Below are positions 1 to 31,094 of a stretch of 31,094 bases of DNA, piece after piece. The notes below the pieces were generated by a model. The model made no database searches and had not been told where the DNA came from. It saw only the letters and a list, made by a program, of their open reading frames with translations. Source of the DNA: a virus (lineage: Duplodnaviria > Caudoviricetes); IMG/VR virus record IMGVR_UViG_3300025646_000207, positions 1 through 31,094 of that record. One strand, 5' to 3'. The position numbers and the translations under genes were made by a program. Within the stretch, counting starts at the first letter, position 1; each line of letters starts with the position of its first letter.

Positions 1-116
1 ATGGGTCCAAGCTTGTTTATTGCGGAGGAAATCTTATAGCTTGCAAGAATGGGCAACTCTTTTTTGTAAAGAGTCATAAGGCCAGAATAAATTGAAATGC
101 AATCGGATAAAATCAT
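1..116 (-). CDS. Hypothetical protein running off the window edge (MILSDCISIYSGLMTLYKKELPILASYKISSAINKLGP...), possibly DUF1617-like
   Basis: ATG at 116-114 overlaps the TAA of the upstream gene (TAATG coupling); frame open to the window edge. Confidence 0.55.
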   Translation of the reverse strand, partial: MILSDCISIYSGLMTLYKKELPILASYKISSAINKLGP

Positions 117-1537
117 TACCCCAAAATTACAAAATAGTATGTGTCGTTTTGCTCGTTCGTTGGAGTCTTGATAGATATGTTATCTACATCTACAACACTG
201 TAGCTTGGTATAAATGGTGACCTTGCTCCGTTGTTCAATTTGTACCCAAAAACCATAACATTTTCAGTATTTAGGTTGTGCTGAATGGTGTAATCATCAC
301 CTATCGTTACAGACGAACCTAATTGTATTGAGGCATACGCTGTCTTTGCAAATCTCTGTTGAACAGCAGATGTATTGCCAGCCGTCACGCTATTTAACGC
401 ATTATTTAAACTATAGTACTCTTTAAATAAGTCAGATGTCGCTACTCTAACCGCTGTATTAGGGCCATAAAGGTCGGTCGCATCGGCAAGGTCTGACTGA
501 ACTAAGATAGCAGACAAGCTGTTTTCTATACCAGCGTTCCACCTATCGGTTGCATAGTCCCAAACCAACTGAGCTTCTGGTTTTAAAGCACCGCCAGCAG
601 TCACCAAACCCCTGTACACTTGTATGCCAGAAAGACCAGTTGAAATAACAACGTCCGTTGCTGGTACATTGAGATCAAGTATTGTGTCAGCAAACTCAAC
701 CTGAGTGCCTGTCTGTTGTTGTATGTTCCCCGTTACAATCAAATCGCCCCCAATCGTCATGTCCCCAGTAACGTCTATTGTGTTGGCGTTGACGTTTGTG
801 AGATTCAAAAGATCGCCATTATTGGAGTCAATAGATATCAAGTACCCGTTTCCAGATCCGTTAGTAAGGCTGAAGTCTGTCAGATTAACAACGGAACCAC
901 CAGTAATATTTACGTTAGTAGAGTCTTGATAAGACATGCTATTGAACGTAGAGGAGCTGGTGTATCTATATCCCTTTATGTAGATCGTCTTTGTGCTACT
1001 CCAAATATCAGCAAAGAAGTCTTCTGTGCTATCGTCGAATATATAAAGAGTGCCGCTATCGTAGTCAAAATACCAAGCATTGTAAGCACTAAATATTTGG
1101 TCACAATTAGGATTTGCTCCGTCAAAAATTGGGTTTGAAATCGGACCAACAAAAACCTTCACCTCATAATTAGCCCCATAAGTTGGATCAATCCAACTAC
1201 CAAGAAACTCATCATCAAGCTTGGCTTGCCATGTTCTTCTAAGCGTTCCTAATGCTGTCTGTATAGATTCTGAGTCTGTTTTTATTGTCATCCTGAGAGC
1301 CCCTTCAGGAGCTTCATCTTGAATAACACCAGGGCCTTGGTAAACGCTTATATCTGAGTCCGACGAGCCAGGAGGTGTTGTTGGAACATCAGCGAGTCTT
1401 ATATCAGTTCCTCTTACCTTAGGCGACGTGGCTATGGTCTCTTGGTTTGGAAAAACAGAGTCGTAAGGCCCTGATATGGACTTTCCGTATACAACTCTTT
1501 TTAATAGTATATCTACCTTTTCTTCTAAACTTGGCAT
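116..1537 (-). CDS. Virion structural / tail-fibre-like protein (473 aa)
   Basis: T/S/N/D/G-rich; GDLIVTG...FADTILDLN...GIQVYRG...LVWDYATDRW segment and C-terminal TIQHNLNTENVMV motif typical of phage fibre proteins; lies in the structural operon. Confidence 0.6.
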   Translation of the reverse strand: MPSLEEKVDILLKRVVYGKSISGPYDSVFPNQETIATSPKVRGTDIRLADVPTTPPGSSDSDISVYQGPGVIQDEAPEGALRMTIKTDSESIQTALGTLRRTWQAKLDDEFLGSWIDPTYGANYEVKVFVGPISNPIFDGANPNCDQIFSAYNAWYFDYDSGTLYIFDDSTEDFFADIWSSTKTIYIKGYRYTSSSTFNSMSYQDSTNVNITGGSVVNLTDFSLTNGSGNGYLISIDSNNGDLLNLTNVNANTIDVTGDMTIGGDLIVTGNIQQQTGTQVEFADTILDLNVPATDVVISTGLSGIQVYRGLVTAGGALKPEAQLVWDYATDRWNAGIENSLSAILVQSDLADATDLYGPNTAVRVATSDLFKEYYSLNNALNSVTAGNTSAVQQRFAKTAYASIQLGSSVTIGDDYTIQHNLNTENVMVFGYKLNNGARSPFIPSYSVVDVDNISIKTPTNEQNDTYYFVILG

Positions 1538-1549
1538 TTCTGAATATTT

Positions 1550-3784
1550 TTATGATGCTATTGACAGCTTAGTTATTTTCTTACCACCAGCGAGCTTAAA
1601 CCTCAAGTACACTCTTTTTCCGCTTGACCCCACCTGCCCGTTGAAAAAGTTTGCCTGTCCAGATGTTATAATATAAGTAGCGTCGTCTATTTCAGCGTTT
1701 AATGGAATTGGGTTTACTACAGCAGCGCCCTGAGCTCCAGGGCTGTTTGTCGCTATACCTGGAGCCCCAGTACCTCCCCAAGGCTGATCCAATCTACACC
1801 AACCATTAGCTTGTTGCCCGTTTAGCAGTCCAGTGTTTGCTGCTGTCCAAGCCCCGTTGTCGTTCATGTACACCCATGCGCCAGCGATACCATCAGAAGC
1901 TAATGTCAGGTAGAAGTTTGACAGAGCGTCGGTTACATCAAATCCCATAGTGACGTACTGATATGCATTTCTTGACTGAGAAACTTCATAAGTTTGAGAA
2001 ACAGGGTATTGAGAGTTGCCATCAAACCACGCAGACAATTGAGTGCTAGAAAGGTTTCGAGCCGCACCAGCAACCACGATAGCATCGCTGTCGTGTATAT
2101 CTATACCATCACTAGAGCTTCCGTTGCACCACCTAGGGTCGTAAACTCCGCTATTTAGTATGCCACTTGGTGTGTCTACAAACGCAGTACCAGCCGTACC
2201 AGATCCTGGATCTTTAATCCTTAAAAGATTAGCAACCACGCCCGTTGCGGAAGACTTGTGAGAGGTAGATGTAGAGTTTCCAACCAGTACATTACCTGAC
2301 CAAAACGAAGTTGCTAAAGGATCGTCTTTGTATATAATGTAGCTAAACGTACCCACGTCAGTGCTGGCGGCAGCGGTTTGTGATCCATCTCCGCCGAATA
2401 TAGATCTACGTCCGAAGCTAGGTCGATTGTCAAGCTCACTGCCTAAGAACAACCCCTCAATATTATCTTTTGGCTGATAGTATAATACAGCAGAAGTCAA
2501 CGTGCCATCAGGAGCGACAGAAGCTGGGTAGTTTACATCTGACAGATGCTCAAATATATCAGAGTCTTGTCCCTCTATGTAGTTATTTATACTTGTGCTG
2601 TAGTCTTCCGCCCCGTAAGCTTCAGAACCGCTAATATGTGATGCAGAGACAGTTAAAGAGATTCTATATGATGTATTCTCAACAACATCAGCTTGTCTTA
2701 TGAACCTTATTCCGTTCTCGTAGTTGTTGAGCGATACAATCGGAACAGATGTACCCTCTATAGCTGAAGTTATATCACTTTCAGTAGAGATATTGGCATA
2801 GTAAAAATTCTGAGAAGCAACCGCATCGCCATTATACAATATAGAGATCGTGTTCATCTTATTCTCTGTGAACAGAGTGTTTACCGCACCTAAGACAAAG
2901 TTTATTGTGCTATATGTCGGATAGAAACCAACACCAGATCCTTGTGTGGGGTAGCCCGTCGGAGATAAAGTAACTGAGTTAGCTCCGTTGGTATATGTTC
3001 CACCGTTGGAGGCCGTTGCGACCGTAATAAGCGTACTAGCAATTAGAGTGTTGTTTACTTTTACTTGAAATGTATCTCCGCTGTTTGCCAAGTATTGCAA
3101 GCCAGTATATCTGATATTCAAGTTTCTAGTGCCGTTGGACACCCATCTGACCTCCACATTGGAAGACGCAGCGGTCGATCCTTCAGCCGCTAGTATACCC
3201 TGATTTGCTGCCCTGGCAACTTCATAAGGCCACTTGCTCAAACTATTATTAGAATAAGAAGTATTGTAGTACAAATAATTGTACAAACCGCTAGCTCCTG
3301 TAGAGCTAGTTCCTAAATCAGGAAGGGCTGTAAGTGATGACGGGGCAGTAGGAACTATCTTACCCATCAACTCATTCAACTTGTCTATAGCCGTTGTATA
3401 CGTTGTCTCCAACGTAAAGTCACCTATAGCAGGGTTGTTATTGGTAAGCAGATAAACATCATCATAAGCGGGGTCACTCCCCAACGTGATACCTCCTTGT
3501 GGGTTATTCTCAGGATCGCCAGATATAGCAGCCCAGTTTTCGCTGTTACCCCACTCAGTATTCGATAGATCAGTGCCAGTGTATATGTATATCTTTTGTT
3601 CTGCTGTCGCAATTAAAACGCAATTTAAAGCTCTTTTTGGACCAGGAATAGCTTCTAAAATTACGGTCTCTGTTGCTGATGCAGCGTCAGAAAACAACAC
3701 CCCCTTTATGTGATTACCTGTGGCATCAACAACGGGGTAGTTTGAGTTGATGTTCTCTATTACGTCGCTAAATTTAATAGCCAT
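1550..3784 (-). CDS. Large virion structural / fibre-like protein (744 aa)
   Basis: Long ORF, S/T/N/G-rich beta-type composition, co-oriented downstream of the portal. Confidence 0.55.
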   Translation of the reverse strand: MAIKFSDVIENINSNYPVVDATGNHIKGVLFSDAASATETVILEAIPGPKRALNCVLIATAEQKIYIYTGTDLSNTEWGNSENWAAISGDPENNPQGGITLGSDPAYDDVYLLTNNNPAIGDFTLETTYTTAIDKLNELMGKIVPTAPSSLTALPDLGTSSTGASGLYNYLYYNTSYSNNSLSKWPYEVARAANQGILAAEGSTAASSNVEVRWVSNGTRNLNIRYTGLQYLANSGDTFQVKVNNTLIASTLITVATASNGGTYTNGANSVTLSPTGYPTQGSGVGFYPTYSTINFVLGAVNTLFTENKMNTISILYNGDAVASQNFYYANISTESDITSAIEGTSVPIVSLNNYENGIRFIRQADVVENTSYRISLTVSASHISGSEAYGAEDYSTSINNYIEGQDSDIFEHLSDVNYPASVAPDGTLTSAVLYYQPKDNIEGLFLGSELDNRPSFGRRSIFGGDGSQTAAASTDVGTFSYIIYKDDPLATSFWSGNVLVGNSTSTSHKSSATGVVANLLRIKDPGSGTAGTAFVDTPSGILNSGVYDPRWCNGSSSDGIDIHDSDAIVVAGAARNLSSTQLSAWFDGNSQYPVSQTYEVSQSRNAYQYVTMGFDVTDALSNFYLTLASDGIAGAWVYMNDNGAWTAANTGLLNGQQANGWCRLDQPWGGTGAPGIATNSPGAQGAAVVNPIPLNAEIDDATYIITSGQANFFNGQVGSSGKRVYLRFKLAGGKKITKLSIAS

Positions 3785-3785
3785 G

Positions 3786-4679
3786 TTATTGTGATAATTT
3801 TATTCTAAGTGTTCTCTTTCCGTCAAAACAAAACGGCTGATTTACCCTGTAAATGTGATAGTCAAAAACAACAGGTCCGCTGGGTGTATTTTGAAGGTAA
3901 CTATTGTTTTCCGCAAAAAGCAATAGCGATGACGTAAAGTCAGATATACCAAATTCAGCAGAACTCATAGCGGCCTCAACTTCATCAACATTATAAGAGG
4001 ATGGTATTAAGATGTATAGATACGGAACGTTAATTGGTGGCTTGTAAGAAAGCGTGTTGTCGTAATCACCAGTTCTAAACAACAGATTTGCGTCTTGGTC
4101 GTTAAACAAAGACTCGACAGTACTGTGTATAAAGTTTGTCGATGAGTAGAAACGAGCAAACTGCCTAGACTCTATGTTAATGGTTTTGTAAACGAAGAGC
4201 TCGGAGCCACCTACTTCGTACCTAACCTTCAATCTGTAATCAACATCGTACTGAGAGTACAGAGAAGATATTGTGGTTACAAAACTAAAAGTTTGGTCTA
4301 TAACATCGTCACCCCAACCTGACGCTGGCTCTTGTATGGTTCCAACCTCGAAAAAACTTTCATTTGCACCGCTATAGAACTTCCTTTCTATAACTATGTC
4401 ACCGCTCATATACGCGGTGTTAGATATGTTGAGGTATATATCGCTAAACGAAGACCCAAAGCTTCTTTCTATGTAGTTGACGGGCAGCCCGTTTGCTCCA
4501 ACAATATGGAAATCATTTACTGACGGAGAGAACGTAAGCTCAGGATCAACGAGGTTGACATTGAAGTCAGTTGATACGTTAACAACGCTTGTAGACGGCT
4601 GATTAACGCTAACAACACCAGGCTGGTTAACGTTAATAGATACTACAGATGGTTGGCCGTTAACGTATACAGTCTCCAT
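3786..4679 (-). CDS. Putative virion structural protein (297 aa)
   Basis: Long ORF, coupled to neighbours; N-terminal V-x-V-N-Q-P low-complexity repeats. Confidence 0.5.
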   Translation of the reverse strand: METVYVNGQPSVVSINVNQPGVVSVNQPSTSVVNVSTDFNVNLVDPELTFSPSVNDFHIVGANGLPVNYIERSFGSSFSDIYLNISNTAYMSGDIVIERKFYSGANESFFEVGTIQEPASGWGDDVIDQTFSFVTTISSLYSQYDVDYRLKVRYEVGGSELFVYKTINIESRQFARFYSSTNFIHSTVESLFNDQDANLLFRTGDYDNTLSYKPPINVPYLYILIPSSYNVDEVEAAMSSAEFGISDFTSSLLLFAENNSYLQNTPSGPVVFDYHIYRVNQPFCFDGKRTLRIKLSQ

Positions 4680-5083
4680 TACAACGTTGTTATGTCGTCG
4701 TTTACTTGAAACGTTCCGTACATCATGGTCTTGGTGTTAAGAGCAGCACCAGTAGGCGTGAACTGAAGATCGTACACGTACAGCCCTGGATCAGCACTCA
4801 TCGAAGCTGAAGACTTTTTTATTACCACAACAGAACCATTAACCTCTATTTCTTTTGTTGACGTCCCATTGCCAGCTTGTCCATCAAAATATGAAGTACT
4901 ACTCATAGACAGCTCAACACCAACGCTTGGTTCGTCTAAGTCCTCTGATGCTCTTACTTGCAAATTCCACTGACCCGAAAAGTCTGCCATAGAACTCCCA
5001 AAGTCTATCTGAAGCTCAAAGTAGTCACCTCTACGACAGATGATATCCAACCTCGTAGCCGTATCTAAGTTTACTACACTCAT
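4679..5083 (-). CDS. Small virion protein, BppU-N-like/adaptor beta-sandwich (134 aa)
   Basis: DIICRRGDYF...GLYVYDLQF...MYGTFQVNDDIT pattern; ATGA overlap with portal stop. Confidence 0.55.
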   Translation of the reverse strand: MSVVNLDTATRLDIICRRGDYFELQIDFGSSMADFSGQWNLQVRASEDLDEPSVGVELSMSSTSYFDGQAGNGTSTKEIEVNGSVVVIKKSSASMSADPGLYVYDLQFTPTGAALNTKTMMYGTFQVNDDITTL

Positions 5084-7518
5084 TGCAGCAATTGTTTTAC
5101 TATATCCATCTGACTATCCTCCTCTTTGAGCTCTCCTCTCTGACCCTGACGCTGTGATATAAGCTTACTCTGTTCGACTGTCTGCTTCGCCACCCGCTCG
5201 TCCTTTCTGTCCTCCTTGAAGGTCTCTAACTTTTCTTTGAACTCCTGTTCCGTTCCTCTGATACCAAGCAAGCCCTGCGCCTTGATAAGCTCCAGCTCCT
5301 TCTTGAAGGTGTACTCAACCTCCAACATCTGAGCTTTAATTTGAGCTTCCATCTGCATCTTCTGCATCTCGATCTGGGCTTGCATTTGTATCTCCTGCAT
5401 CTTGGCCTGAGAAGCCGCCTGAGCCGCCTGAGCTTGTGCCTGAGCTTGTGCCTGAGCCTGAGCTTGCATCTGCTCTTGCTGAGTCTTAATGCGCTTCTTA
5501 CGTCTAACGATAAGCAAACGCTCCGCTTGGTCTACATCCCTTAACTGACGTATAGCCAAAGCGTCTTCTACGTCTATCTCCTTTTGACTCAAGGCAACCT
5601 GTATGTTCTGCTCTAAGTACTGACGATCCTTCTCGTCCATATCCTTGTTGACAAGAACTCCGAAGTTGTGCATAGGCAGATCGTTGAAGCTGGACATAAC
5701 ATCCATATTCTCCTTGCCTATAGCGTTCTCATACACCCTGTACAGTATAGAATCGTTAGGGAGTATCTGCAAGCACTTAATTATGTCCTCTACAACAGAC
5801 TGATACAATACCATCGTACAATGAGTGATATCGTAAATAGCGTTATTGCCAGCTGCTATAGCGTTCTGCTGAACACCAACCAACGTCTCACCCTTAGGTG
5901 TGCTGCCGTCCATCATCTCGTTGATGCCCGTAGCGTCCCTAATCATATTCAGGTAGTGGTTGTACAACCCAATAAGCTCGTTGATATTCCTGATGGTATT
6001 CTCAAGCGGTCTAACAGGAGGGTTTTGAAAGCCACCCTCTGGGTTCTTGCTCCTGTAGTAGAACACACCAGTCTGCTCGTATATATCCTGTATATCAAGA
6101 GGCTGTAGTTCTCCTCCTCTACCCAGCTGCACATTCTCCAACCCTTCGATATCTACTATCAACCCGTCGGGCTTGGCTTTAGCAACAGCCTGTTGTATCT
6201 TCAAGTGAGTGAGCTGAAGCATATCAGCAAACCCAGTGATGCCGCCGACCATGCTCTTAGGCATCATACTCATCAGGTTGGTCGCAACAACAGAGTAGCT
6301 CAATCGAGCCTTGGAGATGTCGTATATATTCTTCGGTACGTTTGGCTTCTTCTCGTAGTTAAAGATCTTGCCGCACCCCATGATGTACTTACCCCCATAA
6401 ACACACATGTTAGAGAGCTTATGAGGGGTTCTTTCGAACACAGAATTCTTTGACCCCTTGTACTCATCACCTTTGTAGTAAAACCCTACGTTCCCGTACT
6501 TACTCTGCTTTTCCTCGAAGTACACGTCGTCTATCGTCAAGAACTCAAAGTCCAAGACCTCTACTATATACTCCTCGTATCCGTACACCTCCCGTTGAAG
6601 AAAGTTGTCGTAGTACCTGTTGCTAAAGTTAGAGGTGCTGTTGGTGTACTTACCTTTAACCTTCATAGCCATCTCCTCGTACTCCTTATCCGTGAACTGC
6701 TCACCAGCTATACGCTTCAGCTCTTGTATGGTCATCTTCTTTACATGACCAGCGTATGACAGATCACCGAAGTTAGGGTCCTCAGTGTAGCTGTGTATAA
6801 ACGTTGATGGGTCTACATACTCTTCTACTATACCGTGACTTGGGTCGTTCTGCCTTTTCACGACAGCCATACCAAGAGCAACCAGATCGTTTACACACCT
6901 TCTAAGCGTCGTCTCATCGAACTTGTTCCACTTAAGCGTCAGGTCAGCAGAAATCTGAGCAGCTATCTCAGCCTGTGTCTTTATGTTACTATCCATAAAG
7001 ATCTCCACCTCCTCCAACGTGTCAGGAACCTCCTCAAGGTTGGTCTTGGTCTGAATCCCCATAGACTTCATCTGCTCGAAGAACTCCCTGTTCTCCACCT
7101 GCATCTTAATCTCCCTCTTCTTAGAGTCTTTTTCACTCGTAGACAACGGATCGACTGCTCTAACGTTGGGGTATAAGTTCTGAGAAAGTATCTTGTTGAC
7201 AACGATCTTTACGAACTTAGGTACGATAGGAACTGGCGACCAGTCCAAGTTCAACAAAGTCCCGTCCCCATTGTTTGGATCTAAACTGGTAAGTATCTGC
7301 TTGTATACAGCGGTGTCCTGCGTTCCGTTAGCGTAGTCTCTGTTTTTCTGAAACTCTCGAAGTCTCTTCCTGTACACGCTGCCGTCGTCGTCTATCCTAC
7401 CCCACTGATTTTCAATAGCCTTAGCGTACTGTAAACCATAGTCCTTCTCAGCTTTTTCAGCTGGTTTGGCTAAAGGGTTTGGGAACGTATTCGACTTTTT
7501 ATTATTACTAGGCAACAT
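5080..7518 (-). CDS. Portal protein (812 aa)
   Basis: Directly downstream of the terminase; LNLDWSPVPIVPKFVKIVVN, IRDATGINE..DGSTP motifs and Q/A-rich coiled-coil C-terminus typical of podovirus-type portals. Confidence 0.85.
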   Translation of the reverse strand: MLPSNNKKSNTFPNPLAKPAEKAEKDYGLQYAKAIENQWGRIDDDGSVYRKRLREFQKNRDYANGTQDTAVYKQILTSLDPNNGDGTLLNLDWSPVPIVPKFVKIVVNKILSQNLYPNVRAVDPLSTSEKDSKKREIKMQVENREFFEQMKSMGIQTKTNLEEVPDTLEEVEIFMDSNIKTQAEIAAQISADLTLKWNKFDETTLRRCVNDLVALGMAVVKRQNDPSHGIVEEYVDPSTFIHSYTEDPNFGDLSYAGHVKKMTIQELKRIAGEQFTDKEYEEMAMKVKGKYTNSTSNFSNRYYDNFLQREVYGYEEYIVEVLDFEFLTIDDVYFEEKQSKYGNVGFYYKGDEYKGSKNSVFERTPHKLSNMCVYGGKYIMGCGKIFNYEKKPNVPKNIYDISKARLSYSVVATNLMSMMPKSMVGGITGFADMLQLTHLKIQQAVAKAKPDGLIVDIEGLENVQLGRGGELQPLDIQDIYEQTGVFYYRSKNPEGGFQNPPVRPLENTIRNINELIGLYNHYLNMIRDATGINEMMDGSTPKGETLVGVQQNAIAAGNNAIYDITHCTMVLYQSVVEDIIKCLQILPNDSILYRVYENAIGKENMDVMSSFNDLPMHNFGVLVNKDMDEKDRQYLEQNIQVALSQKEIDVEDALAIRQLRDVDQAERLLIVRRKKRIKTQQEQMQAQAQAQAQAQAQAAQAASQAKMQEIQMQAQIEMQKMQMEAQIKAQMLEVEYTFKKELELIKAQGLLGIRGTEQEFKEKLETFKEDRKDERVAKQTVEQSKLISQRQGQRGELKEEDSQMDIVKQLLQ

Positions 7519-7541
7519 ATTTCTTCAGATGGTCGCTTGCG

Positions 7542-7549
7542 CAAATATA
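7542..7549 (-). promoter_or_regulatory. Bacteroidota sigma-A -7 box (TATATTTG) upstream of portal
   Basis: Matches TAnnTTTG in a 43-bp intergenic gap, 23 nt before the ATG. Confidence 0.6.
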
Positions 7550-7561
7550 ATGCATTGACAA

Positions 7562-9685
7562 TCACACATTATATTTATACCTTCTGAAGAATTTCTTCTC
7601 ATCGAAGTTGGTTTTTGGCTTAACATCTTTAAATTTCTGAGCTGCCAATAAAGCCAACCCAGAGCTGATTGTCAAGTCAAACTTTGTTCTCTTGTCTATC
7701 CTATAGCCTATCCAGTCCTCTAACGTCCTGTTGAAGTACATATTCCCCATCGTGTTGGTCTCTATGTTTTCACCAACGTGGGTGTGTATATACTGCTCTA
7801 TAGCCTGGGCGTGGGCGTGTATTACGTCCTGAGAGTTAGAAGGTATGCCTTTGGTCTTTTCAGATATGTGAGGGTTAGATCCTGGAGGCTTCAAGTGCTT
7901 TGGCCTTTCCATCACATAACCATCAAAACCCCTTGACTCAAAGTACCTTACGATGCCGTACTTGTTGTTCTCTATAAGCAACGGGTAGCCGTAGAAAACA
8001 GCGCACATGAGCACATCCTCGTAGAAAATCTTGGCTATATCAGGACGCGCTGCGTACTCCACGACAAACATATTGCTCGGAAAGGACTCGGACATGCTGA
8101 ACTTGTTGTACATATGCAAAGCCCCCTTAGAACCCCTACCATCTACAGTAGCGTCCAGATCATAGCTATCCACGCCGCCGCAGCCGAACTCTTCGTTACC
8201 AGGCCACCATCTCCCGTACTTGTAGTACTTGTTGTTCTGCTTCTCTGTTGGTGGCATCCATGAGACGTAGAACCTTCCCTGAGCATTCGGTGAGAAGATG
8301 ACCCTATCGTCTTTCTTCTCCCACATAAAGCTCCCCCTGATGACAGGGTTTGTCTTCATATTGTTGTTGTAGTCTATCTGCTGATAGATCTTACCGACAT
8401 TGAATATACTGCCCTGTACGCTATCCCTGAACGCCTCGTCCTCTGTCATAGGGAACTGCCTGATGACCTCATTGAGTTCAGAAGCATCGTGTTTCATAGC
8501 GTCGCGCTCGTTCATCAAGTACGACTTACTACCTATCTTAATGTACGTCCCGTCTAACGTCTTTATTGGCTTTGACGGATCGTCTACAATAGGATTTCCG
8601 TAAACATCGAAAAAACCCTCTAATGCTTCTGAAGCGGGAATGAACAGCCTGTACAATCCAGTCTTTGTTCTTCCATTAGCGTTGCGTTGTAGCGGATCGC
8701 TATCTTCCCACAGCTTCTTGTACTCCTCACCTCCTTTGTCCATAGGATTGACAGTACTACCGACCAACGCCTTGCCGACCACCGTTCTACCGACGATAAG
8801 ACAGGTACGCTCAATGCGCCATGCCTCTCTTATGTCCGTTGGCTTCTCCCACTTACCCGCCTCGTCGAGGTACAGCATATGAAGCTTCTCACCATCGTAT
8901 GCGTTGTTCGTTGTGTTCTTCCAGTTGATGACAGTGTTGAGAGCATCGCCTCGATAGGACGTCTTGTTCTTCTTGGTGATACGCTTAGATGGCTCACGGA
9001 AAGCCAGCTCCATACGAGGGTTGGTAGTACCATCTTGGATAGGTTTGAAAAAGAACGGGTAGTTTCTGAATATAGAAACAACCTTCTTCATGAAGATATT
9101 CTCCTGAGCGTCCTTACCTGTCTTTGATTGTATACCAAGCAGCTTGTCTTTTACTTGGGTGGCCTCGTCGTCGATAACAGCCGAGCATATGTTCGTATAA
9201 CCAGATCGTCGTCCTTTGGTGTAAAGCTGTCCCAAACAACGGGGGTCTACCTCACACGCTGCCATGTGGATGAAGATATCTCGCTGGAACTTCAGATAAG
9301 ACGGATACCCTATGTCTATCTTGCTCCACTGAAGAAACATATAGTGCCTCCCTGTTATGTAGGTAGGAGTGCCGTTATTCATAAACCACACACCCTCTCT
9401 ACGCCTCTTAAACTCACGTTCTATGTAGTCAGAGTATCTGCTCCTGAACTCTTTTGGACGTTCTAACCACTCGTCCATAGACTTGATTTTATCAAGCTCT
9501 TCAGGAACAGACAACCTGGACCAGCATTGATTTTTTTTAGGGAGGGAGCTGAATAGTATCTCCGACTTAACTGGCTTTTTAGGGAGAGCAATAAACAGAT
9601 CACCGATAACCTCTACATCACCTATAGTCCCCTCAGGGTCTATGATGATTACTTCTTCATCGTATCCTTCTAATTCGGTGATCAT
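7562..9685 (-). CDS. terL: Terminase large subunit (707 aa)
   Basis: Walker A-like KGRRSGYT, Walker B LYLDEAGKW, coupling motif GSTVN, RNase H-like GGVDSYD and C-terminal FDLTISSGLAL; adjacent to portal. Confidence 0.92.
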   Translation of the reverse strand: MITELEGYDEEVIIIDPEGTIGDVEVIGDLFIALPKKPVKSEILFSSLPKKNQCWSRLSVPEELDKIKSMDEWLERPKEFRSRYSDYIEREFKRRREGVWFMNNGTPTYITGRHYMFLQWSKIDIGYPSYLKFQRDIFIHMAACEVDPRCLGQLYTKGRRSGYTNICSAVIDDEATQVKDKLLGIQSKTGKDAQENIFMKKVVSIFRNYPFFFKPIQDGTTNPRMELAFREPSKRITKKNKTSYRGDALNTVINWKNTTNNAYDGEKLHMLYLDEAGKWEKPTDIREAWRIERTCLIVGRTVVGKALVGSTVNPMDKGGEEYKKLWEDSDPLQRNANGRTKTGLYRLFIPASEALEGFFDVYGNPIVDDPSKPIKTLDGTYIKIGSKSYLMNERDAMKHDASELNEVIRQFPMTEDEAFRDSVQGSIFNVGKIYQQIDYNNNMKTNPVIRGSFMWEKKDDRVIFSPNAQGRFYVSWMPPTEKQNNKYYKYGRWWPGNEEFGCGGVDSYDLDATVDGRGSKGALHMYNKFSMSESFPSNMFVVEYAARPDIAKIFYEDVLMCAVFYGYPLLIENNKYGIVRYFESRGFDGYVMERPKHLKPPGSNPHISEKTKGIPSNSQDVIHAHAQAIEQYIHTHVGENIETNTMGNMYFNRTLEDWIGYRIDKRTKFDLTISSGLALLAAQKFKDVKPKTNFDEKKFFRRYKYNV

Positions 9686-9693
9686 TGATTGAA

Positions 9694-9993
9694 TTATTCT
9701 TTTACAAACACGCCATCAACGGTAGTGCCTTTTCTATCGACAATCTCATCATATGCTTGCCGCAAACACTCAGCAGGATCGAGACCAAGCTGTGCCGACA
9801 AGATAATAAGCGTTACAAGGCTATCTCCGATCGCGTCGATCGTGTCATCACGCTTGTTCTTGGCAATAGACCCAGCCAGTTCACCAATCTCTTCTGTCAC
9901 CTTGAGCATCTGACGTGTGGCGTTACGCTCTTGAATCAATCCTCGTTGATTCCCCCACTCGATGGTGGCCTGAATTAGTTCTGTGAAGTTCAT
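9694..9993 (-). CDS. MazG-like NTP pyrophosphohydrolase (99 aa)
   Basis: QMLKVTEEIGELA...DAIGDSLVTLIILSAQLG..ECL..AYDEI..RKG pattern. Confidence 0.85.
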   Translation of the reverse strand: MNFTELIQATIEWGNQRGLIQERNATRQMLKVTEEIGELAGSIAKNKRDDTIDAIGDSLVTLIILSAQLGLDPAECLRQAYDEIVDRKGTTVDGVFVKE

Positions 9994-10217
9994 TCGTGTA
10001 TTCTTAAATTTTCTTGTTCTAAATACTGAAGCAGCATACTTCTGAGTTGTCTGACTACAAGCAGCTGTGATTCATCTAAGTCCTCTGTATTCCATTTGAG
10101 CAGCTCTCGCATATGCTCGTCCATTTCTCTGACGACATACTTCCACTTTGCCCCGTTCATGAGGCTGTCAAACCTCTCTTGCTGGTCAGGGAGATTGAAC
10201 TCAAGTGTTACTTTCAT
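9990..10217 (-). CDS. Hypothetical protein (75 aa)
   Basis: ATGA overlaps on both sides; MKVTLEFNLPD start common in phage small proteins. Confidence 0.7.
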   Translation of the reverse strand: MKVTLEFNLPDQQERFDSLMNGAKWKYVVREMDEHMRELLKWNTEDLDESQLLVVRQLRSMLLQYLEQENLRIHE

Positions 10218-10456
10218 GATTCAGGGTTTAATTGTTTTTGTTGCAATTCACGCACATCCTCGGCAAGGTCATCGACGCGACCTTCGAGGTGAACGAAATC
10301 GTTGTCTAATTTTCTGAGATGCATTCCCATGTGATCAAGTACTTTGGTCTGCTGACCCACAAGACGCTCTAATTCTTTGCGCTTTTGACGTTCGTAAGTA
10401 ATAAAGAACGGTAGTGAGATTATTAATACACTTATTGCTATAGTGGATGCCATCAT
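10214..10456 (-). CDS. Hypothetical protein with N-terminal TM helix and coiled coil (80 aa)
   Basis: Hydrophobic N-terminus followed by a heptad-like segment; stop overlaps next start. Confidence 0.65.
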   Translation of the reverse strand: MMASTIAISVLIISLPFFITYERQKRKELERLVGQQTKVLDHMGMHLRKLDNDFVHLEGRVDDLAEDVRELQQKQLNPES

Positions 10457-10590
10457 TTGTCAGTGGTGTTTGTCAAGTATCTTGCGCAGAATACATGACA
10501 TGAATCAATATTTTACTTGTAAGTTCTTGACACATTCTTGCGTGAAATGTCATTCACTAAACGTAAAATCAGTGGTTTATGAATGAATTC

Positions 10591-10785
10591 TCATTCAAAG
10601 GTTTCGTTGTAGTATTTCTCGCAGCTGTTACGATGACATGGAACCCATTGACCGCCTTCCATATATGCATCCATAATCTGCTCCTTCTCCATTGCCTTAG
10701 CTTCTTCGAGCTTGGCTTTGTAGTACGGGTCATCCCAATCAATCGTTGGGAGTTTGCTGACCAACCAATCTATTGCTGTTTTCAT
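10591..10785 (-). CDS. Hypothetical protein (64 aa)
   Basis: MKTAIDWL...AKAMEKEQIMDAY...YYNETF pattern, which I recognise from Bacteroidota phages. Confidence 0.7.
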   Translation of the reverse strand: MKTAIDWLVSKLPTIDWDDPYYKAKLEEAKAMEKEQIMDAYMEGGQWVPCHRNSCEKYYNETFE

Positions 10786-10902
10786 TGCTTCTAATTTTTA
10801 CCAATATTTCTGTTTACTGACGTTTATTTGAACGATTAGCCTATGTTCTGCATCTTTAATGATGCATCTTGACATCACAGATTGTGATCTCAAGTATACC
10901 CG

Positions 10903-11139
10903 TTACGGATTATTCGTTACGACATATTCGTAATCAACAGTCATGCTTTCAATCAGCATCTCAAGGTAGTGCTTGGCCTTGTTGAGGTCGTCCAAACCAC
11001 CTTTGTCCTTGTACCTGCATACGTACTTGATGATGTTCCCTTCTACGAACGGGATGTTGTTCGCCATGCAGAACTCGTAGACCTCTACGTTCATCTTCTT
11101 GTAGTGGTTACCACCTATTTGCTTGTCTTTTGCGCTCAT
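10903..11139 (-). CDS. DUF3310 (SaV-like) protein (78 aa)
   Basis: QIGGNHY...GNIIKYVCRYKDKGGLDDLNKAKHYL; start moved to ATG 11139 because the longer ORF call runs into tRNA-Leu. Confidence 0.85.
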   Translation of the reverse strand: MSAKDKQIGGNHYKKMNVEVYEFCMANNIPFVEGNIIKYVCRYKDKGGLDDLNKAKHYLEMLIESMTVDYEYVVTNNP

Positions 11140-11154
11140 GTAAATTAAATTTTG

Positions 11155-11239
11155 TAGCCGAAATGGGACTCGAACCCACACGACCCTTCGGGTCAACAGA
11201 TTTTAAGTCTGTCATGTCTACCAATTCCATCATTCGGCC
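11155..11239 (-). tRNA. tRNA-Leu(TAA)
   Basis: GGCCGAA/TTCGGCT acceptor, ACAGA-CTTAAAA-TCTGT anticodon arm, long variable arm GACCC-GAA-GGGTC, GTGGG-TTCGAGT-CCCAT T arm; no encoded CCA. Confidence 0.95.
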
Positions 11240-11243
11240 ATTG

Positions 11244-11317
11244 TACTCCCGACAGGATTCGAACCTGTGGCCGTCTGCTTAGAAGGCAGATGCTCTATCC
11301 AACTGAGCTACGGGAGC
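11244..11317 (-). tRNA. tRNA-Arg(TCT)
   Basis: GCTCCCG/CGGGAGT acceptor, GCTC/GAGC D stem, TCTGC-CTTCTAA-GCAGA anticodon arm, ACAGG-TTCGAAT-CCTGT T arm. Confidence 0.96.
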
Positions 11318-11374
11318 GTGTATGAGATATCGTTCATTAAGCTCATTAAAAGGGCATAATGAATGAGATACGCA

Positions 11375-11536
11375 TCATTGCACGAAAAGGCTTAATGCTA
11401 TCAAGAGGTCAGCAACCGTTATCATACCACTTCCGTTCAGATCGTATAACGGATTGTAAGGCGGTGGCATACCAGGGCCGAGGTACATCAGCAGATAAGA
11501 CAAAAACTCGAAGTTTACTGTTATTTGTGTAGTCAT
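11375..11536 (-). CDS. Unannotated 53-aa protein with one dockerin/EF-hand-like Ca-binding loop
   Basis: My translation: MTTQITVNFEFLSYLLMYLGPGMPPPYNPLYDLNGSGMITVADLLIALSLFVQ; TAAATTTG box 7 nt upstream. Confidence 0.65.
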   Translation of the reverse strand: MTTQITVNFEFLSYLLMYLGPGMPPPYNPLYDLNGSGMITVADLLIALSLFVQ

Positions 11537-11543
11537 GTATAAG

Positions 11544-11551
11544 CAAATTTA
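11544..11551 (-). promoter_or_regulatory. -7 box (TAAATTTG)
   Basis: TAnnTTTG match between the tRNA-like element and the micro-ORF. Confidence 0.55.
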
Positions 11552-11552
11552 G

Positions 11553-11668
11553 CAGTCAGGGCAGGATTCGAACCTGCAACCTCTATTACTTTTATCATCC
11601 TCAGCGTAAATCACAGCTTCCAAACGGAATCAATTTTCTCTAGCGGATTTCCCATTTCCCACCTGACT
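11553..11668 (-). ncRNA. tRNA-like RNA with intact acceptor/D/T arms and an expanded, non-canonical anticodon region
   Basis: AGTCAGG/CCTGACT perfect acceptor, GGA-AATGGGAAA-TCC D arm, GCAGG-TTCGAAT-CCTGC T arm; ~60 nt replace the 17-nt anticodon arm. Confidence 0.75.
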
Positions 11669-11735
11669 AAGATGTCGTTTTTAAAGGACACTACCGATTG
11701 CTTAACCTAAATAGCTTTAAACGACCAAACCTTTG

Positions 11736-11809
11736 TAGGGACGACAGGGCTTGAACCTGTGACCTTGACTGTATAAGAGTCCTGCTCTAACCAGCTGAGC
11801 TACGTCCCC
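11736..11809 (-). tRNA. tRNA-Ile(TAT)
   Basis: GGGGACG/CGTCCCT acceptor, GCTC/GAGC D stem, GACT-CTTATAC-AGTC anticodon arm, ACAGG-TTCAAGC-CCTGT T arm. Confidence 0.9.
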
Positions 11810-11872
11810 AACTGATGCGCCTGTATGAAACGTAGAGGCGCAGAACTCTTTGCCGCGAAGCAAAGAACAGAT

Positions 11873-11880
11873 CAAAGTTA
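11873..11880 (-). promoter_or_regulatory. -7 box (TAACTTTG) heading the tRNA cluster
   Basis: TAnnTTTG match overlapping the stop of the upstream ORF. Confidence 0.6.
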
Positions 11881-12129
11881 ATCTTTTTTCTTCCTTTCGC
11901 TGCCTTTTAGACGACTTTTTTCTCTTCTTCCTCTGTTAACAGACGCTGGTTCTACCCTGGTTCCGTTCTCGTCGTGGTGGATATCCTTCCCGTCACCTTT
12001 CTTTACCCTCCCCTCTCTTTCAGCCTTCCTTCTGTTCCTATTTCTTTCGGCTCTCTTTTTCTTCTGCTCTTCGGAAGACTGAAAATCCTCATACTCTTGC
12101 TTGTAGTTTCTCTTTATTACTTTCATCAC
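11878..12129 (-). CDS. Small basic HNH-like protein (83 aa)
   Basis: RNYKQEY...RAERNRNRR...KGDGKDIHH...ASVNRG pattern of short phage HNH proteins, with a shortened loop. Confidence 0.6.
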   Translation of the reverse strand: MMKVIKRNYKQEYEDFQSSEEQKKKRAERNRNRRKAEREGRVKKGDGKDIHHDENGTRVEPASVNRGRREKSRLKGSERKKKD

Positions 12130-12416
12130 TTTGAATATTTCTCTGCAAATCCGCCGCCGTAGTCCTTCTCCTCGTCTATAGACCCCTTCTCGCTTAAGTC
12201 CTTCACAAACTGATCCAGCTTCTGCATCTCAAGGATGAGCTCCTTGCAGTCAACAGCCGTTTGCTTGATAGACTGAAGCTCAGCCTTACGTGCGCTGCCA
12301 TTGATCTCAGGATCGACAGGCTTCTTTACCTCCTCGATCATGTTGTCTATGGCAACCTCCATGCTCTTCATCAACCTTACGGCTGCGTCTACGGTCTTGA
12401 ACTTATCCTGTGACAT
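12126..12416 (-). CDS. Helical protein, candidate terminase small subunit (96 aa)
   Basis: Helical, acidic C-terminus ending GFAEKYSK; position upstream of the terL/portal module (inference). Confidence 0.45.
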   Translation of the reverse strand: MSQDKFKTVDAAVRLMKSMEVAIDNMIEEVKKPVDPEINGSARKAELQSIKQTAVDCKELILEMQKLDQFVKDLSEKGSIDEEKDYGGGFAEKYSK

Positions 12417-12981
12417 ACATAATATCTTCTTCCCTCACGCGAAAATACACTCGATCATCTATAGTAACCTCGTAGTCAGAGTTCTTCTTAAAACCTACTT
12501 TATCATTTAGTTGAACGTCTATATCGTAACCTACTGGTAAACAAGTAACTATAGCTTCGTTTTTAATCTTTTTGTTTAAGTGATCTAATATAATCAACTC
12601 AGAATCAATGACTTCCTCTTCTTTAGTTGACTCAAGCAAGAACCACTTAGACAGGCAGTGTATCTCCCCGTCCTTGTTCTTGTAAGCAAAAGCTTGCGAC
12701 ATGGTAGGTCGATCTGGATCGTAGTGAACGAAGTACTTGTCTTCCTCCCAATCGAGCTTCTGACCTCCGTTGATAACCACCAAATGGTGGAAGTACAGGG
12801 TGTCGCCAACAGCTACAGGGGTGTCGTACTTCTTCGGCGTTGCCACTACCTCACCTTCAACTACTCTGTGCTTAAACTCATCGAACTTATTGTCTACGAA
12901 CAACTTAAGGCCGTTACTTAAAGTAATTTCGTCGTTAAGAGGCTTTTCTATTTTGACAATGAACGATTTAATAGAATTCAT
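12403..12981 (-). CDS. groES: GroES-like co-chaperonin with two tandem domains (192 aa)
   Basis: ITLSNGL...EGEVVATP...VAVGDTLYF and NEAIV...VQLNDKVGF...YEVTIDDRVYFRVREEDIM both resemble Cpn10. Confidence 0.7.
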   Translation of the reverse strand: MNSIKSFIVKIEKPLNDEITLSNGLKLFVDNKFDEFKHRVVEGEVVATPKKYDTPVAVGDTLYFHHLVVINGGQKLDWEEDKYFVHYDPDRPTMSQAFAYKNKDGEIHCLSKWFLLESTKEEEVIDSELIILDHLNKKIKNEAIVTCLPVGYDIDVQLNDKVGFKKNSDYEVTIDDRVYFRVREEDIMYVTG

Positions 12982-12986
12982 GTAAA

Positions 12987-13241
12987 TTAAAAGTTTAAGT
13001 CCATTTCAACTACAGTAGGCATAGAGTCTATGACCTTCCAAATACTAGATCCTTCAGGAGTCTCTACGTATATGAGGAACCTATTCTTAGCCGAGAAGTG
13101 AAAGTGTCTTTCGTCGAATACAATAGCTGTAACCTTACCCGTGGGGTTAGCAGACGGACCGACTGGCATACCTACATAATAAGCCATACCGTTCTTAGGC
13201 TCTTTGCCTATAACGATCTTTCTAATAACACCTAACTCCAT
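12987..13241 (-). CDS. Hypothetical protein (84 aa)
   Basis: Coupled in the operon with GroES-like gene. Confidence 0.7.
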   Translation of the reverse strand: MELGVIRKIVIGKEPKNGMAYYVGMPVGPSANPTGKVTAIVFDERHFHFSAKNRFLIYVETPEGSSIWKVIDSMPTVVEMDLNF

Positions 13242-13522
13242 CAGTTCAAGCTTATACCAGCTCCGTTGATAAGGTCATTGAAGTCAGAATCTCTATCGTA
13301 CGCGACTTGAACCAATCCATTGACTAAGTCAACTTCCATTTGGTTGTCAAGCGATATGTAAACGTCTGAGTTGACCATAGGGCCTTCGTCCGACTCTTCT
13401 ATATTAGCCACCACCATAGAGAATAACACAGAGTCTTTCAGGTCAAACTCTTCTATCATCGCCTCTATCTCTGAAGATATCTCAGATATTCTCTCTTTAA
13501 ACCTTTCTTGATTAAACTTCAT
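13241..13522 (-). CDS. Acidic hypothetical protein (93 aa)
   Basis: First gene after a TAAATTTG box; TGATG overlap with next gene. Confidence 0.7.
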   Translation of the reverse strand: MKFNQERFKERISEISSEIEAMIEEFDLKDSVLFSMVVANIEESDEGPMVNSDVYISLDNQMEVDLVNGLVQVAYDRDSDFNDLINGAGISLN

Positions 13523-13530
13523 ATCTTATC

Positions 13531-13560
13531 TTGTTTGATACAAATTTAATCATCAAACAA
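13531..13560. promoter_or_regulatory. 9-bp inverted repeat TTGTTTGAT-N12-ATCAAACAA enclosing a minus-strand -7 box (13541-13548)
   Basis: Perfect dyad filling the gap between divergent genes. Confidence 0.6.
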
Positions 13561-13970
13561 TGCCGCAGGTTTCGAAGAGAAAGAAAAACAGGAAGTCCAT
13601 GTTTAGAGACTTCCTGCATCGTAACAACGTAGAAAACAACTATTTAAAGTACTACAGGAAGAAATCCATTGAAGTGTCTAAAAAGTACGACATATCCGTG
13701 GTGCAGCTACAATTCATCTGTTGGGCATACGATTTGGAGTTTTTTACTATATACCACGCAGCAGAAGACAACGAGTACAGCTATCCACACGTAGAGAACA
13801 GGATTATATACCCTCTGTTAAAGAAGGGGCTGCTCTACAAGTACTACGACAAACTCTCACCGAGCGCACAGATAGACAAGCAGATGTTCGACGAGAACAA
13901 GTTCAACTACAGAGTGAGGTACGCGCTGACTCAGAAAGCAAGGAATGCTGTAAAACTTATGTATGATTAA
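13560..13970 (+). CDS. Basic winged-helix-like putative transcription regulator (136 aa)
   Basis: Only convincing plus-strand gene in the late arm; ISVVQLQFICWAYD...IYPLLKKGLL...RYALTQKAR resembles a MarR-like wHTH layout. Confidence 0.55.
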   Translation: MPQVSKRKKNRKSMFRDFLHRNNVENNYLKYYRKKSIEVSKKYDISVVQLQFICWAYDLEFFTIYHAAEDNEYSYPHVENRIIYPLLKKGLLYKYYDKLSPSAQIDKQMFDENKFNYRVRYALTQKARNAVKLMYD

Positions 13971-16069
13971 AAATAGTTGTAAGTAAAATCGTGATTAGTC
14001 GGGAAAATCCAAGGAGACTGGCTAAGATCATAACCAAGTCCATAAAGCGTTGTTCCACTAAAAGTTGTAGCAGTTCCATCAACAGATGACACTTGAATTC
14101 GATTCTGTGTGTAGCTTTGATTTGGACTAATGGTTAATTGTAATGTAAGATAAGAGTTTGGGCTAATAAAAAAGCCTGGTGACTCCAAAAATTCATCGTT
14201 ATCAAGATCTACTGCTATTTGATAATGATACGTAGCAAAATTAAAACTAGCCCCTTGGTATATATTCCCGTATGTGTGATCAAAATCTCCTTGAGAACCA
14301 GCGTAATCAGCCGCTGCCGTTATAGTTGGATTTAAAAGTCTTATGCTTTGGCCTTCGCCACCAAACCATTCACCACCATAAAATATAGAGTTATATATAT
14401 CAACATTAATCTCTAAACCAAAGTCAGATGGTGAATCAAAAATTAATGGGCTGGGGTAATCAGTGACAAGATTTGGAGAGTAGTCTCCAAGAACAATCAC
14501 AGTAAAAGGAACGATAAAAGTGTTGCCTGATATAGTAGGGTTTATATAAGTTGTAGAAAATATCTGCTCTATCGAACCAAAAACACTTGATATATTATTT
14601 TGAATCAAACCAACCTGAAAATCAGCTAAAATGGGAGACGCAGCTACATTTCCGTTATCGCATTCATAGTTTATAAACGGAAAGCCCAAAACATTAGAAA
14701 CCGACATCTGATCTGATTGAGTAAATAAACCAAGATCTACACCTTGATCTATTATTATCTCGTAAGTAGTCTCTGTATTAATAGATGGCGTTATTAAGCA
14801 CGTTCCGTCTACTATATCGTCTGGAAAAGTAACTGTAAAAGATGCGTTGTAAGAAAGGTTATAAGGTGTGTTATCAAAAACTTGTGCAGTTGACGCCGCA
14901 GTATCTATTGTAGTTATGACACTCCCGTTTTGGTATATGTTAAGAGTAAGCGGAATGTTTGTGTTTGTTGAACCGCTTTGTGTGTATATACTAGGAAATG
15001 GGTTTAAATCCTCACCATCAAAAGACAGCCTCATAGAAAACAAAGCGGAGTCGTTAATAGTTAAGAAACTAAAATTATCAAAAGAATATGTATAAGTCCA
15101 AGGGTGTTGTATTGCCGTCTCTTCTTTTGTCACCTCTTTTGTAAAATCTCCGTCTTCATAATAGTTATAACTCTCCCCATTAGCTGTCAAAATGGTTTGC
15201 CCTATAGTAACCTGATAAAAAAGAGGTGTTTGTTTTAATATAGGAGAGACAACATACTCAGAGGCATAAGGATCAAATGTTATGTGGCCGTTCAGTATAC
15301 TGCCAGCTTCCTGTATAACATATTGATCTGTGACCAGTTGTGTAAATTCAGCGGACATTACGGTCCTTTCTACACCACCATTTTGTGCATCAATTTGATA
15401 CGCTGTTACCGTTATGGGTAAATCAAGGGTTATCGTAGGAGTACCTGGGGCTGGGTTTGGACTTATCGGAGGGCCTGGATCTGGTAAAGGCTGAAACTCA
15501 ACGTCTATGTTTAGCGTTACAGAGTTGTTTGTGCCGTCGTATGACTCGTCAACTGTCAGGTCGTGAAAATCATAAACCAAGACTATTTCTTCAAATAGCG
15601 CTGTATTGTCAATAGCATAGCTTATTATTTGTGCTGTAGAGTATGTTGAGTTTATTGACTCAAAAGAAAGAGCTGGAAATACTGTAAGGGAGTACTGAAT
15701 TGCACCTTCAGAAATTTCGTTTGTGATCAATACTACCTCTGTTGGAAACAATACAGACTTAGACAAAACAAGAGTTGTTTCTACGCCATTAACAGAAACA
15801 GAGTCTACATTAAAACCAGTTCCATCAGAATAACTAAAAGACGCAACACTTGACTGATCTACTAAAACCAAAAACTCTTCACTAAAGTTAACAGATCTAT
15901 TGACCGTAAAGTTGGTTGCGTTGTTTGTAATTAAAACAGTTACAGAAAATTCTATGCTTCCTAAGGACTCAACAACAGAAAAATCAGTTATTGAGAATAA
16001 TGGCGATAAATCAGGCGGTTCAATTCCTAATAAATTTAATCCGCTACCGCTTAATCCTAATTTTAACAT
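13967..16069 (-). CDS. Highly acidic beta-rich putative virion surface protein (700 aa)
   Basis: MLKLGLSG start, about 10 K+R in 700 aa, Pro-rich linker. Confidence 0.6.
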   Translation of the reverse strand: MLKLGLSGSGLNLLGIEPPDLSPLFSITDFSVVESLGSIEFSVTVLITNNATNFTVNRSVNFSEEFLVLVDQSSVASFSYSDGTGFNVDSVSVNGVETTLVLSKSVLFPTEVVLITNEISEGAIQYSLTVFPALSFESINSTYSTAQIISYAIDNTALFEEIVLVYDFHDLTVDESYDGTNNSVTLNIDVEFQPLPDPGPPISPNPAPGTPTITLDLPITVTAYQIDAQNGGVERTVMSAEFTQLVTDQYVIQEAGSILNGHITFDPYASEYVVSPILKQTPLFYQVTIGQTILTANGESYNYYEDGDFTKEVTKEETAIQHPWTYTYSFDNFSFLTINDSALFSMRLSFDGEDLNPFPSIYTQSGSTNTNIPLTLNIYQNGSVITTIDTAASTAQVFDNTPYNLSYNASFTVTFPDDIVDGTCLITPSINTETTYEIIIDQGVDLGLFTQSDQMSVSNVLGFPFINYECDNGNVAASPILADFQVGLIQNNISSVFGSIEQIFSTTYINPTISGNTFIVPFTVIVLGDYSPNLVTDYPSPLIFDSPSDFGLEINVDIYNSIFYGGEWFGGEGQSIRLLNPTITAAADYAGSQGDFDHTYGNIYQGASFNFATYHYQIAVDLDNDEFLESPGFFISPNSYLTLQLTISPNQSYTQNRIQVSSVDGTATTFSGTTLYGLGYDLSQSPWIFPTNHDFTYNYF

Positions 16070-16524
16070 GGCTTATAGTATACTCCTTTATTATCTCTGT
16101 ACGCTCTCAAGCATCTCTTTCTGTTGTCTTCGTTATGTTTATACGAGACATGGACCCAAGCTGGGGAGGCGTCGTCGCCGAACTCCCAGATCAGTTGATC
16201 AAACTCAAGATTATTCTTAATGTAATCGAAGACTTGTTTATTCGTGAGACCACCATAGATATCGGCGTCAATATCCAAGGCTTGTCCCACCATATGCTGC
16301 GATGTTGAAGATCCTCCAATGGCTTTGTTTAATTTTTTTGACCTATACCCTGACGTAACCCCTAACGGAACGCGAAAGTAGTCTCTTACAGGCTGAAAAA
16401 CCTCATTCGCTATGTGCTTAAGGTTTGCTATTACTTCCTTTGGCGGTGTGTTGTCTATATCCAGCCTCGTGGCTGTGTTGCTCTTCACGCACTCTTGCAG
16501 GGATAAGTTCTTGCTTAATTTCAT
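16063..16524 (-). CDS. Peptidase M15A family endolysin (153 aa)
   Basis: SGYRS..LN..IGGS..SQH..GQALD and WVHVSY Zn-binding motifs; start set at MKLSKN just after the upstream stop. Confidence 0.9.
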   Translation of the reverse strand: MKLSKNLSLQECVKSNTATRLDIDNTPPKEVIANLKHIANEVFQPVRDYFRVPLGVTSGYRSKKLNKAIGGSSTSQHMVGQALDIDADIYGGLTNKQVFDYIKNNLEFDQLIWEFGDDASPAWVHVSYKHNEDNRKRCLRAYRDNKGVYYKPC

Positions 16525-16525
16525 T

Positions 16526-18490
16526 TTAATAGCTTCCTGGTTGGTATCCTTTGTCAATCACAAACTTCTTTGGTATCTGAACGTAGTCTTCAGAAACAGA
16601 TACAAATGGCTTTCCAGTGGCGTCAAGCATGGCAGATTGTTTCATTCTCGTTGCATCGGTAGGAAGGCCCCACTTCTCAGTGTACTGCTCTGGCGTAAAC
16701 TTCCATGTGTCTGCGCTTGTCACTTTATAAATAAGGTTTGTTCCGTCGTCGCTTATTAGATCAAACTTCTGCTGGTGACCAGCTATGTTTATGATTGGGT
16801 TGAACGGGTTGTGACCCTCTTCAGCCAACATCCTAAACGACTCTGGAACACCTTCTGAATTTACTTTTAGATCATAAGTTCTGGTTTTAGTATTCCATCC
16901 ATTAACCTTCCCTTCCACCTGTCTTGAAACATCACTAAATACACCCTCGATAATCTTGGTTCTGTCATCGAAGAAATTTCGGCGGGCTGCTGATGCGACC
17001 ATATTAGGATCAGAATACATTCCTGACAATGCCTTTTCAATAGCTTCATGCGTATTGACAGCATCGTCGTACACTTGTTCTAATCCTCCGTAGCGATCTA
17101 CGTTAAACTTCAGAGGGTTGTCTATAGATGTGGTTGTCGCCATAGGCAGCTCTACCACTTTCATGTCACCATACCTATCAAAAAAGTCTCTGAATGTGGA
17201 CCTCACGAAAGCGTCAGCCTCTTTGCTCACGTTTGTATTGAAGTTAGAGAAGTCTCCGTATATGTACGCATTAACTGGGTTTGGCCCTTTATCAGGGATA
17301 TAATCAGATCTAAGGCTAAGACCAGTATAGTTTATTTTTCTATCTTTCCCAAGGACATTACTTGGTTTTTTCAAGTCCCCAAAAATATTATCCATGTACG
17401 TCGATGGCGCCCCTCCTGACTTGTTCATATAGTTACGAGCAAGCAGCTTTAGAGCGTCTTTAACAACTGGCTTGTTTGCCAATGCTTGTACACCTCTATT
17501 CGCACCGCTCAGTGTCATGTTGGCGAGTTGACTATCATTCAAAACATCATTTAATGTTCTTGTTTTTGGAACTTTTTGGGTTAGTTCTTTTGACAGGAAC
17601 TCATACAAAACATCTTTTTCATCAGGATTAAGCTCTATACCCTTCTCCCTCTTATCCATTATATTGCGAAATCTAACACGTTCTTCATTGTATTTCCTGT
17701 CGAGTTCATCTATTTTTATTTTCTGCTCGTCGTAAAGCCTCATTTCTTCGTCAGCGGTTCCAGCTTTATTCATTAGCTCATCATACTTCTCTTTTATCAA
17801 CCTAACTTCATCGTCCAATTCAATAGCATTCATGTCACTGTATCGTGTCCACACTCCGCTACCCATGTTTGGTCGAGAAATCAAACCTCCTGAGAATCCT
17901 TTTGATGGGTCTGGTTGTAAGTATTTATCTATAGCTTTTAATACGTCAGGAGACAACGCATAGTTTATACCTGACTTAACACCCGCCTTGGCTCCAGACT
18001 TAATGACGCTCATACCGCCCTTTGCTGCCATACCAACCGCAGGGCCTACGATAGGCAAAGACGCAGCGATAATATCCGTCGCGTCTAGTACTTTATCAAG
18101 CGTAGAGGCGTCCTTTGGCGGAGCAAACAACGGGTTGCCACCTACAGTACCCTCTCCAAGCGCCCTGTTGATCGTTCTCATAGTGCCAGGTACGCCTGTC
18201 ATCTCCTGCCCCAACATAGAGATCATACGCGCCTGATCGTACATAGACTGTGGTGTCCTGTACTGCCTAGCCAATTGACCCAAAGCACTACCCTTAACAA
18301 CCTCCTCAAGCCCTGCAAGCGGGGCGTTATCGTCGTATACCGTAGCTTCGGGGAGTAATATAGGTATCTGCTCTCCTGTTTCTGGATCTACGCGAATCTG
18401 AAACTGCCCAGGCAGCCTGTAACCTGCCTCTGAATAAGCTGGGTAAGCTTTTGTGACGTTTTGTTTTTTGGGGTCTTTTATCGGTTTCAT
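16526..18490 (-). CDS. Large hypothetical protein, probable internal/ejected virion protein (654 aa)
   Basis: G/A-rich amphipathic segment near residues 130-175, coiled coil, globular C-terminus; function inferred from composition and context. Confidence 0.5.
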   Translation of the reverse strand: MKPIKDPKKQNVTKAYPAYSEAGYRLPGQFQIRVDPETGEQIPILLPEATVYDDNAPLAGLEEVVKGSALGQLARQYRTPQSMYDQARMISMLGQEMTGVPGTMRTINRALGEGTVGGNPLFAPPKDASTLDKVLDATDIIAASLPIVGPAVGMAAKGGMSVIKSGAKAGVKSGINYALSPDVLKAIDKYLQPDPSKGFSGGLISRPNMGSGVWTRYSDMNAIELDDEVRLIKEKYDELMNKAGTADEEMRLYDEQKIKIDELDRKYNEERVRFRNIMDKREKGIELNPDEKDVLYEFLSKELTQKVPKTRTLNDVLNDSQLANMTLSGANRGVQALANKPVVKDALKLLARNYMNKSGGAPSTYMDNIFGDLKKPSNVLGKDRKINYTGLSLRSDYIPDKGPNPVNAYIYGDFSNFNTNVSKEADAFVRSTFRDFFDRYGDMKVVELPMATTTSIDNPLKFNVDRYGGLEQVYDDAVNTHEAIEKALSGMYSDPNMVASAARRNFFDDRTKIIEGVFSDVSRQVEGKVNGWNTKTRTYDLKVNSEGVPESFRMLAEEGHNPFNPIINIAGHQQKFDLISDDGTNLIYKVTSADTWKFTPEQYTEKWGLPTDATRMKQSAMLDATGKPFVSVSEDYVQIPKKFVIDKGYQPGSY

Positions 18491-18504
18491 CTAATGCAGG
18501 TGTG

Positions 18505-19107
18505 TTACGGCTTGCACGAAGGGTCTCTCTTTCGCATAGGTATGCCATCAACAATGTGTATGGTGTTACAATCATTCTTACCACCGACTCTAACGTCTTG
18601 TTTTTTGTTCTTAAGTGTTACTATGTCTGGTCGTCTTTCTTCACCAGCCTCTCCGTATATATCCATGAAGTACTGAAGAACAGCTGGATCACGAAGCAGT
18701 TTAGCTACTTTTGATAGCTGAGAGTTGCTTACCGATGCGTTACTCCCCATTATACTGAGTACATCCTCGCCTGTTATAGCCCTTCCAGTACCTTCGTACA
18801 TACCCTCTTTTTCTGAAGCTGGTTGATATAATGGGGTTTCTGTTCCTGACAAGTACGCTCTACCCGATGGCTCCGACCTTCTGTTGTAGTAGTCTTCTTC
18901 GGGAGAGAAGTCTATATTAAAACCTGATGGTTTAGTATACCTCCCCCCTCTCATAGCTCCCAACAGCGTCATAAGATCGCCTGTATCTCTACCACCTGAC
19001 ACCAAGGCATCGCCAAGGCGTTGTTCTGCTGTCCCGTAGACATCAGAAAGCGGTTCGTATCGAGATCTTTGCGGTAGATCTGATTTTTTTCTCCTAATAG
19101 GTATCAT
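18505..19107 (-). CDS. Hypothetical protein (200 aa), possible virion protein
   Basis: ATGA overlap with upstream gene; same operon. Confidence 0.6.
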   Translation of the reverse strand: MIPIRRKKSDLPQRSRYEPLSDVYGTAEQRLGDALVSGGRDTGDLMTLLGAMRGGRYTKPSGFNIDFSPEEDYYNRRSEPSGRAYLSGTETPLYQPASEKEGMYEGTGRAITGEDVLSIMGSNASVSNSQLSKVAKLLRDPAVLQYFMDIYGEAGEERRPDIVTLKNKKQDVRVGGKNDCNTIHIVDGIPMRKRDPSCKP

Positions 19108-19502
19108 TGACCACCAGCTCCTATACCGAACAAGTCTATTAAGATCTTCTGAAGTGCATTTAAGTCCATAGACTCGTTAGAGAGGGGGTTTCTGTTCTTT
19201 ACAAACTGATTGCGAGCGTCTTGCATACCTCCATAGGCAGCAGCTGTTGCTGGTACAGCAGCTACACCAGCCAACATAGGGATGATCTTACGCATAATCA
19301 TGTCTCTTTTCGCTGTATCCTCAGGATCGTACCCTTCTAAAGACCCTAACAGCCTATCTATGTCTTCGTAGTTACGCTGCATACGCCTCTCAGGACGGGC
19401 CATACGATAAGACTCACGAGAGGCTCTGTCTGAATCCCGCATATCTCTGTTTGTAGGCTCGTAAGACCCTCCATTCATGTAACTCTTCTTGATGCACTTC
19501 AT
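19104..19502 (-). CDS. Hypothetical protein (132 aa), possible virion protein
   Basis: First ORF of the minus arm; MKCIKKSYMNGG start, A-rich hydrophobic stretch. Confidence 0.6.
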   Translation of the reverse strand: MKCIKKSYMNGGSYEPTNRDMRDSDRASRESYRMARPERRMQRNYEDIDRLLGSLEGYDPEDTAKRDMIMRKIIPMLAGVAAVPATAAAYGGMQDARNQFVKNRNPLSNESMDLNALQKILIDLFGIGAGGQ

Positions 19503-19506
19503 ATTG

Positions 19507-19514
19507 CAAATTTA
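19507..19514 (-). promoter_or_regulatory. -7 box (TAAATTTG)
   Basis: TAnnTTTG match 4 nt upstream of ATG 19502. Confidence 0.6.
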
Positions 19515-19719
19515 AACAATATGAGATACCCAGTTTTGCCCACCATGAAGTACTAGATCTACTGATATTCCTACTTCCTGGATTACAAGACACAGATTGC
19601 CTGTATTCTAAAACTGATTGTCGATCAGAATACCTGTATCATCGTTTGGATTTGAAGCTGTTTTCTTCCTTCCAATACCACACGACTCTAATGCTTCTTT
19701 TGGATCGACAAATGTCTGG

Positions 19720-19727
19720 CAAAGTTA
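19720..19727 (-). promoter_or_regulatory. -7 box (TAACTTTG) preceded by a T-tract
   Basis: TAnnTTTG match in non-coding DNA, pointing into a structured ~200-nt region. Confidence 0.55.
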
Positions 19728-20252
19728 CAAAAAAAAATCGACAATGTCAACCCTTGTAGTATTAAATCCTGTAAAATCGCCTAAAGGATGAGAAGAACAG
19801 CCTCTAAAAACGCTTCTACCGCGTCTTTATGCACGATAATACGTAAGATCATGAAAAAATGACGAATTTTTGCACACTACCCGCGCCTTTTTGCAGAAAA
19901 TAGCTCAGAAATACAGGGGTAGGGGAGAATATATATATACACACGTTTCCCCACGCAACCCGAAACGGATTTCTCAAGGGGGTGGGGTCTGCGTTAACTC
20001 ATTGTCGCTCAATATTTTAGCTTTTTTGGTGCAGCTAACTCGCTGATTCTCTGCGATCTGGACGGTTTTGGGTGAAGTTTTGGTCGAAATGGGAAGGTCT
20101 AACGAACTGAAACACAGGACAATCCCCACAACCATATAAACCAGATCGTGAGCACACACACGATTGCAGGCACACAACCAACACAATATGTAGTCGGCAA
20201 ACTCAATTTGTTAAAATTCTCTAAATTGGTGCATAACTCGGAAAGTTTGCTA

Positions 20253-20260
20253 TATCTTTG
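20253..20260 (+). promoter_or_regulatory. Early promoter -7 box (TATCTTTG)
   Basis: TAnnTTTG match 25 nt upstream of the first plus-arm ATG. Confidence 0.7.
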
Positions 20261-20285
20261 CCGACGAAATCAAACCCAATCAACC

Positions 20286-20528
20286 ATGCTTAATACATTG
20301 GCACAATCACTCAGAGTCTACAATGTAGAGGTAGACGTACACAACAACGCGAAAGATGGCTTCGGCATCTCAGTATACTTGCGAACATCGCCATCGGCAA
20401 CGTTGCTCATCAACACATACTTCGTGTCTGCGGACGATGAGACCATGTTCGAAGATGTTGATGGCAAACTGCTGTCATCGTATGGCGTGACATTGGATGT
20501 CATGTCAAAGGTTAACTCAAACTTGTAA
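20286..20528 (+). CDS. Hypothetical early protein (80 aa)
   Basis: Start moved to ATG 20286, downstream of the promoter box. Confidence 0.65.
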   Translation: MLNTLAQSLRVYNVEVDVHNNAKDGFGISVYLRTSPSATLLINTYFVSADDETMFEDVDGKLLSSYGVTLDVMSKVNSNL

Positions 20529-20554
20529 TTCATTCACATCAAAAATTTATAGTC

Positions 20555-20977
20555 ATGATGTTCATCGTATTGAAAAGTCCATTGTTCAGTTCAGTTCGCG
20601 GAATTGATGGGTGCAGGACATTCGAGATTCTAACCGAAGGAGACGACAATTGGATTTCCTTGAACGAAGGATTGGATTTGAACGTATACTTCGACGATAT
20701 CGAACACGATTGGAAAGCTGTCGTCTATCCATGCATTGACCAAAAGACTAACACAGACTGCGTCGTATGCCGACCAAAGGTGCATGAATGGTGGGTTCCT
20801 CCAACACGAAATGAGAAGGCAGTACAAGCATTGCGAACGAGAGAACATGATGTTCTTTGGGGAGAGAATGAAGTTCGTGTCAAAGCTGGAGATGACTATT
20901 TCCGATTGTCAGAAGCAGAGATTCAGTTTTGGGTTGACAAGTACGATGAGTTCAAATCACAAGGCATCCTCTTTTAA
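20555..20977 (+). CDS. Hypothetical early protein (140 aa)
   Basis: AT-rich leader, TAATG coupling to next gene. Confidence 0.7.
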   Translation: MMFIVLKSPLFSSVRGIDGCRTFEILTEGDDNWISLNEGLDLNVYFDDIEHDWKAVVYPCIDQKTNTDCVVCRPKVHEWWVPPTRNEKAVQALRTREHDVLWGENEVRVKAGDDYFRLSEAEIQFWVDKYDEFKSQGILF

Positions 20978-21159
20978 TGCCATACGAAAAGATAGCAAAG
21001 TTCGATTGTGTCTGCGCTGAGACAGGACGAACGATTCGCAAAGGAGAATGGTGCGTATACTATCCGAAGACTCGGATGGTGTACCACCAAGACTCCAGGA
21101 CAGCACAAACGTTTCGCTCGGAACGTTTCGATATGAATATGTTGAACCTTAATTATTAA
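20977..21159 (+). CDS. Hypothetical protein (60 aa)
   Basis: AKFDCVCAETGRTIRKGE Zn-ribbon-like start; coupled to neighbours. Confidence 0.65.
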   Translation: MPYEKIAKFDCVCAETGRTIRKGEWCVYYPKTRMVYHQDSRTAQTFRSERFDMNMLNLNY

Positions 21160-21162
21160 TCA

Positions 21163-21348
21163 ATGCCATACTTCGCAGAATTTGAGTTCCGCACCACATC
21201 CGTAACAAACCGATATTGGAATAGCGGTATCCGTGAATTCACAGACAAACGCCATGCACAGAATTGGGCAAGCTACATGGAACGCAAAAACGGATGGAAA
21301 GAGATTGGATTTTGGGAGCACACATCACCAGATCACAACCAACAATGA
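21163..21348 (+). CDS. Hypothetical protein (61 aa)
   Basis: Tight operon packing. Confidence 0.6.
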   Translation: MPYFAEFEFRTTSVTNRYWNSGIREFTDKRHAQNWASYMERKNGWKEIGFWEHTSPDHNQQ

Positions 21349-22079
21349 ACAACATGAAACAGACACGGTATGCTTGGCAGGATGGTGACAATTTGTTTGT
21401 CATTCGCATCGGCAAGACGACCAACAAGAAAATTGCCTTGCCACAGGACAAGATAGTTCAGACGTACACATTCAGCATGGAGCAGGTACGTTACATCGCA
21501 CAATGCGATGCTGATGGCATCAAGCCATCGCAGAAGACCTTCTATTCGTTCGATGCGTCAAACTGCATGGACTGTCCATTGTCAGGCAACAGCGGGAACG
21601 GCAAATGTTACACCCACAAGTATATGCAGTTCAGCGGATTCATATCGATGCTTCGCTCCATCATCCGTCAAGGTTGGGAATCACGTTTGGATGCTGAAAT
21701 GAGAGCAGACATCTGCAAATGGACAGAAGGCAATTTCGTTCGCTTCGGCACATACGGAGAACCATCACTCCTGCCGATTGATTTGGTAGGCGACATGGTA
21801 TTGGGCGCGAAGTCTTGGACAGGATACACACATCAATCTCGCAAACCATGGGCGCAACCTTTCAAGGCTTTCTTCATGGCATCTGCACACAGCGAGAAGG
21901 ATGCTATATCGATGACAGGATGGCGTTCCTTCATCGCTGAGGATGACACATCCACTACGAACGCAATACAATGTCCTGCATCGAAGGAATCAGGCTTCGC
22001 AAGCCATTGCGCTAAATGTGGTTTGTGCTCAGGCATCACAGGCAAAGGCAGCAAGAATGTCAAGATATCAACACACTAA
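21345..22079 (+). CDS. Cys-rich phage Gp88-like protein, possible Fe-S / radical-SAM-related (244 aa)
   Basis: CMDCPL...KCY, VRFGTYGEP, WTGYTHQ, FMASAHS, CPAS...CAKCGLC; start at ATGA overlap 21345. Confidence 0.6.
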   Translation: MNNMKQTRYAWQDGDNLFVIRIGKTTNKKIALPQDKIVQTYTFSMEQVRYIAQCDADGIKPSQKTFYSFDASNCMDCPLSGNSGNGKCYTHKYMQFSGFISMLRSIIRQGWESRLDAEMRADICKWTEGNFVRFGTYGEPSLLPIDLVGDMVLGAKSWTGYTHQSRKPWAQPFKAFFMASAHSEKDAISMTGWRSFIAEDDTSTTNAIQCPASKESGFASHCAKCGLCSGITGKGSKNVKISTH

Positions 22080-22090
22080 CTCAACCAACA

Positions 22091-22360
22091 ATGAGTAACG
22101 AACAAGAGATGATGAATGTGGAATTTTGGTACAGCGATGCCATCTACGATGGAGACCAAATCATATCGAACTGCTGTTGGGTGCATCGCAAGCTGGAGAA
22201 ATGGCCGAGAGAAACGGACGACCGAACGTTGATGAGGAGAGCACGACAAATCTTCGGATGGACGGGATCGAAGGGTGAATGGTTGGATGACCAAACTTGG
22301 AAGCCACGAAACGCGATGGTGCTGCTGCAAATATTAATCAATGATGACCTGGAAGCATGA
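22091..22360 (+). CDS. Hypothetical protein (89 aa)
   Basis: ATG 11 nt after upstream stop; ATGA overlap downstream. Confidence 0.6.
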   Translation: MSNEQEMMNVEFWYSDAIYDGDQIISNCCWVHRKLEKWPRETDDRTLMRRARQIFGWTGSKGEWLDDQTWKPRNAMVLLQILINDDLEA

Positions 22361-22506
22361 TGGACAAGAAAATCAAAGACAGACTCGTATACGTTGAAGA
22401 GACGTATGCAGGTGAATACGAGACATGGCAAGACCCAATCACAGGCAACCAATACCAGATCCCCATCCACATCGAACGGGATTGGGATAATGCTGAGAAG
22501 CTATAG
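22357..22506 (+). CDS. Unannotated 49-aa hypothetical protein
   Basis: My translation: MMDKKIKDRLVYVEETYAGEYETWQDPITGNQYQIPIHIERDWDNAEKL; ATGA coupling. Confidence 0.6.
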   Translation: MMDKKIKDRLVYVEETYAGEYETWQDPITGNQYQIPIHIERDWDNAEKL

Positions 22507-22521
22507 CGACCGTCGCATCCT

Positions 22522-22541
22522 TCCTCGCCATCGCGCGAGGA
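22522..22541 (+). terminator. GC-rich hairpin, possible weak terminator or processing site
   Basis: TCCTCGC-CATCGC-GCGAGGA at operon end; lacks a good U-tract. Confidence 0.35.
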
Positions 22542-22542
22542 T

Positions 22543-22562
22543 TGATGATAGTGATGACGAAT
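22543..22562 (+). repeat. 20-bp direct repeat, copy 1 (TGATGATAGTGATGACGAAT)
   Basis: Exact match to 24805-24824. Confidence 0.85.
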
Positions 22563-22615
22563 AAGAAGATAGAAAAAAAAATCGCCAAAGGCATTGTATT
22601 AACCAAACCTGTGCA

Positions 22616-22623
22616 TATCTTTG
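22616..22623 (+). promoter_or_regulatory. -7 box (TATCTTTG)
   Basis: Same octamer as 20253-20260; 22 nt upstream of ATG 22646. Confidence 0.65.
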
Positions 22624-22645
22624 TGCACACAAACAAACAAAAGAC

Positions 22646-23068
22646 ATGGGAACAATCATCTATGATGCATCGAAGATTGTCGAGAAGACAAAGCACGAAT
22701 CGGACAAATTGCGCATATACGGGAACAGCGAAGCCAGGGTGCAATATTACTTGGAACTTCGTTTGGCTGCTGTAGGATACACAGGGTTGAATCCTGTTCC
22801 GAAAGGAATGGCTTGCGGTGATTGCGAGAAGGCAGTTCAAGGGATTGAGCACGAAGCCTTCATCCGAGTCTATCCGACATCAACGTACACAGGATATTAC
22901 ACAAGAATCGCTGAAGCATACACAAGGCTGCACATTGACAGCAAGACAGGCCAGCCCAAGTACAGCATCTCAATCGAACACGAGAGCGGACGACAGACAT
23001 ACGAATCGAATCTGACATACGAACAAGCTACATCTAAATTTCTTAATTGGTTGAAAAAGTACAAGTAA
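22646..23068 (+). CDS. Hypothetical protein (140 aa)
   Basis: Follows promoter; contains CGDC. Confidence 0.65.
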   Translation: MGTIIYDASKIVEKTKHESDKLRIYGNSEARVQYYLELRLAAVGYTGLNPVPKGMACGDCEKAVQGIEHEAFIRVYPTSTYTGYYTRIAEAYTRLHIDSKTGQPKYSISIEHESGRQTYESNLTYEQATSKFLNWLKKYK

Positions 23069-23070
23069 TC

Positions 23071-23466
23071 ATGAAAAACACAACAGACAACCCACTTGCG
23101 CACCTGCTCGCGCCACGTTACTGCTCCATCACTCGCCAACCTATGTTCGCAGGATGGTGTGTACTTGACGGAGATATGTTTATCAAGGATGAGCGGGATG
23201 CCATCAAGCACGTTCAGGATGTCGGATATTACGATTTGGAAGATGCATACGAGGACGAATACATCTACTACACCGAATGGCAAGACATCCCGCTCGATGA
23301 ATGGGATGGGTTACCATATGCCACGGTCATCTTGAATCTAATTGACGAGATGCAAGGCTTGGTCGATACGATTCGCACGACTAAGTACATGACCGAAGTG
23401 GCAGCACCATATCAAACCATTTTGAACGCACATCGTGTATACGTCGAAAACAAAAGATTCAAATGA
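23071..23466 (+). CDS. Hypothetical acidic protein (131 aa)
   Basis: ATG 2 nt after upstream stop. Confidence 0.65.
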   Translation: MKNTTDNPLAHLLAPRYCSITRQPMFAGWCVLDGDMFIKDERDAIKHVQDVGYYDLEDAYEDEYIYYTEWQDIPLDEWDGLPYATVILNLIDEMQGLVDTIRTTKYMTEVAAPYQTILNAHRVYVENKRFK

Positions 23467-23747
23467 GCATCGTAAAAACACACCAGATCGTCAGCAAGCT
23501 GGCGGATATCGTAGAGAACGAATCAATGATGTCAAACTCATTGAACGCATTTTACGCCATCACCCTGCGGGAAAATAACATCGTCTTGCAAGGCAGCAGC
23601 AGGGATGTGCTCACGTTTGCCTTAGCTGCGGAACGGATATCAAGAACAAACGATGACATCAAATTCATAGGCAAGAATTGGGATGGGATGTATCCTGAAT
23701 GTGTAGTAGAGGTAGATGGTGTAAAAATCGAAATCGTGAAAGTATGA
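23463..23747 (+). CDS. Hypothetical protein (94 aa)
   Basis: ATGA overlaps on both sides. Confidence 0.65.
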   Translation: MSIVKTHQIVSKLADIVENESMMSNSLNAFYAITLRENNIVLQGSSRDVLTFALAAERISRTNDDIKFIGKNWDGMYPECVVEVDGVKIEIVKV

Positions 23748-24439
23748 TAAGAGAAGTAAAAAGACAACAAGATGTCGTATGTCAGAAATGCGGGAAGACG
23801 CAGTACGTCCAAACTGCATTATATAGTCACCCAGCAATCAACGATAACGTATTCGTAGTCAGCGAATGTAGTATGTGTAAACAAAAGACAACAAATAAGA
23901 TGCCACAGAGCAACACAATTGAACTGAAGTTTGTATCGGATTTCTTTGAGAACGGATTCCAATGGTTTGAGTTTGACACGACCAATACCATCGAATGGTT
24001 TGAACTCACCGACAACATCCAAGTGTGCGTAGAAAAGCTATGGAGGGAATCGTGTGAACCAGATCCATTGGACAAATACAAACTACGCCAAAAGATGGCT
24101 ACAAAGTATAAAGCCACAATCTACGCCGAGATTGGCGGGAAGGTGAATATGGATTTTCCCATCACGTTTGTGACAACAGACTACACCGAACCAAATCCTA
24201 TAAAGGATAATGCCTTGGATGATGAGGGTTACTACACAGGCCCTGAAGTACAATGGAATGTGGAAGACGTAGAAGTGATTGCTCAAAGGAGATTTCAAGC
24301 CAAGCTATCCGCCAAGGATTTGGAACGTGTGCTTGTGGCAGCATTCGAAGACAATGAGCATTTGATGGAGGTGATACACGACCAAATCGCAGAAACAATT
24401 AACTACATGATTGAAGAAGGACAAATCAAAACGCAATGA
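23744..24439 (+). CDS. Hypothetical protein with N-terminal Zn ribbon (231 aa)
   Basis: CQKC...CSMC; an internal start at MPQSN is possible. Confidence 0.6.
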   Translation: MIREVKRQQDVVCQKCGKTQYVQTALYSHPAINDNVFVVSECSMCKQKTTNKMPQSNTIELKFVSDFFENGFQWFEFDTTNTIEWFELTDNIQVCVEKLWRESCEPDPLDKYKLRQKMATKYKATIYAEIGGKVNMDFPITFVTTDYTEPNPIKDNALDDEGYYTGPEVQWNVEDVEVIAQRRFQAKLSAKDLERVLVAAFEDNEHLMEVIHDQIAETINYMIEEGQIKTQ

Positions 24440-24714
24440 GCAGAAAAGAATATATTTACAACGTAGGTCTTTGGACTATCCCTGTTTTGATTAACGGGGA
24501 TAGTTCACACCTCGAACCGAACGAAGAGATGGACCTAGAGCAGTTCGTTAACGATGCTGTAGGTTTTGTCGGGGATGGGGAGTACTTTCATTGGAGCACA
24601 GACGTTGACGAACCGTCGTTCAGCAGGTGCGAAGTATCGGGCAAGTACGATATGTGCTGCCAGATCACGATGACCATCCTTCCGTATAAATCACCTGAAT
24701 CAATTGAACTATGA
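24436..24714 (+). CDS. Hypothetical protein (92 aa)
   Basis: ATGA overlaps; LINGDSSHL...FSRCEVSG pattern. Confidence 0.65.
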   Translation: MSRKEYIYNVGLWTIPVLINGDSSHLEPNEEMDLEQFVNDAVGFVGDGEYFHWSTDVDEPSFSRCEVSGKYDMCCQITMTILPYKSPESIEL

Positions 24715-24803
24715 AAGATTTCCATCAGTACAACAGAAAACACGCCTTGATGCTATTGGCTGCCCTGGTGTTGATGTCCTTGTTAGGTCTTGTAACAGCA
24801 TAA
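24711..24803 (+). CDS. Unannotated 30-aa membrane peptide
   Basis: MKDFHQYNRKHALMLLAALVLMSLLGLVTA; exactly fills the gap between neighbours. Confidence 0.55.
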   Translation: MKDFHQYNRKHALMLLAALVLMSLLGLVTA

Positions 24804-25001
24804 ATGATGATAGTGATGACGAATGAGCAGAAACGAGAGTACATGAACAAGAAGATAGTCACAGCTATGCACTACATACGGACGAACCAATATGGTTTTG
24901 CAGGTGCTTGCCTGAATGACTACGATGCAAAGATTGGCCTTGGATGGCCTTCAGCAGAAGAACACTTAATCGAACAGCTATGCGAGACGTACCCAATATA
25001 A
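24804..25001 (+). CDS. Hypothetical protein (65 aa)
   Basis: Operon packing; begins within repeat copy 2. Confidence 0.55.
   Translation: MMIVMTNEQKREYMNKKIVTAMHYIRTNQYGFAGACLNDYDAKIGLGWPSAEEHLIEQLCETYPI
24805..24824 (+). repeat. 20-bp direct repeat, copy 2
   Basis: Exact match to 22543-22562. Confidence 0.85.
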
Positions 25002-25177
25002 GAGTGTTTGTGAGTTTGGAGAAACGCAAGGGATCGTGGGTAGTGTGCGTGAGGAGGAGGGAAGACGGAACAGAAACGAAGGGAGTAAAGGGTTACTTCA
25101 ACAGGAAGTTTGAAGCAGTTAAAGAAGCCAACAAGATGGCTGAGTTGATAAACACAGAAGTAGTAATAAAGCAATGA
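24980..25177 (+). CDS. Hypothetical basic protein (~65 aa)
   Basis: ATGA overlap with the MTase start; start codon uncertain. Confidence 0.55.
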   Translation: MRDVPNIRVFVSLEKRKGSWVVCVRRREDGTETKGVKGYFNRKFEAVKEANKMAELINTEVVIKQ

Positions 25178-26082
25178 CACACGCAAGCTTATTTAGCGGA
25201 ATCGGAGGATTTGAATTGGCAGCGGAATGGGCGGATCTGGAGAACATATTCTCATGCGAGATAGAACCATTCAATCAACGAGTACTAAAACACCACTTTC
25301 CAAACACAGAATTACACACAGATGTCAAAGAACTACAAGCAGCTAAGTATAGAGGACGAATTGACGTCCTCACAGGAGGATTCCCATGCCAACCCTACAG
25401 CACAGCAGGACTCCGAAAAGGAAAGCACGACGAACGCCATCTATGGCCCGAAATGCTTAGAGTCATTCGGGAATGCCAGCCACGTTGGGTTGTGGGCGAA
25501 AACGTTCGCGGGCTTGTTAGTTGGAACGAGGGATTGGTCTTCGAAGAGGTGCACACTGATTTGGAACGTGAAGGCTACGAAGTACAAGCGTTTATACTTC
25601 CAGCTGCAAGCAAAAACGCGCCGCACAAACGAGACAGAGTTTGGTTTGTTGCCCACTCCAAACAGCTACGATTGGAACACGGCCAGATCGAAGGAGTCGT
25701 GGAACAAGGCGATAGAAAAGCACAAGGGAACACTACAGGTAAACCTGCGGCAGATGGCGAAGTTCGGGTTACTACCAACACCAACAGCGACGGATTACAA
25801 GGGAGCATATCCCCCGACGAGCATCGACAAGAACCCAGCGAGAAGAGGACTGCTTCGGAACGTATATCAGTACACGGGGGAGGAATATCATTCGAGAAAT
25901 TCCCAACTCAATCCCCGATTTGCGGCGGAGATGATGGGCTTCCCACCGAACTGGACGGAATCACCTTTTCTAAGTGGAGAAAAGAAAGCGTGAAGGCATA
26001 TGGCAACGCCATCGTTCCTCATATAGCTTATGAAATATTTGAGAGCATAAAAGAATACGAGAAAATAAGCTACCAATCATAA
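25174..26082 (+). CDS. C5-cytosine DNA methyltransferase, alpha (catalytic) polypeptide (302 aa)
   Basis: Motif I SLFSGIGG, IV GGFPCQ, VI GENV, VIII PHKRDRVWFV, X YGNAIVP; motif IX not recognisable in this frame. Confidence 0.93.
   Translation: MTHASLFSGIGGFELAAEWADLENIFSCEIEPFNQRVLKHHFPNTELHTDVKELQAAKYRGRIDVLTGGFPCQPYSTAGLRKGKHDERHLWPEMLRVIRECQPRWVVGENVRGLVSWNEGLVFEEVHTDLEREGYEVQAFILPAASKNAPHKRDRVWFVAHSKQLRLEHGQIEGVVEQGDRKAQGNTTGKPAADGEVRVTTNTNSDGLQGSISPDEHRQEPSEKRTASERISVHGGGISFEKFPTQSPICGGDDGLPTELDGITFSKWRKESVKAYGNAIVPHIAYEIFESIKEYEKISYQS
25322..25993 (+). CDS. Overprinted MTase beta polypeptide, variable region + motif IX (223 aa, +1 frame inside alpha)
   Basis: Two LLPTP modules and QLNPRFAAEMMGFPPNWT (motif IX-like); its paralog downstream is conserved in this frame. 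Confidence 0.82.
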   Translation: MSKNYKQLSIEDELTSSQEDSHANPTAQQDSEKESTTNAIYGPKCLESFGNASHVGLWAKTFAGLLVGTRDWSSKRCTLIWNVKATKYKRLYFQLQAKTRRTNETEFGLLPTPNSYDWNTARSKESWNKAIEKHKGTLQVNLRQMAKFGLLPTPTATDYKGAYPPTSIDKNPARRGLLRNVYQYTGEEYHSRNSQLNPRFAAEMMGFPPNWTESPFLSGEKKA

Positions 26083-26701
26083 ATGTCAAGAACTTACAAG
26101 CAAATAAGCATGAAGGACGAATTAACGTCATATCAGTACGCCACCTGCGGTCAGAGATGCTTAGACTCATTTGAGAAGCTACCCCGACCTACGTTGTGGG
26201 CGAAAAAGTTTGCGGCCTTATTGATTGGTCGGTCGGGCTGGTGTTCGAAGAGATGTGTGCTGACTTGGAGGTTGAAGGGTACGACATACAACCGCTCTTA
26301 CTTCCTGTTGTATGCAAAGAAGATCCCCACCGACGGGAATGGGTTTAGTTTGCTGCCTACTCCAACAACGAAGAACGTGACGGGCGGCGCGGTGCAAGTG
26401 AACGAAAACGGCAAGAGGCAAAACAAAGGCGGCACGGAATTCAGCGCACAGCTGCACGATCTAGCGAAGTCAGGAATGCTGCCTACGCCCAAAGCACAGG
26501 AAAACAGGGACAACGCTTCAGGAAGTTCCCAACTTTCGCCCCGATTTGTAGCGGAGATGATGGGTTTTCCCGTGAACTGGACAGAATTACCTTTCCAAAC
26601 TGGCGAGCCAAAAGCATATAGCTTATGAAATTTTTGAGAGTATAAAATCATATGAGAAAATCGTCTATGAAGACCTTGGTTTATTGACAAGACAATCGTA
26701 A
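26082..26701 (+). pseudogene. Decayed alpha-frame remnant of a duplicated MTase gene
   Basis: The -1 frame reads NVKNLQANKHEGRINVISVRHLRSEMLRLI*EATPTYVVGEKVCGLIDWSVGLVFEEMCADLEVEGYDIQ...; stops at 26172 and 26346; motifs I, IV and X missing; tail HIAYEIFESIKSYEKI retained at 26615-26662. Confidence 0.85.
26083..26628 (+). CDS. Stand-alone second MTase beta polypeptide (181 aa)
   Basis: Colinear with beta-1 (YKQ.S..DELTS, LWAK.FA.LL.G...W.SKRC.L.W, LLPTP, QL.PRF.AEMMGFP.NWTE.PF); ATG immediately after the alpha stop. Confidence 0.85.
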   Translation: MSRTYKQISMKDELTSYQYATCGQRCLDSFEKLPRPTLWAKKFAALLIGRSGWCSKRCVLTWRLKGTTYNRSYFLLYAKKIPTDGNGFSLLPTPTTKNVTGGAVQVNENGKRQNKGGTEFSAQLHDLAKSGMLPTPKAQENRDNASGSSQLSPRFVAEMMGFPVNWTELPFQTGEPKAYSL

Positions 26702-26728
26702 ATTCGCAAAACCTGATAATTTAATACA

Positions 26729-27058
26729 ATGGAATCAATCTTAGACCGTCTGCGTAAGCACCACTCCAACATGGTTAGTAAGGGGTGGGAGCAAGTTAAA
26801 AAGGAGTTTGGTGTTGGTGAGAACAGAACCAAGGACAACATCATCAAGAAGGGTGCGTACATATGCGCTGCCTCAAACTTCTACCACCCGACTATCATTG
26901 CCGATGGTTTGGGTTTGCACAGGACAAGTGTTCTGCACCACACAAAGAAGCACCAAGACAACCTCTTGTACGAGGACTACAGGGAGTGTTTCATCCGAGC
27001 CCTGGACATCGTTAACGCAGTAGAGAAATCAGAACCATTCGAATCGCTAATTAAATAA
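26729..27058 (+). CDS. HTH protein resembling the DnaA C-terminal domain (109 aa)
   Basis: IIADGLGLHRTSVLHHTKKH resembles the IG..F.RDHTTVLH signature. Confidence 0.6.
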   Translation: MESILDRLRKHHSNMVSKGWEQVKKEFGVGENRTKDNIIKKGAYICAASNFYHPTIIADGLGLHRTSVLHHTKKHQDNLLYEDYRECFIRALDIVNAVEKSEPFESLIK

Positions 27059-27074
27059 CCCAATTCATTACACA

Positions 27075-27665
27075 ATGAAGATTTACAAGCAACTCCGCGA
27101 ACTACAGGCGGAACTTAAAGCACCGAAGAGCCAGCGGAACACGTTTGGCAAGTACAACTACCGCTCTGCCGAGGATATCCTAGAAGCACTTAAGCCATTG
27201 GCTGTTAAGCACGGGCTGACGTTCAGAATCAGCGACTCAATCGAGATGGTCGGTGATCGTGTGTACGTTATAGCAACGGTATCTGTGACCAACGACGAAG
27301 GAGAGCACATGGAGTCAGATGGGTTTGCTCGTGAAGAGGAAATCAAGAAAGGAATGGACGGCAGCCAGATCACTGGTGCTGCATCATCTTACGCTCGAAA
27401 GTATGCACTTAATGGCTTGCTCCTGATTGACGACACTAAAGATTCTGATGCAACAAATACGCACGGCCAAGAGCCATCCACGCCCAAGGCACAGCCAAGT
27501 CAAGGCGGATCTGGAAAGTCTAACATCATGGACGATGCTGTCGCTTACCTCAAGGGTTTGAGCAATAAGACAGAGAAGGAGAATGCGTTGAAGCAGATTC
27601 TTGCCAAGCACGGTAACAACCTGTCCGACGCTCAGAAAGCAGGACTTCAAAAATGGGTACGATGA
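27075..27665 (+). CDS. erf: ERF-family single-strand annealing protein (196 aa)
   Basis: LKAPKSQRNTFGKYNYRSAEDILEALKP and QITGAASSYARKYALNGLLLIDDTKDSD. Confidence 0.92.
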   Translation: MKIYKQLRELQAELKAPKSQRNTFGKYNYRSAEDILEALKPLAVKHGLTFRISDSIEMVGDRVYVIATVSVTNDEGEHMESDGFAREEEIKKGMDGSQITGAASSYARKYALNGLLLIDDTKDSDATNTHGQEPSTPKAQPSQGGSGKSNIMDDAVAYLKGLSNKTEKENALKQILAKHGNNLSDAQKAGLQKWVR

Positions 27666-27877
27666 ACAGCAGGAAAGCGGTATACATCTTCACCTACATC
27701 ATCATTGTAGGAGCGACAATGCTGACCACCTTGGCTGGGTATGCGATTGCTGCTTTAGCTGGTAAAGACATAACGTATTGGTTGTTTGTGATTCTCTTTG
27801 GATTAATCGGCCTAAACTTTTGGTATAACACTGCTATGGATGCAGCAGAAGAAGTGATTGAAGAAAATGATTACTAA
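27662..27877 (+). CDS. Small two-TM membrane protein (71 aa)
   Basis: Two hydrophobic helices and acidic tail; ATGA overlap with erf. Confidence 0.65.
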   Translation: MNSRKAVYIFTYIIIVGATMLTTLAGYAIAALAGKDITYWLFVILFGLIGLNFWYNTAMDAAEEVIEENDY

Positions 27878-28655
27878 AGACGAATTGGTCGACCGCTTCG
27901 GTAAAGGTCACCTATCCTATAGCAGCATGAAGATGGCTTTAGGAGATATGAAAAACTTCGAGCGTTATATGCTTGGGTTGTTAAAGTTTGAGTCAAAGGC
28001 TTTGGACTTTGGTACGTTGTACGATATGCTGTTGTTTGAACCTGAGAAGGCAGCGAAGGTATACGTTGTTGTTCACCAAGACGAAGTGTTAGAACGCTGC
28101 TCTCCAAAAACCAGATCATCCAAAGCACCTCCAATGACAGCCGAGTACAAAGCCAAGAAGCAAGAGCTGTCCGATGAGTTAGAAGCAAAGGGCAAGGTCT
28201 TGGTGACCAAGACGGATATGCAGGTGGCGAACGACATGATCGACAGGCTTCGTTCATGCGGGTTGGTTGACTCCTATCTGAACGGCAAGTACCAAGTCGA
28301 GTTCAATGAGCAGGTCAACGGTGTACCTGTGAAAGGATTCTTGGACTGCTTGGGTAGTAACTTCATTAGCGACAGCAAGTCAACGCAATCAGTGAAGAAG
28401 TTTAAGTACAGCGTTCGCGACTTCAACTACGATATCCAAGCGTACATATACACCAAGGTGTTTGGCATCAAGGACTTCTATTGGGTGGTTCAGGAAAAAA
28501 CAGAACCTTATACACCAGCTTTGGTAAAGTGCAGCGATTCCACGTTATTTGCAGGGGAAATGAATTTCTCTACAGCAGCGTATCGAATCAGGAATTTCTT
28601 GGACAGACCGAGTGACTACGACCCATCACAGGAATACATGGAATTCGAAGTATGA
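27867..28655 (+). CDS. PD-(D/E)XK exonuclease, RecE/ExoVIII-like (262 aa)
   Basis: LSYSS, ALDFGTLY, KGFLD...ISDSKST, YDIQAYIY motifs; adjacent to ERF. Confidence 0.85.
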   Translation: MITKDELVDRFGKGHLSYSSMKMALGDMKNFERYMLGLLKFESKALDFGTLYDMLLFEPEKAAKVYVVVHQDEVLERCSPKTRSSKAPPMTAEYKAKKQELSDELEAKGKVLVTKTDMQVANDMIDRLRSCGLVDSYLNGKYQVEFNEQVNGVPVKGFLDCLGSNFISDSKSTQSVKKFKYSVRDFNYDIQAYIYTKVFGIKDFYWVVQEKTEPYTPALVKCSDSTLFAGEMNFSTAAYRIRNFLDRPSDYDPSQEYMEFEV

Positions 28656-28747
28656 TGTTTACAACACGTCAAGTTGTCTCCTTTTGGATTAAGTTCACCA
28701 TTTTTATTTCATTACTTTTTTATTTTTCAAACTTTCTTATCAGATGA
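28652..28747 (+). CDS. Unannotated 31-aa hydrophobic peptide
   Basis: MMFTTRQVVSFWIKFTIFISLLFYFSNFLIR; ATGA overlaps at both ends. Confidence 0.5.
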   Translation: MMFTTRQVVSFWIKFTIFISLLFYFSNFLIR

Positions 28748-29085
28748 GCGACAAGAAAAGCTATTCAGGCCCATTGATGGGCTGGGTTAACGACCCGATT
28801 CCTTCTAAGTACGACGAGAACTCTTTCTCAGTATCCTTTCGGTTGAAGAAAGGCGAACTGAAGGAGATATGGGAGAAGTACGTCACCCCATTGAACGAGA
28901 AGGGTGAAGGCGAGAACGCATGGTTCACGATCTGGCAGCAGAAGTCAGGGCGTTGGGGATTGCAAGTGTTTGACCCAAACAGCGAGAGCGCACAAGAGGC
29001 TCGTGCTTCACGGAATAAGACTTCATACAAGCCAAAGCCTGTATCAACTCCTGTAGCAGACAATGAAGACGACCTTCCTTTCTAA
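28744..29085 (+). CDS. ssb: Putative single-stranded DNA-binding protein (113 aa)
   Basis: Acidic C-terminal EDDLPF tail; lies in the recombination/replication module. Confidence 0.65.
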   Translation: MSDKKSYSGPLMGWVNDPIPSKYDENSFSVSFRLKKGELKEIWEKYVTPLNEKGEGENAWFTIWQQKSGRWGLQVFDPNSESAQEARASRNKTSYKPKPVSTPVADNEDDLPF

Positions 29086-29416
29086 GGTTGTCATCATTAT
29101 AGCACGAATTGAGTGGGGGCTGAAGGACATTGTAGTTCTCAGCCCTCATTCATTCAGTGCCAAATCTGAAGATGGTAGGGAGTTCTCCTTTTCATGTCAA
29201 CTGAAGGAACACAAGGAATACAGCGTTGTCCTTGACGAAACCGATTGCGATTGGATTGTGCTGCACATCAGAAACAAAAAGAGAGGGGACAACTACGTGA
29301 TGCTTCCAGGAAACCTATGTGGTAGTACCATAAGTTTTGAAAAAATAGCAAAGGTGATGAAACGATCGTGGCACGATGAATCCAATATACTACATAACAG
29401 GGAGAGCGAGTTTTAA
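29063..29416 (+). CDS. Hypothetical protein (~117 aa)
   Basis: Fills the gap in the operon; start uncertain. Confidence 0.55.
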   Translation: MKTTFLSKVVIIIARIEWGLKDIVVLSPHSFSAKSEDGREFSFSCQLKEHKEYSVVLDETDCDWIVLHIRNKKRGDNYVMLPGNLCGSTISFEKIAKVMKRSWHDESNILHNRESEF

Positions 29417-29609
29417 GAAGGGCAAGAGGACGTTCTCAAAGGACGTATGGATTGTCACTACATACGATGATGTCAACCTCATAAACGCCAAGGACAAGAG
29501 AGCTATAAACAGGCTAAGAAGAGAAGAGTTTGGCAAGAAGTGGGAAGAGGGTATGGCAAGGTTAGTTAAGATTTACACAAAGAAACAAGTAGGCATTACA
29601 AATGGATAA
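29376..29609 (+). CDS. Hypothetical basic protein (77 aa)
   Basis: Overlaps both neighbours by short stretches. Confidence 0.6.
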   Translation: MNPIYYITGRASFKKGKRTFSKDVWIVTTYDDVNLINAKDKRAINRLRREEFGKKWEEGMARLVKIYTKKQVGITNG

Positions 29610-31094
29610 GGTTACCATTTTCAAGAATATGTACGACACGGAACGTCCTCACTACGTTAGTATTGAAACCGTTCTGAAGCGCATACAAGATGGTTCGAGC
29701 AAGTCGTTGGTAGATAAGATACGATCTGGGGATAATGTAAAGAACAGCCTTCCTGTTGTGCTATTCAGCGGTGTCTTTACCAAGCGTCAGGACGACACAT
29801 TGAGGAAGCATAGCGGGTACATCGTCTTGGACTTTGACAAGCTGGACGATGCTGTTGACGTGAAGGGGCAGTTGTCTATGGATCCCTACATTCATAGCTG
29901 CTGGATATCCCCAAGCGGTAATGGCGTGAAGGCTTTGGTGAAGATTGCCGATACAACGAAGCATAGGGAGCACTTCAAGGCTTTGATTCAGTACTTCGAC
30001 AAGCAGTACGGGTTAGAGTTAGATGGCAGCGGTATTAACGAGTCGAGGGCATGTTTCGAGTCATACGACCCTGACATCATCATCAACGACGACAACGAGA
30101 CGTTTGCTAAGATGTCCCTTGGTGACGACCCTGTTGAGTCTGAGCCAAGCAAGGAGAGCACTACGGACTACATGAAGCTGAACTTGGCTGCCAACATGAT
30201 TCGCATGGCAGAAGACGGAGAGAAGCATGCTGCACTGCTGAAGGCATCAAAGCTGTGCGGCGGGTACATAGCAGCTGGGCGGATGGAAGAAGAGGAAGCG
30301 TATCGAGTGCTGCTTCGTGAGATACAGAAGAGAGATATTGAGTCGGTTGACGGTGCTAAGAAGACAATCCAAGATGGTATAGAGCACGGGAAGATTCTAC
30401 CTATATCGGAAACGATATCAAGCGAGAGGGACATCAAGAGACAGATGATGATTGCCGATGGAGATATGTCATTCTTGAGTAGTGATAGTGATGATCTGGA
30501 TTGGATTAACGACTACGCTTGTGGGAATATCAAGTTGGGATTGACTACGGGTAATGAGGACTTGGATGCGTTTTTTCTTTACAAAAAAGAGTTTGTGGTT
30601 ATCAACGGACACAGCAACGTTGGTAAGACTACAACGGCCATGTACTTAATGGTAAACGCATCAATACACCACGGATGGAAGTGGGTAGTGTATAGCAGCG
30701 AGAACAAAACAGCAGCGGTCAAGATGACATTGATGCAGTTTGCTTATGATATGCCTGTCAAGAACATGAACTCAGACCAAAGGAAGCAAGCATACGATTG
30801 GGTAAAGGATCACTTCATTGTTATCTCAAACAAGGATGTCTACAGCTACAGCGATATCATCGTGTTTATTGAGAGGGTGAGGAAGATGCACGAGATAGAC
30901 GCTGTCTTTATTGACCCTTACAACAGCTTGAAGATAACGATGAGCGATAGGGGTATCGGAACGCACGAATACCACTACGAGGCTGCCTCAGAGATGCTTA
31001 CATACAGCACCGCGAATGACATCGCAGTTTGGTTGAATGTTCACTCTGTTACTGAGGCGCAACGACGGAAGGGTGACGACGACCTTCCTGTTGC
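29602..31094 (+). CDS. Primase-helicase (BT4734/VirE-N-like domain + SF4 DnaB-like helicase), truncated by the window end
   Basis: My translation from ATG 29602: HSGYIVLDFD, WISPSGNGVK, SRACFESYDP, then Walker A GHSNVGKT (about 30607) and Walker B VFIDPYN; missing from the ORF track because no stop lies in the window. Confidence 0.85.
   Translation, partial: MDKVTIFKNMYDTERPHYVSIETVLKRIQDGSSKSLVDKIRSGDNVKNSLPVVLFSGVFTKRQDDTLRKHSGYIVLDFDKLDDAVDVKGQLSMDPYIHSCWISPSGNGVKALVKIADTTKHREHFKALIQYFDKQYGLELDGSGINESRACFESYDPDIIINDDNETFAKMSLGDDPVESEPSKESTTDYMKLNLAANMIRMAEDGEKHAALLKASKLCGGYIAAGRMEEEEAYRVLLREIQKRDIESVDGAKKTIQDGIEHGKILPISETISSERDIKRQMMIADGDMSFLSSDSDDLDWINDYACGNIKLGLTTGNEDLDAFFLYKKEFVVINGHSNVGKTTTAMYLMVNASIHHGWKWVVYSSENKTAAVKMTLMQFAYDMPVKNMNSDQRKQAYDWVKDHFIVISNKDVYSYSDIIVFIERVRKMHEIDAVFIDPYNSLKITMSDRGIGTHEYHYEAASEMLTYSTANDIAVWLNVHSVTEAQRRKGDDDLPV

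Follow-up and report, generated by a model that had tools for sequence, protein, structure and literature searches.

M.EcoHK31I (YGGCCR) is composed of two chains: alpha carries motifs I–VIII as well as X, and the small motif-IX subunit is encoded wholly inside the alpha gene, in another frame (PMC2836561, PMC3404938). The enzyme is active with alpha and beta as separate genes, and it tolerates N-terminal beta deletions below ~37 residues, according to the accessible text of PMC2836561. Here, we describe a phage locus in which beta1 is likewise nested wholly in alpha, as a comparison of the layouts indicates, and in which beta2 is the exception, being a separate gene. The original prediction made from this DNA had invoked M.EcoHK31I for two purposes. 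As a precedent for a beta encoded in an alternative frame, it agrees with the published layout; as a precedent for beta being the specificity subunit, it fails, since both papers, in their accessible parts, locate the recognition domain within alpha and only motif IX within beta.

A nested methyltransferase pair followed by a free beta gene

The window, i.e., the whole stretch of 31,094 nucleotides that was analysed, is a phage contig with terminase and portal genes and, downstream, genes for an Erf-like protein, an exonuclease and a primase/helicase; the Erf-like annealing protein is encoded 450 nt downstream of the locus described here. The sequencing runs sharing at least half of the window's words are from freshwater. 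Given that the relatives of the alpha/beta gene in named genomes are mostly found in Bacteroidota, the phage host is probably a member of this group. The window contains no CCGG site, as compared with ~33 expected, which is a sign of restriction pressure and does not name the targets of the enzyme. A promoter and terminator scan gave no interpretable signal, no cognate restriction endonuclease adjoining the gene was found among the flanking proteins scanned, and a search with the gene downstream of beta2 matched this phage only.

Alpha (25174–26082, + strand; 302 aa) is classified as the catalytic subunit of a C5 cytosine methyltransferase by its motifs and fold, and is predicted to form 5-methylcytosine. 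It matches PF00145 over residues 1–175 (E = 2e-45) and phrog_363 (E = 3.6e-72), and M.HhaI is its best match by sequence and also by fold. The marks of C5 DNA methyltransferases (PF00145) found in alpha are FxGxG (motif I), PC (IV), ENV (VI), motifs VIII and X, and a Rossmann-like catalytic domain; motifs I–VIII occupy residues 1–165, motif X lies at the C-terminus and motif IX is absent. The linker that runs from motif VIII to the motif IX region (residues 170–252) lacks any conserved column across 41 sequences and is predicted to be disordered, with pLDDT below 50.

Beta1 (25322–25993, + strand; 223 aa) is an open reading frame nested in the +1 frame of alpha and matches phrog_1008 (E = 2.9e-24). 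It contains two LPTP cassettes of 41 and 45 aa (25649–25906, + strand), likely target-recognition units, and each of them has counterparts of 59–67% identity in other betas, at different array positions. The block that follows, EMMGFP..W (25907–25975, + strand), consists of nearly invariant alignment columns and lies at the place expected for motif IX; the beta profile found no match among solved enzymes, and the label is given by analogy. The motif numbers that we use throughout the alpha/beta family are likewise assigned by analogy. Neither beta1 nor beta2 matched any Pfam family. The 3' end of alpha carries the first copy of a 47-nt direct repeat (26020–26066, + strand), 42/47 identical to 26615–26661.

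Beta2 (26083–26628, + strand; 181 aa; phrog_1008, E = 3.4e-15) starts with an ATG that abuts the TAA of alpha, in agreement with the open beta frame of 181 codons that had been predicted right behind the alpha stop. It shares 38% identity with beta1 (86/224 columns, E = 5e-45). Its full 42-aa LPTP cassette (26353–26478, + strand) is absent from beta1, and is 98% identical to a cassette of an intact gene (L109) and 88–93% identical to those of five other listed loci. The terminal cassette (26479–26532, + strand) is truncated to 18 aa by an in-frame 60-nt deletion relative to L109, which makes it the shortest of 150, the next shortest having 27 aa. The motif-IX-like block (26533–26601, + strand) is intact, and one conserved Gly is replaced by Ser (G69S).

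The alpha frame of this second copy is dead. It has no motif I, it is interrupted by TGA at 26172 and TAG at 26346, ENV has become EKV, and gaps of 57 and 31 nt delete the GGFPCQ and GNAIVP segments, respectively; past the 31-nt gap, a degenerate alpha tail persists as the second copy of the 47-nt repeat (26615–26661, + strand). Alignment of the second copy confirmed that all the alpha-frame lesions listed in the original prediction are present. The 57- and 60-nt deletions lie upstream of motif IX, have lengths divisible by three and keep the beta frame, and the 31-nt deletion is located after motif IX. Across the full cassette of beta2, the alpha frame has remained open. Two features go beyond what had been noticed before: the in-frame 60-nt loss in the last cassette, and the fact that the neighbouring gene is the best match to the copy at its two ends only.

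Cassette arrays in the overprinted frame and free betas in other genomes

A search with the motif pattern suggested ~2300 viral stretches and ~230 genome stretches with this design. In 290 viral or metagenome loci, 292 motif-IX matches were found, 231 of them in an intact alpha frame, 50 at contig ends and 11 in other situations, including three that belong to the beta2 of this phage. The beta frame has a constant layout, with a conserved N-terminal core, an array of ~40-residue LPTP cassettes (median length 41 residues) and the motif-IX block. Two cassettes are most frequent among the 151 distinct betas (73 betas), followed by one (35), three (33) and four (8), and single betas carry none or five. 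The 295 cassettes make up 111 clusters; 101 of the 295 have a twin at least 75% identical inside a beta whose core is less than 65% identical, and 143 of the 192 such twin pairs differ in array position or size. In GenBank phages, 64 records match beta2, each at one place, and all four that were inspected are nested pairs. One further sequence (P0008) has an even shorter stub than beta2 behind the same cassette.

These observations suggest that the cassettes are target-recognition units. Since their profile scored at best −4.2 bits against SPbeta MtbP, below the shuffled controls, and the beta profile matched no solved structure, DNA recognition by the cassettes can only be inferred. The conservation pattern of this alpha/beta family likewise points to beta as the carrier of specificity, which departs from the published assignment for M.EcoHK31I.

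We then wondered how frequently a beta occurs outside alpha, as a search for orphan betas beside alpha/beta loci had been proposed. The answer was divided: of 185 distinct nested viral or metagenome loci, 142 extend 800 nt or more downstream, and none of these, this phage aside, has a free beta, and three genomes contained them. Two scans of viral contigs for the tandem pattern gave no hit, but they also missed the contig of this phage and so carry no weight. Genomes were searched by a pattern scan (121 loci) and by four profile searches covering 401, 401, 401 and 235 genomes, with 24, 15, 16 and 23 matching. Among the matches listed, we counted 167 distinct motif-IX frames: 155 are nested in an open alpha frame, 6 have alpha stops and 6 are without alpha signal. 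Four of the last six are free betas right behind an intact pair, and the other two correspond to a cut locus and a frameshift fusion. The free-beta loci among the matches listed are all from Bacteroidota, with one free beta in G001 (Pedobacter albus), two in a row in G398, each with a 17-nt overlap over the stop upstream of it, and one in G690.

These free betas have 5–15 stops in the former alpha frame, counted within the 450 nt before motif IX, and show no alpha profile signal. Their N-terminus is shortened where alpha motif IV overlapped, which fits the tolerance of the M.EcoHK31I beta to N-terminal deletions given in the accessible text of PMC2836561. Likely orthologous pairs of free betas have a dN of 0.50–0.53 and a dS of 3.3 or saturated, as compared with a dS of ~0.8 for nested pairs. 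The element in G001 contains relaxase and MobC genes, and its downstream genes appear, by eye, to be shared by G398 and G690. In a quick version of the tree, built on 99 columns and with long branches meeting, the Bacteroidota free betas lie on long branches away from beta2, and beta2 nests among the nested betas of phages. They therefore probably have a separate and older origin than beta2, and at least two origins of free betas are likely. The release of an overprinted gene from its overlap, which the original prediction had read from this locus, is thus seen in an early state in the phage and in a late state in the three genomes.

As judged by eye, the free betas of all four loci (the phage, G001, G398 and G690) bear cassettes that are missing from the resident beta, and one cassette is nested in G001 and free in G398 and G690. 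The proposal that specificity is widened by free beta cassettes gains from the recurrence of free betas and from this difference in content; however, the usual route appears to be in cis, with 1–5 cassettes per beta, and free betas are rare.

Origin and maintenance of beta2

An assembly artefact is ruled out for beta2 by contigs from other assemblies that bridge the alpha–beta2 junction: X1 over 1166 nt without differences (this one is possibly the source sample), X4 over 151 nt without differences, and X7 over 779 nt with 24 differences and no gaps. In contigs from two other studies (X9 and X10), the alpha end is joined straight to position 26676, skipping 602 and 615 nt. The beta2 unit (26074–26675, + strand), missing in these closely related phages, is therefore accessory. 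Another sequence (P0124) has a near-identical alpha, with the last few residues different.

The second copy had been described as a diverged tandem duplicate of the methyltransferase region. This holds for its ends, since the neighbouring gene is the best match, out of ~288 sequences, for the first 54 nt of the beta2 unit and for its tail, but not for its body: in likeness to beta1 among the same sequences, the beta2 core ranks 39th and the cassette 222nd, and only the ends rank first. The core, the cassette and the motif-IX block are far closer to other alleles than to the neighbouring gene. Likeness ranks, alignment and tree thus rule out that beta2 is a plain recent duplicate of beta1. The identity of the tail repeats agrees with the fitted divergence. 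Most simply, a tandem duplication would have come first, and one copy would then have undergone allele exchange. The 3' part of alpha, starting ~9 nt before the beta start, would have been duplicated; the alpha-only segments would then have been lost, and allele exchange would have made the bodies of beta1 and beta2 unlike.

The next question is whether beta2 evolves neutrally, a check that had been put forward with the original prediction. We found that its decay is frame-specific: the second copy is broken at 10 of the 43 alpha-frame columns that at least 90% of intact genes conserve, versus 1 of the 24 conserved beta-frame columns. When intact genes were left out one at a time, they showed a mean of 1.4 alpha breaks and a maximum of 7, none of the 102 reaching 10, and 38 of the 102 have as many beta-frame breaks as beta2. 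The set of intact genes had been reduced from 187 to 148 and then to 102 by leaving out identical or >92% identical genes and genes gapped in the two blocks. Compared directly, 10/43 and 1/24 give P = 0.08 (Fisher). Under a neutral model at ~0.10 substitutions per site, a value fitted to the alpha damage, 5.6 beta deviations are expected (median P 0.013, up to 0.23 with the worst starting allele); at a looser threshold, 8.4 are expected and 4 are seen (median P 0.024, worst 0.58). The chance that a frame of 181 codons stays open under neutrality is 7–12%. Moreover, the differences between beta2 and its nearest intact genes shift to beta third positions (~0.43–0.46 versus 0.36 ± 0.04 in 2385 intact pairs).

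Relatives of beta2 itself were also compared. An ortholog found in a different assembly, P0001, is 78% identical to beta2, shares its 19-residue deletion and likewise keeps the frame open; in the quick tree the two are sisters (support 98), and the last cassette has 33 aa in P0001 versus 18 aa in beta2. The two differ at 2/37 conserved versus 9/57 variable columns (P 0.19). In the X7 contigs, at most 5 of ~516 beta2 bases differ from the window versus 44/960 alpha bases, a contrast with P = 1e-4 over all pieces, which may be different strains, and P = 0.13 on the sole bridging contig. The listed differences in beta2 (one replacement, two silent) are too few for a test, and the X7 contrast fits recent spread or strong constraint on beta2. 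Overall, the single selection tests are modest, and the comparisons support that beta2 was preserved by beta-frame selection after the death of the alpha frame, while erosion may be ongoing, as suggested by the short last cassette and G69S.

A probable partner of alpha, with proposed targets of its own

Structure prediction of alpha with beta2 had been suggested as a check. The model of the complex scored 0.89, as compared with 0.29 for the best of three controls, and thus passed a mark that is reached by 116 of 157 solved pairs and by 2 of 215 mismatched pairs. At least 81% of the contacts are common to the model runs, and the partner pLDDT is at least 76. The predicted alpha contacts on beta2 comprise the core (residues 36–80), the LPTP junctions and the motif-IX region (residues 148–174), omitting most of the full cassette (residues 100–126) and the linker of alpha; the motif-IX block of beta is predicted to touch the motif-X helix of alpha. 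Folded alone, beta2 gave a poor model (pLDDT 59) without any fold match. The association of alpha with beta2 is thus supported by the model; since the folding relied on family alignments and the two chains together make up a well-known fold, this outcome may stem from the family rather than from this copy.

Our main reading, to which we assign a probability of about 0.6, is that beta2 is a free copy of the nested subunit that likely pairs with alpha and gives a target that beta1 does not provide. Beta2 would be translated by coupling to the alpha stop and would dock on alpha by way of motif IX and the hairpin of its core. Alpha–beta1 and alpha–beta2 would then occur side by side and methylate a broader range of sites, and the added targets would shield the phage from host restriction, while the free gene would escape the need to hold two frames open.

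Could beta2 be an early pseudogene, once useful and still open by chance? The 60-nt deletion in its last cassette, G69S and the residues lost relative to P0001 are what decay would leave, near-identical phages do without it, and the neutral probability of an open frame (0.07–0.12) is low, not negligible. Still, conservation of the core and of motif IX matches that of intact genes, X7 differs less in beta2 than in alpha, P0008 carries a still shorter stub behind the same cassette, and old free betas persist in other genomes, so that we regard decay as unlikely. Slightly less probable again is a damper: beta2 would then bind alpha without being active and, by titrating it, would restrain methylation or set its timing (for instance as a guard against self-toxicity or methyl-directed restriction). 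Selection on the core and motif IX would be required for a decoy as well, and the predicted interface is indeed intact while one cassette is truncated; however, a decoy could do without a full cassette that shares 98% identity with one of an intact gene, and without cassettes that remain recognisable between deeply diverged free betas, and two different free betas are kept in G398.

The two remaining alternatives seem improbable to us, and about equally so. If specificity resided in alpha, to which the accessible text of PMC3404938 and PMC2836561 gives the recognition domain of M.EcoHK31I, beta would be structural and the extra gene would merely raise its dosage, which could be of use as internal starts may be weak. 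Against this stand the variable region of alpha, predicted disordered and without a conserved column, the cassettes conserved and shuffled in the beta frame, and the fact that each free beta is unlike its resident in cassette content. The second copy could also act as a silent, non-coding donor of cassettes to the nested gene by recombination: the alpha frame is open across the full cassette, the LPTP junctions offer shared homology and an annealing protein is encoded nearby. Yet a donor has no use for an ATG abutting the alpha stop, an open frame or motif IX, and the free betas of G001, G398 and G690 could not be copied into the nested gene because of their alpha-frame stops.

We thus return to beta2 as a specificity-bearing partner of alpha. 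As far as sequence comparison can tell, beta2 is a real, selected and recurrent variant of a known enzyme design, with a specificity role that we infer. The wider proposal, that the family keeps its whole specificity code in the overprinted frame as shuffled cassettes and has repeatedly spun off free specificity genes that reprogram one catalytic chain, has in our view an even chance of being right. If true, it would represent a third route to multispecific C5-methyltransferases, by subunit swap rather than by a longer chain, and, for EcoHK31I-like enzymes, it would relocate target recognition into the nested chain. The 295 cassettes and ~2300 viral stretches would then constitute a natural library from which cassette-to-motif rules could be derived by simple co-expression. 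The loci would also provide dated snapshots of an overprinted gene that leaves its overlap through duplication, an event that is frequently presumed but has rarely been observed. Given that gene callers miss most nested betas, the methylation potential of phages is probably under-read.

In the literature covered (including PMC5056774, and with most subscription journals and REBASE outside its scope), we found neither free beta genes nor cassette arrays of nested betas described within the accessible texts. A two-subunit Stx-phage methyltransferase (10.1101/2023.09.20.558713) is, by its accessible description, an adenine-annotated RNA enzyme and irrelevant here. The same nested pair, corresponding to phrog_363 and phrog_1008, is found in Paenibacillus phage Diva as gp49/gp50, where gp50 is marked 'g49 internal gene' in GenBank; this is an annotation only, with a single beta and cassettes without assigned function. 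M.EcoHK31I itself, as described in the parts of the papers accessible, has one beta, belongs to a restriction-modification system and comes with no description of a free second beta; its recognition domain is assigned to alpha, whereas here it is beta that bears the conserved, shuffled units, and alpha residues 170–252 are unconserved. M.AquI is another natural two-chain C5-methyltransferase, in which, according to the accessible text of PMC3404938, the small chain comprises motif IX together with a portion of the variable region and also bears motif X, whereas here motif X remains in alpha.

The enzymes of Bacillus phages SPR, phi3T, rho11 and H2 and the SPbeta enzyme MtbP carry tandem recognition domains in their variable region (PMC8936443, accessible text). 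The cassettes described here resemble those of these multispecific enzymes in being tandem, exchangeable and at the equivalent place before motif IX; however, the Bacillus phage enzymes are single-chain, and here the array lies in an overprinted frame, with extra units on a separate gene. The principle proposed for beta2 is also that of orphan HsdS, stand-alone specificity genes that share a catalytic subunit and add motifs (PMC12418389, PMC12707154, accessible text). By the Pfam search, beta1 and beta2 have no HsdS homology and no HsdM or HsdR partners, so the likeness concerns the working principle only: HsdS are unrelated proteins, described in these sources as acting in amino-methyltransferase complexes with a nuclease, in host defence, and not derived from an overlapping gene, whereas the present system would serve mobile-element protection. 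If the wider proposal is true, the loci would exemplify HsdS-like subunit exchange born of an overlapping gene, with up to two free specificity genes per locus.

Site composition and a co-chaperonin gene in the window

No CCGG site occurs in the window (positions 1–31,094), against ~33 expected from shorter words, and CTAG is likewise strongly underrepresented over the same positions. This composition suggests that the phage avoids a host system cutting at CCGG. The window also encodes a GroES-like co-chaperonin with an N-terminal extension (12403–12981, minus strand).

Surroundings of stand-alone small-subunit genes

In the elements carrying free betas, the small-subunit genes that stand alone behind an alpha/beta pair, two families of unannotated genes are each present as tandem paralogues immediately downstream (L447, 3708–5839 and 516–3701; L448, 4438–6704; L532, 8630–12792); in the bacterial genome G398, these comprise three 200-aa copies and two 530-aa copies. 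This region of the elements is prone to duplication.

Possibly damaged, fused or split genes

At six Bacteroides-group loci, L292 (1300–2560), L307, L314, L330, L354 and L366, beta is open (303–353 aa) while alpha, the catalytic chain, contains stops, several of them at conserved Trp positions; either alpha is dying in place with beta retained, or these are plain pseudogenes. Five phage loci (L039, L055, L056, L060 and L079) carry a single stop within the N-terminal alpha match, reflecting either a broken alpha or a different genetic code.

The two frames are also found joined. At L504 (genome G1294, 1272–2732) and L308, frameshifts put the N-terminal part of alpha into a single reading frame with the part of beta that holds the cassettes and motif IX; these may be single-chain forms or broken genes. 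The reverse swap was observed at L223 and L246, where the N-terminal part of beta continues into the C-terminal part of alpha.

Multiple separate alpha/beta loci are present in each of the genomes G962, G924 and G985, the last with 11 matches spread over six contigs; their subunits could mix in trans. In mycobacteriophages H55–H64, H86 and H88, the match to alpha residues 1–165 (motifs I–VIII) spans two neighbouring genes, each annotated as a DNA methylase; these pairs are candidate split or overlapping forms.

Follow-up and report, generated by a model that had tools for sequence, protein, structure and literature searches.

The window, that is, the whole 31,094-nucleotide stretch of viral DNA analysed here, is a phage fragment whose sequence agrees exactly with part of an IMG/VR contig. 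It carries on its plus strand a gene, alpha (25174..26082), for a 302-residue putative C5-cytosine DNA methyltransferase catalytic chain. A second plus-strand gene, beta-1 (25322..25993), starts with ATG, lies wholly inside alpha in the +1 frame, and encodes, in 672 nt, a putative partner chain of 223 residues. A free-standing plus-strand gene, beta-2 (26083..26628), starts on the base that directly follows the alpha stop and encodes a 181-residue protein that is 38% identical to beta-1. Under and behind beta-2 runs a decayed alpha frame (26082..26663, plus strand). At the other end of alpha, a 77-codon ORF with a GTG start (24944-25177) and without a Pfam match overlaps the alpha start; this ATGA junction suggests translational coupling into alpha. 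Promoter- and terminator-like sites at the locus occur at about chance level, and no RNA dataset is found among the listed sequencing runs that match this stretch.

The minus strand of the window carries portal (phrog_6547) and large terminase (phrog_6681) genes. Near the terminase gene, on the same strand, are genes for a MazG-like nucleotide pyrophosphohydrolase (9694-9993) and a Cpn10 (GroES-like) domain protein (12403-12981). ERF and DUF3799 recombination genes lie downstream of the locus, and a search through the downstream gene found no close relative of this phage. The four sequencing runs that hold at least half of the sampled words of the stretch are freshwater metagenomes. Most of the 80 genome loci with beta relatives are labelled as Bacteroidota, so a Bacteroidota host is likely. 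A Pfam scan identified no restriction gene among the 27 proteins of the window. Across the window (1-31094), CCGG is seen 0 times against 32.8 expected and CTAG 21 times against 73.6, and GGWCC is also low; this depletion suggests avoidance of host restriction sites rather than the enzyme's own target.

Alpha falls in phrog_363, and its residues 5-172 match M.HhaI in a sequence search. PF00145 matches alpha with an E-value of 2e-45, but over residues 1-175 and profile positions 1-169 of 324 only. Alpha carries motifs I-VIII and X, among them, in order, I (FxGxG), IV (PC), VI (ENV), VIII (RxR), and X (GNA), and motif IX lies elsewhere, as the first-pass annotation had read from the letters of the DNA. 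The catalytic Pro-Cys of motif IV (CCA TGC, 25384..25389, plus strand) is invariant in the alignment of relatives. The conserved YGNAIVP (25999..26019, plus strand), which we take to be motif X by the established nomenclature of C5 methyltransferases, is close to the C-terminal end of alpha and just behind the beta-1 stop.

For comparison, we examined 170 loci, which give 150 complete alpha/beta pairs, three of them from the window's own contig; the scan of IMG/VR with beta-1 kept the best 80 of 533 relatives, and dereplication at 85% kept 107 of 145 relatives. In the 107 dereplicated relatives, alpha is conserved at residues 1-160 and 241-290 and unconserved at 161-240, with a column identity of 0.15-0.38 in this middle part, where the first-pass annotation had seen a low-complexity-looking stretch. 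The variable region and motif IX are absent from the catalytic chain, being in frame in 0 of 150 alphas, against the standard PF00145 layout.

The product of beta-1 reads LLPTP at residues 109-113, LLPTP again at 150-154, and QLNPRFAAEMMGFPPNWT at 195-212, the reading that had first drawn attention to the +1 frame and that is present as quoted. Residues 42-97 (25445..25612, plus strand) form a conserved helix/hairpin that includes the invariant residues G42, C45, W72, S74, and C77 and the predicted interface with alpha. Two candidate recognition modules follow, both delimited by the LPTP parse: module 1 (residues 109-149; 25646..25768, plus strand) and module 2 (residues 150-193; 25769..25900, plus strand), the latter common to seven other betas. 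Behind them lies the motif IX-like segment (SQLNPRFAAEMMGFPPNWT; 25901..25957, plus strand), the most conserved part of beta, with predicted contacts to alpha. In the alignment of relatives, beta is conserved at residues 42-113, at the second LPTP, and at 192-220. Beta-1 falls in phrog_1008 with an E-value of 3e-24. Of the PF00145 search that the first-pass annotation had proposed for both frames, the alpha part succeeds; the profile leaves beta-1 undetected (best E-value 0.073, in one of 69 beta family members), and it is PHROG 1008 that detects it. Beta has no match in Pfam, NCBIfam, or the sequences of solved structures, and a search of the ESM Atlas returns unnamed viral clusters only. Folded alone, beta is predicted with low confidence (pLDDT 57.9) and has no fold match. 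The labels "motif IX" and "recognition domain" for parts of beta are accordingly putative, given by position, resemblance, and model.

The open +1 frame is not due to chance. When alpha is recoded synonymously with the codon usage of the phage, the +1 frame is open over 223 codons in 0 of 20,000 recodings (mean 9.4 stops), and over the first 112 codons in 11 of 20,000. In 10 other genes of the window, the longest open +1 stretch is 101 codons. The +2 frame under alpha has many stops in the window; in the 107 relatives it has a mean of 13 under the overlap and is open in one. Frequent +1-frame stops in homologues, which the first-pass annotation would have counted against a gene, are not seen: from motif IV to the end of beta, the +1 frame has 0 stops in the 107 relatives, and upstream of the overlap it is open in one of them. 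A +1-frame Met precedes the conserved helix in 107 of 107 relatives and is at most five codons from the window's ATG in 70. Ahead of residue 146, the start is the only Met of beta-1. The beta offset is +1 in all 150 complete pairs, and the motif IX-like word is found in beta in 149 of them and in alpha in none, although these counts, like that of +1-frame stops in the 107 relatives, are biased, as most relatives were fetched via beta similarity. Among the 10 loci fetched via alpha instead, beta is present in nine, and the tenth is cut by the contig end.

The nucleotide diversity of codon positions indicates where each frame is constrained. At alpha third positions, diversity is 0.55 and 0.59 in the parts free of overlap but 0.43 beneath motifs VI-VIII and 0.22 beneath motif IX, and beta third positions are the most variable in the LPTP regions of beta (0.53 and 0.63). 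Each of the two frames is open and under selection, and along the gene the constraint passes from one to the other: it lies on alpha at motifs IV-VIII, on beta in the variable region, and on both at motif IX. Residues 3-41 of beta show the diversity pattern of alpha only and are therefore filler; within this part, residues 21-23 of beta-1 overlie the codons of the catalytic Pro-Cys. We conclude that 25322-25993 is a real gene in the +1 frame of alpha. The fully nested, same-strand gene of 672 bp in the first-pass annotation is thus verified in its coordinates and frame, and its product is very probably a real subunit.

The family is large, with 3,868 proteins among 7,999 scored, and is present in 24 of 401 genomes of one Bacteroidota family. 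The expectation that gene callers drop the nested gene is borne out for ESSI2_ev129 and E. coli 1223, where alpha only is annotated, but not for Paenibacillus phage Tadhana, where both ORFs are. Since records often annotate alpha only, cloning or characterising the enzyme from its annotation would overlook the second chain.

Other relatives show disrupted alpha frames. In nine of 290 distinct contexts (L130, L140, L146 (2940-2957), L147, L151, L170, L232, L367, and L381), motif IV of alpha reads GGFP*PCQ (GGFP*LCQ in two), with a stop and one extra codon just before the catalytic Cys; the rest of alpha is open over 216-281 codons. The stop is TAG in eight similar sequences and TAA in the unrelated-looking L130, and it is flanked by Pro codons in seven. 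It could reflect stop-hopping, an excision scar, or a dead lineage. In L173, L319, L321-L323, and L326, which are of Bacteroides type, alpha is split before motif IV (profile 20-57, then 60-295) with beta intact, and in L310 and L318 the motif X end of alpha is in another frame (profile 1-265, then 258-299). A contig with L063 (2889-3770) is short and carries two related alpha/beta pairs on opposite strands that share one module and differ in the last, possibly an inverted duplication or an assembly fold-back. In L452 (1299-2693), a frameshift puts the beta modules and motif IX in the alpha frame, and motif X is lost; this may reflect a defunct gene or a sequencing error, or else a path towards a one-chain form.

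A structural model of the complex supports binding between alpha and beta-1. The predicted complex scores 0.88, against 0.00 for the best of three controls. Among solved complexes, 116 of 157 reach this mark; among mismatched pairs, 2 of 215 do. At least 85% of the contacts agree between runs, and the pLDDT of the partner is at least 66. In the model, residues 92-95 of beta pair with the strand 138-143 of alpha, 62-66 with the helix 287-295, 201-205 with 276-281 (motif X), and 211-212 with residue 37. The predicted contacts of the motif IX-like segment are made by the M204/M205 region to the same residues 276-281. This pass may stem from likeness to solved one-chain C5 methyltransferases.

To describe the modules, 308 distinct betas were cut at LPTP, which gives 623 modules with a median length of 41 residues and 0-5 modules per chain; single-module betas account for 63 of the 308. 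The recognition domains of the multispecific Bacillus phage methyltransferases are near 40 residues. Single-linkage clustering lumped many modules together, and the statements on module relationship below use a stricter parse (205 betas, 435 modules). The first module of beta-2 (residues 90-131; 26350..26475, plus strand) is present at 60% identity or more in 10 other, nested betas that are otherwise distant, with a median identity of 92%, and the backbones of these 10 betas are 45% identical to that of beta-2, against a background of 49%. Its relatives sit at positions one of two, one of three, two of three, and three of four. In this module, codon differences amount to 214 synonymous against 36 nonsynonymous when read in the beta frame, and to 7 against 240 in the alpha frame. 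Module 2 of beta-1 has seven relatives at 60% identity or more (median 70%), with 96 synonymous and 88 nonsynonymous differences in the beta frame and 15 and 163 in the alpha frame (six ungapped copies). Module 1 of beta-1 has related modules in the looser parse and none at 60% identity or more in the stricter one. In L081 and L085, the module of beta-2 and the second module of beta-1 occur within one nested beta.

The modules ahead of motif IX are therefore tandem and interchangeable: the same module is found at varied positions and with varied partners. They are discrete units that take differing positions in different betas, and they are shuffled between phages and selected in the frame of beta only, like tandem target-recognition domains. 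In accordance, alpha residues 161-240 under the modules are unconserved and unselected where the beta frame is selected, a result that is a conservation test rather than a specificity assay. The LPTP modules have no sequence or fold match to known recognition domains. Their position, modularity, and selection suggest that each module is a recognition domain, and we consider it probable that the modules set the specificity of the enzyme.

Beta-2 lacks the 19 codons that overlie motif IV in beta-1. The -1 frame of beta-2, which is the decayed alpha frame, has stops at 26172, 26346, and 26619. A 57-nt deletion has taken motif IV from it, kept the beta-2 frame, and removed only filler from beta-2. 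In addition, ENV has become EKV, the Arg of motif VIII is lost, and motif X is deleted between two CATAT pentamers. The tail behind beta-2 is identical to the alpha tail at 42 of 49 nt. At the 68 alpha columns conserved at 90%, the decayed frame has 20 gaps and keeps 36 of the 48 others, fewer than any of the 107 intact alphas; at a cut of 80%, three of the 107 are equally low. Beta-2 keeps 30 of 30 conserved beta columns at the 90% cut and 44 of 48 at the 80% cut.

A contig from a pond sample, about 90% identical, bears on selection on beta-2. It differs by 10 synonymous and 6 nonsynonymous codons in the beta frame (binomial p 0.001) and by 2 and 15 in the alpha frame; this comparison is of one contig at a depth of 3.2 and covers 20 of 26 differences, mostly in the variable region, with one row from another run excluded. 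The pond allele has Trp and Arg at the window's stop and Trp, and so is without two of the alpha-frame lesions of the window; it may be less decayed than the window copy. The second module of beta-2 has about 17 residues, whereas the lengths of last modules have their 5th percentile at 34. At this module, the pond allele exceeds the window copy by 45 nt. The short second module and the longer pond allele indicate that the window copy may be eroding. An assembly artefact is ruled out as the source of beta-2: beta-2 and beta-1 are only 75% identical in DNA, and the junction of the alpha end and the beta-2 start is spanned by a contig of a separate study, gap-free and with 24 differences over 779 nt. 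Beta-1 and beta-2 are not sisters in quick trees, and a test for one clade, which bears on an origin as a local duplicate versus one from another phage, gives a p-AU of 0.22. Beta-2 was kept while the alpha frame beneath it decayed. From its sequence, we lean towards beta-2 being an active alternative subunit.

Free betas recur outside the window. Among the 322 distinct betas of the 465 loci, the alpha frame is open in 317, four are free (at three loci), and one is a frameshift fusion. The locus of Pedobacter albus KR3-3 comprises alpha with a nested beta plus one free beta, and that of G399, like P. albus one of the Sphingobacteriaceae, has two free betas in tandem. The alpha frame under the bacterial free betas has 5-13 stops, and the stretch over motif IV is missing from four of four free betas. 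Module types are redistributed, one type being nested in P. albus and free in G399. The three bacterial free betas are on long branches of the tree, and a test for a single origin of the four free betas gives a p-AU of 0.39. The two bacterial loci may share an origin, and similar-looking genes lie downstream of both, as judged by eye.

We propose that the locus encodes a two-chain C5 methyltransferase with a module-bearing beta-1 and an alternative partner, beta-2, and as a whole we regard this explanation as likely. Alpha would supply the catalytic motifs, and beta-1 the motif IX-like segment together with LPTP modules of about 41 residues that likely read the DNA. Translation of beta-1 would start internally, at ATG 25322, and that of beta-2 would be coupled to the stop of alpha. 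Docking of beta on alpha is predicted through residues 56-97 and 192-218, which would restore the contact between motifs IX and X that one-chain enzymes have. Beta-2 would provide an alternative partner chain with a different module; if each module is a target-recognition domain, alpha with beta-1 and alpha with beta-2 would methylate different sites. The purpose may be to shield the phage DNA from several host restriction systems, a role suggested by the lack of an identified restriction gene beside the locus. The first-pass claim that the nested gene completes the methyltransferase is supported by the purifying selection on beta-1, its motif IX-like segment, its predicted packing on motif X of alpha, and a distant match to a beta of the M.EcoHK31I kind. 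More tentatively, and with a little less than even confidence, the enzyme may be of a plug-in type, seen in the phage and in two Bacteroidota genomes, in which one alpha takes any of several betas with their own modules and extra betas arise when the alpha frame of a duplicate pair dies.

Two other readings concern beta-2. Alpha with beta-1 may be the sole working enzyme, and beta-2 the leftover of a second alpha/beta gene that is dying and in which lesions have still to reach the beta frame; we consider this rather unlikely, yet well above the other alternatives. It would explain the truncated second module, the longer pond allele, and the rarity of free betas (4 of 322), and a decayed alpha frame is expected of any pseudogene. 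The lesions, however, are one-sided: in the alpha frame there are three stops, and motifs IV and X are gone along with 12 of 48 conserved residues, whereas the beta frame has no stop and has lost 0 of 30. Moreover, the 57-nt deletion preserves the beta frame and takes filler only, and the layout persists in two bacterial genomes in which the alpha frame has accumulated its 5-13 stops. Alternatively, beta-2 could act in regulation, as a decoy whose binding to alpha lowers or times methylation, rather than contribute a further specificity. A full docking surface and motif IX next to a last module that is a stub, when the last module is full-length in most nested betas, would suit a decoy. Such a role is improbable given that the first module is among the most conserved seen, that 63 of 308 betas carry one module only, and that the free betas of Pedobacter and G399 have full modules.

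The remaining readings concern the division of labour between the chains. Beta might be a structural completion that provides motif IX, with specificity in alpha and the LPTP modules serving another end, for instance binding another protein or lending general affinity for DNA. The recognition domain of M.EcoHK31I is published as part of alpha, residues 241-272 of alpha are conserved here too, and the modules resemble no known recognition domain in sequence or fold. Alpha residues 161-240, by contrast, are unconserved and behave as unselected DNA under the modules (7 synonymous to 240 nonsynonymous differences). The modules also stand directly before motif IX, the usual place of the recognition domain (accessible text of PMC3404938), and are arrayed and shuffled like those of the multispecific Bacillus phage enzymes (as far as described in the accessible parts of PMC12707154 and PMC8936443). 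We therefore hold completion alone to be doubtful, if less so than a decoy. Least probable is that ribosomes shift from alpha into the +1 frame to yield a single polypeptide, a form that the DNA frameshift of L452, with modules and motif IX in the alpha frame, brings to mind. After a single +1 shift, translation would end at the beta stop and so not reach motif X; beta shows a conserved start of its own as well as residues under selection beneath motifs VI-VII; free betas exist; and M.EcoHK31I works from separate genes, according to the available part of PMC2836561. The two-chain enzyme with alternative partners is thus the reading that we prefer.

If true, one catalytic chain that swaps partners could methylate several sequences. 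If the LPTP modules are recognition domains, they would amount to a naturally occurring set of small C5 specificity units, exchangeable and carried on a chain of their own, of use for methylation tools and for insight into the anti-restriction of Bacteroidota phages. In beta-2, moreover, the release of the other frame provides a natural experiment on function versus filler in an overprinted protein.

The nested layout itself is of a known kind, since it is already published for M.EcoHK31I and common in phages; it has been described for one E. coli enzyme, yet the family is large. The first-pass annotation of the nested gene mentions neither this precedent nor beta-2. The alpha of M.EcoHK31I, from E. 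coli HK31 (YGGCCR; Lee, Kam and Shaw 1995), contains motifs I-VIII as well as X and is assigned the recognition domain, and its beta lies entirely in another frame of alpha, has motif IX, and is required for activity (accessible parts of PMC2836561 and PMC3404938). This beta tolerates loss of about 42 N-terminal residues, as stated in the available text of PMC2836561. A primer from the supplement of the same paper matches 73 of 5,426 E. coli genomes, and one locus so matched has a 309-residue alpha, a 176-residue +1-frame beta, and a convergent restriction endonuclease gene. Its alpha is 37% identical to the phage alpha over 196 residues. Its beta matches the phage beta profile weakly, at 22.7 bits (E 3e-9 for one comparison) against 16.1 for the best of 500 shuffles, and the shared alpha motifs force part of this +1-frame similarity. 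The E. coli beta is without LPTP and ends in GFPENWTL, which aligns with the motif IX-like segment of beta-1.

In M.EcoHK31I and in the phage enzyme, beta is wholly inside alpha in another frame (+1 in the E. coli locus and here), motif IX is on beta, and motifs I-VIII and X are on alpha; the N-terminal part of about 40 residues that is dispensable there is the part shed by free betas here. The phage beta, however, starts 54 alpha codons earlier (codon 50 versus 104), and it has LPTP modules where the E. coli beta has none. The published recognition domain is on alpha, whereas the middle of the phage alpha, residues 161-240, is unconserved and unselected. The E. coli gene, unlike the orphan phage gene, is convergent with a restriction endonuclease gene, and no extra free beta is seen at its locus. 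In M.AquI, a natural two-chain alpha/beta C5 methyltransferase (described in the accessible text of PMC3404938), part of the variable region and motif IX are likewise on the small chain, but so is motif X; here alpha retains motif X and contains the nested beta.

Tadhana genes 54 and 55 belong to the same families (PHROG 363 for alpha, PHROG 1008 for beta) and have the same nesting. Both are annotated as "DNA-cytosine methyltransferase", and a survey of P. larvae phages lists them, in the part of the text available, without comment on nesting (PMC6070908). The accessible portions of PMC6755750, PMC4283147, PMC8788219, and bioRxiv 10.1101/2024.07.15.603628 contain nothing on nested or split methyltransferases. 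A literature search, which covered few subscription papers, found nothing on phage families so arranged, and likewise nothing on LPTP modules or additional beta genes. The Bacillus phage enzymes M.SPR, M.phi3TI, M.rho11, and M.H2I have tandem recognition domains in their variable region, and such multispecific enzymes are orphans that protect against many restriction systems (PMC12707154 and PMC8936443, in their accessible parts). They share with the enzyme described here the phage origin, the orphan state, and tandem modules of similar size in the variable region. They are, however, single chains; in the present case the modules are arrayed on a second chain, which is overprinted, and the array can be distributed among several genes. 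With its shuffled LPTP modules and freed second beta, the locus goes further than the known cases of nesting.
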